This document shows positions 1-64,000 of a stretch of DNA of 64,000 nt, piece by piece. The notes under the pieces are model-generated. The model did no database searches and had not been told where the DNA came from. It saw nothing but the letters and a program-made list of their open reading frames with translations. Position numbers and translations under genes: made by a program. Source of the DNA: Myxococcales bacterium (GTDB taxonomy: Bacteria; Myxococcota_A; Polyangia; Polyangiales; Houyiibacteriaceae); contig JAOTXX010000001.1 of the NCBI GenBank assembly GCA_029862185.1, positions 21,486 to 85,485 on the forward strand, in the 5' to 3' direction. Position 1 is the first letter of the stretch, and each line of letters starts with the position of its first letter.

Positions 1-219
1 ACGATCGATCGTCCGGAGAATGTCGAAACGACTGCCTTAGGAGCTGCTTACTTAGCTGGCATGGCCGTTGGTGTTTTCAGCGGTCTGGATTCTGTTCTAG
101 ATGCTTACCGTATCGAGCGTAGCTTTGAGCCTCAGGTCACCCAAGCCGACAGAGACGGGCACTTGGAGCGATGGCGCGACGCGGTCCGGCGGGCGCGAAG
201 TACGATGGGAATAACATGA
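1..219 (+). CDS. glpK: Glycerol kinase, C-terminal fragment (5' end lies outside the window)
   Basis: Frame-1 translation TIDRPENVETTALGAAYLAGMAVGVFSGLDSVLDAYRIERSFEPQ...ERWRDAVRRARSTMGIT* carries the conserved FGGY-kinase C-terminal motif ETTALGAAYLAG-AVG. The stop TGA at 217-219 overlaps the next ATG (ATGA). Confidence 0.8.
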   Translation, partial: TIDRPENVETTALGAAYLAGMAVGVFSGLDSVLDAYRIERSFEPQVTQADRDGHLERWRDAVRRARSTMGIT

Positions 220-968
220 ATGAGAATGATGTCGGGCAAGACAAACAAGACAAACAAGACAAACACGAAGATGACGCACTAGCGGTACCCGTAGCCTGGG
301 AGGCACTCGAAGACGCATTCGAAAACAACGCACCCGAGGTGCATAGCTACTTGCACTTCGATACCGGAGAGGTGATTCGCATCGTCGATGGTGTTGCAGA
401 CCCGTCGATGCACACTCGCATCATGAACGACGCCCGGTATCTTCGAATCGATCCGGTCTCCTCGCGCGAGCAGTATCGATGGATGGAGCGTTTCATTGCG
501 ACGGTCGAAGACGAAGAGCTGAGGCGCCGGCTCAACATCGCCATCGACGGGAAAGGCGCGTTCCGCCGCTTCAAAGACGCGCTGATGAGCCATCCGGTGG
601 ACCGGGAGCGCTGGTTTGCCTTTCGTTCCGAGCGCTTGCGCTCTTGCATGGAGTCCTGGCTGACCGCCCATGGGATTCACTCTGTCGAGCGGCCCACCTG
701 GCACGTTCCGACGGCCCAGGAGGTCCAACCCATCGCAGTCGAGGAGCCGGTGGAGCCCAAAGCGAAACCCCTAGCTCGACCGGCGGCCAGCGACGTCCAG
801 CGGACCCGGCTTCACGAGCTCGTCGACGGACTTGCGTCTCAGGACATGGACCTGGCGCAGACCTACCTCGAGCTGCTTCGGGACCGGCGGCATGCCTCCA
901 AGTCTCCGGTCAAGGCAGGCCCCGAAGCCTCCGTCGCCGCGGCCGCCAAGTCCGCCGAAACCGAATAG
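216..968 (+). CDS. UPF0158 family protein
   Basis: The ORF from the ATG at 216 overlaps the glpK stop. The region YLRIDPVSSREQYRWMERFIATVEDEELRRRLNIAIDGKGAFRRFKDAL...RERWFAFR is typical of UPF0158. The track ORF start at 171 would overlap glpK, so 216 is preferred. Confidence 0.7.
   Translation: MNENDVGQDKQDKQDKHEDDALAVPVAWEALEDAFENNAPEVHSYLHFDTGEVIRIVDGVADPSMHTRIMNDARYLRIDPVSSREQYRWMERFIATVEDEELRRRLNIAIDGKGAFRRFKDALMSHPVDRERWFAFRSERLRSCMESWLTAHGIHSVERPTWHVPTAQEVQPIAVEEPVEPKAKPLARPAASDVQRTRLHELVDGLASQDMDLAQTYLELLRDRRHASKSPVKAGPEASVAAAAKSAETE
237..263 (+). repeat. Perfect 9-bp tandem repeat (caagacaaa) x3, in frame, encoding QDKQDKQDK
   Basis: Read directly: caagacaaa at 237-245, 246-254 and 255-263, with a partial fourth copy (ca). 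It lies in the N-terminal region of the UPF0158 ORF. Confidence 0.9.
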
Positions 969-1123
969 AACCCCGACACCCCTTCTAGCCTAGGCCGGCT
1001 TGCATGGCTCAACCACAACATGTAGTGGGGGTCACAGGCTGACCTTCGCTTCTGGTCGCGCAAACCGTTGCAATCTCGTATGTTCAGTGATAGCCACGTC
1101 CAACTACTCCTTTGGGGGGCAGC

Positions 1124-4729
<3,606 letters not shown>

Positions 4730-4797
4730 GGGACACTCTCTACCCTCGTAACCAACGAGAATTACTGCGCTCCCCAGCGAAGGATCGCAGGGTGGTT

Positions 4798-5519
4798 CTA
4801 GTTGGCTAGATGGGGTGCTTTCGCGTTCGTAATCGTGACGGGACCCAGGAAATCTTCATACGGCTCATCGTTGACGGTGATGAAACCGAAGTTGTTGTCC
4901 TACGATGTACGGCGCATCGAAGCACTGTTGCACATACTCGTCGTACGCAGACGCTCGCTCCGCCTGCGTGTCGTAGGTCAGATAGTTGGGCGGTCAAGTG
5001 TTGGGCGGGTCGCTCTCCCTGCTCCGCAACGAAAACTCGGGCGCGATGAGCAATAGACCCGAAAGCTCGTAATACGCGCTGAGCCAACCGTCGATTGGCA
5101 CCAAGGGCCCCCCGGTATCGTCGCGCAGAGGCACGACCCGTTGTTCGGCGATGGTTGCGACGCGCTCGAGGAATTCCTCGGAGAAGAAGTCGGCTTGGCC
5201 GCCCCCGTAATTCAGCCAAACCGTGTACGGCATCAGCGGCGCGAATAGATCAGCTTCGGACCGTGCACCGACCGTGTTGAAGCCACAGGACTCCAAACGC
5301 GCCGCTGTGGTCTCGGCCCAGGCCTCAGGGCTGTCGTAGATTCGATCCACCGCCTCGCAGTCGGGGCAGATGCCTGTTGCCTGGTCGGTATCGCCGCGGG
5401 GGTCCACGTCGTTCACGCCAACCGAGTCAAACGCTTCGCCCCCCGGTGTGATCAGCCATCAGTGAGACTGCGCCAAAGACACCATGTCCGATTCCCAGCC
5501 GCAGCAACGCACGTCTCAT
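4798..5519 (-). pseudogene. Decayed secreted-protein gene (possibly glycoside-hydrolase-like), with two frameshifts and one in-frame stop
   Basis: The ATG at 5519 is preceded by GAGAAGGA and encodes a signal-like peptide MRRALLRLGIGHGVFGAVSLMA. The frame breaks at a C6 run (5439-5444). The 140-aa ORF (4994-5416) ends at a TGA that sits inside a near-perfect direct duplication (gttgggcggtc at 4985-4995, gttgggcgggtc at 5000-5011). The same frame then continues PPNYLTYDTQAERASAYDEYVQQCFDAPYIVG. A further shift near 4885-4900 gives GFITVNDEPYEDFLGPVTITNAKAPHLAN*. Confidence 0.5.
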
Positions 5520-5598
5520 CGTCCTTCTCTCCGAGCCCGTTCCCGCGGAGCTTAGCATTTGGGCTCCGCCAAGGTAGGATTCGTCCACGCGGGGCAGG

Positions 5599-6930
5599 GT
5601 GAGAATCCAAAATTCAGATTCGCAGGCGTGCGCCTCGGGCCGAGGGTTCCTCGATCTGTGGTCCGGGGTCGGTCTGGTGGTCGCAAACATGATCGGCGCC
5701 GGGGTGTTCCTGAGCGCAGGATTCATGGCGCAGGAGCTCAGCGCCGGATGGATCCTCGCAGCCTGGGGAATCGGAGGCCTACTCGCGATGGCAGGGGCGC
5801 GCACCTACGCCGAGGCTGCCGTGATGATTCCACGGTCAGGTGGCGAGTACCGCTATCTGTCCGACCTTCTCCACCCCGCTCTCGGCTATCTCGCCGGCTG
5901 GGCTTCGTTGCTCGTGGGTTTCTCCGCACCGATGGCCGTGAGCGCCTTTGCCGCGGCAGCGTTTGCATCCGCCGTGTTCGGACCAGCCGATGCGCGCATC
6001 GGAGCGACTGCCCTCATCGCCGCGCTGACGGTGTTTCATGCCACCGGGCTTCGGCTCTCGAAGTGGACCCAGAACGGGCTCGTGATCATCAAAGGCATGC
6101 TCATTCTCGCCTTCGTGGCGCTGGGCCTTTCCTTGGGTGAATCGCGGTGGCCGAGTTGGGCGCCGCCGAGCGAGCCACCAAGCCTTGCACTTTCGTTTGC
6201 GAGCAGCCTCTTCTTCGTCGCGTACGCGTTTTCGGGATGGAATGCGGCGGCCTACGCGGCAGAAGACTTTCAGGCACCGCGCCGTGACGTCCCACGCGCG
6301 ATGTTGATCGGCTGCGCGCTCGTTGGAGTCGCGTACCTCTTGGTTAACTGGATTCTGGTCGTGAACCTCAGCCCGGAGCGAGCGCAGGTCGTCTTCGAGT
6401 ACGAAGAAGCAAGAGTCACGCTCGGACACCTCGTGGCCCGGGACTTGCTCGGAGAGCTCGGAGCGAGCGTCATGTCCTTGGGCATCGCTGCGATCATGGT
6501 CTCGAGCAGCAGCGCGATGCTCTTGGTCGGTCCGCGTGTCTATGCGGAGATGGCTCGTGACGGGTTTCTGCCCTCGTTTTTGCGCGGCACTGCTGGAGCG
6601 CCACCTCGCGCAGCCGTCGTTCTTCAGGGCGCGCTCGCGATTGCCCTTCTGTACCTGCACAGCGTCGGGGAGCTGCTCATCAACGTGGCGGGCGTTCTCG
6701 TCTTCTTTTCAGCCCTCGTGGCGGTCGGCCTCTTCTCGGCCCGGCGATACCGGCCGGACCTCCGAACGCCGCGCCCCTGGGCGCTCGGTGCCGCGGCGAT
6801 CTACGCCGGTTCTGCGGTTTGGATGCTCTACAGCGCGTTCAAAGCGCAAACGGGCCTCCTCCCATGGATCGGTATTGCGACCGGCACCGCCCTGATCGGC
6901 TATGCGCTGAGCGCAAGGCGGACTAGCTGA
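5599..6930 (+). CDS. APC-family amino acid permease
   Basis: 443 aa and polytopic. The N-terminal motif [20 protein letters not shown] and multiple hydrophobic helices are typical of the amino acid/polyamine/organocation superfamily. Start is GTG. Confidence 0.8.
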
Positions 6931-9205
6931 CGATTGCGTCCAACGCCGAAGCATGGGACTCGGCGAGCTCTTCGACCGGTACCTCACACACGCCTTCAAT
7001 CGCAACGGTTTGGCCGCTGACGGTTCCGATCTTTTCGAAGGGCACACCGTATCGCGCGCAGACATCACCAACCTCACCGACCTTGCTCGCGGAAAGGCTG
7101 ACGAGGATTCGCGTCGGCTCTTCGCTGAAGAGCAGGGCGTGCGCCGGCGCGTCTTCACTCGAGGGAAGGCTGACCCGGGCGCCGTGGCCGTGCGCAATGC
7201 AAGATTCGGCCAGCGCCACCGCAAAGCCGCCGTCGCTGATGTCGTGCGCGCTCCTGAGAAGCTTTTTGCGAGCGAGATCGAGCATCGCGTGCTGCAACTC
7301 GGCCTCTGCATCGAGGTCGATCCCGACGGGCGCGCCCGTATCCGAGCCGCTGTGCTGCACGAGCCATTCCGAGCCCCCGAGGACCCCGCGCGAAGGGCGC
7401 CCGAGGTGCGCGATGACATCGCCTTCAGACAGAAACCCGAGTCCGAGGCGATGATCGGGGTCTTCGAGTTGGCCCACCACGGCAACCGTCGGTGTCGGCA
7501 GAATGGCCTTGCCATCGGTCTCGTTGTAGAGGCTGACGTTGCCTGACACGACCGGCGCGCCCAACGCGCTGCACGCAGCGGCCAAGCCGTCGATCGCCTG
7601 TGAGAAGCGCCACATCTGCTCCGGCACTTTGGGGTTACCAAAATTCAAGCAGTCGGTGAGGCCAAGCGGCTTCGCTCCGACGCAGACGATGTTGCGCGTG
7701 CACTCGGCGACCGCCATCGCTGCGCCCGCGTAAGGGTCGAGCTCCACATGCCGGCCGTTGCAGTCGACGGATACGGCGAGGAACTTTTCGCGGGTGCCAC
7801 TGGCATCCTCGCAGAACGCTCGAATCACCGCGGCGTCCCCGTCGCCAGGACGAATCACGGTTCCATTTCGAACGATGTGATCGTACTGACGCCAGATCCA
7901 GGCACGGCTTCCGATGTTGGGCGAGCCGATGAGGCGCACGAGCTCGGCGCCCAGGTCTTCGGGAGCATCGCCGGCCATCGTGAACAGCGTGGCCCCTTTG
8001 GCCCGTCCTTGCTGAGGTCGGTCGTACTTGGGTGCCGCGTTCGTGAGCAGGTCGACCGGCAGATCCACGACGACGACGGGATTGGGCTCGCCTGTGCCAT
8101 CGAAGGGGTCGTAGCCGGGAGTCGCGTTGCAAACGAAGCGCCCGGTGTCGGTCACGCGGCCGACGATCGACGCATCGAGGTCCCACTTGGCACAGATGTC
8201 GAACACCTCTTGCTCGCGTCCCGCTTTGGCGACCATCAGCATGCGTTCTTGAGACTCGCTCAGGAGCATCTCGTAAGGGCTCAATGCTTTGGTCCGGCGC
8301 GGAATCGCGTCGAGGTCGAGCTCGATGCCATTGCCCGCACGGTCTGCCATTTCGACCGAAGACGAGGTCAGCCCCGCCGCACCCATGTCCTGCACGCCCG
8401 ACAAGCAATCGGTCGCGAAGATTTCGAGGCAGGCTTCGAGGAGCAGTTTCTCCATGAAGGGATCGCCCACCTGCACGGTCGGGAGCTTGCTGTCGGTCTC
8501 CTCGCCAAACTCGGCGCTCGCCATGGTGGCGCCGTGAATTCCGTCGCGACCAGTCTTGGCGCCTACGTAGATGATCGGGTTGCCGATGCCTTCTGCAACT
8601 CCGAAGAAGAGGTCTTCGGTCTTGGCAATGCCCACCGTAAACGCGTTGACCAGGATGTTGCCGTCGTAGCTCGTGTCGAATTGCACTTCACCGCCCACGG
8701 TCGGGACGCCGATGCAGTTGCCGTAGCCGCCGATGCCCGCGACCACGCCCTTGAGCAGCTGGGGAGTCCTCGGATGATCGGGGCGCCCAAATCGAAGGGA
8801 GTTCAGCGACGCCACTGGACGCGCACCCATCGTGAACACGTCGCGCAAGATGCCACCGACACCTGTCGCCGCGCCCTGGTACGGTTCGATATACGACGGA
8901 TGGTTGTGCGACTCCATCTTGAACACCGCGCAGAAGCCATCCCCGATGTCGACCGCCCCGGCGTTTTCGCCCGGCCCTTGAACCACTTGCGGGCCGGTCG
9001 TCGGCAGCCGAGCGAGATGAACGCGAGAAGACTTGTACGAGCAGTGCTCGGACCACATCACGCTGATGACCCCGAGCTCTGCATAACTCGGCAAGCGGGA
9101 GAGGGTGCTCAGGACACGTTCCCACTCCTCCGACACAAGCCCGAACTCGCGGGCGATCTCAGGCGAGCTATCGGGCTCTCCAGGAAAGTTCGCTGGTGTA
9201 CTCAT
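6923..9205 (-). CDS. purL: Phosphoribosylformylglycinamidine synthase subunit PurL (small PurL type)
   Basis: 760 aa. Motifs include [33 protein letters not shown] and the duplicated AIR-synthase-like domains. Confidence 0.95.
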
Positions 9206-9897
9206 GCGAACCCCAAGTGACGTCGAAGCGATGTGAATAGCGCGAGCCCGGCATCGTTGCCGAGGATGGCTTCGCTTGCCCGTTCGGGATGCGGCATCAT
9301 GCCGAGCACGTTCTTCTCCCGGTTGTAGAGGCCGGCGATGTCACCGACCGAGCCGTTCGGATTGGCATCGCTGCCCTTGGGCTCGCCGCCGCCGTGCGTG
9401 CAATAGCGAAAAGCGATTTGTCCGTGGCGCTCGAGCTCGGCGAGACCTTCCTCGGTCGTGTGATACCGGCCGTCGGCGTGCGCAATGGGGAGACGGAGCA
9501 CTTTGCCGGTACCCATGTCGGTGAAGGGACCTTCGTTTTCAACCCGCAGATAGATGTCGCGGCACTCGAAGCGAAGGTGGGCATTCCTGGTCAATGCCCC
9601 GGGAAGGAGCCCCATCTCCGTCAGAATCTGAAAGCCGTTGCAGATCCCGAGGACCGGGCCTCCGCGGCCGGCGAACTCGCGGACCGCGTTGTCGATCGGG
9701 CTGAAACCTGCGATTGCGCCGGCCCGCAGGTAGTCTCCGTACGAGAAACCGCCAGGAATCACGACCGCGTCCGCGTCGCCCAGGCTCGTCTGTTTATGGA
9801 AAGCGTACCAGGCGTCTGCACCCAAGACGTCGCGCACTGCGTGCAGGGCGTCCCAGTCGGCATTGGAGCCTGGAAATTGTAAGACAGCGACTCTCAT
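9202..9897 (-). CDS. purQ: Phosphoribosylformylglycinamidine synthase glutaminase subunit PurQ
   Basis: [16 protein letters not shown]...GICNGFQIL...MMPHPER is a class I glutamine amidotransferase triad. The stop overlaps the purL start (ATGA). The internal ATG at 9897 is preferred over the track start at 9954. Confidence 0.93.
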
Positions 9898-9967
9898 CTG
9901 ACGGGTCCGTGGTCCTCGGCGCGCGGAGCATAGAACGGACCGGCCGGCAGGCAACGCGGAACCGACG

Positions 9968-10594
9968 CTATCGAATCAGCTCCAAATAACCATGGCTGAT
10001 CTCGGGCTCGAGCCCTTCCACCGGGGTCATCCGCAACACGATCGTCCCTCGACAGCTAGACGCGTCCACAAGCCCATAGGCACGGCTGTCCTGTCCCATG
10101 TAGCCGCGGTAGTCGCCGAGGAGGTAGAGCTTGCCCGCAGGGACCTCCGTCTTTTCGACGTGGTGCCGACGATTCTGGCCTAGGAAGATGCGGTGCTTGC
10201 CGGCCCCAAGGTACTCGTCGCCCCAGGTCACCTGCACCGTCCGGTCGGTGTCGACATTGTAGAACATGGCGCTGCCGCCTCCATTGTAGTCGACCGGCTT
10301 CCCATCGATGAGCAGCTCGGTGCCGAACGAATTGATCGTCATCCCTTCGGTTGCCGCGACCCGCGCAACGACCCAGCCGACCTCGGTTGGATGCTGGCAA
10401 ACCGCGATTGATCCGAGTGTCGGGGTCGCTCGTTTGTTGATCAGGACGCGCTCTCCCCGGAGCAACGTGGGCGCCATTCCGTTGTGTCCGACCTCGGCCA
10501 TGTCGAACAGGAGCACTTTGAGCAATAGCGCAATGACGATGAGGATGGCGCCCACCCACGAAAGGCATCCAAGCCCACTGCGAATCGCCCCCAT
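9968..10594 (-). CDS. Signal peptidase I (S26) homolog lacking the Ser/Lys catalytic dyad
   Basis: One N-terminal TM helix is followed by S26 boxes: GHNGMAPTLLRGERVLIN (canonical GDSMxPTL), VVARVAATEGM (canonical KRViGlPGD) and LLGDYRGYMGQDSRAYG (canonical GDNRxxSxDSR). Confidence 0.75.
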   Translation of the reverse strand: MGAIRSGLGCLSWVGAILIVIALLLKVLLFDMAEVGHNGMAPTLLRGERVLINKRATPTLGSIAVCQHPTEVGWVVARVAATEGMTINSFGTELLIDGKPVDYNGGGSAMFYNVDTDRTVQVTWGDEYLGAGKHRIFLGQNRRHHVEKTEVPAGKLYLLGDYRGYMGQDSRAYGLVDASSCRGTIVLRMTPVEGLEPEISHGYLELIR

Positions 10595-10602
10595 GCACCT
10601 GG

Positions 10603-11241
10603 CTATTCGCCGTTCGGGAGGTGCTTGTCAAGCTCGCGAATGAAGAGCCGCACGGCTTCGTTGGGCTGCTCGGACGCATAGACCGCCCGCCGGATGGCGA
10701 CACCGAACGCGCCCGCGCGAAGTAAGGGCGTCAAATCCTCGGGCCGCACGCCGCCCAGGGCATATGTCGGCATTTCGACACCGGCGATCGCGGCTCGAAA
10801 ACCATGAACGCCCATGGGGCGAGTCTTGCCGGGGACGTGAAAGATGGGGCTCAAGAAGGCATAGCTCGCGCGCGCTCGCTCCGCGGCTTCAAGGCCCCGG
10901 CGATCGTGACGCGAGACACCAAGGATACGAACGGAAGGCCAATGCTGGCGAATCTCGGTTGGGGGAAGGCCCAGCTCCGGCACGTGCACGCCGTCCGCCC
11001 CGATGATCTCCGCGAGATCTGTCCGTCGGTTCACCGTCAGCGCATTGCCGGTGTCCCGTGTGATCGCGCGCAACTCGTGTCCCCATTGCACGATCTGCCG
11101 ATCGGACGCCCGCTTCGCGCGAAGCTGCACACCCAACACAGCGGGCGGGCACCCTTCGAGGGCGCGTCGCACCGGCGCGACCGGACCGTCGGGGTGGTTC
11201 GGATCCGTGATGATCCAGATCCGCGGAAGGCCTTGGGTCAT
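10603..11241 (-). CDS. thiE: Thiamine-phosphate synthase
   Basis: MTQGLPRIWIITDP...GVQLRAK...GVHVPE...FLSPIFHVPGK...YALGGV matches the ThiE/TenI fold. The ATG at 11241 lies 10 nt after the thiG stop. Confidence 0.85.
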   Translation of the reverse strand: MTQGLPRIWIITDPNHPDGPVAPVRRALEGCPPAVLGVQLRAKRASDRQIVQWGHELRAITRDTGNALTVNRRTDLAEIIGADGVHVPELGLPPTEIRQHWPSVRILGVSRHDRRGLEAAERARASYAFLSPIFHVPGKTRPMGVHGFRAAIAGVEMPTYALGGVRPEDLTPLLRAGAFGVAIRRAVYASEQPNEAVRLFIRELDKHLPNGE

Positions 11242-11251
11242 CGCGACGGAC

Positions 11252-12049
<798 letters not shown>

Positions 12050-12250
12050 CTAGCCGCCTCCTACGAAATGAACCACCTCGACTCGGTCACCGTCGCTGAG
12101 ATGGGTGCTCTCGTGCTGGGCCCGCGGGACGACTTCTTCGTTGCGCTCGACGGCCACCAAGGTGTCCCCGAGGCCGAGAAAGGAAAGCAACTGCTTTACC
12201 GTCGTGCTCGGCTCGACCTGCCGTTCTTCACCGTTGACCAGGAGACGCAT
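12050..12250 (-). CDS. thiS: Sulfur carrier protein ThiS
   Basis: 66 aa, beginning [12 protein letters not shown] and ending VVHFVGGG (C-terminal GG). It lies immediately upstream of thiG. Confidence 0.85.
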
Positions 12251-12336
12251 CGGCCGAAAGCGTAGGGCGGGCGCAGAGGCGCTGCAAGCGGGTTCGAAGA
12301 TGGGCGCGCCTCCTTCTGGATGATAGGCTCGGTCGC

Positions 12337-13206
12337 GTGAAGCGCATCGTCCATGGCGACAATTTGCAGGTACTCCAGACGCTCCCTCGCGAGCATGCGC
12401 GCCTGATCTACATCGACCCGCCCTTCAACACCGGGCGGACGCAATCTCGCCAGCGAATGAAGGTGCGCGCTGCAGCCCAAGGCAAGCGCGAAGGGTTTGG
12501 CGGCCGCCGTTACGAGGTCGAGCGGCTCGACAGCCCCGTGTACGAAGACGAGTACGACGAATACCTTTCCTTCCTGATGAGTCGAATCGAAGCGGCGCTG
12601 CCCTGCCTAACCCGCGACGGTTCGCTCTTCGTGCACCTCGACTATCGCGAAGTGCACTACGTGAAGGTCGCCCTCGATCGCCTGCTCGGCCGAGATCGTT
12701 TCCGCAACGAGATTATCTGGGCGTACGACTTTGGTGGGCGGCCGAAGCGCCGGTGGCCCGCCAAGCACGACACGCTGCTCTGGTATGTGCTCGACCCCAA
12801 GCGCTACGTCTTTCAGTTCGAAGAAATGGACCGAATTCCGTACATGGCGCCCGGGCTAGTAGGCAAAGAGAAGGCCGCAAGGGGCAAGACGCCGACGGAC
12901 GTCTGGTGGCACACGATCGTTCCGACCAATGGCAAAGAGAAGACAGGCTACCCGACGCAGAAGCCGCTGGGTGTGCTGGACCGCATCATCAAGGTGCACA
13001 CCGAGCCCGGCGACACGGTTCTGGACTTCTTTGCGGGAAGTGGGACGACCGGCGAAGCTGCAGCGCGCCTAGGCAGAGGCTTCGTGCTCGTCGACGAACA
13101 TCCTGAGGCGATCGAAATCATGCGCAGACGCCTCGCCCAATGGCAGCCGGGGATCGAGATTCACGGTGGAGATCAACGGGGCACCAGCTCGACCTCGAAG
13201 AGCTGA
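12337..13206 (+). CDS. Site-specific DNA methyltransferase, beta-class N6A/N4C (N4_N6 MTase family)
   Basis: Motif IV ([10 protein letters not shown]) precedes motif I ([14 protein letters not shown]), and YPTQKP is present. No nuclease gene is adjacent. Confidence 0.85.
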
Positions 13207-14030
13207 GGCCAAAGCTTTCCTGTGACGAGGAATGTTTTCGAATCGGCCTTGTAGGCGATTCCGTTGAGGACGTCGGCCCGCAGCGATTCCAACCTCGTCA
13301 GCAGGTCGCTCGCATCGATGCTGGCGGTGACGCGACCGGTCTTGGAATCGATGCGGAGAATCTCGTCGCTCCGCCAGACGTTGGCGTAGATGTCAGAGTC
13401 CACGCATTCGAGCTCGTTGAGTCGCGGCACAGGAAGCCCCTCTTTCATGACGCTGACCTCGCGAAGCACCTCCATGGACTTCGGATCGCGAAATTCCAAA
13501 ATCGAAGAGCCATCGCTCATCACCAATGCCGTCCCGTCGAAACACAGACCCCACCCCTCACCGCGGTAGCGAAGTGTCGTTCGCCGTTCGAGCGTCGCCA
13601 AGTCTGAAACCAGCGCGAGCCCGGATCGCCAGGTGAGCTGGACCAATTGGTCATCGACCCGCGCCAGCCCTTCGCCGAAGAAATCGGGATCGAGCTCGCG
13701 TCGTGCGAGAACCTTGCCATCTTCGAGACGGACCTTGCGCAGCGATGACTTTCCGTATTGACCGGTGCTTTCGTACATGACGCCGTCATGCCAAATGAGA
13801 CCCTGGGTAAACGCGTCTTTGTCGTGCGGGTACTGACGAAGGACGCGGACACGAAGCGCTTCGGGTGCTGGCCCACCCACGGGGTGAGTTGTGTCGGTGG
13901 GCGTCACGTGGACTGGTGACACGGTTTCTTCGGCGGGCTTCCCGCAGCCGGGAGCCACCGCCGCCGCGACTGCCGCGAGGCCGGCTACGAGCATCTCCCA
14001 ATCCACTTGGCGTCGGTGAGCCTGTGTCAT
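13173..14030 (-). CDS. Glutaminyl-peptide cyclotransferase (beta-propeller type), probable lipoprotein
   Basis: YPHDKDAFTQGLIWHDGVMYESTGQYGKSSLRKV...LNELECVD...IYANVW is typical of bacterial and plant glutamine cyclotransferase. The N-terminus LVAGLAAVAAAVAPGC has a lipobox. Confidence 0.8.
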   Translation of the reverse strand: MTQAHRRQVDWEMLVAGLAAVAAAVAPGCGKPAEETVSPVHVTPTDTTHPVGGPAPEALRVRVLRQYPHDKDAFTQGLIWHDGVMYESTGQYGKSSLRKVRLEDGKVLARRELDPDFFGEGLARVDDQLVQLTWRSGLALVSDLATLERRTTLRYRGEGWGLCFDGTALVMSDGSSILEFRDPKSMEVLREVSVMKEGLPVPRLNELECVDSDIYANVWRSDEILRIDSKTGRVTASIDASDLLTRLESLRADVLNGIAYKADSKTFLVTGKLWPQLFEVELVPR

Positions 14031-14106
14031 CCAGACCGGAGCCTAGCCTTCGGACGTTGGGACGCCAATGCTTGACGCCGACGGTGCCAACCGTTAGCTC
14101 CAAACC

Positions 14107-15261
14107 GTGCAACCGGATTCCTTGAAACCATCGAGACCGCGCGTCCAGCACGCCGACTCTTCCTTGCGGGCAACGCGCGCCGAGATCTTGCTCGACGCGA
14201 TAGGCCACAACCTTCGCGTGGTGCAGGGTGCGGCGGCCGGGCGAAAAATCCTAGCGGTCGTGAAGGCGGACGCCTATGGACACGGCGTGGTGCCGGTTGC
14301 CCGGCGACTTCAGGACGAAGGCGTGGATGGTTTCGGTGTCGCCCTAGCTGAAGAGGGTATCGAGCTTCGAGAAGCCGGCATCGACCGCGCCATTCTGGTC
14401 CTCAACGGCATCAACGGCGGCGCCCACCGCGAGATCATTGCGGCCGGGCTCACCCCCGTGCTCTACGAAATCTCCGAAGCCAGTGCATTCGAGTCGGTGT
14501 CCGGGAGCCGCCCAATCGACGTGCACCTCAAAGTCGATACGGGCATGGGCCGGCTCGGCGTGCCCCTCGGGGAGCTCAGTGCCTTCCTGCGTCAGCTTCG
14601 TCGCTTTCCTTCGATTCGCATTGCGGGCTTGATGACGCATCTGTCGACTGCCGACGTCGACCCGCAGTACGTCGCGGAGCAGCTCGCCGGATTCGCGCAA
14701 GCGCGAGGTCTCGTTCGCCGCTTTGGTCACGAGCCGTCGGTCCTGCACGTCGCAAACAGCGCCGCCTTGTTCCGGCACCCCGAGTCACATTTCGACTGGG
14801 TGCGCCCCGGCCTCGCACTCTACGGCTATCCGGGCGCGGACGAGATCGATGCGCCACTTCGCCCCGCGCTTCGCTGGCGAACGGAGGTGCTTCGCGTTCG
14901 GACGCTGCAAGTGGGAGAGTCGGTCGGGTACGGACGCTCATTTCGTGCACCCAGGGAAACTCGCCTGGCGACAATCCCCGTCGGCTACGGCGACGGCTTG
15001 CTGCGATCCGCTTCGAATCGGGGGCAGGTGTTGATCGGTGGTGTTCGCTGTCCCATCGTAGGCAGCATCGCAATGGACCTCACCACGGTCGATGTTTCGG
15101 GCGTTTCGGGTGTCGCCATCGGCGACGAGGTTCTGCTGCTCGGTGAGCAAGGCGGGTCCGTGCTCGACGCATGTGACCTCGCCGTCGCGGCGGAGACAAT
15201 TCCTTACGAAGTGCTGACCAACGTCTCGCGGCGTGTTCCGCGCGTCTACTTGAATGGCTGA
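14107..15261 (+). CDS. alr: Alanine racemase
   Basis: The PLP-lysine motif AVVKADAYGHG is present, with a C-terminal beta domain (VGYG...IPVGYGDG...G.I.MD). Confidence 0.9.
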   Translation: MQPDSLKPSRPRVQHADSSLRATRAEILLDAIGHNLRVVQGAAAGRKILAVVKADAYGHGVVPVARRLQDEGVDGFGVALAEEGIELREAGIDRAILVLNGINGGAHREIIAAGLTPVLYEISEASAFESVSGSRPIDVHLKVDTGMGRLGVPLGELSAFLRQLRRFPSIRIAGLMTHLSTADVDPQYVAEQLAGFAQARGLVRRFGHEPSVLHVANSAALFRHPESHFDWVRPGLALYGYPGADEIDAPLRPALRWRTEVLRVRTLQVGESVGYGRSFRAPRETRLATIPVGYGDGLLRSASNRGQVLIGGVRCPIVGSIAMDLTTVDVSGVSGVAIGDEVLLLGEQGGSVLDACDLAVAAETIPYEVLTNVSRRVPRVYLNG

Positions 15262-15293
15262 CGTTTCGCTGAGGAACCATGGTATGAAGTCTC

Positions 15294-16142
15294 GTGCCTG
15301 ACGCCGCGCCCAGCGCACCCGCGACCCCGGACAAGACCTCGAAGCTCCGCACGACAGCTCGTGATGCCGGCGACTGGCTCCTGCAGCTGCTCTTGTCCCC
15401 GTTCGTCGAGATCGGGGCGCTCTTCAAGCTGCTGTGGGAGTCGGTGTTTTGGGGAATCCGCCCACCGTACCGCGGCCGGCTTTTCATCGGGGCGATGGAG
15501 TTCATCGGCATCGGCTCGATCTTCCTCGTTTCGCTGACCGCGGTTTTCGTGGGCGGCGTGCTCGCCTTGCTGCTCGTCGATGGTTTTCGCGACTTCGGCG
15601 CCGAGAACCAGACCGGCGCCGTGATTGGCTTGGCGTTGGCCCGCGAGGTGGGGCCGGTGTTCGCGGCGCTGATGGTCACCAGCCGGGCCGGGAGCGCGAT
15701 GACGACCGAGCTCGGATCCATGCGCGTGACCAACCAGATCGACGCCCTGGTCACTATGGCGGTCAACCCGGTGCAGTACTTGGTCGTACCGAGGCTGGTC
15801 GCCGGATTCGTGATGGTTCCCGTCCTGACGATGCTCTTTAACATCGTCGGCGTGATGGGAGCCTACTTCGTGGCGGTGGGGCTTCTCGGGCTCGACCCCG
15901 GAGTCTTCATGGACCGACTCAAGTGGCTGGTCGACTGGGATGACGTCGCCCAGGGGCTCATCAAGGCGATGGTCTTCGGCGTAGCGGTAACTCTGATCGC
16001 GTGCCGTCAGGGCTTTTTTGCGGAGGGCGGAGCGGCCGGAGTGGGGCGTGCCACCAACCGCGCCGTCGTGCAGAGCGCCATCGCCATCCTCATGCTCGAC
16101 TATCTCGTTACGAGCCTCGTCCTGGGACAAGGGTTCTTCTGA
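15294..16142 (+). CDS. mlaE: MlaE-family ABC transporter permease
   Basis: The sequence ...ALAREVGPVFAALMVTSRAGSAMTTELGSMRVTNQIDAL... is the conserved MlaE/Ttg2B core. Confidence 0.85.
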   Translation: MPDAAPSAPATPDKTSKLRTTARDAGDWLLQLLLSPFVEIGALFKLLWESVFWGIRPPYRGRLFIGAMEFIGIGSIFLVSLTAVFVGGVLALLLVDGFRDFGAENQTGAVIGLALAREVGPVFAALMVTSRAGSAMTTELGSMRVTNQIDALVTMAVNPVQYLVVPRLVAGFVMVPVLTMLFNIVGVMGAYFVAVGLLGLDPGVFMDRLKWLVDWDDVAQGLIKAMVFGVAVTLIACRQGFFAEGGAAGVGRATNRAVVQSAIAILMLDYLVTSLVLGQGFF

Positions 16143-16954
16143 TGAAGTTCTTTCGACGAAACCTAATTCGCTTGACGCGGGCTCCGCTGCCTCCGGAGAT
16201 GAAGGACGATCCGATCCACGTGCGGATACGTGATCTGCACAAGAGCTACGGCGAGCATCACGTGCTCAAAGGCGTGTCGCTCGACATTCATCGAGGGCAA
16301 ACGAATCTGATCATCGGTCCCTCGGGGTCCGGAAAGACGGTCCTGATGCGGCAGTTGATCCGGCTCGAAAACCCCGACTCCGGGCAACTCATCGTCAACG
16401 GCATCGATTTTGCCCGGCTCGAAGGCCTCGATCTGGCGGCGATGCGACGTACCTTCGGCATGGTCTTCCAAATGTCTGCGCTCTTCGACTCGATGACGGT
16501 GTTCGACAACGTCGCGTTTCCACTCCGGGAGCACAGCGATCTTTCCCGGAACGACATTCGCGACCGCGTGATGGATCGCTTGGCTGCGCTCGGGGTGGCG
16601 GCGGCGGCCCAAAAGCTCCCCGCCCAACTCTCCGGGGGCATGCAGAAGCGCGTGGCCGTCGCGCGTGCGATGATCCTCGAAAGCGAGATTCTGATCTACG
16701 ACGAGCCCACCACCGGCCTAGACCCGATCACGACCGAAATGGTCGATGAGCTGATCACCGAGGCGGAGGAGATGTTCGGCGTGACCTCGATCGTGATCAG
16801 CCACGACATGGCCTCGGTCGTGCGCATCGCCAATCAGCTGAGCTTCTTGCACGAGGGGCGGATCGCGGCGACCGGGACACCCGAGGAGCTTCTGCACACC
16901 GATCATCCAGCCACGGCGGAGTTCATCCGGGCATCGAGGATCAGCCTCGGCTGA
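16142..16954 (+). CDS. mlaF: MlaF-like ABC transporter ATP-binding protein
   Basis: It has Walker A (GPSGSGKT), the signature LSGGMQKRVAVARA and Walker B (ILIYDEPTTGLD). The ATG overlaps the mlaE stop. The track start at 16001 lies inside mlaE. Confidence 0.85.
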   Translation: MKFFRRNLIRLTRAPLPPEMKDDPIHVRIRDLHKSYGEHHVLKGVSLDIHRGQTNLIIGPSGSGKTVLMRQLIRLENPDSGQLIVNGIDFARLEGLDLAAMRRTFGMVFQMSALFDSMTVFDNVAFPLREHSDLSRNDIRDRVMDRLAALGVAAAAQKLPAQLSGGMQKRVAVARAMILESEILIYDEPTTGLDPITTEMVDELITEAEEMFGVTSIVISHDMASVVRIANQLSFLHEGRIAATGTPEELLHTDHPATAEFIRASRISLG

Positions 16955-17025
16955 GGAGACGACGAACGATCGGGTTCCTGCCCTTGCGGGGTTGCGGAAT
17001 CGGCCGCTGGACCCAAAGTGCCGCG

Positions 17026-17238
17026 GTGCCAGACGCCCTTTCGCAGGAGATCCTTCGAGCTCACGAGGAAGCCGCCGATCGCGGTGACGAAGGCTACCTC
17101 GATCCCGAGACCGGTCTCTACGTGATGACGGCGACCGCACTTCGAGCTCGCGCATCTTGCTGCGGCTCGGGCTGTCGTCATTGCCCGTACTCCCCGGAAG
17201 AGCAGCGAACCGCTGGGCGTCCGACGATCCGTCGGTAA
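17026..17238 (+). CDS. DUF5522-like small Cys-rich protein
   Basis: GYLDPETGLYVMTATALRARASCCGSGCRHCPY fits the pattern recalled for DUF5522. The start is uncertain (GTG at 17026 or TTG at 16984). Confidence 0.55.
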   Translation: MPDALSQEILRAHEEAADRGDEGYLDPETGLYVMTATALRARASCCGSGCRHCPYSPEEQRTAGRPTIRR

Positions 17239-17262
17239 GCGTGGCTCGGCCTGCCTCGGCCC

Positions 17263-18129
17263 TCAGGCGTAGTTCCGCACGACGACTTCGCTCACTTTGC
17301 CGCGCTTGGTCGCATCGCAGTTGATCGCGCGGGGTGCGGCGACGGTGTCGACTTTGAACTCGCCATAGAGGTTGCGAATGAAGGGGACGTCGCTGTTGGA
17401 GAGCATCAGCTTGCAGCCTCGACGGTCGAGCGCTTTGTAAACGTCGCGCAGCCGCGTTTGATCTTCCTGGGAAAACCCACCGCGTGCGTAGGACGTGAAG
17501 CTCGCGGTCACCGACACCGGCTCGTAGGGCGGGTCGAAGTAGATGAAGTCGCCGGGCTTCGCGTTCTCGAGGAGCGTGTCGAAGGACGCGCATCGCAGAT
17601 CTGCACCCTCGAGCGCATCGCTTGCCGCCTGCAAAGCATCTTCGTTCAAGATCCGCGGGTTCTTGTACGAGCCTACTGGTACGTTGAACTCGCCTTTGCG
17701 ATTGACCCGATGCAAGCCGTTGAAGCAGGTCTTATTGAGATAGATGAACATGGCCGCGCGCTTGGACGTCGAGACACGACGGTCTTGGTTGTAGCGCTCG
17801 CGCACTTCGTAATACCGTTGTTTCGAGTGTTGACCCGCAAGCCTGCGCAGCCCGCCGATCACGCCTTCGACGTCGTCGCGAATTGCCGCGTACGTCGAAA
17901 CCAACGTGGGGTTGATGTCGGTCAGTAGAGCGCGTCTTGGACGGCGTGCAAAGAACAGCGCGCCGCCGCCGACGAATGGCTCGACATGACGCATCTGCTC
18001 GACCCCTGGGGGGAGCAGCGGTCGCAGCTGGCTGAGCAATCGGCCCTTGCCCCCGACCCACTTCACGAAGGGAGCTGCCTCCCGTGGCTCGTGCTCTATC
18101 CGCGCCGCGACCGCCGCCAATGTCGTCAT
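17263..18129 (-). CDS. Dam-family DNA adenine-N6 methyltransferase
   Basis: FVKWVGGKGRLLSQL...EPFVGGGALFF...YFDPPYEP is the alpha-class Dam/MethyltransfD12 arrangement. The ATG at 18129 has AGGTGA upstream. Confidence 0.85.
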   Translation of the reverse strand: MTTLAAVAARIEHEPREAAPFVKWVGGKGRLLSQLRPLLPPGVEQMRHVEPFVGGGALFFARRPRRALLTDINPTLVSTYAAIRDDVEGVIGGLRRLAGQHSKQRYYEVRERYNQDRRVSTSKRAAMFIYLNKTCFNGLHRVNRKGEFNVPVGSYKNPRILNEDALQAASDALEGADLRCASFDTLLENAKPGDFIYFDPPYEPVSVTASFTSYARGGFSQEDQTRLRDVYKALDRRGCKLMLSNSDVPFIRNLYGEFKVDTVAAPRAINCDATKRGKVSEVVVRNYA

Positions 18130-18222
18130 GTGTAGTATAATCACCTACACAGAGCGAAGAACGGAAAAAAGCCGCGGTTCCCGAGCAAATATCGTTCTGA
18201 TTTCCGTCCGTTAGGGCCGAAG

Positions 18223-19500
18223 CTACTTCGCCTCGGCCACCATCGTGCGGAGCCGCTCGAGCGCTTCCTCGAGCACCGACATCGGTGGCCCGAACGAGAA
18301 ACGCAGGTGCTGAACGAAACGCGAGGGCCGTCCAGTCCGGCGCTTGCCCGGATTCACGTCGAAGAAGTGGCCGGGCACCGTGATCACCTGTCGTTCGAGT
18401 GCCGCTTTGAAGAAATCGTCGCTGTTCCGAATCGAACGGGGCAGGCCGCTCAGGTCTCCCCAGGCGTAAAAGGTCCCCTGCGGCTCCAGGTCGAACTTGA
18501 CTCCGATGTCCTTGAGGCCCTGCACGAGGAAGTCGCGTTTCTTCTTGAACTCGTTGTGGACGGCCTTCGCCTCGGCGAGCGTGGGTTCCTGCTGGACCAG
18601 GTCGATCGCCGCGCGCTGCATGGGCGCAACGCCCCCGCCATCGAGGAACGAGCCTGCGCTTGCGGCGGATTCGATGACGCGCTTGGGGCCGACGATCCAA
18701 CTCACTCGAAAGCCGGGATACCGCCAGTTCTTGGTGAGCCCGTCGAACAGGACGATCGGATCCTGGTCGACGTCTTCGACATACTGTGCCGCGCTGACGA
18801 TCGATTGCTCTCCCGTCCACACGTAGTGCGAATAGAACTCGTCGAGCAGAAGTGCGCAGTTCAAGTCTCTGGCGGCCTCGACCCAGCTTGCCAGCGCATC
18901 GCCTTCGACGACTTTGCCGGTCGGGTTGCACGGGTTGCTCGCCAGGATCGCGCTGAGCCCGCGGCCCAGGATTTCCTTTTCGAGGTCTTCCCGGGTGAAC
19001 TCATATGCGTGTTTCGGGTCGAGCAAGATGGGGATCGGCAGAAATCGCCGAAACACGTCGAGCAGCTCTTCGTAGGCCGTGTAGTCCGGAAGGAAATGCC
19101 CTAGATGAATGGGCGCGATGGCTGCACATGCGCGCATGACCGCCACGCGACCGCCGCCCGCAATGCACACATTCTCAGCGGAGTATTGGGACTTCATCCC
19201 GCGGCGAAATAGCTTGTTGTATAGGCTCGCCACCGCTTCGCGAAGCTCCCAGACCCCCGGGACCGGTGCGTAGTCGAGGTCACCCGGGCGCACCTTGATC
19301 TGGGTCATCCGCTCCGGGGCGCCCGGAAGCGCGGTGGTATCCGGCTGGCCTTGACCCAGGTTGCACCAGCCGGGTGCGTCGAGGCTGAATCCACGCTTCT
19401 GTGCCTCCACGGTGACGTAAATCACGCCCGTGCGCGGGACGGGTCGAAACGCGGCGACCTCCGCAATTTCGTTCACAGCGTTGGACTTGGGCTGGCTCAT
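18223..19500 (-). CDS. PLP-dependent aminotransferase, class I/II
   Basis: 425 aa from MSQPKSNAV. It has LASNPCNPTG, DEFYSHY and a putative PLP lysine in GLTKNWRYPGFRVSW. The 775-aa track ORF extends upstream, antisense to the next gene, and was trimmed. Confidence 0.85.
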   Translation of the reverse strand: MSQPKSNAVNEIAEVAAFRPVPRTGVIYVTVEAQKRGFSLDAPGWCNLGQGQPDTTALPGAPERMTQIKVRPGDLDYAPVPGVWELREAVASLYNKLFRRGMKSQYSAENVCIAGGGRVAVMRACAAIAPIHLGHFLPDYTAYEELLDVFRRFLPIPILLDPKHAYEFTREDLEKEILGRGLSAILASNPCNPTGKVVEGDALASWVEAARDLNCALLLDEFYSHYVWTGEQSIVSAAQYVEDVDQDPIVLFDGLTKNWRYPGFRVSWIVGPKRVIESAASAGSFLDGGGVAPMQRAAIDLVQQEPTLAEAKAVHNEFKKKRDFLVQGLKDIGVKFDLEPQGTFYAWGDLSGLPRSIRNSDDFFKAALERQVITVPGHFFDVNPGKRRTGRPSRFVQHLRFSFGPPMSVLEEALERLRTMVAEAK

Positions 19501-19548
19501 GCGCTGCGGGACTCTAGCAGAAGTCTCGAAATGCGATAGCCTTGCCGC

Positions 19549-20295
19549 ATGGATGTCTTGCGCATCGAAGAGCTGATGGTCGACTGCGTGGTCGGGGTGT
19601 ATCCGCACGAGCGCAACGCCTCGCAGCCGCTTCGCGTGGACGTCGAGATGCGCCTGCAGACCGAGACCTCCGCCATCAAGGAAAGCCTGCGCTCCACGAT
19701 CGACTACGCGGCCACCGCATCGCAGCTGGTGTTCCTGCTTCGAAGCTGCCGATTCCGCCTTCTCGAAACCGCTGCGCATGTGCTCGCCAGGTACGTTCTC
19801 GCGCCCCCCGCGCCCGACGAGAGACGCGCTCAGGTCGACTCCGCCGTCATTCGGCTGAGCAAGCCCGGGGCGCTTCGAAGCTTTGCAATTCCCTCGCTGG
19901 AGATCGAGCGCAGCGCGTCTTGGTGCAAGCTCGAGGTCGAGCAAAAGCCCTTTGGCACCGTCGACGTGATCTACGAAACGAGGGGCGCCGGCATCTATCG
20001 TCTGAACGTCGCTCCCGGCCGCGGCATTCCGCTGCACGTCCATCAGCAAATGCGTGAGTCCGAGATGGTGCTTGGCGAAGGGCTGCTCTGCCAAGGGGAG
20101 CCCTGCGCGCCTGGGACGGTGCACCGCTGGCCGAGAGGCGCGGCGCACAGCTACGCGAACCCCACCGATCGCTATCAGACCATCCTCTGCGTCGATTCGC
20201 CTCGCTTCATGCCGGAGGACGAAATCGAAGTAGCTGGAGAGCCGGCCGACGTTCCGGCCGAGCCCCCCTGGGGTCCAATCGCAGGACTCGGTTGA
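19549..20295 (+). CDS. Dihydroneopterin aldolase (FolB)-like domain fused to a cupin domain
   Basis: The N-terminal ~120 aa are FolB-like (VVGVYPHER...IDYA...VIRLSKPGAL). The C-terminal half carries both cupin motifs: GRGIPLHVHQQMRESEMVLG and PRGAAHSYAN. Confidence 0.7.
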   Translation: MDVLRIEELMVDCVVGVYPHERNASQPLRVDVEMRLQTETSAIKESLRSTIDYAATASQLVFLLRSCRFRLLETAAHVLARYVLAPPAPDERRAQVDSAVIRLSKPGALRSFAIPSLEIERSASWCKLEVEQKPFGTVDVIYETRGAGIYRLNVAPGRGIPLHVHQQMRESEMVLGEGLLCQGEPCAPGTVHRWPRGAAHSYANPTDRYQTILCVDSPRFMPEDEIEVAGEPADVPAEPPWGPIAGLG

Positions 20296-20296
20296 A

Positions 20297-21070
20297 ATGA
20301 TGGTTTCGCAGGGCACGGTGGTCGTCACCGGTGCGACTCGCGGGATCGGGCGCGCGACCGTCGACGCGATTTTGGAGCGTGGAGGCAAAGTCGTGGCCAT
20401 CGCCCGCGACGAGCGGCTCCTTCGCGCGCTCCAAGAGTCGACGCCCAATCGCGTCCGCGCCCTCGCGGCCGACCTCGAACACCTCGATCGCATCTCCGAG
20501 CTGGCGAGCCGTGCGAACGATGCCTTTGGCAGCGTCGACGGCCTGGTCAACTGCGCGGGGATCGCTCGCTACGAGCCGGTGGGCGCGATCGGCCTCGACT
20601 CCGTCGAAGCGCAGCTTCGGGTCAATCTCGTTGCGCCGCTTCTCCTCTCTCAAGCGCTTGCGGTGCATATTCGTGTTCCCGGCGGCTCCATCGTCAACGT
20701 TTCGAGCACTCTGTCCGAGCGCGCAGCTCCGCACACGGTCGTGTATGCCGCGACAAAAGCTGCCCTCAACGCAGTGACCAAGGGACTGGCGCTCGAGCTC
20801 GCCCCAGCCGGCGTGCGGGTCAACGCCGTGCTCCCCGGAGGCGTGGAGACCGACATGCTTCGGGCGCCCCGTCTCCGGCCCGGTGAAACCCTCGAACCAG
20901 GCGAGATCGAGGCTCGCGTGGCGTCCCAACTGGCCGGCCTTGCTGCCCTCCACCCTCTCGGCCGGCTGGGGACGCCGCAGGAAGTGGCTGCTGTCATCAT
21001 CAGCGTCCTCGATCAAACCTGGCAGACGGGAAGCCTCGTCACCATCGATGGCGGCCTCTCGCTCGCCTAG
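20297..21070 (+). CDS. Short-chain dehydrogenase/reductase (SDR)
   Basis: TGATRGIGRA is the NAD(P) site. NCAG, a Ser (SST) and YAATKAA (YxxxK) are also present. It starts 1 nt after the FolB-cupin stop. Confidence 0.85.
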   Translation: MMVSQGTVVVTGATRGIGRATVDAILERGGKVVAIARDERLLRALQESTPNRVRALAADLEHLDRISELASRANDAFGSVDGLVNCAGIARYEPVGAIGLDSVEAQLRVNLVAPLLLSQALAVHIRVPGGSIVNVSSTLSERAAPHTVVYAATKAALNAVTKGLALELAPAGVRVNAVLPGGVETDMLRAPRLRPGETLEPGEIEARVASQLAGLAALHPLGRLGTPQEVAAVIISVLDQTWQTGSLVTIDGGLSLA

Positions 21071-21079
21071 GCTTGAAGC

Positions 21080-21110
21080 GTTCGGCGTTTTCTCACACAC
21101 TCCGCCGAAC
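21080..21110 (+). promoter_or_regulatory. 8-bp-stem hairpin abutting the pyrR start codon
   Basis: gttcggcg (21080-21087) and cgccgaac (21103-21110) are perfect complements with a 15-nt loop. The 3' arm ends 1 nt before the GTG at 21111. Confidence 0.3.
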
Positions 21111-21650
21111 GTGGCTCGAACCCAGAAGGTCGTACTCGATGCGGGCGCTATCCAACGAAGCATTCGACGCATCGCTGTTGCGATTCTGGAAGCGACCTCG
21201 GGAATCGAAGATCTCATCCTGATCGGCATCCGCCGCGGCGGTGTTGGGCTTGCAAAGCGTATCGCCGAGGAGATCGCAAAGGTCGAAGGGCGACCACCGC
21301 CGGTCGGGGCCGTCGATATCTCCCTCTACCGAGATGACGCGGCGACTGCGCTCCCCAATCCCAAGATTGGGCCGAGCGACATCCCATTCGACGTGAGCGG
21401 CCGTCATGTGGTGTTGGTCGACGACGTCCTGCACACCGGGCGTACGGTCCGGGCCGCCATCGAATGTCTTCAAGATCACGGGCGCCCAGCGCGGGTCTGG
21501 TTCGCGGCCCTCTGCGACCGCGGCGGCCGCGAGCTTCCCATCGCTGCGGATTTCGTCGGCCGCGTCCTTGAGATGGAATCGGGCGGACGCCTCGACGTCT
21601 GGGTCGACGCGGCCGGACCCGATCGCGTCGTGCTCACCGAGGGCGAGTGA
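21111..21650 (+). CDS. pyrR: Bifunctional pyrimidine operon regulator / uracil phosphoribosyltransferase PyrR
   Basis: LIGIRRGGV...ISLYRDD...[17 protein letters not shown] contains the PRPP-binding motif. Start is GTG at 21111; the track start at 20883 lies inside the SDR gene. Confidence 0.85.
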
Positions 21651-22603
21651 TGGAGCCGTTCGCGCACCACAGCCTTCTCGATGTCGAAGGGCTCACGAGG
21701 GCGGACGTCGAGCGCATCCTCGACACCGCGGAGGCGTTCCTGCAGGTCTCCCGCCGGCCTGTCCGCAAGGTTCCAACGCTCCGCGGCAAGACCGTGATCA
21801 ACCTCTTCTACGAAGCGTCGACGAGGACCCGGACTTCTTTCGAGCTCGCGGGCAAGCGTTTGAGCGCGGATGTCATCAACATGAGCGTCTCCGCATCGAG
21901 CGTGAATAAGGGCGAGACCCTACAAGACACTTGCCGAACGCTTCAGGCGATGCATCCCGACGTGATCGTCATTCGACACGCCTCGTCGGGCGCTCCGAGC
22001 TATGTGGCCTCCAAAATCGGCTGCAGCGTCATCAACGCAGGCGACGGAATGCACGCGCATCCTACGCAGGCCCTGCTCGACGCATTTACGATCCGGCGCG
22101 CAAAGGGCACGCTCGAGAATCTCGTCGTGACGATCGTCGGAGACATCTCGCATTCGCGCGTTGCCCGATCGAACGCACATCTCCTGAAGCTATTCGGCTG
22201 CGATGTCCGGGTAGTCGGCCCTCGCACGCTGTTGCCGGCGGCCGTCGATTCCCTTGGCGTACGTGTCTTCGATCGGCTGAAGGACGGCCTCGAGGGCGCC
22301 GATGTCGTCATGGTGCTCCGCATCCAGCGTGAACGTCTCGAAGGGGCGCTCCTGCCGAGCCTTCGTGAATACGCACGCACGTTCGGCATCGGCCCGCAAA
22401 CCATTGGGCCAGCGAAGCCGGATGCAATCATCATGCATCCGGGCCCGATGAACCGCGGCGTCGAAATCGAAAGCCTCCTCGCCGACGGCGCGCGCAGCGT
22501 CGTTCTGCAGCAGGTGGAAGCCGGAGTGGCCGTGCGGATGGCTTTGCTGTATCTCCTCGCGGGTGAAGCAACCGAGCCGCCGGCGGTAGGCGAGGTTCAT
22601 TGA
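21647..22603 (+). CDS. pyrB: Aspartate carbamoyltransferase catalytic subunit
   Basis: Motifs are [17 protein letters not shown] and [11 protein letters not shown]. It overlaps the pyrR stop. Confidence 0.95.
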
Positions 22604-23775
22604 CTGGGGTTCGGACCGGCCTTGACCGCATCGCCGACGGTGACTCGGACGCGCTTCGCCTGATCGCCGGCCGCAACGTAGGTCTTCTGGCGCACGCGGC
22701 AAGCGTCGACCGAAAGCTTCGTTCCGCGTCTTGGGTCCTCCACCGGGCGGGCGCACGCGTTTCGGCGCTCTTCGGTCCTGAGCACGGGTTTGCGGGTGCA
22801 GCACAGGACATGGTCGGCGTTGGGAGCCGCGAAGAGGCGGACATGCCCGTCCATTCGTTGTACGGGGACGACGCCGAAGACTTGAGTCCGAACCCCGATT
22901 GGCTGAGGGGCTTGGATGCGATCGTCATCGATCTGCAAGACGTGGGGTCTCGCTACTACACCTACGTATGGACCGCTGCGCTCACCATGAAGGTCGCCGC
23001 CACCGTTGGCATCGAGGTCGTACTCCTCGATCGGCCCAACCCCCTCGGAGGCGTCCGCGTCGAAGGCGCCGCGCAGCGCGAAGGCTACCTCTCGTTCGTG
23101 GGCTTGTACCCGGTTGCGGTTCGGCACGGCCTCACCATCGCTGAGCTCTTGCTCTGGGTTTGCGAACGCGAGCGGATCGACCGGAGCGTGCTGCGCATCG
23201 TGCCCATGGACGGCTGGACGCGTGCGATGGAGTGGAAGGATACGGGTCTTCCTTGGGTGATGCCGTCGCCCAACATGCCGACCTTCGACACTGCGCTCGT
23301 CTATCCGGGCGGCTGCGTGGTCGAGGGGACGACGCTCTCGGAAGGGCGGGGCACGACGAGGCCGTTCGAGCTCTGGGGTGCGCCGAGCTTGGATGTCGGC
23401 CCGCTCTTGGATCTCGATCTACACGGCGCAACGCTGAGGCCCGTCGAGTTCACCCCCACGTTTCAGAAACACGCCGGACGGACCTGTACCGGGGTTCAGG
23501 TGCACGTCACCGACTCCTGGGTGTTTCGACCGTACGAGGCCTACCTGCGTATGCTTGCGGCCGCGCTCCCTCAGCGAGCTGCCGGGGGCCGTTGGCGAAC
23601 GGAAGCGTATGAATTCGTGTCGGACCGACCTGCGATCGATCTCCTCACGGGCGGTCCCGAGTTTCGCAGTGCGGTCGATCGAGGCGCATCGCTGGACGAG
23701 GTGTTGGCCGAGGAAGCGCGAGGGGCGGCGAAGTTCGATGATGAGCGGCGCGTCGCCTGGCTCTATGAGAAGTGA
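22600..23775 (+). CDS. DUF1343 family protein (NamZ-like exo-N-acetylmuramidase family)
   Basis: TGLDRIADG...[13 protein letters not shown]...FGPEHGF...[12 protein letters not shown]... is the DUF1343 layout. The TTG start overlaps the pyrB stop. Confidence 0.8.
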
Positions 23776-24713
23776 CGAAAGCCACTTCGGCCGATTTCGA
23801 TTGTGCTGCCAGACGCGTCGACAACTCTGGCCCCCGAGCCTTCGACAATTTCCCCGATCTCGGTACCCAGCGCTGCAGCCTCGGAGGAGGCCCGCGCGGT
23901 GAACAGCAGCTCGTAGTCTTCGCCGCCGCTCAGGGCCAGCACATTCGGGTCGACCGAAAGCGCGTCGCACGCCGCCCGGTAGCCAGGCGCAGTGGGGATG
24001 GCCTCTGCATGGACGACCGCGCCAACCCCCGACGCGGCGGCGAGGTGTTCCAGGTCTTGAAGACATCCATCGGAGACGTCGACCGCCGCGGTCGCAATGC
24101 GCGCGAGCACCGTCGCTGCTGAACCATTGAGCGGCGGCCGTTTCCAACGTTCTGCGAAACGTTCGGCGCCTTCGAGATCGAGCCTTCCGGCCTGCAGGAC
24201 AGCAAGCCCAAGCGCCGCCGAGCCCAGCGTCCCGGTCACGTAGATCGAATCGCCAGGCTGCGCGCCTCGCCGAGTCAGCGATTCGGAGATCGGCAACCCG
24301 AAGACGGTCGTCGTCACGGACAGCGACGGGCCTTGGCTCAAGTTCCCTCCGATGACGCGGGCCCCGGTCGTGCGCGCCGCGCCGGCAAGCCCGTCGATCA
24401 GCTCGCGGAAGTCCTCGTCGGACAAGGCCGCGGGCAGGGTGAGTGCAATGACCGAAGCGGTCGGCATCCCCGCCATCGCCCAAACGTCGCTGACGGCGGC
24501 AACCATGGCGCGGTACCCAAGCTCGCGGCAGGAGAGCAATTCGGTGCGGAAGTGGACGCCTTCAACTTGGGTGTCGACCGTGACAATGGTCGGTCGGCTG
24601 CCAAAGTCGATCACCGCGGCGTCGTCGCCGATGCCGACCAGAACCTTCTCCGATTCGCCGTCGAGCGCAAAACGGGTCTTCAGCCATTCGATCTTGGCGA
24701 ACTCATCACGCAT
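23763..24713 (-). CDS. thiL: Thiamine-monophosphate kinase
   Basis: GIGDDAAVI...DTQVEGVHF...GGNLS...DVSDG is the AIR-synthase-related ThiL pattern. The start overlaps the stop of the histidine kinase gene by 8 nt. Confidence 0.9.
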   Translation of the reverse strand: MRDEFAKIEWLKTRFALDGESEKVLVGIGDDAAVIDFGSRPTIVTVDTQVEGVHFRTELLSCRELGYRAMVAAVSDVWAMAGMPTASVIALTLPAALSDEDFRELIDGLAGAARTTGARVIGGNLSQGPSLSVTTTVFGLPISESLTRRGAQPGDSIYVTGTLGSAALGLAVLQAGRLDLEGAERFAERWKRPPLNGSAATVLARIATAAVDVSDGCLQDLEHLAAASGVGAVVHAEAIPTAPGYRAACDALSVDPNVLALSGGEDYELLFTARASSEAAALGTEIGEIVEGSGARVVDASGSTIEIGRSGFRHFS

Positions 24714-26112
24714 CTTCGTCGGCGGCGGGGAGCGTCACACTGAAGATTGTGCCCTCGCCGAGCGTGCTGGTCACTTCGATCTTGCCCCCGTGGCCGTCGA
24801 CCAGCTGTTTGACGATCGAAAGCCCCAGGCCCGCGCCGCCGTGAACGCGCGTGGTCCCGGCGTCGACCTGATAAAACGCGTCGAAAATCTTGGAAAGGTT
24901 GTGTTCCGCGATGCCCATGCCGCCGTCTTGCACGGTCAACAGCACCGCGGGCCGGCTTGCCGTGAAAAGCGCAGCGCCCAGGCCCGACGCGCCTGCGGCG
25001 TCGATTTCGCCCTGCTCGGCTCGGATGGTCACCATTCCGCCCTCGTCGCTGAACTTGACTGCGTTGTCGGCGAGATTGAGCAGAATCTGACTCAGGCGAA
25101 CCGGGTCTCCCCACAGCTTCGGTGTCTCGTCGCCGATTTGGATGTCGAGCGAAACGTTTCGCCGATTGGCGGTCGGGACAATCGTCGCAGCCAGGTCGGA
25201 CAAGAGGGCGTGCGGGTCGATCGGCTCGTGCTTGAGGTCCAAGCTCTTGGCCTCGAGCCGGCCGAGGTCGAGCAGGCTGCTGATCAAGCCGAGCAACTGA
25301 TCGGCCTTGTTTCGAATCGTCCCCAGGAACTCTGCCTGGCCATTACTGAGTGCGCCTGCAGCGCCGCTTTCGAGCATTTCGGTGTAGCCGATGATCGACG
25401 TGAGCGGGCTCCGAAGCTCGTGACTCACGGTCGCCAAGAACGTGCTCTTGAGTTGATCGAGCTTCTTCAGCTCTTCGAACGAGGACTTGAGCGCCTCGTT
25501 CTTTTCAGCAAGCTCGCGATAATTCTCCCGGACGCTGGCAACCTGCATCGTCGATGCGAGCTGCGCGCGGTGGCCCGAAAACAGCAGCAGCTCGAGCACG
25601 CCCTTTAGGTGGGCCGAGATCTCCTCGGCGACGTGCTCGCGTACGCGCGGCATCGTATCGAAGTGCGCGCACGCGGTGGCCGCATCGATTGACTCGTCGA
25701 TCGACAGGAGTGATTCGGGTGGTTGCGTAGTCTCCGCTGGCACGTACGGTCCAACTATGAATCGTCCGATTGGACGGCCCTGGTATTCGAGGGGCACGAT
25801 TCGGTACACCGCGCCCGTGAAACAGGGATGCACGATGGTTTGCACATCGTGCTCCAAGTCTCGTACGACGCCTACGGTCCTGGCGCATTCGCGTTCGCCG
25901 TTGCCGAGCGTATTGAGGTAGTTGCACAGGGGTTGGTCGCGATGGACGTCGGCGAGGAGGTCTCCCTCGTGAGAGATGACGCGCACCGGAAGCCCGAAGA
26001 GGCCAAAGAACGACTTGCACACGGATGTCACCGAATCACGGCTCAGCACGTCTTCGAGGCGAACCACGTCCCCCATCATGATGTCGGCAGCGTTTGTCTG
26101 GTCCAGCGTCAT
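24706..26112 (-). CDS. Cytoplasmic sensor histidine kinase with an N-terminal PocR-like sensory domain
   Basis: There is no TM segment. The N-terminal ~170 aa look PocR-like, with conserved Cys (CNYL...ECART...HPCF). An H-box follows (FLATVSHELRSPLTSIIGY), then the HATPase N/G boxes (LLNLADNAVKF, DGGMGI, GGAGLGLSIV). No response regulator is adjacent. Confidence 0.85.
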   Translation of the reverse strand: MTLDQTNAADIMMGDVVRLEDVLSRDSVTSVCKSFFGLFGLPVRVISHEGDLLADVHRDQPLCNYLNTLGNGERECARTVGVVRDLEHDVQTIVHPCFTGAVYRIVPLEYQGRPIGRFIVGPYVPAETTQPPESLLSIDESIDAATACAHFDTMPRVREHVAEEISAHLKGVLELLLFSGHRAQLASTMQVASVRENYRELAEKNEALKSSFEELKKLDQLKSTFLATVSHELRSPLTSIIGYTEMLESGAAGALSNGQAEFLGTIRNKADQLLGLISSLLDLGRLEAKSLDLKHEPIDPHALLSDLAATIVPTANRRNVSLDIQIGDETPKLWGDPVRLSQILLNLADNAVKFSDEGGMVTIRAEQGEIDAAGASGLGAALFTASRPAVLLTVQDGGMGIAEHNLSKIFDAFYQVDAGTTRVHGGAGLGLSIVKQLVDGHGGKIEVTSTLGEGTIFSVTLPAADEDA

Positions 26113-26807
26113 CGCCCCCGTGGCCCCGGATCGTGTTTCAGTTTTGCTTCCACCTCGGTCATGAAGTGGATCGGGCTGATCCCGAACTTCTCTTCGAGCT
26201 CGTGATCTTCCTCGAGCTTCGTCCAGGTGTCTCGAATCAACCCGCGGAGGGTTTGCATCACGCCGTAGCCGCGGGTCGCGACTGCCTTGTAGATTGGCTC
26301 TCTGCTTCGCTGCGCGATCAGCTCGAGCTCTTCGTCGGTACGAATACTGGCCATATCACGTTTGTTGAACTGAATGATGATTGGGATCCGCTCTGGATCG
26401 ATCGCGTTCTCTTCGAGGTTGCACTTCAGGTTCAGAAATGACTCCCTGTTTGCGTCGGCCTCGCTTCGCTGCGAGTCCGCGATGAAAGCCACGCCGTCGG
26501 TACCCTGCAAGACGAGTCGCCGGGTTGCGTTGTGCATCACTTGTCCCGGAACGGTAAACAGCTTCAGCCGGACCTTGAGCCCGCTTCCGGAGCTCACCGT
26601 GATCGGCAGCATGTCGAAGAACAGCGTTCGGTCGTTTTTCGTTTCGAGCGTCATGAGATCGCCGCAGGCATTCGACGTTCCGAGCCAGTGAATCGCGCGC
26701 AAGTTGCTCGTCTTGCCACTGAGCGCCGGCCCGTAGTACACCAGCTTCACGGTCAGTTCTTTCGCGGCGAAGTCGATTTGCATTTCGAACCGCGGGTCGC
26801 CCGCCAC
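26109..26807 (-). CDS. MglA-family small GTPase paralog with a C-terminal extension
   Basis: KLVYYGPALSGKTSNL (P-loop), NDRTLFFDMLP, FTVPGQV and QFNKRDM align with M. xanthus MglA (IVYYGPGLCGKTTNL, TDRTLFFDFLP, TVPGQ, NKRD). There are ~40 extra C-terminal residues. The stop overlaps the kinase start (ATGA). Confidence 0.85.
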   Translation of the reverse strand: MAGDPRFEMQIDFAAKELTVKLVYYGPALSGKTSNLRAIHWLGTSNACGDLMTLETKNDRTLFFDMLPITVSSGSGLKVRLKLFTVPGQVMHNATRRLVLQGTDGVAFIADSQRSEADANRESFLNLKCNLEENAIDPERIPIIIQFNKRDMASIRTDEELELIAQRSREPIYKAVATRGYGVMQTLRGLIRDTWTKLEEDHELEEKFGISPIHFMTEVEAKLKHDPGPRGR

Positions 26808-26811
26808 GGAT

Positions 26812-27156
26812 CTACGTCCGCAACAAGAGCCAAATCCCCGCCCCCATCAACATCAACATGATAAAGAACGCGACCCATGTCAGCGTCCTTTTGTGCTCAT
26901 GCCCAGCGGGGATGACCCGGGTATCCTGCAATTGCTGGGACGCCAGTGCGATCAAGCCGTCGATTTGCTTTGCGGCGTCTTCGCGGCGGGCAGGATCCGT
27001 GTCGCGGACTGCGCGATAGCGTTTTCCCGCGTCCGGGAGCCGATCCAAGGCTACGCAAACGCCCACGAAGCGGCGATGCGCGTCGTGATTCCCCCAATCG
27101 GCCTCGACCCGTTCCCACGCTTCGTCGATTGGATCCACGAGAGCGAAGAATAGCAC
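26812..27156 (-). CDS. Hypothetical C-terminally membrane-anchored protein
   Basis: 114 aa with a soluble helical N-terminal part and a single C-terminal TM helix (LTWVAFFIMLMLMGAGIWLLL). It ends 4 nt before the GTPase start. The GTG start is uncertain. Confidence 0.45.
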   Translation of the reverse strand: MLFFALVDPIDEAWERVEADWGNHDAHRRFVGVCVALDRLPDAGKRYRAVRDTDPARREDAAKQIDGLIALASQQLQDTRVIPAGHEHKRTLTWVAFFIMLMLMGAGIWLLLRT

Positions 27157-27360
27157 GACGCTGTCTGGACAATATAGACATTTATACGTTGGAATAATGC
27201 CAATTTTGTCCCGACGCCTTGGCTCAGGAACACCGCGTTGGGCGACGCACGTTCTGCAGAATAGGGGCGGGCGTTCCCACCATCGCTCCGGCCTCGAATT
27301 TCAGACCTACATCGGCCCAAAAAACCGTTTTAATTCTGCCACTTGGGCCGCCGAAAGAAG

Positions 27361-27390
27361 TTGACAGCAGAGCGGCCTGGGCCTTAGTTT
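27361..27390 (+). promoter_or_regulatory. Candidate sigma70-type promoter of the dcw cluster
   Basis: TTGACA lies at 27361-27366, with TAGTTT 18 nt downstream (27385-27390). It sits in a 300-bp lower-GC intergenic region, ~70 nt upstream of mraZ. Confidence 0.35.
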
Positions 27391-27398
27391 CCGGCCTT

Positions 27399-27428
27399 AG
27401 TGGGAAGCAGTGGGATCAAGTGCCAAAT
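27399..27428 (+). promoter_or_regulatory. MraZ-box-like direct repeats (aGTGGG / aGTGGG / aGTGCC) with 10-bp periodicity
   Basis: The sequence reads agtgggaagc agtgggatca agtgccaaat. GTGGG occurs at 27400 and 27410, and GTGCC at 27420, just downstream of the candidate -10 and upstream of mraZ. Confidence 0.5.
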
Positions 27429-27456
27429 GGCCGGTAACTAGGACGAGAGGGTTAGG

Positions 27457-27909
27457 TTGTTCCGAGGACGCTACGAGCACGCGATCGATGCCAAGGGCCG
27501 TACCTCCGTGCCGTCTCGGTTCCGGGAGGTGATGACCGCCCACGGTGACTCCCAGCTGGTTCTCACGACGGGTTTGGACAGCTGCCTCGTGGCCTACCCG
27601 ATGGCGGAGTGGCTTGCGTTCGAGAAGCGGCTCTCCGAGCTTCCGCAGTTCGACGCGGACGTGGTCACCCTCAAACGGATCTACGTCTCGGGCGCGGTCG
27701 AGTGCGAGATCGACAAGGTCGGACGACTTCTCATCCCTGCGGCGCTCCGCAAGCACGCAGGGCTTCAGCGTGACGCGCTCTGGGCCGGGATGGGCAGCTA
27801 TATCGAGCTCTGGGCCAAAGAGAGCTTCGAAGACCTTCGCAAGGAGGTGCTCAGCGATCAGGACCGCCGTTTGGAGATCGCCAGAAGGTTGGCGGAGCTC
27901 GGCCTGTGA
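27457..27909 (+). CDS. mraZ: Transcriptional regulator MraZ
   Basis: MFRGRYEHAIDAKGRTSVPSRFRE plus a second SpoVT-AbrB repeat (DKVGRLLIPAALR). Start is TTG. Confidence 0.93.
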   Translation: MFRGRYEHAIDAKGRTSVPSRFREVMTAHGDSQLVLTTGLDSCLVAYPMAEWLAFEKRLSELPQFDADVVTLKRIYVSGAVECEIDKVGRLLIPAALRKHAGLQRDALWAGMGSYIELWAKESFEDLRKEVLSDQDRRLEIARRLAELGL

Positions 27910-28796
27910 GCGCGTTCGAGCACACTCCCGTTCTGCTCGACGAGGTGCTCGAGCAGCTCGATCCGACGCCAGGCGGTGTCTACGCCGACGTGACGCTTGG
28001 CGGTGGAGGGCACGCGAAAGCGATCTTGGAGCGCAGCTCTCCCGATGGGCGCCTGATTGGAACCGACCGCGACCCGAGCGCGCTCGAAGCGGCCGGCGCA
28101 GCGCTTTCCGGCTTTGGGGATCGCGCGATTCTGCGCAAAGCGCGAATCGGCGAGCTTGCCGACGTCTTGGAGTCGCTCGAGATCGAGAAAGTCGATGGCG
28201 TCCTCGCCGACCTTGGCGTCAGCTCCGTTCAGCTCGATCGTGCCGAACGTGGATTTTCCATAGCCAAGAACGGCCCGATCGACATGCGCATGGACCCGAC
28301 CGAAGGCGAAACCGCGTTGGAGCTGATCGGTCGCAGCGATGCCGACGAGCTTGCCAACGTGATTTACCGCTATGGAGAGGAGCACCGCTCGCGCAAGATC
28401 GCGCGCTCGCTTCGGCGGGCGTACGAAGACGGGGAGCTCGAGACCACCGGCGATCTACGACACGCGGTGCACAGAGCAACCGGGCGCCGTCGTGGGCGCA
28501 TCGATCCGGCGACGAAGACGTTTCAGGCGCTCCGCATCGCCGTCAATGACGAGCTCGGGGAGCTCGAGGCCTTACTCGACCAAGCTCCGCAGCTCTTGCG
28601 AATGGGTGGCGTGGTTGCGGTGATCAGTTTCCACTCGCTCGAAGACCGAATGGTAAAACACACATTCCGGGACAGCGAGCAACTGTCGCCGCTGACCAAG
28701 CGCCCAATCATCGCTTCCGATCGAGAACGGGAACACAATCCGAGATCGCGCAGCGCAAAGCTTCGCGCGGCCCGGCGTGTCGAGGTCGGAGCATGA
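27906..28796 (+). CDS. rsmH: 16S rRNA (cytosine1402-N4)-methyltransferase
   Basis: HTPVLLDEV...DVTLGGGGHA...DLGVSSVQLD...FHSLEDR is the canonical RsmH/MraW sequence. Confidence 0.95.
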   Translation: MSAFEHTPVLLDEVLEQLDPTPGGVYADVTLGGGGHAKAILERSSPDGRLIGTDRDPSALEAAGAALSGFGDRAILRKARIGELADVLESLEIEKVDGVLADLGVSSVQLDRAERGFSIAKNGPIDMRMDPTEGETALELIGRSDADELANVIYRYGEEHRSRKIARSLRRAYEDGELETTGDLRHAVHRATGRRRGRIDPATKTFQALRIAVNDELGELEALLDQAPQLLRMGGVVAVISFHSLEDRMVKHTFRDSEQLSPLTKRPIIASDREREHNPRSRSAKLRAARRVEVGA

Positions 28797-29098
28797 AAGG
28801 TCGCTTTCTGCCGCTGTGGTGCGTCGCCGTCTTTGCGACGGCGGCTGCGTTCGTGGTGCATTTGTCGATCCGGTTCGAAACAGTTCGGCTCGGCTACGAG
28901 GTGAGCGAAGAGCGTGGCCGCCAGGCTGACCTCCTTCAAGACCGCCGTCTGCTTTCGATCGAAGCCGCCACGCTTCGGCAAAGCGGACGCATCGAGACCA
29001 TTGCGCGCGGAACGCTAGGCATGGAGGTTCCTAAACCCACTCGCATCGTGACGATGAAAGAGAACCGGAAGCGCACGTCAGCGGGGAGGGTGCGGTGA
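28793..29098 (+). CDS. ftsL: Cell division protein FtsL-like
   Basis: 101 aa with a single TM helix followed by a coiled-coil-like segment. It sits in the conserved position between rsmH and ftsI, with 4-nt overlaps on both sides. Confidence 0.6.
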   Translation: MKGRFLPLWCVAVFATAAAFVVHLSIRFETVRLGYEVSEERGRQADLLQDRRLLSIEAATLRQSGRIETIARGTLGMEVPKPTRIVTMKENRKRTSAGRVR

Positions 29099-31146
29099 AG
29101 AACCGGCATCAGCGATGGTTTCGAGCACGGATCGCCTTGCTTGGCGTCTGCGTTGCCGTCGTCGCGGTGCTGGTTCTCGTTCGCGCGTTTCATCTGCAGA
29201 TCGCGAGCGGCGACCGCTTGCGCGAGATGGCAGAAGGGCAGCACCTTCGTGAGCTTCGTGTGTCTCCGCGGCGGGGCGCGATCTACGACCGTCACGGCGC
29301 GGAGCTTGCGGTGAGCGCCGACGTCGACAGCGTGTACGCCAACCCCCGTCGCCTCAAAGCCATGAAGCAAGATCCTCGAACCGTTGCCAGGCGAATCTCC
29401 AAGATTCTCGATCTCGACCCAGAGCTGCTGGTGAAGCGACTGTCGGCGGACCGCTATTTCGTCTGGATCGAACGCCGAGTCACGCCCAACGAAGCGACTC
29501 AGATCCGCGCGCTCGACATTCCCGGCCTCGAGCTGACGACAGAAGCGCGCCGCTACTACCCAAACCGTCATCTTGCCGCTCATCTGCTCGGCTTTGCCGA
29601 CATCGACGGACGAGGCATCGAAGGAGTCGAGCTCGCGTACGAGGATCGGCTGCGCGGCTCGGATCGACGGGTCGAGGCGATTCGCGACCGGAGGGGCCAC
29701 GTCGTCTTTGCCGACGACATGGAAGACGACCGATCGATGCAAGGGCAAAGTGTTGTCCTCACGATCGACAAGGCGATCCAGCACATCGCGGAGCGGGAGC
29801 TTGCGCTAGGCGTGCGCACGTTCGAGGCACGAGGTGGGAGCGTCGTCGTCATGGCCCCGTCCAGCGGAGAGATCCTCGCGATTGCAAACTATCCTCCCTT
29901 CAACCCAAACGAGCCGTCGAAACATCCGACCGCGCATAGACGAAACCGCGCCGTCGTCGACCGCTTCGAGCCGGGCTCCACGATCAAACCATTCACCATG
30001 GCCGCGGCACTTGCCTCCGGTGCGGTCAAATCCAACCAATCGGTCAACTGCGAGAACGGGGTGACGCGGATCGCAGGGCGTGTCCTTCACGACGCTCATC
30101 CCTACGAGTGGCTGACTCCCACGCAGATCCTCGCGTACTCGAGCAACATTGGCATTGCGAAGATCGCGCTCGACCTCGGCAAGAAGAAACTGTACCGCGG
30201 GCTTCGACGCTTTGGCTTTGGTGAGCCCACGGGTCTTGGCGTCCCGGGCGAAACGGCCGGCATCCTTCGCCACTACCGGCGTTGGTACGAGGTCGATGCG
30301 GCCACCGTTTCATTCGGGCAGGGCATGAGCGCCACGAATGTCCAACTCGCCGCCGCGATGAGCGCGATTGCAAACGGAGGGCGCTTGATGCAACCGATGC
30401 TCGTGCGCCGGCTGTCGGACGGGCATGGCGTCACGATCGAAGAGAACACCCCCCGCGTCCGGCGCCAAGTGGTCCCCAGGCGAGTAGCCAAGCTCGTGGG
30501 TCAGATGCTGACCGCGGTGACCGAGCCTGGGGGAACCGCGATCGAAGCAGCGGTAGACGGCTATCTCGTCGCCGGCAAGACGGGCACGGCCCAAAAAGCG
30601 GACTACGTTCACGGTGGCTATGCCAAAGACAAATGGTTGGCGTCGTTCATCGGATTCGCCCCCGCCGAACGGCCGGCCGTCGTGATTTCGGTGGTCATCG
30701 ACGAGCCGGCGATCGCGCACTACGGCGGGACCGTGGCCGGGCCTGTGTTCCGACGGATCGCCGAGGTTACCCTGCGGCACATGGGCGTCGCCCCCGAGGG
30801 CAGGCCCGCGGTGCTCGCGCAGAAAAAGAAGCAGATCGTCGTCGCCGAAGTCGAACCTGCGCCCGAGGAAGAAGCGGTGACAAAGGGGCAGAGCGCGGTT
30901 CCTGACGTCCGGTCACTTCCCTTGCGCCAGGCCGTCATCGCTCTGCATGCCGAGTCCCTGGTTGCCGAAGTCACCGGCTCGGGTGTCGTCGTCGACCAGG
31001 ATCCGGCGCCGGGTAAGGCGGTGGCGCACGGTGCTGTCATTCGGATTCAGCTCGAGCGGCGGCGATTCGAGACGGAGGTGGGCGCGCCAGAAGCGCGCAC
31101 GAAAACACTTGCAGCGGCGGTGCCCCGGAGGCTGCATGTCCGCTGA
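29095..31146 (+). CDS. ftsI: Penicillin-binding protein (FtsI/PBP3 class) with a C-terminal PASTA-like domain
   Basis: It has an N-terminal TM helix, a dimerisation domain and the transpeptidase motifs STIKP, SSN and KTGTA. The C-terminal ~65 aa (VPDVRSLPLRQAV...) look PASTA-like. Confidence 0.9.
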   Translation: MKNRHQRWFRARIALLGVCVAVVAVLVLVRAFHLQIASGDRLREMAEGQHLRELRVSPRRGAIYDRHGAELAVSADVDSVYANPRRLKAMKQDPRTVARRISKILDLDPELLVKRLSADRYFVWIERRVTPNEATQIRALDIPGLELTTEARRYYPNRHLAAHLLGFADIDGRGIEGVELAYEDRLRGSDRRVEAIRDRRGHVVFADDMEDDRSMQGQSVVLTIDKAIQHIAERELALGVRTFEARGGSVVVMAPSSGEILAIANYPPFNPNEPSKHPTAHRRNRAVVDRFEPGSTIKPFTMAAALASGAVKSNQSVNCENGVTRIAGRVLHDAHPYEWLTPTQILAYSSNIGIAKIALDLGKKKLYRGLRRFGFGEPTGLGVPGETAGILRHYRRWYEVDAATVSFGQGMSATNVQLAAAMSAIANGGRLMQPMLVRRLSDGHGVTIEENTPRVRRQVVPRRVAKLVGQMLTAVTEPGGTAIEAAVDGYLVAGKTGTAQKADYVHGGYAKDKWLASFIGFAPAERPAVVISVVIDEPAIAHYGGTVAGPVFRRIAEVTLRHMGVAPEGRPAVLAQKKKQIVVAEVEPAPEEEAVTKGQSAVPDVRSLPLRQAVIALHAESLVAEVTGSGVVVDQDPAPGKAVAHGAVIRIQLERRRFETEVGAPEARTKTLAAAVPRRLHVR

Positions 31147-32662
31147 GCCGAGGCAAGGCATGACGCTGCAGCAACTCCAAAGCCGCGGTGTCGGGGTACG
31201 AATCGAGGGATTGGCGACGCAGACGGTCCACGGCGTGCAGCACGACTCACGTCAGGTGACGGATGGAGATCTCTTCGTGGCGGTTCCGGGTGAGATCCAT
31301 GACGGGCTGAGCTTCGTCGGCGATGCCGTTGCGCGTGGTGCGGCCGCGGTCATGGCCGAGCAGCAGGTCGCGGTGGAGGTTCCTCAGCTCATCGTGACGG
31401 ATGCTCGCGCGGGGCTTGGGCGTGCAGCGGAGCTCGTATACGGGGAGCCGACGAGCGCTCTTCACACCGTTGGGATCACCGGCACCAACGGCAAGACGAC
31501 GACGGCCTACCTTCTGCAGTGCGCGCTCGCAGGCGCGTCAGCCAAGCCAGCGCTCGTGGGCACGACGGGTTGGCTTGCCCCTGGCGGGGAACGTCCTTCG
31601 CAACACACGACGCCCGAAGGCGACGACGTTTCCCGATTCGCCAGGCTAGCCCTCGACGCCGGGGCGACGCACCTGGTTTTGGAGGTGTCGAGTCACGGCC
31701 TGGCGATGCGTCGCGTCGACGCGCTCGACTTCGAGGTCGCTGCGTTCACCAACCTCTCCCGCGACCACCTGGACTTCCACCAGAGCATGGACCTGTATGG
31801 CGAAGCAAAAGCGCGGCTCTTCACCGAGCTCCGGCCCAAACGCGCCGTCATTCACATCGATGACCCTTTTGGAGCCGCGCTTGCAGACCGAATCGCGACT
31901 CCCATCATTCGCTGCTCGCGGAGCTTGGGAAGTCGGGCCGAGATCCTGGCGACCGACTGGTCGGTGACCCGTGCTGGCATTCACGCCACCGTCGAGACGC
32001 CGGCAGGGGCGGTCGAGATTCGTAGTCCGATGCTCGGAGAGCACAACCTCGAGAACCTTTTGGTCGCCCTCGGTTGCGCGAACGCGCTCGGACTAGATTT
32101 GAACGCGGTGACGAAGGCATGGCAACTCGCCGCTGGAAGCCCTGGACGACTCGAACGGATTGCGCACCCGCAAGACGTCGCTGTGCTCGTGGACTACGCG
32201 CACACGCCGGACGCGCTTCGAAGGGTTTTGCAAACCATGCGTGCGGTGACCCCGAATCGATTGATCGCGGTGTTTGGCGCAGGGGGTGATCGGGACAAGG
32301 GGAAGCGGCCGGAGATGGGCCGCGTCGGCGTGGAGGGCGCCGACCTCTGCGTGCTGACGAGCGACAATCCGCGCACCGAAGACCCGCGACGGATCCTCGA
32401 TGAAGTTGCCACGGGCGCAAAGCAGGTGGGTGGTATCCCCATCGAAGTGGCCGAGCTTGCCGCCTCGACCCGTGGCTATTGCGTGGTGCTCGAGCGAGAA
32501 GAAGCGATTGCAGCTGCGATTCGAGCGGCGGGCGCAGGCGATACCGTCCTTTTGGCGGGCAAGGGTCACGAAAACTACCAAGTGATCGGCACGACGCGGC
32601 ACCACTTCGACGATCGCGAAGAGGCCCGTGAGGTGATCGCTAGCCTGGCGGGAGGCGCATGA
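31136..32662 (+). CDS. murE: UDP-N-acetylmuramoyl-L-alanyl-D-glutamate--2,6-diaminopimelate ligase
   Basis: GITGTNGKTTT is present, along with the Mur ligase middle and C-terminal domains and the DNPR motif (SDNPRTEDP). The start is ATG at 31136, or 31160. Confidence 0.9.
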   Translation: MSAEPRQGMTLQQLQSRGVGVRIEGLATQTVHGVQHDSRQVTDGDLFVAVPGEIHDGLSFVGDAVARGAAAVMAEQQVAVEVPQLIVTDARAGLGRAAELVYGEPTSALHTVGITGTNGKTTTAYLLQCALAGASAKPALVGTTGWLAPGGERPSQHTTPEGDDVSRFARLALDAGATHLVLEVSSHGLAMRRVDALDFEVAAFTNLSRDHLDFHQSMDLYGEAKARLFTELRPKRAVIHIDDPFGAALADRIATPIIRCSRSLGSRAEILATDWSVTRAGIHATVETPAGAVEIRSPMLGEHNLENLLVALGCANALGLDLNAVTKAWQLAAGSPGRLERIAHPQDVAVLVDYAHTPDALRRVLQTMRAVTPNRLIAVFGAGGDRDKGKRPEMGRVGVEGADLCVLTSDNPRTEDPRRILDEVATGAKQVGGIPIEVAELAASTRGYCVVLEREEAIAAAIRAAGAGDTVLLAGKGHENYQVIGTTRHHFDDREEAREVIASLAGGA

Positions 32663-34068
32663 TGGCGACGCCAATCCCAGCCAACCAGGTGCAACTTCAG
32701 CGAGACCAGGTGCTCGCCGTGACCGATGGCGATGCCAGTGGCCCTGACTGGGAGAGCGCCTCGGGTGTCGTGACGGACTCGCGCACCGTCGAACGGGGCA
32801 ATCTCTTCGTCGCACTTCGCGGCGAGCAGTTCGATGCGCACCGGTTCGCGGTGCAAGCGATGGACGCAGGTGCCGCCGCGGTCCTGGTGGAGCGGGGAAC
32901 CTCGCTTCCAGCCCACGTCAGTGCGGTCGAGGTCGATGACACGCTCCGCGCGCTTGGGGATCTGGCGAAGGCCCATCGCGCGAGCTGGATAGGCAAGGTC
33001 GTTGGCATCACGGGCTCGGTCGGCAAGACGACCACCAAGGAGCTCTGCGCTGCGGCGCTTGGGTCGGCGGGTTGCCGAGTGCTCAAGACCCGCGGGAACC
33101 TCAACAATCGAATCGGCGTTCCAATGACTCTCTTCCAGCTCGACGAGACGGTCGACACGGCGGTCGTCGAAATGGGCACCAGTGAGCCGGGGGAGATCGC
33201 GCGTTTGGCCGAAATTGCCGCGCCCGACGTGGGCATCGTGACTCGGGCGACCATCTCACACACCCAAGGGCTCGGGTCCGTCGAAGCGGTCGCCGATGAA
33301 AAGGTTTCGCTACTTCATGCGCTTGCGCCCGACGGTGTGGCGGTCGTCTACGGAGATGACCCGCCGCTCAAGAAGCGGGCATCGGTCGTTGCCGCGAAGC
33401 GAAAGCTGTTCTACGGCCGGTCCGCTGCCAACGACGTACGGGTCATCGACTGGGATGTCGACGCGGAGGGCACCCGGGCCCGCTATCAGATTCGCGGTCG
33501 AGACCTCGAGATCGCGATGGCCTTGCTGGGGGAGGGCGCGGTGCTGAACGCGGCCGGCGCGCTCGCGATCGTGCTCGGCTTGGACCTGCCAATCGAGGAA
33601 GCAGGCCGCGGACTCGCCGAGGTCGGGCCTTCGTCCGGCCGCTTGCAGCCTCGGACGGGCAGCGGCGACCGGCTCGTCATCGATGACTCGTACAACGCGA
33701 ATCCGGCATCCATGGAAGTTGCAATGGAGACGGCTCGCAAGATCGCCGAGAAGCGAGACGCGCCATTCGTTGCAATCCTGGGCGACATGAAAGAGCTCGG
33801 CACGCACGGAAAGGAGGCCCACCGCAAGGTCGGCGAGCTCGTCGCGGATGCAGACGTGTTTCTCTTCGTCGGCTGTGGCGATGGCATGCATGAGGCCGTA
33901 GCAACGGCCAACACGCGAGGAACGGACACGCTTTGGTTCGAGGACGCTGCCGAATGTGGCGAGCTCTCCGACCGGCTCCCGCTCAACGCAGTCATCCTCG
34001 TGAAGGGCTCCCGGGCGATGCAGATGGAACGCGTGATCACCCCTCTTCTGAATGAGGGGCAGCGATGA
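32659..34068 (+). CDS. murF: UDP-N-acetylmuramoyl-tripeptide--D-alanyl-D-alanine ligase
   Basis: GITGSVGKTTTKE and DDSYNANPASM are present, in the conserved dcw position. Confidence 0.9.
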   Translation: MMATPIPANQVQLQRDQVLAVTDGDASGPDWESASGVVTDSRTVERGNLFVALRGEQFDAHRFAVQAMDAGAAAVLVERGTSLPAHVSAVEVDDTLRALGDLAKAHRASWIGKVVGITGSVGKTTTKELCAAALGSAGCRVLKTRGNLNNRIGVPMTLFQLDETVDTAVVEMGTSEPGEIARLAEIAAPDVGIVTRATISHTQGLGSVEAVADEKVSLLHALAPDGVAVVYGDDPPLKKRASVVAAKRKLFYGRSAANDVRVIDWDVDAEGTRARYQIRGRDLEIAMALLGEGAVLNAAGALAIVLGLDLPIEEAGRGLAEVGPSSGRLQPRTGSGDRLVIDDSYNANPASMEVAMETARKIAEKRDAPFVAILGDMKELGTHGKEAHRKVGELVADADVFLFVGCGDGMHEAVATANTRGTDTLWFEDAAECGELSDRLPLNAVILVKGSRAMQMERVITPLLNEGQR

Positions 34069-35192
34069 TCTACTACTTGCTCTACCCGCTGCACGAGTAC
34101 GAGTCGCTCTCGTTTCTCAACGTCCTGCGCTACGTGCCGTTCCGTTTCTTGATGGCGACGATCACGTCCCTCTTGCTGACGTTCGGGCTCTATCCCTGGT
34201 TCATTCGCCGTTTGCAGAGCAAGCAAATCGGTCAGGTCATTCGCACCGACGGTCCGGAGACGCACTTTTCCAAGGCGGGCACTCCGACGATGGGTGGCGC
34301 CCTGATGCTGCTGGCGCTGGTCCTGTCGACCGTGCTCTGGGCTGACCCTTCGAACGCCATGGTCTGGGTCGTGAGCCTGATCACAGTAGCCTACGGCGTC
34401 GTTGGTTACATCGATGACACCTCGAAAATTCGAACGCGTTCGACCGGCGGGCTCTCGGGCAGGTACAAGCTACTTCTTCAGTTTTCGACCGCGATCGTGA
34501 TTTGCGGCTGGCTCTACTACGGCGAAGCCGGGCTTCCCAGTGACTGGCTCGAGATTCGTCACCGCCTCGCCGCGCCGTTCTTCGCATTTTCCAAGTACCC
34601 GATCGAGTTGCCGCCCTGGCTCTACGTCATCTTCTCGTCTTTCGTCATCGTCGGCACTTCGAACGCGGTCAATCTCACTGACGGGCTCGATGGTCTCGCG
34701 ATTGGCCCGGTCATGATCTCGGCGGGAACCTACGCGATCCTCGCCTACCTCGCGGGACTGACACTGTTTGGCAACGTCGTCGCCGGTTACCTGGACATCC
34801 CGCACATCGAGAGCGCGGGTGAGCTCAGCATCTTCGCCGCGTCGGTCGTTGGCGTGGGGTTCGGCTTCCTTTGGTACAATACGTATCCCGCCCAAGTTTT
34901 CATGGGTGACGTGGGCTCACTGGCACTCGGCGGAGGCCTCGGTGCGCTAGCGGTGTTGACGAAGAACGAGCTCCTCTCGGTGATTCTGGGAGGCATCTTC
35001 GTCGTCGAGGCGGTCAGCGTGATTCTGCAGGTCGGCTATTTCCGCATGACTGGTCGACGCATCTTTCTGATGGCGCCGATTCATCACCATTTCGAGAAAA
35101 AGGGCTGGCCCGAGCCCCGAGTCATCGTTCGATTCTGGATCATCGCGATCGTGTTGGCCGTGTTCAGTCTCGCCACGTTGAAGCTGAGGTGA
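34065..35192 (+). CDS. mraY: Phospho-N-acetylmuramoyl-pentapeptide transferase
   Basis: KAGTPTMGG, NAVNLTDGLDGLA and MGDVGSLALGG are present, and the protein is polytopic. Confidence 0.95.
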   Translation: MIYYLLYPLHEYESLSFLNVLRYVPFRFLMATITSLLLTFGLYPWFIRRLQSKQIGQVIRTDGPETHFSKAGTPTMGGALMLLALVLSTVLWADPSNAMVWVVSLITVAYGVVGYIDDTSKIRTRSTGGLSGRYKLLLQFSTAIVICGWLYYGEAGLPSDWLEIRHRLAAPFFAFSKYPIELPPWLYVIFSSFVIVGTSNAVNLTDGLDGLAIGPVMISAGTYAILAYLAGLTLFGNVVAGYLDIPHIESAGELSIFAASVVGVGFGFLWYNTYPAQVFMGDVGSLALGGGLGALAVLTKNELLSVILGGIFVVEAVSVILQVGYFRMTGRRIFLMAPIHHHFEKKGWPEPRVIVRFWIIAIVLAVFSLATLKLR

Positions 35193-36547
35193 TTGTGGAG
35201 CTTTCGCACAAGAACACGATGGTGGTCGGGCTCGGCGAGAGCGGTCTCGGGGTCGTGCGGTTTCTGCGCGCGCACGGTGCCGACGTCCGGGTCAACGACC
35301 AACGCGATGCGAGCGCTCTTGGGGCAGCCGCCATCGAAGCCGAGGCGCTGGGCGCGGACCTGGTGCTCGGCGGTCACCCCGAGAGCGCCTTCGAAGACTT
35401 GGATCTGATCGTCGTCTCGCCCGGCGTGCCGCCTCTTGCACAGCTCGACCAAGCGGAGGTTCGCGGCGTGCCCGTGGTCAGCGAAGTGGAGCTTGCGTCG
35501 CGGTTCATCGATGCGCCGATCGTCGCCGTCACGGGAACCAACGGCAAGAGCACGGTGACCACCCTGATTGGGGAGATGTGCAGCCACCTCGGCCGGCCCA
35601 TCTTCGTCGGGGGCAACCTGGGCCGCCCGATGATCGAGGCTGCCGGCACCGACGCGGGCGACGAGGGCGGACTGGTCATCGTCGAGCTCTCGAGCTTTCA
35701 GTTGGAGCGGGTTTCCCAGATGAAGGCCCACGTCGCGCTGTTGCTCAACGTCACTGCCGACCACCTCGACCGCTACGCCTCGTTTGAAGCCTATGCCGCC
35801 GCCAAGGCACGGGTTTTCGAGCGACAGTCCCCTGAAGATTTCGCGGTCCTGCCGGCCGACTCGCCAGACCTTCGCGAGCTCATCGAGGACGGCGGAACCG
35901 TCGTCTTGTTCGGGGGCCGAAACGGCGAGGTTCGCGTGGTCGACGGAGTGCTCACCGATACACAGAGCCCGCTCCGCGTTCCGATCGACGAGCTCGGGAT
36001 TCGAGGTAAACACAACGTCGCCAATGCCTGTGCCGCTGCGCTCGCCGCTCGTCTCCTCGGCGTGCACGACGCGGATATCGGGGCGGTTCTTCGTGGATTC
36101 AAGGGGCTGGCTCACCGCATGCAGTACGTCGGCTCGGTCGCAGGCGTCGAGTACATCGACGATTCGAAAGCGACCAACGTGGGCGCAGCCGTCGCCTCGA
36201 TCGACGGACTGTCCGGCTCGAAAGGCAAAATCGTTCTCATTGCCGGCGGCGTCGACAAGGGAGGCAGCTACGAGCCGCTTCTTCGACGAATGGCCGACCA
36301 GGGAAGAGCCCTCGTCGTCTTTGGGGAAGCTGCCCCCTTGCTGGAGCGAGTGTTCGCCGGCTCGCCGGTCGAGCTTCGCCGCGCCGGGTCGATGGCCGAA
36401 GCGGTCAGCTCTGCCACCGCGCTAGCCCGCAGGGGAGACATCGTGCTCCTGGCACCCGCTTGCGCGAGCTTTGACATGTTTCGCTCGTATGCCGAGCGAG
36501 GCGATCACTTCCAACGCGCAGTCCACGGCCTTGGAGGTCAAGCATGA
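35189..36547 (+). CDS. murD: UDP-N-acetylmuramoylalanine--D-glutamate ligase
   Basis: VVGLGESG, VTGTNGKSTV and DDSKATN are present. Confidence 0.93.
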   Translation: MIVELSHKNTMVVGLGESGLGVVRFLRAHGADVRVNDQRDASALGAAAIEAEALGADLVLGGHPESAFEDLDLIVVSPGVPPLAQLDQAEVRGVPVVSEVELASRFIDAPIVAVTGTNGKSTVTTLIGEMCSHLGRPIFVGGNLGRPMIEAAGTDAGDEGGLVIVELSSFQLERVSQMKAHVALLLNVTADHLDRYASFEAYAAAKARVFERQSPEDFAVLPADSPDLRELIEDGGTVVLFGGRNGEVRVVDGVLTDTQSPLRVPIDELGIRGKHNVANACAAALAARLLGVHDADIGAVLRGFKGLAHRMQYVGSVAGVEYIDDSKATNVGAAVASIDGLSGSKGKIVLIAGGVDKGGSYEPLLRRMADQGRALVVFGEAAPLLERVFAGSPVELRRAGSMAEAVSSATALARRGDIVLLAPACASFDMFRSYAERGDHFQRAVHGLGGQA

Positions 36548-37743
36548 GTCGTTCTTCGAAACCCTCGCACAGGATTGAAGCCGGACCGGTTGATGTCACG
36601 CTTGCGGCCACCCTCATTGGGCTGATCGCATTTGGCGTGGTGATGGTCTACAGCGCGAGCGCGGTCTACGCGAACAACATGTTCGGAAACGGACATCACT
36701 TCCTGATCCGACAAACGGTGTTTGCTTTTGTCGCCCTCGTCGTCCTCTTCGTCTTTGCCCACGCCAACGTCGAATTGCTTCGCCGTTCGACGTACCCGGT
36801 TCTCTTGGTCGCGATAGTGCTGATGATCGCTGTCGCCCTCGGCTTTGGCCGGAGCGCGGGGGGCGCGACCCGCTGGCTTGCTTTGGGTCCGGTCAACGTG
36901 CAGCCCGCCGAGCTCGCCAAGCTGGCGATGATCCTGTGGCTCGCCCACTCGCTCGCAAAGAAGTCCCATCGCGTGCAAACCTTCTCCATAGGCTTCCTTC
37001 CGCATGTGCTCGTGGCGGTGCTCCTGATGCTACTCTGCCTGGCGCAGCCCGACTTTGGCAGCGCCGTGATGATCGCGCTCCTGACGTTCGTCGTGCTCTT
37101 TGCGGCGGGTGCGAAGGCGGGGTACCTGCTCGGCTGCGTCTTGATCGCCCTTCCGATCGGCTACGCAGCCATCGCATCGTCCCCCTATCGAATGCGCCGT
37201 ATCAAGGCGTTCCTCGAGCCCTTCGAGCACCGTCAGGGCGCTGGCTACCAGATCACAGAATCCTTGATGGGCTTCGGCTCGGGCGGTTGGACGGGCGTCG
37301 GGCTCGGCGATGGCCGTCAGAAGTTGCTCTTCCTGCCTGAAGCCCACACCGATTTCATCAGCGCGATCATCGGCGAAGAGCTCGGGTTCATTGGGGTCGT
37401 GTTTCTGAGTGCGGCCTTCGCCTGGATCGTCTTTCGTGGCCTTCGTGCCGCGTGGCGGGCCCAAGACGAGTACGCCGGCTACCTGGCGGCGGGGATGACC
37501 TTGTTCATCGGCCTTCAGGCGTTCACCAACCTGGCGGTCGCCATGGGGCTGCTGCCCACCAAAGGACTCGCGCTTCCGTTCGTGAGTTATGGAGGTTCGT
37601 CGCTGCTCGTCAATGCCGCCGCCGCGGGCATCATCTTGAACACGTCGCGGTTCGGTGCGTCCCGAAAGGAACAGACGCCAGAAAAGGTGAAGCCTGCGCG
37701 ACGCCAGCCGAAGCTCCGGACCGCAAGAGGAGGTGCACGATGA
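36544..37743 (+). CDS. ftsW: SEDS-family peptidoglycan glycosyltransferase FtsW
   Basis: About 10 TM helices. PAELAK, EAHTDFI and PFVSYGGSS are SEDS motifs. It is in the dcw position. Confidence 0.9.
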   Translation: MSRSSKPSHRIEAGPVDVTLAATLIGLIAFGVVMVYSASAVYANNMFGNGHHFLIRQTVFAFVALVVLFVFAHANVELLRRSTYPVLLVAIVLMIAVALGFGRSAGGATRWLALGPVNVQPAELAKLAMILWLAHSLAKKSHRVQTFSIGFLPHVLVAVLLMLLCLAQPDFGSAVMIALLTFVVLFAAGAKAGYLLGCVLIALPIGYAAIASSPYRMRRIKAFLEPFEHRQGAGYQITESLMGFGSGGWTGVGLGDGRQKLLFLPEAHTDFISAIIGEELGFIGVVFLSAAFAWIVFRGLRAAWRAQDEYAGYLAAGMTLFIGLQAFTNLAVAMGLLPTKGLALPFVSYGGSSLLVNAAAAGIILNTSRFGASRKEQTPEKVKPARRQPKLRTARGGAR

Positions 37744-39014
37744 TCAAGCGCATCATGGTTGCCGGCGGGGGTACCGGCGGGCACCTGTTCCCGGGGCTCG
37801 CGGTCGTCGAGGAGCTTCGTCGGAGGGTTCCCGGCCTCGAGGTGAAGTTCGTGGGGACCGCCCGTGGCATCGAGGCTCGCATTCTGCCAGGCCGCGGGGA
37901 GGCCTTGGAGCTTCTGAACGTGACGCCACTCAAAGGGCAGGGCGTGGGGGCGCGGTTCAAGAGCTTCGCGCGGATTCCAACCGCGATGAAAGAGGCCGCA
38001 TCGCTGATGCGGGGATTCGAGCCGGACTTGGTGCTTGGCGTTGGCGGTTACGCGTCCGGTCCGGTTCTGCTCGCTGCGTCGCTGTCGGGAAGGCCCACCG
38101 CGCTTCTCGAACAGAACGCATACGTCGGCATGACCAATCGCATCCTCGCGCGCTTCGTCGACCGTGCGTACATCGCCTTCGAGCAGACCGAACAGGTGTT
38201 TGGAGCGAGCAAGTCGCGGCTGACAGGCAACCCCGTTCGGCAAGAGTTCGTCGAGCACGCGCGCCTCGCTTTGGCCGACCCCGAAGGCTTCGAGTCGCGC
38301 GCCCGCACGGTGCTCGTCCTCGGCGGGTCGCAGGGCGCTCGGAAGCTGAATGAAGATCTGCCTCGTGCGCTGGCCCAGGCCGGTGTTGCGGATCGCAACC
38401 TCGAGGTCGTGCACCAAACCGGTGAGGCGATGCGCGAGGAGGTCGAGGCGATCTATCGAGAGCTCGGCATTCGAGCGAGAGTCGTCACCTTCATCGAGGA
38501 GATTGCGCGTGCCTATGCAAACGCTGCGCTCGTGGTGGCGCGCGCCGGCGCCACGACACTGGCCGAGCTCTGCGCCATCGGCCGCCCGTCGATCCTGATC
38601 CCATTCCCGTTTGCGGCCGACGACCATCAAGCGAAGAACGCCGACGCCCTCGAAGCGCAGGGCGCATCGATCTGCATCCGGGAGTCCGATCTCGAGGTCG
38701 ACCGGTTGGCGGCGCTCGTCGCTGGCCTTCTCGACGATCCCGCCAAGCGTCAAGCGATGGCCCGCGCAGCTCGGGAACACGGCAGGCCGGACGCAGCAGC
38801 TGCCATCGTCGACGACATGATGGGCTGGATCGGCGGCGTAGAGCCCTCTGGCGAGAGTACCCCGGCGCCCGAAAGCGATCCGCCCTCGGGCATGCACTAT
38901 AGGGGCCTCGCAATGGCGCCGATGCTTCGGCTGGGCTGCCCTGAAGTGACTCTCCGCAGCGCTGCTCATCGCCCGCGGCGCCCGGTTGTCGTCGACGGAG
39001 CCGTGTGGGAGTAA
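37740..39014 (+). CDS. murG: UDP-N-acetylglucosamine--N-acetylmuramyl-(pentapeptide) pyrophosphoryl-undecaprenol N-acetylglucosamine transferase, with a ~60-aa C-terminal tail
   Basis: MIKRIMVAGGGTGGHLFPGLAV..., GGSQGA and AGATTLAE are present. The ATG at 37740 overlaps the ftsW stop. The track start at 37452 lies inside ftsW. Confidence 0.9.
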   Translation: MIKRIMVAGGGTGGHLFPGLAVVEELRRRVPGLEVKFVGTARGIEARILPGRGEALELLNVTPLKGQGVGARFKSFARIPTAMKEAASLMRGFEPDLVLGVGGYASGPVLLAASLSGRPTALLEQNAYVGMTNRILARFVDRAYIAFEQTEQVFGASKSRLTGNPVRQEFVEHARLALADPEGFESRARTVLVLGGSQGARKLNEDLPRALAQAGVADRNLEVVHQTGEAMREEVEAIYRELGIRARVVTFIEEIARAYANAALVVARAGATTLAELCAIGRPSILIPFPFAADDHQAKNADALEAQGASICIRESDLEVDRLAALVAGLLDDPAKRQAMARAAREHGRPDAAAAIVDDMMGWIGGVEPSGESTPAPESDPPSGMHYRGLAMAPMLRLGCPEVTLRSAAHRPRRPVVVDGAVWE

Positions 39015-39020
39015 GCGACC

Positions 39021-40394
39021 ATGTTTCGCGGCAGAATTCGGTCCATTCACTTCGTTGGCGTTGGCGGTGTCGGAATGAGCGGCATCGCCGAGGTGCTGCT
39101 CGACTCGGGTTTCGACGTGACCGGTTCCGACCTCCGCCGAAACGACTACACCCGGCGTCTCGAGGAGAAGGGCGCGAGGGTCTACATTGGCCACGAAGCC
39201 GAGCAGGTGACCGATGCCGATGTCGTCGTGTTCTCGTCGGCGGTTCCAGCGAGCAATCCGGAGCTGATCGCAGCGAGGGCGGCAGGTGTGCCCGTAATTC
39301 CTCGGGCGGAGATGCTCGGCGAGTTAATGAGGCTCAAGGACGGCATCGCAATCGCCGGCTCGCACGGCAAGACGACGACGACGTCCTTGGTTGCCACGGT
39401 GTTGCGAGGCGCAGGGCTCGACCCAACGGTCATCATCGGTGGCAAGCTCAACGCGCTCGGCTCGGGCGCGGCCAGGGGCGCCGGAGACCTCCTCGTGGCG
39501 GAGGCCGACGAGTCCGACGGCTCTTTTCACCATCTCATTCCTTCGATCGCCGTCATCACCAACATCGACCCGGAACACCTCGACCACTACGGTAGCCTAG
39601 AGGCCGTAAAAGAGGCGTTCGTCGACTTTGCCAATCGCGTGCCTTTCTATGGGCTGGTGGTCGCTTGCCTCGATCATCCGAACGTTCAGGACGTCTTGCC
39701 GAGGCTCGACAAGCGCATCGTCACGTACGGGTTTTCGGTCCACTCGGACTATCGTGCACGCAACCCCGTGTTTTCGGGTCTCACCGTCGGCTTCGACGTC
39801 GAGCATCACGGCGAAAGCTTGGGTCAGTTCGAGGTTCGGATGCCGGGCATCCACAATGTGCTGAATGCGCTTGCCACGATTGCGGTCGCCGACGAGTTGC
39901 GGGTGGACCACGACCAGGTCCGTTCGGCGCTGCGCGGCTTCGAAGGCGTGCAGCGCCGTTTCTCCATCGTTGGCGAGGAGCGCGGGGTCACGGTCATCGA
40001 TGACTACGGACACCACCCAGCCGAGGTTGAGGTGACGCTCGAGGCCGCACGAAAGGCCTATCGATCGCGAATCGTCGTCGTCTTTCAGCCCCATCGATAC
40101 ACCAGAACGCGAGACCTCTTCGATGAGCTCACACGAGCCTTCAACCAAGCCGATGTCCTATTCTTGACCGACGTCTACCCAGCGGGGGAAAAACCAATCG
40201 AAGGGGCTGATGCGCGTCGACTCGCTGAGGCGATTCGTGCACACGGGCATCGTGACGTGACCTTGGTGGAAGACCGAAAGGATTTGGCCGGTGCGATTGG
40301 CGAGCGGGTTCGCTCGGGCGACGTCGTCATCACGCTGGGGGCCGGAGACATCACGCGCACGGGCCCGGAGCTCCTCGAGGTGCTCCGCCGATGA
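39021..40394 (+). CDS. murC: UDP-N-acetylmuramate--L-alanine ligase
   Basis: [28 protein letters not shown] and DDYGHHP are present. Confidence 0.95.
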
Positions 40395-41488
40395 ACCGCC
40401 GACGGGCCCCATCGAATGGTCGGAAGAAGCCGGCGCGCAAGAAGCCGATTCCGAGGAAGCCGGTCACGAAGCCCGCTCCGAAGCGGCCCGCCCGAAAGAA
40501 CGGGGCCGCCAAGAAGGCAGCTCCGAGAAAGGCCGCTGCGAAGAAGCCGACCCGAAGGGCCGCCGCGAAAAAAAAGACAGCTCGCGAACAGCTTGTTCGG
40601 AGGGCTGCACGGAATGATCGCAGCCAGAATCGGCGGCGGCCAACCGCCAAAAAGCCGCGACACCGCAAACCCAAGAGGACCTGGCGTGAACGGGCGGCGG
40701 GGGCCCGGGAAGAGCTGGGCGGATGGCTCCTCGCCCGCAGGGCTTGGGTGCGTCGCGGTGGACAGTTGGCTCTAGGCGGGCTGCTGGTGGCCGCGACGAT
40801 TTGGCTCGGAGAGCAGGCCGTCCGCTACGCGCACGAGGCCGATGCTTTCGCGATTCGGGAGATTGTCATCGACGGCAACCATCAGCTCGAAGCGATCGAT
40901 GTACGGCGCGCCGCGCGGCTTCAAATTGGCGCAAACATATTCGAGAATTCAGCTGAAGCTGCTCGTAATCACTTGCTTCAGCATCCTTGGGTCGCGGAAG
41001 CAAAGGTCGTCCGCAAGCTGCCGGGGCGCGTTCGGATCGAAATCGTGGAGCGCAAGCCCGTCGCTCTGGTCGCTCTCGATCAGCTCTATCTGGTGAGTGA
41101 GGAGGGCGCCGTCTTCAAGCGGCTTGGCGTCGACGACCCCGTGGACCTGCCCGTCATCACCGGCATCGCATCGGAGCGCTTCTACGACGACTTCGAGTAT
41201 CGGAAGGCCATCCTGCTCCGTTCCATGGCGCTCCTTCAAGATTACGAAGGCGCCGGCCTCGCGAAACGGGAGCCAGTCTCAGAAATTCATTTTGAAGGGG
41301 CCAACGGAATCGAGCTCTTCGTCGGCGACGACGGCATGAACGTGCGCCTCGGCAATGGGCAGCACCGCCAGAAACTGCGCCGCCTCCGCCAAGTCCTCGA
41401 GCGGCTTACCAAGGAGAATACGCGACCTTCCTACGTATACCTCGACAACGTTCGAAGTCCTGAGCGCGTCACCGTTCGACTGCCCTGA
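40391..41488 (+). CDS. ftsQ: Cell division protein FtsQ with a long basic Lys/Arg/Ala/Pro-rich N-terminal tail
   Basis: The ATG overlaps the murC stop (ATGA). About 100 aa of [25 protein letters not shown]... are followed by a TM helix ([14 protein letters not shown]), a POTRA domain ([12 protein letters not shown]) and an FtsQ-type beta domain. Confidence 0.8.
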
Positions 41489-41575
41489 CCGGAATGCCGC
41501 AGACCGGGCCGTGAGCAGGGGTTAATTCCCGGTGCAGAAAAGGTGCGTTTCTCCCCATTTTTTTCCGCACAAAAG

Positions 41576-41605
41576 TTGTCCCGCCAAACCCCGTTTCGGT
41601 ATGGG
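41576..41605 (+). promoter_or_regulatory. Possible internal promoter upstream of ftsA-ftsZ
   Basis: TTGTCC (41576-41581), an 18-nt spacer and TATGGG (41600-41605) lie in the 134-bp ftsQ-ftsA gap. The match to consensus is weak. Confidence 0.25.
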
Positions 41606-41622
41606 TCAGTGAGAGGCGAGGA

Positions 41623-42852
41623 ATGGCGGAAAACGAGATCATTGCTGGGTTGGATCTGGGATCGACGAAGGTCTGCGCGATCGTGGCCGAACAGTCAGAA
41701 GAAGGCCTTGACATCATCGGGATAGGCTCCGTTCCTTCAAAGGGCTTGAAGAAGGGCGTCGTCGTCAACATCGAGTCGACCGTGCAGGCGATTCGCGCCG
41801 CGGTCGAGCAAGCCGAGACGATGGCCGGCGTCGAGATCAACACCGTGTATGCGGGCATTGCCGGAAGCCACGTGCGCGGCATGAATCAGGACGGTGTCGC
41901 CGCGATTGCCAACCGCGAGGTTGCGGCCGAAGACGTGACGCGTGTCCTCGAGCAGGCCAAGGCAGTGCCGCTACCCGGCGACCGCCAAGTGCTTCACGTG
42001 CTCCCTCAAGAGTACATCGTCGACGATCAAGACGGGATCAAAGAGCCGATCGGAATGGCAGGCGTTCGTCTCGAGGCACGCGTCCACATGGTCACCGCTG
42101 CATCGACTTGTGTGGCCAACGTCATCAAGTGCGCGGAGCGCTGCGGCTTGTTCGTCGAAGAGGTCGTTCTGCAACCGCTGGCCAGCGCGCACGCCGTGCT
42201 GAGTGGCGACGAGCGTGAGATCGGCGGAGTCCTCATCGACATCGGCGGCGGAACGTCGGATATCATCGTCTACGTCGATGGCGCAGTCGTGCACACGAGC
42301 TCGATTCCCATCGGCGGCATCAATCTCACCAACGACATCGCCACCGGGCTTCGCACCCCGATGGCCGAGGCCGAGCGCATCAAGATCAAGTACGGCTGCG
42401 CTGCATCGCGGATGGTCGATGACGACGAGACGATCGAGGTGCCATCCGTCGGTGGCAGGCCGTCACGCTCGCTTCCCCGCCGCGTACTTTGCGACATCAT
42501 CGAGCCGCGGGTGGAAGAAATCTTCGCTGCATGCCGCCACGTCATCGCCGAGACCGGCTACATGGACATGCTGGCGTCTGGAGCCATCGTGACCGGTGGG
42601 ACGACGCTCCTCGATGGTTTGCCGGAGCTGGCCGAGGAAGTTCTCGGCTTACCGGTGCGCCGCGGGGCACCCACGGGCATCGGTGGATTGATCGACGTCG
42701 TGAAGAGCCCGTCCTACGCAACTGGAGTCGGACTGGTGAAGCACGGAGCGGACCAACTGGCAGGAGCGTCCGCACCCGAACGAACAGTGGAAGTGACTAC
42801 GAGCCGCGGGTTCGGTCGAAAGATCGGTGCGTGGTTTAGAGAAGTTTTTTAG
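41623..42852 (+). CDS. ftsA: Cell division protein FtsA
   Basis: The actin-like ATPase motifs are present: GLDLGSTKVCAIV, DIGGGTSD and the SHS2 insert. Confidence 0.95.
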   Translation: MAENEIIAGLDLGSTKVCAIVAEQSEEGLDIIGIGSVPSKGLKKGVVVNIESTVQAIRAAVEQAETMAGVEINTVYAGIAGSHVRGMNQDGVAAIANREVAAEDVTRVLEQAKAVPLPGDRQVLHVLPQEYIVDDQDGIKEPIGMAGVRLEARVHMVTAASTCVANVIKCAERCGLFVEEVVLQPLASAHAVLSGDEREIGGVLIDIGGGTSDIIVYVDGAVVHTSSIPIGGINLTNDIATGLRTPMAEAERIKIKYGCAASRMVDDDETIEVPSVGGRPSRSLPRRVLCDIIEPRVEEIFAACRHVIAETGYMDMLASGAIVTGGTTLLDGLPELAEEVLGLPVRRGAPTGIGGLIDVVKSPSYATGVGLVKHGADQLAGASAPERTVEVTTSRGFGRKIGAWFREVF

Positions 42853-42861
42853 GAGGAATCG

Positions 42862-44079
42862 ATGGCTATCTCGATCGAGTTTGCGGACGACGCTGAGCTT
42901 CAGGCACGCATCAAGGTCGTTGGTGTCGGCGGCAGCGGCGGCAACGCGCTCAACACGATGATTCAGGGCGGGCTCGAAGGCGTCGAGTTCATTGCGGCGA
43001 ACACGGACGCCCAGGCCTTGGATCGGAGCCTCGCCCCCGTGAAGATCCAACTCGGCCCGAACCTCACGCGCGGTCTCGGGGCGGGCGGCAATCCTGACGT
43101 TGGCCGCAAAGCCGCACTCGAGGACTTGGAACGGATGTCCGATGTGTTGGAAGGCGCTGATATGGTCTTCGTGACCGCCGGTATGGGCGGCGGCACGGGC
43201 ACCGGCGCGGCTCCCATCATTTCGCAGATTGCAAAAGACCAGGGTGCCTTGACCGTGGGCGTGGTCACCAAGCCATTCCTGTTCGAAGGGCGCAAGCGCT
43301 CCAAGCACGCCGAGCGCGGTGTTCAAGAGCTGATCGATGTCATCGACAGCATCATCACGATTCCCAATCAGCGGCTCATGTCGCTGGGCGACGACGACAT
43401 CACGATGCTCGACGCGTTCGCGCGCGCAGACGACGTGTTGCTGCAGGCCGTCCAGGGCATTAGCGACTTGATCATCAATGCGGGCATGATCAACGTAGAT
43501 TTCGCCGACGTGAAGACCATCATGTCGAGCAACGGACGAGCGCTGATGGGCACCGGCATCGCGAAAGGTGACCGACGGGCGCTCGAGGCAGCCGAGATGG
43601 CGATCAACTCTCCGCTCCTGGACGAGGTTTCGGTGCAGGGAGCGACGGGCATCCTGATCAACTTCACGGCCGGTCCAGACATCAAGCTTCGCGAGATCAA
43701 CGAGGCGGCAGGCCTGGTTCAGCAGGCGGCCCATGACGATTCGGAAATCATCTTCGGAGTCGTGACCGATTCGAATCTTTCGGACACCGTCAAGGTCACG
43801 GTCATCGCCACGGGCTTCGAGAAGAGCGGGCACACGCCCATCCCGCTCGGCTTGCGCCACTCGGCGTCCTCCAATCAGAGCGCGAGCAATGGGTCAGCCA
43901 ATAGGGCGATGCGAGCCGCACCGGCGCGAGCCGACGATTTGTCTTCGACGCTGGAAGGCGCCCCGGCCGTGGTCAGCCAACCTGTCGGCAGCCGCGCCTT
44001 TGGAGCCAGCGCCCTGCACGACGAAGCCGTGCTCGACATCCCAGCCTACCTTCGACGCGGAACCCGTAGCGCCGAGTGA
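42862..44079 (+). CDS. ftsZ: Cell division protein FtsZ
   Basis: The tubulin signature GGGTGTGAAP, NTDAQAL and the C-terminal peptide DIPAYLRR are present. Confidence 0.97.
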   Translation: MAISIEFADDAELQARIKVVGVGGSGGNALNTMIQGGLEGVEFIAANTDAQALDRSLAPVKIQLGPNLTRGLGAGGNPDVGRKAALEDLERMSDVLEGADMVFVTAGMGGGTGTGAAPIISQIAKDQGALTVGVVTKPFLFEGRKRSKHAERGVQELIDVIDSIITIPNQRLMSLGDDDITMLDAFARADDVLLQAVQGISDLIINAGMINVDFADVKTIMSSNGRALMGTGIAKGDRRALEAAEMAINSPLLDEVSVQGATGILINFTAGPDIKLREINEAAGLVQQAAHDDSEIIFGVVTDSNLSDTVKVTVIATGFEKSGHTPIPLGLRHSASSNQSASNGSANRAMRAAPARADDLSSTLEGAPAVVSQPVGSRAFGASALHDEAVLDIPAYLRRGTRSAE

Positions 44080-44108
44080 GCTAAGAGTTATTTCGTACAC
44101 TTAGCTTC

Positions 44109-44136
44109 AAGCCCGGCTTCGCCCGGGCTTTTTGCT
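44109..44136 (+). terminator. Rho-independent terminator after ftsZ
   Basis: aagcccgg (44109-44116) pairs with ccgggctt (44123-44130) across a 6-nt loop and runs into a T tract (ctttttgc). It lies 30 nt after the ftsZ stop. Confidence 0.7.
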
Positions 44137-44326
44137 TTGGCGATCTTCGACGTTCGGAGGGCGGCCTGCGTGCGTGCCAGGGCAACGTTACACAAAATGA
44201 GCCCAATTCACTTTGCAATGACAAGCAAAGCGGGTAGCTTGATGGCGCAAGGGTCATGATTTCTCTTCGAAATTGACCCCTCTAGATTAATTTTTCGCTA
44301 TCTGGCAGACTAGAAGTGGGAAGAGG

Positions 44327-44722
44327 TTGAGGAAGAGTGTTCAGTTGGGGCTCAGTGGCCCTCGTCGGTGCCCCTGCTTTGGGGTTCTCTGCTTTCTGTG
44401 CGCACTCGTGTCCTCCCTCTTCGGCGCGAAGAGCGCCTCGGCCGATGCTCCGCTTCCCGCGATCAAGGCCATGCCGATCGCAGCCCCCGCCGCCGTGCTC
44501 GGCATGACAAACCCCTACGTCATCGCAGCCGCTGCGGCGAAGCCCGAGGTGATCGGCTTTGCGCTTTCGCGAGACATTCTCGACCTCGCAGCGCATGTCG
44601 AGCGAATCGCCCGCTACGGCGTCGATCTAAACCAGCGCAAGCTTCCGCATTCCGAGAAACTGCAGCTTCGTGTGAAGCCAAGCGGTGTCGGTGGTGTTCT
44701 TCAGATCTGTTATCGGCGCTAG
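44327..44722 (+). CDS. Hypothetical small secreted protein
   Basis: 131-aa ORF with a signal-like N-terminus (FGVLCFLCALVSSLFGAKSASA/DA). I recognise no family. The TTG start is uncertain. Confidence 0.4.
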   Translation: MRKSVQLGLSGPRRCPCFGVLCFLCALVSSLFGAKSASADAPLPAIKAMPIAAPAAVLGMTNPYVIAAAAAKPEVIGFALSRDILDLAAHVERIARYGVDLNQRKLPHSEKLQLRVKPSGVGGVLQICYRR

Positions 44723-44740
44723 CGCGTAACATCGGAGCTC

Positions 44741-45859
44741 GTGGCACGCCCCCGGCATCACATCGTCTTGGTTCCCGGCCTGTTCGGGTTCGCGCGGCTC
44801 GGTGGCTTCGACTATTTCATGCACGTCGAGGAGGCGCTCGCGAGCCGCCTCTTGGAGCGGGGTGCGGATTGCGAGTTCGTGCTCGTGTCCGCGCCGCCTA
44901 CTGGCTCCATCGTCCACCGCACGCAGGTGCTCATGGACACGATTCAGCAAAGCTGCGCCGATGATGCGGGGGCCATTCATCTCGTCGGGCATTCGACCGG
45001 TGGGCTGGACGTTCGGCTGCTGGCCTCGCCTTCGGCCTGGCCAGATCCCCCGGCCTGGTTCGATCGGGTTCGAACCGTCACTACGATTGCGACCCCCCAT
45101 TACGGCACGCCGCTGGCCTATTTCTTCACGACGATGGCGGGGACCCGGCTCCTCGAAGCGCTCTCGCTGCTCACGTACGTGACACTCCGCGCGGGCGGGC
45201 CCCCGCTCACCATTTTGGCTCCGATCATCGCGGCCTTGGGTCGAATGGACCAGGCGCTCGGCATCGAGATCAAGCTGCTCGATCGGTCGACCGAGCTGCT
45301 CCTCAGCTTCCTAGGGGCAGAAGGTCAGGCCGAGGTTCGCGACTGGTTTGATGGCATTCGCAGCGATCAGGGTGCCGTCATTCAACTCACACCGGAGTCG
45401 ATGGACATCTTCAACGTCGGCGTCGAGGACAACCCAGATCTTCGATATGGCTGCGTCGTGACCCGCACCCCTCCGCCTGCGCCGCTTCGAATCGCAAAGA
45501 ATCTCCGCTCGCCTCTCAACGCGCTCTCCGCGGCGGTGTTTTCTCCGCTCTACATGGGTGCCGGCCGCACTTCGAAAGTCTATCCGCCGCCCAATCCAGA
45601 GCCCGAGGTTCGCGAAGTTCTCGAAAAGCGTCTCGGGCTGGCCCTCGAGAGCTCATTCAACGACGGGCTCGTCCCAACCACGAGCATGGTCTGGGGCGAA
45701 ATTCTGTGGGCAGGCACCGCGGATCACCTCGACGTCCTCGGACACTTTCACGGTGGCCGCGACTCGTCCCACACCGATTGGCTCGTAAGCGGAGCCCGCT
45801 TCCGAGAAGACGACTTCGACGAGGTCATGGACGCCATCGCCGAGTCCTTGCTGCGTTAG
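44741..45859 (+). CDS. Alpha/beta hydrolase, lipase family I-like
   Basis: HIVLVPGLFGF is oxyanion-hole-like and the nucleophile elbow is GHSTGG. The layout resembles bacterial LipA-type lipases. No obvious signal peptide. Start is GTG. Confidence 0.75.
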   Translation: MARPRHHIVLVPGLFGFARLGGFDYFMHVEEALASRLLERGADCEFVLVSAPPTGSIVHRTQVLMDTIQQSCADDAGAIHLVGHSTGGLDVRLLASPSAWPDPPAWFDRVRTVTTIATPHYGTPLAYFFTTMAGTRLLEALSLLTYVTLRAGGPPLTILAPIIAALGRMDQALGIEIKLLDRSTELLLSFLGAEGQAEVRDWFDGIRSDQGAVIQLTPESMDIFNVGVEDNPDLRYGCVVTRTPPPAPLRIAKNLRSPLNALSAAVFSPLYMGAGRTSKVYPPPNPEPEVREVLEKRLGLALESSFNDGLVPTTSMVWGEILWAGTADHLDVLGHFHGGRDSSHTDWLVSGARFREDDFDEVMDAIAESLLR

Positions 45860-45865
45860 AGGCCC

Positions 45866-46789
45866 TCAGTCGAGTCCGAACTCGCCGCGGTGCGCCGCCA
45901 AGTACGCGATGTAGTGCTCGGCCGGTTGCTCGGATTCGACGTCCCCGGCGTCCACTGCGGCTTCGAGTTGCTTCATGAGGTCACCGAGGCGCTTGGATGG
46001 CGGCACCCCGAACTCCTTCATGATCGCAGTGCCCAAGCCCTTTGGCAGAGGAGCGACCTTGCTGTCTTCTTCCTGAAGATCGTGAATGTGCTTGGCAAGC
46101 AAGCTGATCTGACGGACTCCGCGCCGACGCTTCTCGGGGCGCTTCGTCGTGATGTCCGCACGGCTGAGGTCGAGCAGATCACGAAGGCCTTCACCCATCT
46201 GCTTGTAGAATCGACGAACGGCGGAATCGGTCCAACTATCGTCGTACTGCGCCGCGCGAAGGTGATGCAAGATCAGGAAGTGAATTCGTTCGCGCTGCTC
46301 GCCTTCGAAGCCGAGGCGGTCGGCTACGCGCTTTCGAAACATCGCCGCGCCCACTTCAGCGTGGCCGTGAAACGAAACGTTGCCGCGCTCGTCGATCCGA
46401 CGCGTCTTGGGTTTCCCGATGTCGTGCAGCAACGCGCCCCAGCGAACCGCGACACGCGGGACCGACTGTTTCACGACCTGCTTGGTGTGCTTCCAAACGT
46501 CTTTGTGACGCCACTCGTTGTCGCCGAAGCCGACCATGGCTGCGACTTCGGGCAGCCATGCATCGAGGCCGCCGACCGATTCGATCGCGTCTAGCGCGGG
46601 TTCCGGAAACTTCCCGCAGAGCAGCCTGTCCATCTGTTCGCGAAACACCGAGACCGGCACCGCACGCCACTCCGCCGGAGCACGGCGGTCTGGCTTCCGT
46701 TCGAGCAGCGCGGGGTCTCGCGCCACATCGGCGGCCCAGCTCAACGTTTCGATCGCCCGCTCGGGCGTGACCTTTCGTGCTACGGACAT
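45866..46789 (-). CDS. HD-domain protein resembling the C-terminal half of CCA-adding enzyme / poly(A) polymerase family proteins
   Basis: WRHKDVWKHTKQV...GALLHDIGKP...FHGHAEVGA...ILHHLR is an HD motif. No nucleotidyltransferase head (GGxVRD/DxD) is present. Confidence 0.7.
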   Translation of the reverse strand: MSVARKVTPERAIETLSWAADVARDPALLERKPDRRAPAEWRAVPVSVFREQMDRLLCGKFPEPALDAIESVGGLDAWLPEVAAMVGFGDNEWRHKDVWKHTKQVVKQSVPRVAVRWGALLHDIGKPKTRRIDERGNVSFHGHAEVGAAMFRKRVADRLGFEGEQRERIHFLILHHLRAAQYDDSWTDSAVRRFYKQMGEGLRDLLDLSRADITTKRPEKRRRGVRQISLLAKHIHDLQEEDSKVAPLPKGLGTAIMKEFGVPPSKRLGDLMKQLEAAVDAGDVESEQPAEHYIAYLAAHRGEFGLD

Positions 46790-46792
46790 CGC

Positions 46793-47896
46793 TCAGCCTA
46801 GTATATCGCGGAGCGCCTGGACTAGGCGCCCGTTCTCTTCGGGGGTCCCAATGGTGATTCGAACACAGCTCCGAAGCCGCGAATCACCGCTCGAGAACTG
46901 CCGGACTCCGATCTCGCGCTCCAAGAGCGCCTCGCAGAGCGTTGGAACTTCGCCCGCATATCGGACGAGCAAGAAATTCGCCGCGCTCGGATAGCAGCGG
47001 AGCGCCTCGTGCTGGCCCAGCTCGCCTGCCAGGACCTCGCGCTCGGCGACGATGCTGGTGATGTGCTCTTCGAGCAAGGGGGCGAGGTCGGTCAGCGCAA
47101 GCGTCGCGATCATTTGCGAAGCCGTACTCAAATTGAACGGCTGTCGAACTTTCTCGAGCTCAGCCGAGAGCGCCTCGTCGATGCGGACCCAGCCGACACG
47201 GATTCCCGCAAAACCCACCTTCGAAAGCGTCCCCATCAGGGCGCAGTGAGGGCGCTCCTCCGCAAACGTTGCGAACGACTGCCCCGAGTAGGCTCCGTAC
47301 GCTTCGTCGATCACGTGCAAGGTGTCGGGAAATGCATCGACGAGGCTTTCCACCTTGTCGCGAGAAAAGCAGTTTCCGGTCGGGTTGTTTGGAATGGCGT
47401 AGTACACGACGTTGGGTTGCGTTCGCTCCATCGCTTCGGCCATCGCGTCCGAATCGAGATCCCAGTCCTCGTCCAGAGGCACGCCCAGCGGCTCCCAGCC
47501 GTGTACCTGGCTCGTCATTCGATACATCACGAACGTCGGCTCCGGGACCAGGACGACGGGGCGTTTCGCGCCTCCGCGCGGTCTCGACATCGCCGTCGCC
47601 AACGAAGCGATGAGCTCATCGGACCCTGCGCCGAGGACGTACTCAGCAGGGCTTCCGCCGAGTCCGCGGGCCAGCGCCTCACGAAGTTGCGTCGCGCGAC
47701 CGTCCGGATAGCGATGCATCTCGATCGTGTGCAGGGCCGCGGCGATTCGCGCGCGCGCTTCGGGGGGCAACGGAAACGGACTTTCGTTCGCGCCGAGCCT
47801 CACCTCAGGCGGCGCTGGAGGCACCCGGTACGGGGAGAGCTGCGCGAGCTCAGGCCGCAGGAGTTTTCTGAGAGATTCGATCGACATGCGCCTCAC
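46793..47896 (-). CDS. hisC: Histidinol-phosphate aminotransferase
   Basis: LGANESPFP, IPNNPTG, DEAY and LSKVGFAGIRVGW (PLP lysine) are present. Confidence 0.9.
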   Translation of the reverse strand: MRRMSIESLRKLLRPELAQLSPYRVPPAPPEVRLGANESPFPLPPEARARIAAALHTIEMHRYPDGRATQLREALARGLGGSPAEYVLGAGSDELIASLATAMSRPRGGAKRPVVLVPEPTFVMYRMTSQVHGWEPLGVPLDEDWDLDSDAMAEAMERTQPNVVYYAIPNNPTGNCFSRDKVESLVDAFPDTLHVIDEAYGAYSGQSFATFAEERPHCALMGTLSKVGFAGIRVGWVRIDEALSAELEKVRQPFNLSTASQMIATLALTDLAPLLEEHITSIVAEREVLAGELGQHEALRCYPSAANFLLVRYAGEVPTLCEALLEREIGVRQFSSGDSRLRSCVRITIGTPEENGRLVQALRDILG

Positions 47897-47959
47897 CGGT
47901 CGGGCGGAGTCATTGCACGCCGCGGGCCGCTGTAAAGTGGCCGCCCAGAAGGAGGCCCA

Positions 47960-48778
47960 TCAGTGCAGAACCAGGTCAGCCTGCTGCCGCGCTTCGGCCA
48001 GGGCCTCGCTGACGACACGGGCATCCTTCGCGTCCGGTCTGGCTTCCAAGTACGCCGCCAGATCCTCCGAGGCGGCACCATAGGTGCGAAGGGCGTGGGC
48101 CAAGAGACCGCGGTCGCGGCGGTGCTCGGGCGCCTGCGTGAGCTCGACCAAATGGTCGCAGGCAAGCATGGCCCGGGCGTAGTCCCCCTGACGCCGATGC
48201 GCGTTCTTGAGATTGGCGAGCATGCGGATCGTAATCGTGAGGCAGTCCACGGGCTCGAGGTAGCTCGGATGCAAGGCCATCTCCGCGCCAAGAAACTCCG
48301 CTGCAAGCCTTCGCAAACCTTGACCGTCGAGCAACTCGCCCCGGTTGAAGGGATCCTGATAGACGCCGTTCGACCCGCCGACGCGAACCAAGAAGTGACC
48401 TGGGAATCCGACACCTTCGACATCCATCCCCGCGCGCTCGCCGACTGCCATGGTGAGCACCGAAAGTGAAATGGGAATCCCCCTACGGCGAATCATCACT
48501 TTGTCGAGGTAGCTGTTGTAGGGGTTGTAGTAGTCGTCACGCTCGCCTTCGAAGCCCAGCTCTTCGAAGAGCAGCTCGGCGAGAATCCGCCCGTCGCGCT
48601 CGGGGTTGGAGCGAAGCCCGCGGCGAATCAACGCTTCGGCGCCAAGGCCATCGAGGCTTCGACGCATCGCGTGCTCGTCGAGGAGGGGGCTGGCTTCTTT
48701 GGCGAGGAGGATGGCAACGTCCTCGACCCGTGCGTTGGGACGTTGAAGGATTGACACCAAGGGATCTCCACTCGCCAC
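47960..48778 (-). CDS. SirB1/UPF0162-like protein (transglutaminase-like N-domain plus TPR-like C-domain)
   Basis: YYNPYNSYLDKVMIRRRGIPISLSVLTMAVGERAGMDVEGVGFPGHFLVRV is the signature region of the SirB1 N-terminal family. Confidence 0.75.
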   Translation of the reverse strand: MASGDPLVSILQRPNARVEDVAILLAKEASPLLDEHAMRRSLDGLGAEALIRRGLRSNPERDGRILAELLFEELGFEGERDDYYNPYNSYLDKVMIRRRGIPISLSVLTMAVGERAGMDVEGVGFPGHFLVRVGGSNGVYQDPFNRGELLDGQGLRRLAAEFLGAEMALHPSYLEPVDCLTITIRMLANLKNAHRRQGDYARAMLACDHLVELTQAPEHRRDRGLLAHALRTYGAASEDLAAYLEARPDAKDARVVSEALAEARQQADLVLH

Positions 48779-48879
48779 GATTCTAACCTTGCGTTGCAGT
48801 AGACTGACCCATCGAGCGCTGATGTCGAGCCGAGCGCTGTGCTACACCGGCTTTGATCCCAAGCCTATGTGCTGTTCGA

Positions 48880-49487
48880 ATGCTTGACGAATTTTTGCAC
48901 ACACTGGAACACGGTCCGGTGTACTGGGCGTACGCGCTCGTCGCAGCCGCCGCTGCGGTGGAGTATGTCTTTCCGCCCATCCCAGGAGACACCGTGGCGC
49001 TCTTCGCCGTGGCCCTCGCGGTTCGCGCGCAATTGCATTGGGCTTTCGTATACCTAGCGATGACCGCGGGTGCGCTCCTAGGCGGCTTTGCGGCTTGGGG
49101 CATCGGTGTCTGGCTCGCGAATCACGAAGACGACTGGCCCCCATTTCTGAGAACCCCGGGCGCGACACGGGCTCTCGACGCAGTGCGTCGAGGCTATGCG
49201 CGACACGGCGCAATGTACCTCGCGGCCAATCGCTTCTTGCCCGCGCTCCGCGCGTTCTTCTTCATCGGCGCCGGCTTGTCGAAGATGAACGCCGCGCCAG
49301 TGCTTCTCTACGGTGGGATCTCCGCGGCGGTTTGGAACGCGATGCTGATGGCCGCAGGCTATGCGATCGGGAACAACTGGGACGTGCTCCGGGATGTGGC
49401 GGAACGGTACGCCGTAGCCACCTTGGTCCTGATCCTCGTCGCGGTGGTTGGCGTCGTCGCGCGCTTCATCTGGGACAGCCGGCGCGC

Positions 49488-49491
<4 letters not shown>
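48880..49491 (+). CDS. DedA-family membrane protein
   Basis: [21 protein letters not shown] is the DedA motif (E.....P.PG), and there are several TM helices. The ATG at 48880 is preferred over 48853. Confidence 0.8.
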
Positions 49492-50273
<782 letters not shown>

Positions 50274-50284
50274 CGATGGGCCCC

Positions 50285-52216
50285 TTACTTGTAGCTCCGC
50301 TTGCTGGGCTTGACGTATTCGAAGGTCAGAGGCTCTTTGTGGAGCCGCGGCTCGCCGGGGTTTCCTGTCCACTCCCAGGCCGACACGTGGCTGAAGCGCT
50401 CGTCGTCACGGAGAGCTTCTCCGTTCTCCTCGTATTCTTCGCGGAAGTGACCGCCACAGCTTTCCTCACGTTGCAAGGCGTCGATGCACATCAGCTCGCC
50501 GAGCTCGAAGAAGTCGGCGACTCGTCCAGCGCGTTCGAGCGTCTGGTTGAGCTCGGCGCCGCTTCCCACGATCTTCACTTCGCGCCAGAACTGGTCGCGC
50601 AGCTTCGGAATCTCGCGCAGGGCTTCTTCGAGGCCCTCTTTGTTCCGCGACATGCCGCATTTGGTCCAGATGATCCGGCCGAGCTTACGGTGGAAGTACT
50701 CTGGTGCATGCTTGGGCTCCGGTGCGTTCATGAGCTTGTGGATTCGCTCCTCGACCGCACGGACTGCCCGAGTCACATCGGCATGGTTTTCGTCGAGCGG
50801 AGGCAGGGTCCGAACCTCACCCAAGTAGTTGCCAACCGTGAATGGCAGCACGAAGTAGCCGTCGGCCAGGCCCTGCATCAGCGCAGAGGCACCAAGGCGG
50901 TTCGCGCCGTGGTCGGAGAAGTTCGCTTCGCCGCCCGAAAAGAGCCCCGGGATTGTGGTCTGTAGGTTGTAGTCCACCCACAGCCCGCCCATGGTGTAGT
51001 GGGTCGCGGGGTAGATGCGCATCGGCGTCTTGTACGGGCTATCGCCAGCGATGCGCTCGTACATGTCGAAGAGGTTCCCGTATCGCTCCCGAATCGTCTC
51101 CTCGCCTAGGCGGTTGATCGCATCGCTGAAATCGAGATAAACGCCGCGCCGTTCGCCGTCGACCTCCAAGCCTACGCCGAGGCCTTCGCTGGTTACGTAC
51201 AGCGCGTTGCGCGACGCCACGTCCCGGGGGACGAGGTTACCAAACGCAGGGTAGCGCTCCTCGAGGTAGTAGTAGCGGTCCTCTTCGGGAATATCCTCGG
51301 GACGTTTGGTGACGTCTTCCTTCTTGCGAGGGACCCAAACACGTCCGTCATTGCGGAGCGACTCGCTCATGAGGGTGAGCTTCGACTGGTAGCTACCGGA
51401 CTGCGGGATGCACGTCGGATGGATCTGCGTGTAACAGGGGTTCGCGAACGCCGCACCGTGGCGGTGCGCGCGCCATACCGCCATGCAATTGCAGCCCTTG
51501 GCGTTGGTCGAAAGGTAGAAGACATTGCCGTACCCACCGGTGCACAGAACTACCATATCGGCGATGTGCGGGCTGATCTTGCCGGTCTTCATACAGCGCG
51601 TAACGATGCCGCGCGCGCGACCATCGTGAACGATCAGGTCAAGCATCTCAGTTCGCGGCATCATTTCCACGGTGCCCTCTTCGATCTGGCGGCAGAGCGC
51701 CTGGTACGCACCGAGAAGGAGTTGCTGACCCGTTTGCCCACGCGCGTAGAAGGTCCGGGAAACCTGGGCGCCGCCAAACGAACGGTTTGCCAAAAGCCCT
51801 CCGTACTCGCGCGCGAACGGGACGCCCTGAGCAACGGCCTGGTCGATGATGTTTACGCTGAGCTGCGCGAGCCGGTACACGTTCGACTCGCGGGAGCGAA
51901 AATCCCCGCCCTTTACCGTATCGTAGAACAGCCGGTAGACGCTGTCGCCGTCGTTTTGGTAGTTCTTCGCGGCGTTGATTCCACCCTGTGCGGCAATGCT
52001 GTGCGCGCGACGCGGGCTGTCCTGATAGCAAAAGCACTTGACGTTGTAGCCCATCTCTCCGAGCGAGGCGGCTGCTGCGCCACCCGCGAGGCCGCTCCCC
52101 ACGACGATGACCGTGTGCTTGCGGCGGTTGGCCGGCGCGACGAGCTTGCTCGACTCTTTGTGCTTTTCCCAACGATGCTCGATGGGACCGGTCGGTTCGT
52201 TCGATCGAAGTTGCAT
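50285..52216 (-). CDS. sdhA: Succinate dehydrogenase/fumarate reductase flavoprotein subunit
   Basis: [14 protein letters not shown] and [14 protein letters not shown] (FAD-linking His) are present; 643 aa from MQLRSNEP. The 802-aa track ORF runs into sdhC. Confidence 0.95.
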
Positions 52217-52224
52217 GAAGACCC

Positions 52225-52872
52225 TTACAAGGTGACGAAACCAGCGAGCACCGAAATCGGGAACGACAGGTTGCCGAGGGTGATAGCGGCGGAAATCGCG
52301 ATCGCCGCATCGCGGCGATAGGCGTTGTAGCGCGGATGGTTGGCGCCCAGCGTTTGGGCCGCGCTGAAGATGCCGTGGAAAAGGTGAAAGCCAAGGGCGA
52401 TGTTGCCCGTGATATACACGCCTGCGATCCAAGGGTTCTGAAAGCCTTCGACGACGTTGCGATAGACCTCTCCAGGATGCTCCGGCAGGATTGTGAAATG
52501 CAGCAAGTGGTAGACCACGAAAAGCAAGAGAATGGGACCGGACCAGTACATCGTGCGCGCCGCATAGTCGGTGGCCATGTCTTGGTGCTTCTTGTAACGC
52601 GAACCACGCGCCTTCATGTTCCGCGACCAGAGTGAGAACGCCGACACGATGTGAGCCCCGAACGCGAAGAGCAAAAGCAGTCGCGTACCCCACAAAACCG
52701 GGGTCAGGCTTTGGAGGAGGTGAGCGTAGTCATCGAGCGCTTCCTGGCCGCGGTAGAGGTTCAGATTGCCTAGGAAGTGGCCGATCACGAAACCGACGAT
52801 GATGAGCCCGGACAAGGCCATGACCACTTTCTTTCCGATGGTCGTTTGATGCAGCGTCAAGGCTCGTTGCAT
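52225..52872 (-). CDS. sdhC: Succinate dehydrogenase cytochrome b558 subunit (type B, 5-TM)
   Basis: 215 aa and polytopic, with conserved His residues (GHFLGN, AFGAHIV, YHLLHF, GFHLFHG). The gene order is sdhC-A-B. Confidence 0.85.
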
Positions 52873-52963
52873 GGGTTCTCCTCAGTGCCCCGCGCGGCGG
52901 GCGGCTGATTCATACATCCACCAGCCAGGGCTTGCCAGAGGCGGGCGGAAAAACGCAGGCGCT

Positions 52964-54091
52964 TCAGTTCTCCGTGGGGTCGTAGTACTCGACAAACTCT
53001 CCGCGGAACGTTTCGAGAACCGTGACCCCGTCGTTTGCGCTCACTATGTAATTGGGTCCAATCGGCACTTTGCCAAGGCCGCCTGGGGTATCGACGATGA
53101 ACTTTGGGAGCGCAATCCCGCTCACGCGTCCTTGAAGGGCCGCCATCAGCTCCACGCCGCGCTGCAAAGGCGTTCGCAGGTGCCCGGTGCCGCCGACTGG
53201 GTCCATCTGCAGGAGATAGTAGGGTCGAACTCGAGATCGGACCAGGCCTCGAAAAAGCGCCTCGAGCGTATGGGTTTCGTCGTTGACGCCGCGAAGCAGC
53301 ACGGTCTGATTCATCACCGGCAAGCCCGCATCCGCAAGACGCGCGCATGCGCTTCGAGCCTCTCCCGTGAGCTCCTTCGGGTGGTTGAAATGGGTCATCA
53401 CCCAGGTGCGCTCGTGGCTTTCGCGAATCGCCTGGCAGAGCTCGTCGGTGATTCGCTGGGGGAGGGTGACGGGCGCGCGGGTGGCCAGCCGCACATAGTC
53501 GACGTGCTCGATCTCTCGGATGCGCCGCAGCAAACGGGCGATTCGCTCGGTGGACATCAGGCAGGGGTCGCCGCCAGAAAGAATGACGTCGTGGATTTCG
53601 GGGTGAGCCTCGAGCCAGGCGAACGCGGGCTCGAGCGCCGCCATGGACCGCGCCCCACCGCCGTCTCCGACGAGTCGGGATCGCGTGCAGAAACGGCAGT
53701 ACACGCCACAGCGATCGGTGGCGATCAGCAGAACGCGATCTGGATAGCGCTGTATCAAATGAGGGGCGACTTCGTGAGCCTCCTCGCCGAGCGGGTCGCG
53801 AAGATCGCCCTTGGTCGCGATCGCCTCTTCCGCACGGGGAATGCACTGGCGGCGAATCGGGCACGTCGGGTCTGTTGGGTGACAGAGCGCGAGATAATAA
53901 GGAGTGATCGAAATGGGCAGCCCCGAAGCCTCCGCGCGGCTGGCTCCGATTCGCTCGGCATCGGTCAAGGTCAGAGCTTTGTCGAGAGCTTGTAAATTCG
54001 TCACGGCGTGCTGCGATTGCCAACGCCAGTCGTTCCATGCGGGCTCGTGCGAACCCAAGGACTCGCGAAAATCTAGCGGCGGCGCGCGCAC
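52964..54091 (-). CDS. KamA-family radical SAM protein (lysine 2,3-aminomutase / EpmB-like)
   Basis: The radical SAM motif is CGVYCRFCTR. WQSQ...PYYL..., SGGDP and the PLP-Lys region are present. Confidence 0.88.
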   Translation of the reverse strand: MRAPPLDFRESLGSHEPAWNDWRWQSQHAVTNLQALDKALTLTDAERIGASRAEASGLPISITPYYLALCHPTDPTCPIRRQCIPRAEEAIATKGDLRDPLGEEAHEVAPHLIQRYPDRVLLIATDRCGVYCRFCTRSRLVGDGGGARSMAALEPAFAWLEAHPEIHDVILSGGDPCLMSTERIARLLRRIREIEHVDYVRLATRAPVTLPQRITDELCQAIRESHERTWVMTHFNHPKELTGEARSACARLADAGLPVMNQTVLLRGVNDETHTLEALFRGLVRSRVRPYYLLQMDPVGGTGHLRTPLQRGVELMAALQGRVSGIALPKFIVDTPGGLGKVPIGPNYIVSANDGVTVLETFRGEFVEYYDPTEN

Positions 54092-54162
54092 GGCGCGGAG
54101 CTTACTTGGTGCCGGCTTGGCGGCAACCGTTCCGGGCCCTGGCTCGCGTGGGCCGGCTAGGA

Positions 54163-56118
54163 TCAGCTGAGTTGGTCGGGCTGGACAATCGGGCCGTGCT
54201 CGTCCCTCAGAGCGGAAAGCTCGGCCTTCTGCGCCGCGTAGACTTCGAACAACTGCGGCGGAAGATTCTCCTCCTTGCCGTAGGCCTCGGTCTGCAGATC
54301 GATCCTGGCGACGATCTTGTCGATGTACAGGGCGAACTGCATGGCATACAGGCTCTTGGGGTATTCCTTGTCGATCCCGGCGAAGAGCTTCTTGAGATCC
54401 TCGTACTTGGGAATGTAGCCGATCGGAGTCTCCAGGCCCTCGACATCGCCGTGGGCGAAGAGCTCGAGCCAGCCGAGCCAGACTTTCACGTCGCGCTTCT
54501 CGCCGAGCAGACCTTTGCCGTCACTGCCGCGGTCTGCGTGCGTCAAGAAGTAGTTCAGCCCGGCCATGACGGGCTTGCCCTCTTCGGACAGCTTCGGGTT
54601 GTTGTAGAACCTGAACTGCGTGTCCATGTAGTCGGAGAGAGGTCCGGGGATGAAGGGCGCGTTGGCCCAAGGCTGCCGGTTCACACCCGTGGCGCCGACC
54701 TCGGTGGCCGTGGCGGCGGAGACGATCGAGGCTCCGATGGCGACGCCCTGGTTGTTGTCCTTGGCCACCCACACCGGCGGCATGGTGTCCGCGTCGCGGC
54801 CCGAATAGGTGACGACCTTTACTGGCACGCCGGCCGGATCCGCGTTGGCCTCGGTGGCGTGATTCTTGATCGCCGAGCAGAGCAGCGTGCAGCGTGCGTT
54901 CTTGTGAGACATCGGAAGCTCGTTGCCCTGGGCATCCGTCTTGCCCCTGTGCCACTCGCCCTGGTAGTTGACCCCTTCTAATGGGCGCGGCTCACCGTTG
55001 CCCGTCCAGTGAGGCACACCTTTGTCGTCGACGAGCACGTTCGACCAAATGACCTCGGTACCGTCGCCGCGGAGGCAGTCCATCAAGTAGGGATCGCCTT
55101 CACGGTTGACGTCCTCCACGATGCCGAAAATGCCCTTCTCCGGATTGACGGCTCGCACCGTGCCGTCATCGGCGATCCACATCTGTGCCAAATCATCACC
55201 TACGAAATCGGTGCCCACCATGGCGGTCGTGGTTTTGCCGCAGCCCGAGGGCGCCGCACCGGCGAAAAAGGTCTTGCGGCCACCGGGACCGGTCATGCCG
55301 GTGATGAACATGTGCTCCGAGAGCTCATCGCCAGGCCGAAGGTAGGTTGCGCAGTCGACGGAGAAACGGTGATTGCCCTTCTTCATCAGCAACGTGTTGC
55401 CGGCATAGGTGCAGAAGGTCGAGTACGTCGTGAGCCAGCTCCGATCCATGAAGATGCGAGCCTTCGGCACATCTTCCGGTCGATTTGGGCCTTCGGAGTG
55501 CAGATTGGTGAAGAACAAGCCCTTGCGTTCCACCTCTGGGTCGAACCGGTCGTAGCAATTGCGGTAGAGAAGCGACGCCGAGTGAAAGACATATCCGGAG
55601 GAGGAGATCTCGATGGCGGGAATTGCTGCTTCTGCGCCGGCGGGTCCACGGCAAAAGAAGCCGATGAGCATACTCTTGCCCTTCATGATTCCTCGCATGT
55701 TCGCGCGGACATACTCGAGGGCCTCTGCACGTGGCGTCGACTTCGCCAGAGCGCTCAGATTCTCCCCCTCGTTCACGATGTAGAAGGTCTGGTTGACCAG
55801 ACGCGCCTGGTCCTGGGGGAGGTCGAAGTGGATTGTGTGCCCTTCCTTGGCGAGCTTCTTTTCCTCACCTTTGCGCAGCGAGTACTCGCGGACCCACTGG
55901 GTATCAGCCTCGCTGCCCGTGTCGATGAAGACATCATCCGGCTCGCAAAGCGCGATCGCGTTGGCGATCTTCAGCAGCGCTTCTTCATTCTTGATCGGAG
56001 CGAGCTTCTCGAGATTGCCTGCGTCGAGCTTCCGCTCGATGACGGCCTTTGCCTCATGGATGGTCTTCACGCCGCCGGTATCGGCGAGGATATCTACACC
56101 CTTCTTGAGCTGCAGCAT
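54163..56118 (-). CDS. pckG: Phosphoenolpyruvate carboxykinase (GTP)
   Basis: 651 aa. The kinase-1a-like motif is AAPSGCGKTT, and the overall layout is that of GTP-PEPCK (...WNVLVDDKG..., ...NARCT...). AAGGAG lies upstream of the ATG. Confidence 0.88.
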   Translation of the reverse strand: MLQLKKGVDILADTGGVKTIHEAKAVIERKLDAGNLEKLAPIKNEEALLKIANAIALCEPDDVFIDTGSEADTQWVREYSLRKGEEKKLAKEGHTIHFDLPQDQARLVNQTFYIVNEGENLSALAKSTPRAEALEYVRANMRGIMKGKSMLIGFFCRGPAGAEAAIPAIEISSSGYVFHSASLLYRNCYDRFDPEVERKGLFFTNLHSEGPNRPEDVPKARIFMDRSWLTTYSTFCTYAGNTLLMKKGNHRFSVDCATYLRPGDELSEHMFITGMTGPGGRKTFFAGAAPSGCGKTTTAMVGTDFVGDDLAQMWIADDGTVRAVNPEKGIFGIVEDVNREGDPYLMDCLRGDGTEVIWSNVLVDDKGVPHWTGNGEPRPLEGVNYQGEWHRGKTDAQGNELPMSHKNARCTLLCSAIKNHATEANADPAGVPVKVVTYSGRDADTMPPVWVAKDNNQGVAIGASIVSAATATEVGATGVNRQPWANAPFIPGPLSDYMDTQFRFYNNPKLSEEGKPVMAGLNYFLTHADRGSDGKGLLGEKRDVKVWLGWLELFAHGDVEGLETPIGYIPKYEDLKKLFAGIDKEYPKSLYAMQFALYIDKIVARIDLQTEAYGKEENLPPQLFEVYAAQKAELSALRDEHGPIVQPDQLS

Positions 56119-56277
56119 GTCTTCTCCTTGGTCTTCTTCTAGCTACCTAAGCAGGCAGTAGGGTCAAACGCCCCTTCTGAGATCGGAGAGACCGGAAGAA
56201 GCAGAAAGACCGGGCGTTCTGCGCAAATGCCGGAGGCACCATAGCCCATTCGGCTTCCCCATCAACTCGAACGAGTC

Positions 56278-56291
56278 GCTCCGATCGGAGC
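56278..56291. promoter_or_regulatory. Perfect 14-bp palindrome GCTCCGATCGGAGC in the pckG upstream region
   Basis: Read directly at 56278-56291, inside the 368-bp divergent intergenic region between pckG and the following plus-strand gene. Confidence 0.3.
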
Positions 56292-56486
56292 TTCGTGCCC
56301 TGCCTCCTGGTCGCCGACACGCCTATCATTTCATCGCCAAGGTCGACGCAGGCGATGTAGCACACCGGGCCTGGGCTAGGCGATCGTCGAGGTCGACAGG
56401 CGGGAGAACCTCCCCTCGAACGTGCCGGCCGAGCCGCGCAGCTTTTGCGGGCGGCAAGAAGACTTGTGATAACAGGTATGGGCGTG

Positions 56487-57005
56487 ATGCGCTTCGCGCC
56501 CATGTTCGTTCTGCTCTCGTCACTCGGGGTTCTCGGGTTCGCGCAGCCGGCCTTTGCCAATACCGACCTCGTCGTGGTCGACGGCGTCTTCGGCGGCACC
56601 GTGTCCAAGTTCGCTGGCCAACGAAAGTGGCAGCCGACCCTGTGGTTGGACGGTTCCTATGGCGTCGCGGGACCTCTGCACTTGGGCGGATACTTTCAAT
56701 GGCTCGGCAGGTCCTGGCCGCTCGAGAATCCTGGCTTTGGCGGCGGCGCGATGATCGCTCTGCGCGGCAACATCAAAAGCCTTCGGCTCTCGGGCGCATT
56801 CACCGGCGGCTACCTCGGGGTCCCGCTGCCGACCTACATCGACGGCTCCGGGACGATCGGCGCGTTTGTTGGGATCGGTTACGGCTTCCTGTCCTGGATG
56901 GGACTCGAAGTACGCGGCCGATGGGCCAGGTACTTCAAAACGCCACCTGGCGCTCCGAACCACGCGTGGAGCGTCGAGGCCGGCTTTAGCTTCTTCATCG
57001 ACTGA
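56487..57005 (+). CDS. Hypothetical secreted protein, possibly a small outer-membrane beta-barrel
   Basis: It has a signal peptide (MRFAPMFVLLSSLGVLGFAQPAFA/NT), alternating Gly/aromatic-rich beta-like segments and a C-terminal ...AGFSFFID. I recognise no family. Confidence 0.4.
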   Translation: MRFAPMFVLLSSLGVLGFAQPAFANTDLVVVDGVFGGTVSKFAGQRKWQPTLWLDGSYGVAGPLHLGGYFQWLGRSWPLENPGFGGGAMIALRGNIKSLRLSGAFTGGYLGVPLPTYIDGSGTIGAFVGIGYGFLSWMGLEVRGRWARYFKTPPGAPNHAWSVEAGFSFFID

Positions 57006-57018
57006 CCGCCGGGCCCTG

Positions 57019-57882
57019 CTACCGACGCTGCAGGTTCTCTACGGCGCGCCGGGCGCGTTCGGCTGCGTTGGGGTCGTTCTGTTCGGTGGCTTTGATGTAC
57101 CGCTCGAAGGTCGCGATTGCCGTCTTGGTCTGGCCGACCTTTTCGTAGCACGACGCCAAGTCAAACAAGAGGTCGGGCGGCCCACCGTCGCCCAGCTCGA
57201 GCGCCTTGATGTAGATCGGGATGGCTTCCTTGTACCGCTTGGCGCCGCGGTATGCGATCGCGAGGTTGCGGGCGATCTCCACGTCGTAGGGGTCGACGGA
57301 AATCGCTTGCTCGAGCGCTTGGACCGCCGCGTCGTAGCGTTGGGCCTTGCGGAGCGCCACGCCGAGGTTGTTGAGTAGAAGGGGGTCGTTTGGGATGACC
57401 TTCAGTGCACGCTCGTAGGTCGCGATCGCGGCGTCGTTGTTCTTCGACTTCCGGTAAGCCACGCCGAGGTTGAGCCAATGGTTACTGTGCTTCGGTTCGA
57501 GCTCGGTGGCCGTCCTCAAGCATTTCACGGCCTCCTTGGGCCGATCGAGCCGCAGCAGGACGGCGCCCGCCAGTCCGTAGGCCCTGCCGTCCTTGGGCTC
57601 CAGCGCGATCGCGCTTCTGAACGCCCTCAGCGCGTCGTCGTAGCGCCCGAGCCGCCGCAAGATCGAACCGCGCGTGAGATGCCCCTGCGCGTAGCTTGGC
57701 CGAGCCGCCACCGCGCGGTCGATTTCATCGAGCGCCTCTTCGTAGCGCCCCTCCGCTCGGAGCGTCTTTGCCAGGCGGTAGTGAGCGTCGGCTTGATCCG
57801 CCAAGGCAAAGGGCGTCATGAGCCACATCGCGGACGCCAAAACCACCCCGATCCACCGCACGTGCAGAGAATAGCACGACAT
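57019..57882 (-). CDS. Tetratricopeptide repeat protein with an N-terminal signal/anchor
   Basis: There are at least six tandem TPR units (…A..YE.AL...P......LG.A…). The start MSCYSL at 57882 lies 5 nt after the upstream M50 gene stop; the track start at 58011 would overlap that gene. Confidence 0.75.
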   Translation of the reverse strand: MSCYSLHVRWIGVVLASAMWLMTPFALADQADAHYRLAKTLRAEGRYEEALDEIDRAVAARPSYAQGHLTRGSILRRLGRYDDALRAFRSAIALEPKDGRAYGLAGAVLLRLDRPKEAVKCLRTATELEPKHSNHWLNLGVAYRKSKNNDAAIATYERALKVIPNDPLLLNNLGVALRKAQRYDAAVQALEQAISVDPYDVEIARNLAIAYRGAKRYKEAIPIYIKALELGDGGPPDLLFDLASCYEKVGQTKTAIATFERYIKATEQNDPNAAERARRAVENLQRR

Positions 57883-57887
57883 GGCGC

Positions 57888-58580
57888 TCAGAGGCCGGTG
57901 TACAAGAGTCCGATCGCTGTTCGGAACACCGGTGGCATCACGCGGTCGAACAGAATCCAAGCAATGATCAGGCCCATCAGCGCGCCCCCGCCTGAAAACA
58001 TGCCGAACCATTTGTTCCGCATTCGGTCGTTGAGGACGATCGGCACGATCGCGTATCCGTCCAGAGGCGGGAGCGGGATCAGATTGAAGCAGCCGAGAAT
58101 TAGATTGATCGAGAACAGTACGCTCAGAAAGAGCGCCAGCCCCTGGGCGACTCCTGCGGGCGCCACCGCGAGGGTTTCGAGGCTCAGGCCGCTAGCGGGC
58201 AGCGTGAAGTACCCGGCCGCGATCCCGATGCGCATGGCCAGCGCGGCGAGTAAGGCCAGCGCAAAATTCGCCGCCGGACCGGCGGCGGCCATCCCAGCGG
58301 CTCGCCTCGGGTGTCGACTCGCCCAGCTGGGGTCGTACGGCGCGCTGGCCCAGCCGATCATCCAGCCGCCTCCCTGCAGAAAGAACGACAGGATCGGCAC
58401 CACGATCGCGCCGAAGGGCTCCCTGCGGATGTGCGGCAAGGGGTCGAGCGTCACCTGCGCCGCCGCGGTCGAGTCACCCCCGATCTTGCCGGCCAGCGCG
58501 TGCGCCGCCTCGTGGCAGGTCAGCGATAGCAGGAACGCGGCAAGCCAGAGGGGGAGCTTGGCAAGAAGGTGAAGATCCAT
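57888..58580 (-). CDS. Site-2 protease family (M50) zinc metalloprotease
   Basis: HEAAHALAG (HExxH) lies in the first TM region. The protein is polytopic with a second motif NLIPLPPLDG. Confidence 0.8.
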   Translation of the reverse strand: MDLHLLAKLPLWLAAFLLSLTCHEAAHALAGKIGGDSTAAAQVTLDPLPHIRREPFGAIVVPILSFFLQGGGWMIGWASAPYDPSWASRHPRRAAGMAAAGPAANFALALLAALAMRIGIAAGYFTLPASGLSLETLAVAPAGVAQGLALFLSVLFSINLILGCFNLIPLPPLDGYAIVPIVLNDRMRNKWFGMFSGGGALMGLIIAWILFDRVMPPVFRTAIGLLYTGL

Positions 58581-58629
58581 CGGTCGGGCGGAGCCTACTA
58601 TGAAAACCCCGGCCTGCTACATTCGATCG

Positions 58630-59334
58630 ATGCAGCGTATCATCGCCTTGTTCGATATCGACGGAACACTCTTGCGCGCGGGCGGCGCCGGCCGGCGGGC
58701 GGTCGAGCTTGCGTTGAGCGAAGTGCTGGATGAGCTCGATGAAGATGTGAGCTTGCATTCGGTCGAGTTTGCAGGGCGGACCGATCCGTGGATCGTGCGC
58801 GCGGCGCTCATGCAATACGGCGTGGCAGCTGACGACGACTTGATTGACGACGTTCTTCGGCGCTACGTCGGGCATTTGCCGCGTGAGCTCGAACGCGCGA
58901 GTGCATTTGAAGTCCTGCCCGGTGTCCTGTCGCTGCTCTCCGAGCTGAGCAATCGTGATGACCTCGTCTTGGGTCTGGGAACCGGGAACACCGAGACCGC
59001 TGCCTATGCGAAGCTCGAGCGAGGCGGTCTTGATTCGTTTTTCGGGTTCGGAGGCTTTGGTTCCGACCACGCAGAGCGTCCCGAGCTTCTGCGAACCGCG
59101 CTCCACCGAGGTCTGGAGCGAACTGGTGCGCAAATGGAGGACGCTCGGGTCGTCGTGATCGGAGATACCCCACATGATGTCGCGGCCGCCCGCGCGATAG
59201 GCGCGCACTGCGTCGCGGTGAGCACGGGAGGGTACGAGGCCTCGACCTTGCAAGCCGCCGGCGCGTCCCTCGTGGTGTCCGACCTGCGGGCCTCCGCCGT
59301 CCGATCAGCCTTCGATCGCGGGACCCCGGAGTAG
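58630..59334 (+). CDS. HAD-superfamily hydrolase (phosphoglycolate phosphatase-like)
   Basis: Motif I is ALFDIDGTLL, motif II is LGLGTGN and motif IV is VIGDTPHD. The ATG at 58630 is preferred. Confidence 0.8.
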   Translation: MQRIIALFDIDGTLLRAGGAGRRAVELALSEVLDELDEDVSLHSVEFAGRTDPWIVRAALMQYGVAADDDLIDDVLRRYVGHLPRELERASAFEVLPGVLSLLSELSNRDDLVLGLGTGNTETAAYAKLERGGLDSFFGFGGFGSDHAERPELLRTALHRGLERTGAQMEDARVVVIGDTPHDVAAARAIGAHCVAVSTGGYEASTLQAAGASLVVSDLRASAVRSAFDRGTPE

Positions 59335-59371
59335 CGGACCCGGTCCTGGTCGCGAGGCTCGAGCAGGTGGA

Positions 59372-60292
59372 ATGTATCGATTTGCAGGCCCGTGCCATAC
59401 TCCCGAGATGAATGCGCAGTCGAAGCCCTGGTATGGACGTTGGTGGGCGATTGCGCTTTTGATCGCGCTCGTGATCGCGGCAACCGGGATCTTGACGGTC
59501 AAGGCTCTCGGCATGCGTTCGATTGAGGTCGATGCGAAACCTTTCGCGCAAGGGGCGGGCGGCTTCGACTACAGCTGGTGGAACGCCGCGCTCGGCCGCT
59601 GGGTCCAACCAGAGGGTGTCGACTATGATGCCGTGCGAGCGGACGAGGCCGAGCTCCGGCGCTTCATTGCGACGCTCGGAATGACTGGGCCTCGGACGAC
59701 TCCGGATCGCTTCACGACTGACCCGGAGCGCCTCAGCTACTACGTCAACGCCTACAACGCGCTGGTCGTGTTCGCGGTCGTCGACAACTGGCCGATCGAC
59801 ACGGTGCACGACGTTCATGGCTGGTTGGACCCGAGGGCAGGGTTCGGGTTCTTCTACGGGCTTCGATTTCCGCTCGACGGCGGTGAGATCAATCTCTACG
59901 ACCTGGAAAACGAGCTGATCCGTGGCTTCGTCGACGCTCGCATTCATGCAGCGATCAACTGCGCGTCGAAGTCATGCCCAGCGCTGATGCCCTTCGCCTT
60001 CGAACCCGGGCGGCTGGATGAGCAGCTAGACGCCGTGACCCGGGGATTTTGTTCGAGCCCGGTCCACGTGCGCGTCGACGACGAAGCCGAGGAAATCCAG
60101 CTATCGGCGATCTTCGATTGGTACAAGCCGGATTTCGAGGAGCACGCGCGGCGCCTGGGCCGTCCGGCCACGATCGAGGACTTCATTCTGGCATTTGCCA
60201 CACCGGAGGTCTCAGCCGAGCTCGAGCGGGCACGTGGTGCGGAGTTCGACGTGGTTTTTCGGCCGTACGACTGGGGCTTGAATCGTCTCTGA
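59372..60292 (+). CDS. DUF547 domain protein with an N-terminal TM anchor
   Basis: YYVNAYNALV...LENELIRG...DARIHAAINCASKSCPAL is the DUF547 core. The start could instead be the ATG at 59408. Confidence 0.75.
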   Translation: MYRFAGPCHTPEMNAQSKPWYGRWWAIALLIALVIAATGILTVKALGMRSIEVDAKPFAQGAGGFDYSWWNAALGRWVQPEGVDYDAVRADEAELRRFIATLGMTGPRTTPDRFTTDPERLSYYVNAYNALVVFAVVDNWPIDTVHDVHGWLDPRAGFGFFYGLRFPLDGGEINLYDLENELIRGFVDARIHAAINCASKSCPALMPFAFEPGRLDEQLDAVTRGFCSSPVHVRVDDEAEEIQLSAIFDWYKPDFEEHARRLGRPATIEDFILAFATPEVSAELERARGAEFDVVFRPYDWGLNRL

Positions 60293-60386
60293 GCCCGCCG
60301 GATTACAGAAAAATACGGCAGAACTCGACGAGAAGTGCCATAGCCTACTAAGCTTTGTGAATGATTCGGGGGGATCAAGAAGCGGG

Positions 60387-60830
60387 ATGAAACGCCTTGC
60401 TTCAGTGTTGTTTGTGCTAGCGACGGCCTCGGGGGGCGCCGCCTGTGTGGGGAGCCTAGCGGACCCCGACGCCTTCATCGACGGGGGCACGATTCCCAAA
60501 GACGCCCAGACGGTGTTCGGTGAGAGCTGTGCCACCATCGGTTGTCACGACGACGCCACCACGGCGTCAAATCTCAATCTGCTATCGCCCGGCGTCGAGA
60601 GTCGCGTGTTGAACGTCAACGCGACGGGGGTCGGATGCGAAGCCAGGGTCCTGGTCGTGGCCGGCGATCCAAACAGCAGCTACCTCTTCGACAAGGTCCT
60701 CGGGACGATCGGCATCTGTGGTTCCCGAATGCCGCTCCTGAGCATCCTCCCGGACAGCGACGTCGAGGTGATTCGAGAGTGGATCATCGAGTTGGGTGGT
60801 TCCGGGCAAGGAACGCCAGACGGGGGATAG
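60387..60830 (+). CDS. Small lipoprotein with a planctomycete-type cytochrome c (PSCyt1)-like domain carrying CX4CH
   Basis: The lipobox is LATASGGAAC. FGESCATIGCHDD...LNLLSP...GDPNSSYLFDKV...RMPL...EVIREWIIELGG resembles the PSCyt1 pattern (C..CH ... L.L ... S.L ... MP ... WI..G). Confidence 0.55.
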   Translation: MKRLASVLFVLATASGGAACVGSLADPDAFIDGGTIPKDAQTVFGESCATIGCHDDATTASNLNLLSPGVESRVLNVNATGVGCEARVLVVAGDPNSSYLFDKVLGTIGICGSRMPLLSILPDSDVEVIREWIIELGGSGQGTPDGG

Positions 60831-60833
60831 TCG

Positions 60834-62585
60834 ATGCGAATCTTGCGCTTCGGTGCGATGACACTGCTGTTGAGTTTGTGTTCGTCCTCGGGACTTGCCT
60901 CCGCGGATGACGGCCCGGTTGCGTTGCTGCCATTCCAGGGCGCGCAAGCTGTCAAGGTCCGTCAGAACGTCCAAAAGGGTTTGGCTGCGGCCGAGGTCGA
61001 CGTCGTTGCTCTCAAGCGAGTCACCGCCGTCGTGAAGAACACCAAGGGCTACGCCAAGCAGGCGGCCAAGCTCGACGCCAGCACGCTGGTGAAAACGCGC
61101 GTGCGGCGCGCCGAAGGCCGATGGATCGGCGACACCGAAGTGCGAAACGCCAAAGGGCAACGGATCGAGAAGTTTCGAAACACCTCGTCGAGCTTGATAC
61201 GGCTTTCCAATCGCATCGTCGCTGCACTCATGAAATCCGGGCGGATGCCGGTTGCAGGCGCTGTTGGCGCCGCCGCTGCGGCTCCCAAGGCGGAACCCGA
61301 GGTGCCCGCGCCGACCCAGCCCAGGCTCGTCATCAGGCCGTTCACGGGCGCGCAAACGGGCAAGATTCGGGGCGCTGCGGTGCGCGGGCTTCGCTCGGAA
61401 CCGGTCGAAATGCTTCCAAACAAGCAGTTTGCCGCGAAGGCCAAGCGCATGGGCGTCAATCTCAAGTCCGAAGGGGGGCACGTCGCCCCGGCTTCCGCTC
61501 TTGCCGTGAGCGGGCTCATCGACGGGGACGTGTTGTACGAGGACCGCGTTTGGTCGGCTTACATCCGATTGGTCGACGGCGACAGCGCCAAGGTGATCAG
61601 TCAGCACTACTACGACGCCAGTACGTCGGCGGCCCTGGCCAAGTCCGTGCAGGCGAATATCGGGTCCGACTTTCGCAAGGACATCAGAAAGCTAGGTGTA
61701 GACGTTCCCGGCGCTGCGGTAGCCGCGCCCATCGCTGCGGCGACTCCAACCCGGCCCCAGTCAATCTCATCCAAGGAGATAGAGAAGGACGAGCGCACGC
61801 CGAAGGCCAAGCCGAAGCGACGGAAAGGGGATCTTCCCGCTGCAGTCGACATCGAGATCGATTTCCGGGTCGTGCATCGCACCTTCAACTACAAGGACGA
61901 CATTCGCGGGGACTTGCGCGACTACAAGCTAACCGCCGGTCCGGGCGTCGGCACCAAGTTTCAATACTTCCCTGGCGCACATTTCACAGCCGGCGTCGGA
62001 GCGCAGTTCGGGGTCGACTTCGAATGGGAGCGCTTGTTCAAGATCGACTCGACGCGCCGCGACGCAACGACGGGCCAGGAGCAGAGCTTTCCCACCGAGT
62101 CTCAGCAGTTCCTCATCGGCCTTCGTTGGCGCTACCCGAAGGGGCGCTGGGAGCCCTCGGTCGTGCTCGGCTACGGCGTGCACCGCTTCAGCTTCGGCTT
62201 GTCGGGCCCACCGGTGCCAGGCGAAGACAACACTGCGGGCGTCCCCAGCGTGAAGTACGAGTTCGTTCGGCTTGGCGGAGGCTTTCGGGTGGCGATCGGA
62301 AAGAAGGAGCTCTTCATCCTGGCCACGAGCATCGCCTTCCGCGGCACCTTCGCGGTCGGAGGGATTGGCACGAGTCTCTGGTTCCCGGAGGCCAAGGCCA
62401 ACGGCATGGATGCTCTGCTGATGATGGGCTTTGCGCTTCCAAAGGGCTTTGAAATCCGGCTCAGCGGCGATTATCGCCGCTACGGCTTCGACCTGAACCC
62501 CGTGCCGCCCGATCCGCCGTACGTGGCCGGAGGCGCGCTCGACCAGTACTTTGGCGGCGCGCTGGGCGTAGCTTGGCGTCACTAG
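60834..62585 (+). CDS. Secreted protein with two tandem N-terminal domains and a predicted C-terminal beta-barrel
   Basis: The signal peptide ends ...GLASA/DD. Two repeated domain starts are LLPFQGAQAVKVRQNVQKGL (aa 31-50) and LVIRPFTGAQTGKIRGAAVRGL (aa 165-186). A Lys-rich linker is followed by ~240 aa of alternating beta-strand-like, Gly/aromatic-rich sequence. It starts 3 nt after the previous gene. Confidence 0.55.
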   Translation: MRILRFGAMTLLLSLCSSSGLASADDGPVALLPFQGAQAVKVRQNVQKGLAAAEVDVVALKRVTAVVKNTKGYAKQAAKLDASTLVKTRVRRAEGRWIGDTEVRNAKGQRIEKFRNTSSSLIRLSNRIVAALMKSGRMPVAGAVGAAAAAPKAEPEVPAPTQPRLVIRPFTGAQTGKIRGAAVRGLRSEPVEMLPNKQFAAKAKRMGVNLKSEGGHVAPASALAVSGLIDGDVLYEDRVWSAYIRLVDGDSAKVISQHYYDASTSAALAKSVQANIGSDFRKDIRKLGVDVPGAAVAAPIAAATPTRPQSISSKEIEKDERTPKAKPKRRKGDLPAAVDIEIDFRVVHRTFNYKDDIRGDLRDYKLTAGPGVGTKFQYFPGAHFTAGVGAQFGVDFEWERLFKIDSTRRDATTGQEQSFPTESQQFLIGLRWRYPKGRWEPSVVLGYGVHRFSFGLSGPPVPGEDNTAGVPSVKYEFVRLGGGFRVAIGKKELFILATSIAFRGTFAVGGIGTSLWFPEAKANGMDALLMMGFALPKGFEIRLSGDYRRYGFDLNPVPPDPPYVAGGALDQYFGGALGVAWRH

Positions 62586-62639
62586 GGAGGGCGGGCGCAC
62601 GAAGTACCGCTACGCGAGATTGCGCGGTAGACTGGATCC

Positions 62640-63383
62640 ATGATTCGCGCATGGGCTGTCTGTTCCGCCGCGATGCTGGCCTTCGGTTGTCAGAGCGGAG
62701 AGGAGCCGGTTCGCGGCGCGCGCCAGACCGTCGTTCAACAGCCGATTTCTCGGAGGCCGCCGGACCCTCCGAAAGGGCCGCGCGAGTGGCCCTCGCCAGC
62801 CGAGCCTGGACCGATGTTCGTCCGGCCGGCGACGAGAGAAACGGTGGACCGCGACCTGGGAGCCGAGCTCAAGGCAGCGGTGGGTCTGCCCACGGATTGC
62901 GTCCGGGATTTCACGTCGAGCAGCGCTACGACGATTCGCATCAGCGTCAGCGCGATCGTCCGCCCCACGGGAATGTGCATCGAGCCTAGCGCATACGGAT
63001 CCGGCTTGTCCCGGGCGGCGCTCAAATGCGTCGAGCGGCGCGTCGGCACCGTGGTATTGAGACCGCTCGAAGATACGACCCAGTCGAAGACCGCCTCCAC
63101 AGTCATCGAAATCAACTATAAGCCCCCGGTCATCGTCGAGGCCGATCCAGGCACGCCGGAGCCGGAGCTCAAGAACGTCGTGAAATCCATGGCCAAGCGA
63201 CCAGCGATTCCGCTGATCGGCCAAGGTGGTCCCGGCGTACCGATTGAGGATCCATTTCGAGGTTGGCTCCAAGGCGGTGACGTCAAGCATCCCGACGGCC
63301 CGAAAACGAAGAAAGTCAGCGGCCCGAAGCCACGCCCCATCGATGGATACGAAGTCGATGAAAACGCTCAGGAGTGGCGCTGA
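62640..63383 (+). CDS. Hypothetical lipoprotein
   Basis: The lipobox is MLAFGC. A Pro-rich linker is followed by a Cys-containing domain (DCVRD...GMCIEPS...LKCVERRV) and a Pro/Lys-rich tail. No family is confidently recognised. Confidence 0.5.
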   Translation: MIRAWAVCSAAMLAFGCQSGEEPVRGARQTVVQQPISRRPPDPPKGPREWPSPAEPGPMFVRPATRETVDRDLGAELKAAVGLPTDCVRDFTSSSATTIRISVSAIVRPTGMCIEPSAYGSGLSRAALKCVERRVGTVVLRPLEDTTQSKTASTVIEINYKPPVIVEADPGTPEPELKNVVKSMAKRPAIPLIGQGGPGVPIEDPFRGWLQGGDVKHPDGPKTKKVSGPKPRPIDGYEVDENAQEWR

Positions 63384-63389
63384 CGCCGC

Positions 63390-63992
63390 CTAGCCCGGGC
63401 GCTCGCGCTTCGCGAACCACTGCCGGTAGCTCTGCATCCGCGACTGCTGCCGCTGCGACGCGCGTCGCCTGCAGGTCGACCGTTCGTCGGAGCCCTCTGG
63501 CGCCCCCCAGCGAATCTCCACGCAATCGTTCGGATTGTAGGCGAGCTCCATCGCCTTGTTGCGAGCGACTAGATCCGCGAGTGTGAGCTGCCAGCCAGTC
63601 CCGTCCGAGCGGCGATACTCGAACGACCGTTTCTCGAGCTCGGTCTGCAGCGCGGCGCGAACCTGCTCCGTCGCGGTATCACGATCAACGTCGAGAATTC
63701 CGAAGCGATCCGGATGGGCTGCCACGCTGTCAGGAAATGACACCACTGCGTCGATGCTGATCAGCAAACGCATGTCGCGTGACGGCGTGGAGTAATCCTC
63801 CCAGGGGCCGGTGGTCAAAAAGAGAGCAGCGCCGTGTGGCATGTCGATCGGCGCATAGCCTTCGGCCTTCATGAAGTCCTCGCCGTTTTGGACGGAGCTC
63901 AGGCGTCGCTGAACCGATTCTTCGAGGGCGTCGACCAGGCTGGTCTGCATGCGGACCGGGTCGAGGGCGCGCGGGTTGATCATGCCCTCCAT
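63390..63992 (-). CDS. Hypothetical protein (may extend 5' beyond the window)
   Basis: 200-aa ORF with plausible codon usage. The reading frame stays open upstream to the window edge. I recognise no family. Confidence 0.35.
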   Translation of the reverse strand: MEGMINPRALDPVRMQTSLVDALEESVQRRLSSVQNGEDFMKAEGYAPIDMPHGAALFLTTGPWEDYSTPSRDMRLLISIDAVVSFPDSVAAHPDRFGILDVDRDTATEQVRAALQTELEKRSFEYRRSDGTGWQLTLADLVARNKAMELAYNPNDCVEIRWGAPEGSDERSTCRRRASQRQQSRMQSYRQWFAKRERPG

Positions 63993-64000
63993 CGAAGCGT

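Follow-up and report, generated by a model that had tools for sequence, protein, structure and literature searches.

A translationally coupled pair of genes, encoding an MglA-family GTPase and a PocR-type histidine kinase, is conserved across Myxococcota while the genes that flank it change. In the window (the whole 64-kb stretch of a Polyangiales MAG that was analysed), comparative sequence analysis suggests that this locus is probably the Polyangiales version of the sofG locus, in which a SofG-type polarity GTPase shares an operon with a dedicated cytoplasmic PocR kinase and forms one signalling unit with it. Only two orphan MglA paralogues have been characterised; SofG is one of them, and reviews describe the cue for its one-sided subpolar localisation as unknown. 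Throughout the lineages examined, the GTPase gene is translationally coupled to a kinase gene; the encoded kinase, which appears to be unstudied, is an obvious candidate for the control of the SofG nucleotide cycle and localisation. If this is true, the pair would provide a second, independent example, after the conservons of actinobacteria, of a Ras-like GTPase in bacteria linked to a histidine kinase, and one with a minimal two-gene design.

The coupled GTPase and kinase genes

Four minus-strand ORFs make up the locus (Table 1): they encode a 114-aa protein, a GTPase of the MglA family, a kinase with PocR, HisKA and HATPase_c domains, and ThiL. A preliminary description of this DNA had noted such a four-gene run with ATGA and 8-nt overlaps, which the ORF coordinates bear out: the end of the GTPase gene and the beginning of the kinase gene have ATGA in common, and the kinase stop and thiL start share 8 nt (ATGCGTGA). 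The 4-nt gap that it placed between the 114-aa gene and the GTPase gene must be revised. The longest GTPase ORF (26109-26807, 232 aa) begins with a GTG at 26807; orthologues begin MQ(I/V/L)DF, and three of them have an in-frame stop one or two codons upstream of that start. These starts and stops place the real GTPase start almost certainly at the conserved ATG at 26783 (224 aa), not at the GTG, and hence give a gap of 28 nt. An Rfam scan from 20 kb to 30 kb in the window returned no match, a sigma-70 promoter scan found none, and terminator-like sites were not above chance.

Table 1. Coordinates of the genes and sequence features of the locus, in window numbering.
Feature	Position	Strand	Basis or remark
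114-aa protein, predicted tail-anchored	26812..27156	-	clade-specific accessory
114-aa protein, predicted TPR-like four-helix cytoplasmic domain	26920-27132	-	AF2
114-aa protein, basic HKR patch and predicted C-terminal TM helix	26821-26883	-	hydrophobicity
GTPase, 224 aa	26109..26783	-	start at the ATG conserved in orthologues
GTPase P-loop GPALSGKT	26709-26732	-	motif
GTPase switch I DRTLFFD with intrinsic Arg	26613-26633	-	motif
GTPase TVPGQ	26541-26555	-	residues 77-81
GTPase NKRD	26355-26366	-	residues 140-143
GTPase conserved C-terminal extension	26112-26213	-	orthologue comparison
Histidine kinase, soluble, 468 aa	24706..26112	-	Pfam PocR, HisKA and HATPase_c
Kinase PocR sensor	25573-26052	-	Pfam 5e-14
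Kinase HisKA	25249-25449	-	Pfam 5e-20
Kinase H-box SHELRSPL	25402-25425	-	motif, within HisKA
Kinase HATPase_c with N, G1, F and G2 boxes	24721-25110	-	Pfam 5e-26
thiL (thiamine-monophosphate kinase), 316 aa	23763..24713	-	TIGR01379
Intergenic region common to mraZ and the module (divergent)	27157..27456	.	direct repeats 27400-27424

GTPase and kinase genes are adjacent and co-oriented in all 80 species-level GTDB genomes fetched, among which identities fall as low as 54% for the GTPase and 34% for the kinase. In 70 of these loci the start codon of the kinase gene overlaps the stop codon of the GTPase gene; in the others at most 25 nt separate the two genes. The coupling is conserved for the pair, the point on which the preliminary description had said its reading could fail. 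The two genes are also adjacent in eight further contexts (L081/82, L084, L085/86, the P0281 contig, L088/89, L090, L091 and L092/93) with unrelated flanking genes; the pair as a whole spans GTPase identities down to ~45%.

The GTPase matches MglA of Myxococcus xanthus (E 1.5e-49) and of Thermus thermophilus (E 3e-46) over residues 11-200 in phmmer searches of the PDB, and this match contradicts the automatic JGI name, SRP receptor beta. Wuichet and Sogaard-Andersen (2014) defined Group 1 of the MglA family, in which the Arg next to the switch I Thr is an intrinsic Arg finger. Among 43 aligned family members, this Arg and the switch I (G2) Thr (R52-T53) are invariant, as are TVPGQ (G3, with Thr for Asp and the catalytic Gln) and NKRD (G4 NKxD). 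By its Arg, its TVPGQ and NKxD motifs and its similarity to MglA, the GTPase is, as judged from sequence, an orphan Group 1 MglA paralogue. The G domain is 43-48% identical to those of the MglA/MglB switches of M. xanthus and T. thermophilus and shares with them the intrinsic Arg, TVPGQ, catalytic Gln and NKRD. The preliminary description had all MglA hallmarks retained, which holds for the Arg, PGQ and NKRD but not for the P-loop, where Ala occupies the Ras G12 position (Gly21 in MglA) in 78 of the 80 loci. It also overstated the C-terminal extension, given as ~40 aa; this is present and conserved, but only ~30 aa long (224 aa against 195 aa in MglA). A C-terminal motif, L..H.L..KFG....F, belongs to the family signature together with the invariant RT, TVPGQ and NKRD, and an AF2 model (pLDDT 83.9) has the G domain with two additional C-terminal helices.

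Further differences from the MglA/MglB switch are the obligatory kinase neighbour and the absence of mglB from the operon and the scanned window genes. The GTPase had been described as lacking an MglB/roadblock partner, and indeed Robl_LC7 has no match among the ~45 GC3-supported window genes scanned, nor do the gene tables for related loci list one. The neighbours of the GTPase gene encode the 114-aa protein, the kinase, ThiL, NamZ and MraZ, with no mglB within four genes. Length, C-terminal extension and the absence of mglB argue against a canonical MglA, a reading that was rejected.

The kinase was likewise correctly described as soluble, PocR-type and without a response regulator nearby: the expected domains are found, and no receiver domain or receiver-like sequence occurs across the whole window. 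Its H-box His and its N, G1, F and G2 boxes are kept in 79 orthologues, and it is predicted to be a catalytically competent HisKA/HATPase_c enzyme of the two-component type. A metal site formed by a Cys cluster in PocR was considered and rejected, the cysteines not being kept in Polyangiaceae-like orthologues.

Probable correspondence with the sofG locus of Myxococcus xanthus

SofG (MXAN_6703) is an orphan MglA paralogue of 239 aa that, according to papers citing the work on it, binds the bactofilin BacP, acts with it and is needed for the polar placement of the pilus ATPases PilB and PilT. A literature supplement gives each listed cultured myxobacterium one MglB-coupled MglA (195-196 aa) and one orphan (220-242 aa), the orphans including SofG, Sorangium sce0386 (242 aa) and Haliangium Hoch_2556 (220 aa). 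The window GTPase, at 224 aa in a Polyangiales MAG, lies within the orphan range and, like SofG, is an orphan Group 1 member from Myxococcota that is longer than MglA; one such paralogue per genome beside a canonical mglBA pair is a feature of the class in the cultured myxobacteria listed.

Gene order agrees as well. MXAN_6702 (8243090-8244598, reverse strand, 502 aa) is annotated simply as 'histidine kinase', MXAN_6704 is a + strand gene with its start at 8245603, and sofG is listed on the reverse strand ('<MglA'); therefore, sofG lies directly upstream of a co-oriented kinase gene. Both loci thus have a GTPase gene followed immediately by a co-oriented gene for a kinase of ~500 aa, with an ATGA overlap in the window, and orthology of the window GTPase to SofG is therefore the likeliest reading. 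Sorangium-like loci have GTPases of 241-242 aa followed by a PocR kinase gene. Together, synteny, length and the one-per-genome distribution make the window module most likely a sofG-kinase locus. This argues against an uncharacterised kind of GTPase and goes beyond the preliminary description, which had used SofG as a comparator only. The surroundings differ: the window adds the tail-anchored protein upstream and a divergent mraZ, whereas in M. xanthus a GNAT gene and the kinase gene border sofG and PilT paralogues lie nearby. Homologue searches returned no cultured or named Myxococcus protein among the matches listed, and the best 120 profile matches came from MAGs or metagenomes only.

Chemosensory and pilus genes accompany the pair in some lineages. 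A single-domain CheY-like receiver follows the kinase, together with an MCP, in two distant lineages (L075 and L079), and most loci have none; L091 adds MCP-CheW-CheY-CheA genes. PilT-/PilB-like ATPase genes lie near the pair in L085 and L090, and near sofG in M. xanthus (MXAN_6705/6706). The 64-kb window holds no bactofilin or pilus gene.

A proposed signalling unit and its alternatives

Under the preferred sofG reading, synthesis of GTPase and kinase would be kept at a constant ratio and the two would operate as a single signalling unit. The GTPase would cycle between GTP and GDP through its own Arg52 and Gln81, and Ala20, at the Ras G12 position, could favour slow or differently stimulated hydrolysis. 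The kinase may read a cytoplasmic cue via PocR and either determine which nucleotide the GTPase carries or where it localises, or itself be gated by the GTP-bound GTPase. It would phosphorylate a stand-alone CheY-like receiver encoded elsewhere in this genome and, in two other lineages, directly downstream. The output would be cell polarity and the type IV pilus/chemosensory circuits, as for SofG of M. xanthus, not cell division. In the window's clade, a probable role of the TPR-like tail-anchored protein is to hold the GTPase at the inner membrane or to modulate it there. More tentatively, and perhaps somewhat short of an even chance, the PocR kinase could, across Myxococcota, be the dedicated regulator or effector that SofG-type GTPases have so far lacked. 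In such a direct G-protein/kinase couple, PocR sensing would set the GTPase state, or the GTP-bound GTPase would gate the kinase signal to a CheY-like receiver; type IV pilus and polarity control would then be tied to a phosphorelay, with no roadblock GAP involved.

The strongest competitor, itself unlikely, is an inherited operon without functional coupling, in which the GTPase acts in SofG fashion with a bactofilin and pilus ATPases and the kinase and thiL are mere co-transcribed neighbours. The fourth gene, correctly named thiL at the outset (TIGR01379, 255 bits; cut-off 184), favours this view: it is a frequent, not obligatory, downstream neighbour of the pair, adjacent on the same strand in 65 of the 80 loci, inverted in 5 and missing in several other lineages, and it too persists in distant lineages, despite no evident functional connection. 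The mirror-tree signal is also unspecific, with a partial distance correlation of 0.63 between GTPase and kinase and 0.64 between kinase and ThiL. Published SofG work, as represented in the papers that cite it, names BacP, PilB/PilT and possibly MglB as GAP (a role on which the literature is split), with no kinase; the accessible literature reports no kinase role for SofG and gives neither a description nor a function of a kinase partner. Against mere inheritance, the pair survives all rearrangements seen, while its neighbours (thiL, mraZ and the gene for the 114-aa protein) drop out, change orientation or give way to other genes, and the stop/start overlap recurs in most loci of a pair that reaches such distant GTPases.

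Slightly less probable again is a conservon-like G-protein system, in which the kinase would be sensor and exchange factor or GAP and the GTPase the output, as proposed for CvnA/CvnD. Conservons (CvnA kinase, CvnB roadblock, CvnC DUF742, CvnD GTPase) offer a precedent, being operons of a histidine kinase and an MglA-family GTPase that usually have no response regulator, and receivers are missing from the window and from most loci of the present pair. However, conservons require roadblock and DUF742 proteins, neither of which has a match among the window genes scanned. Their GTPase belongs to Group 2, with GTPGQ and NxFD and without the intrinsic Arg, and the window GTPase to Group 1, with intrinsic Arg, TVPGQ and NKRD. 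Their kinase is a membrane HAMP type with an LPxR tail; the present module has a soluble PocR kinase, two core genes only and a Myxococcota host. The intact H-box and ATP-binding boxes also count against this alternative, and the CheY-like receiver after the kinase in L075 and L079 argues for normal phosphotransfer. Group 1 Rup neighbourhoods (Wuichet and Sogaard-Andersen 2014) similarly combine a small Ras-like GTPase with a signalling output protein, which can be a histidine kinase, but Rup GTPases lie outside the MglA family, have no catalytic Gln and are partnered by a coiled-coil protein and an OmpA-domain membrane protein.

Clade-specific neighbours

The 114-aa product had been described as membrane-anchored at its C terminus, and the pattern agrees: residues 92-112 of 114 form a hydrophobic stretch that follows HKR, and 60 orthologues keep this arrangement. 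With one TM helix at the extreme C terminus, no signal peptide and a topology that follows the positive-inside rule, the protein is predicted to be tail-anchored with a cytoplasmic N-terminal domain. Pfam, NCBIfam and PDB sequence searches gave no match. A single-sequence AF2 model (pLDDT 76) has helices at residues 9-19, 24-36, 40-53, 55-79 and 87-113, and its fold matches in the PDB are TPR-like and weak (E at least 0.19). The gene occurs, with the mraZ neighbourhood, in all 61 of the L001-L063 loci with a recovered upstream flank, which represent the window's clade and Sandaracinaceae-like relatives, and is absent from L064-L091, where an HMM search was included. Of the triad proposed in the preliminary description, the GTPase-kinase pair is thus the conserved unit and the 114-aa protein a clade-restricted addition.

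The mraZ neighbourhood is confined in the same way, being found in the window's clade and its Sandaracinaceae-like relatives and in none of the other lineages that carry the pair (L064-L093). The dcw promoter and division link drawn from it at the outset is therefore not supported: gene order in these lineages simply happens to place the two side by side. A module for division or polarity under the control of the dcw/mraZ promoter region is accordingly very improbable: the divergent arrangement, with probable MraZ boxes in a shared 300-bp intergenic region, is conserved within those two groups only, M. xanthus sofG lies between a GNAT gene and a kinase gene, and the boxes adjoin mraZ at ~245 nt from the 114-aa gene start. 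These boxes are GTGGG-N5-GTGGG-N5-GTGCC direct repeats on the + strand, 57, 47 and 37 nt upstream of the mraZ start, and they recur at identical offsets within the window's clade.

Conservation of the GTPase-kinase pair

The conserved unit is the pair of MglA-family GTPase and PocR-HisKA-HATPase_c histidine kinase genes; the 114-aa protein, thiL and mraZ lie outside it because pair adjacency persists while flanking genes differ between contexts. When each GTDB species was scanned through a single genome, relatives of the GTPase turned up at 80 loci, and a PocR kinase gene lies directly downstream on the same strand in all 80, with identities as low as 54% (GTPase) and 34% (kinase). The stop and start codons of the two genes overlap (ATGA, GTGA or TGATG) in 70 of these loci, and the remaining ten have gaps of ≤25 nt. 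Distant family members that retain the subfamily signature were collected with one representative search and two profile searches. All readable contexts (loci L081/82, L084, L085/86, L088/89, L090, L091 and L092/93, and the P0281 contig) have the GTPase followed by a PocR-HisKA-HATPase_c kinase amid unrelated flanks. Within the window clade and its Sandaracinaceae-like relatives (L001-L063), the 114-aa gene and mraZ are present in 61/61 loci with a recovered upstream flank; they are absent from L064-L091, profile HMM searches included. The triad of the preliminary description is thus confined to L001-L063; in L064-L091 the GTPase and kinase genes occur without the 114-aa gene.

Both overlaps reported earlier are present in the window sequence: ATGA joins the GTPase stop to the kinase start, and the kinase stop overlaps the thiL start by 8 nt. 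GTPase orthologues open with MQ(I/V/L)DF, some with an in-frame stop codon just upstream, so the GTPase start is almost certainly, judging from these N termini, the ATG at 26783 (224 aa), which widens the supposed 4-nt upstream gap to 28 nt. Pfam assigns PocR, HisKA and HATPase_c domains to the kinase, AIRS/AIRS_C to the thiL product (above the NCBIfam cut-off for ThiL) and MraZ to the divergent gene. The host DNA is a Polyangiales/Myxococcales MAG with ~63% GC, and the window is ordinary chromosome, with smc, purL/purQ, thiE/thiG, alr, mlaE/F, pyrR, pyrB and namZ to the left of the module and the dcw cluster (mraZ, rsmH, ftsL, ftsI ... ftsA, ftsZ) to the right.

Coordinates of features in the window, related loci and Myxococcus xanthus
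Feature	Location	Coordinates	Strand
114-aa ORF, no family match	window	26812-27156	minus
GTPase ORF, 232 aa counted from GTG	window	26109-26807	minus
Histidine kinase ORF, 468 aa	window	24706-26112	minus
ThiL ORF, 316 aa	window	23763-24713	minus
namZ (exo-beta-N-acetylmuramidase)	window	22600-23775	plus
Direct repeats upstream of mraZ	window	27400-27424	plus
mraZ start	window	27457	
thiE and thiG	window	10603-12049	
DNA methyltransferase gene	window	12337-13206	plus
DNA methyltransferase gene	window	17263-18144	minus
775-aa ORF	window	18223-20550	minus
SDR-like ORF	window	20297-21070	plus
CheY-like receiver	L075	8162-8527	
MCP	L075	9562-10818	
CheY-like receiver	L079	8172-8555	
MCP	L079	8586-9728	
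MCP-CheW-CheY-CheA after pair and thiL	L091	11142-15347	
269-279-aa gene	L088	7053-7892	
269-279-aa gene	L081	5072-5881	
MXAN_6702, "histidine kinase", 502 aa	M. xanthus	8243090-8244598	reverse
MXAN_6704, GNAT	M. xanthus	8245603-8246139	plus

Relationship to SofG and MglA

According to Wuichet and Sogaard-Andersen, each cultured myxobacterium listed has a single 195-196-aa MglA coupled to MglB plus a single orphan of 220-242 aa. Stated orphan lengths are 239 aa for SofG (MXAN_6703) and in M. fulvus, 241 aa in Corallococcus, 237 aa in Stigmatella, 230 aa in Anaeromyxobacter, 220 aa in Haliangium (Hoch_2556) and 242 aa in Sorangium (sce0386); the orphans were left aside and their gene neighbourhoods lay outside that analysis. 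Transcriptome supplements give the positions of MXAN_6702 and MXAN_6704. Since sofG is assigned to the reverse strand, it occupies the 1-kb interval between them, immediately upstream of a kinase gene of the same orientation, the order also found in the window. Sorangium-like loci likewise have a 241-242-aa GTPase followed by a PocR kinase. The window GTPase is very probably the SofG orthologue, as judged by gene order, length and the single orphan per genome. No published description of the PocR kinase/MXAN_6702, or of the GTPase-kinase pairing, was found in the literature searched.

The GTPase has no Pfam match; its PDB matches are M. xanthus MglA (E 1.5e-49) and Thermus thermophilus MglA (E 3e-46). 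Identity is ~43-48% to MglA and 45-65% within its own subfamily. The published Group-1 MglA features (Arg beside the switch I Thr, TVPGQ and NKxD) are all present. The view that every MglA hallmark is kept stands for these and not for the P-loop, GPALSGKT, in which Ala replaces MglA Gly21. Ala at this Ras-G12/MglA-G21 position, found in 78 of the 80 loci, is the first subfamily mark. The second is a C-terminal motif, L..H.L..KFG....F, modelled as two short helices beyond the last G-domain helix (AF2, pLDDT 83.9); the C-terminal extension measures ~30 aa, shorter than the ~40 aa first estimated. MglA G21V lowers kcat sevenfold and Ala holds family-wide, which by analogy suggests slow or differently stimulated GTP hydrolysis. 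The literature is split on MglB as a GAP for SofG. In the representative search (results P0133-P0270), the best 150 representatives are mostly 300-700-aa proteins in which an MglA-like G domain at the N terminus is followed by a long C-terminal region. Such MglA-fusion proteins form a large, apparently little-studied class; sce2413 (433 aa) and GSU1930 (291 aa) are examples in Wuichet's table.

Possible signalling output and alternative readings

On the preferred reading, the SofG-type GTPase and its PocR kinase would act as a two-protein signalling unit, with output probably through a CheY-like receiver encoded elsewhere. There is no receiver domain across the whole 64 kb window and no roadblock domain among the window genes scanned, in agreement with the earlier view that cognate response regulator and MglB/roadblock partner are both lacking. 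Loci L075 and L079 have the kinase followed by a single-domain receiver and an MCP. Which protein the kinase phosphorylates is hinted at solely by the receiver, MCP or Che genes beyond the pair in three distant lineages. Genes for PilT- or PilB-like ATPases occur close to the pair in L085 and L090, MXAN_6705/6706 of M. xanthus are PilT paralogues, and SofG is known to place PilB and PilT. These receiver, Che and pilus associations are anecdotal and suit the PilB/PilT role of SofG better than division. In one clade (L088, L081), a same-strand gene upstream of the GTPase has a weak precomputed match to HmpF, a cyanobacterial pilus-polarity protein; the match was not recovered by hmmscan at E ≤ 0.01.

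Alternatively, the GTPase and kinase may merely be co-transcribed by inheritance, without functional coupling; distance correlations are high, yet they are given no weight as evidence here because they are not specific to the GTPase-kinase pair. A conservon-like logic would make the GTPase itself the output. Among known systems, SofG itself, MglA/MglB and the actinobacterial conservons come closest, and the pair departs from both the MglA/MglB module and the conservons on their defining features. The suggested tie to the dcw cluster and division is made unlikely by the distribution of mraZ adjacency, which occurs in L001-L063 and is missing from L064-L091.

Accessory and neighbouring genes

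The 114-aa protein has no sequence matches in Pfam, NCBIfam or PDB. It combines a conserved N-terminal domain (AW..VE..W...H..F ... RL..AG.RYR) with a patch of basic residues and a hydrophobic helix at the C terminus. A single-sequence AF2 model (pLDDT 76) has four helices plus a TM helix, and the PDB folds that it resembles, all of TPR-like type, match weakly (E ≥ 0.19). That it tethers the GTPase to the membrane or serves as its adaptor is plausible but conjectural. Upstream of mraZ, three direct repeats with 10-nt spacing, GTGGGAAGCAGTGGGATCAAGTGCC, sit 57, 47 and 37 nt before the start codon, at identical offsets throughout the window clade, and Sandaracinaceae-like loci have GTGGT/GTGGC variants; the repeats are probable MraZ operator boxes.

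Of the 80 loci, 65 have thiL directly downstream of the kinase in the same orientation; five have it inverted, and in six it was not detected. It also accompanies the pair in distant L085, L091 and L092, often with a stop/start overlap with the kinase; no reason was found for a thiamine-phosphate kinase gene to do so. In the window, thiE and thiG are 12 kb from thiL. The convergent genes namZ and thiL share the last 13 nt of their coding regions, and no terminator-like site separates them. Two DNA methyltransferase genes, one N6_N4_Mtase and one of a Dam-like D12 class, are interspersed with housekeeping genes, and no restriction endonuclease was noticed near them. In the 775-aa ORF, an aminotransferase match is limited to residues 395-767; nothing matches the N-terminal half, which overlaps the opposite-strand SDR-like ORF, and the start of the 775-aa ORF is probably over-called.
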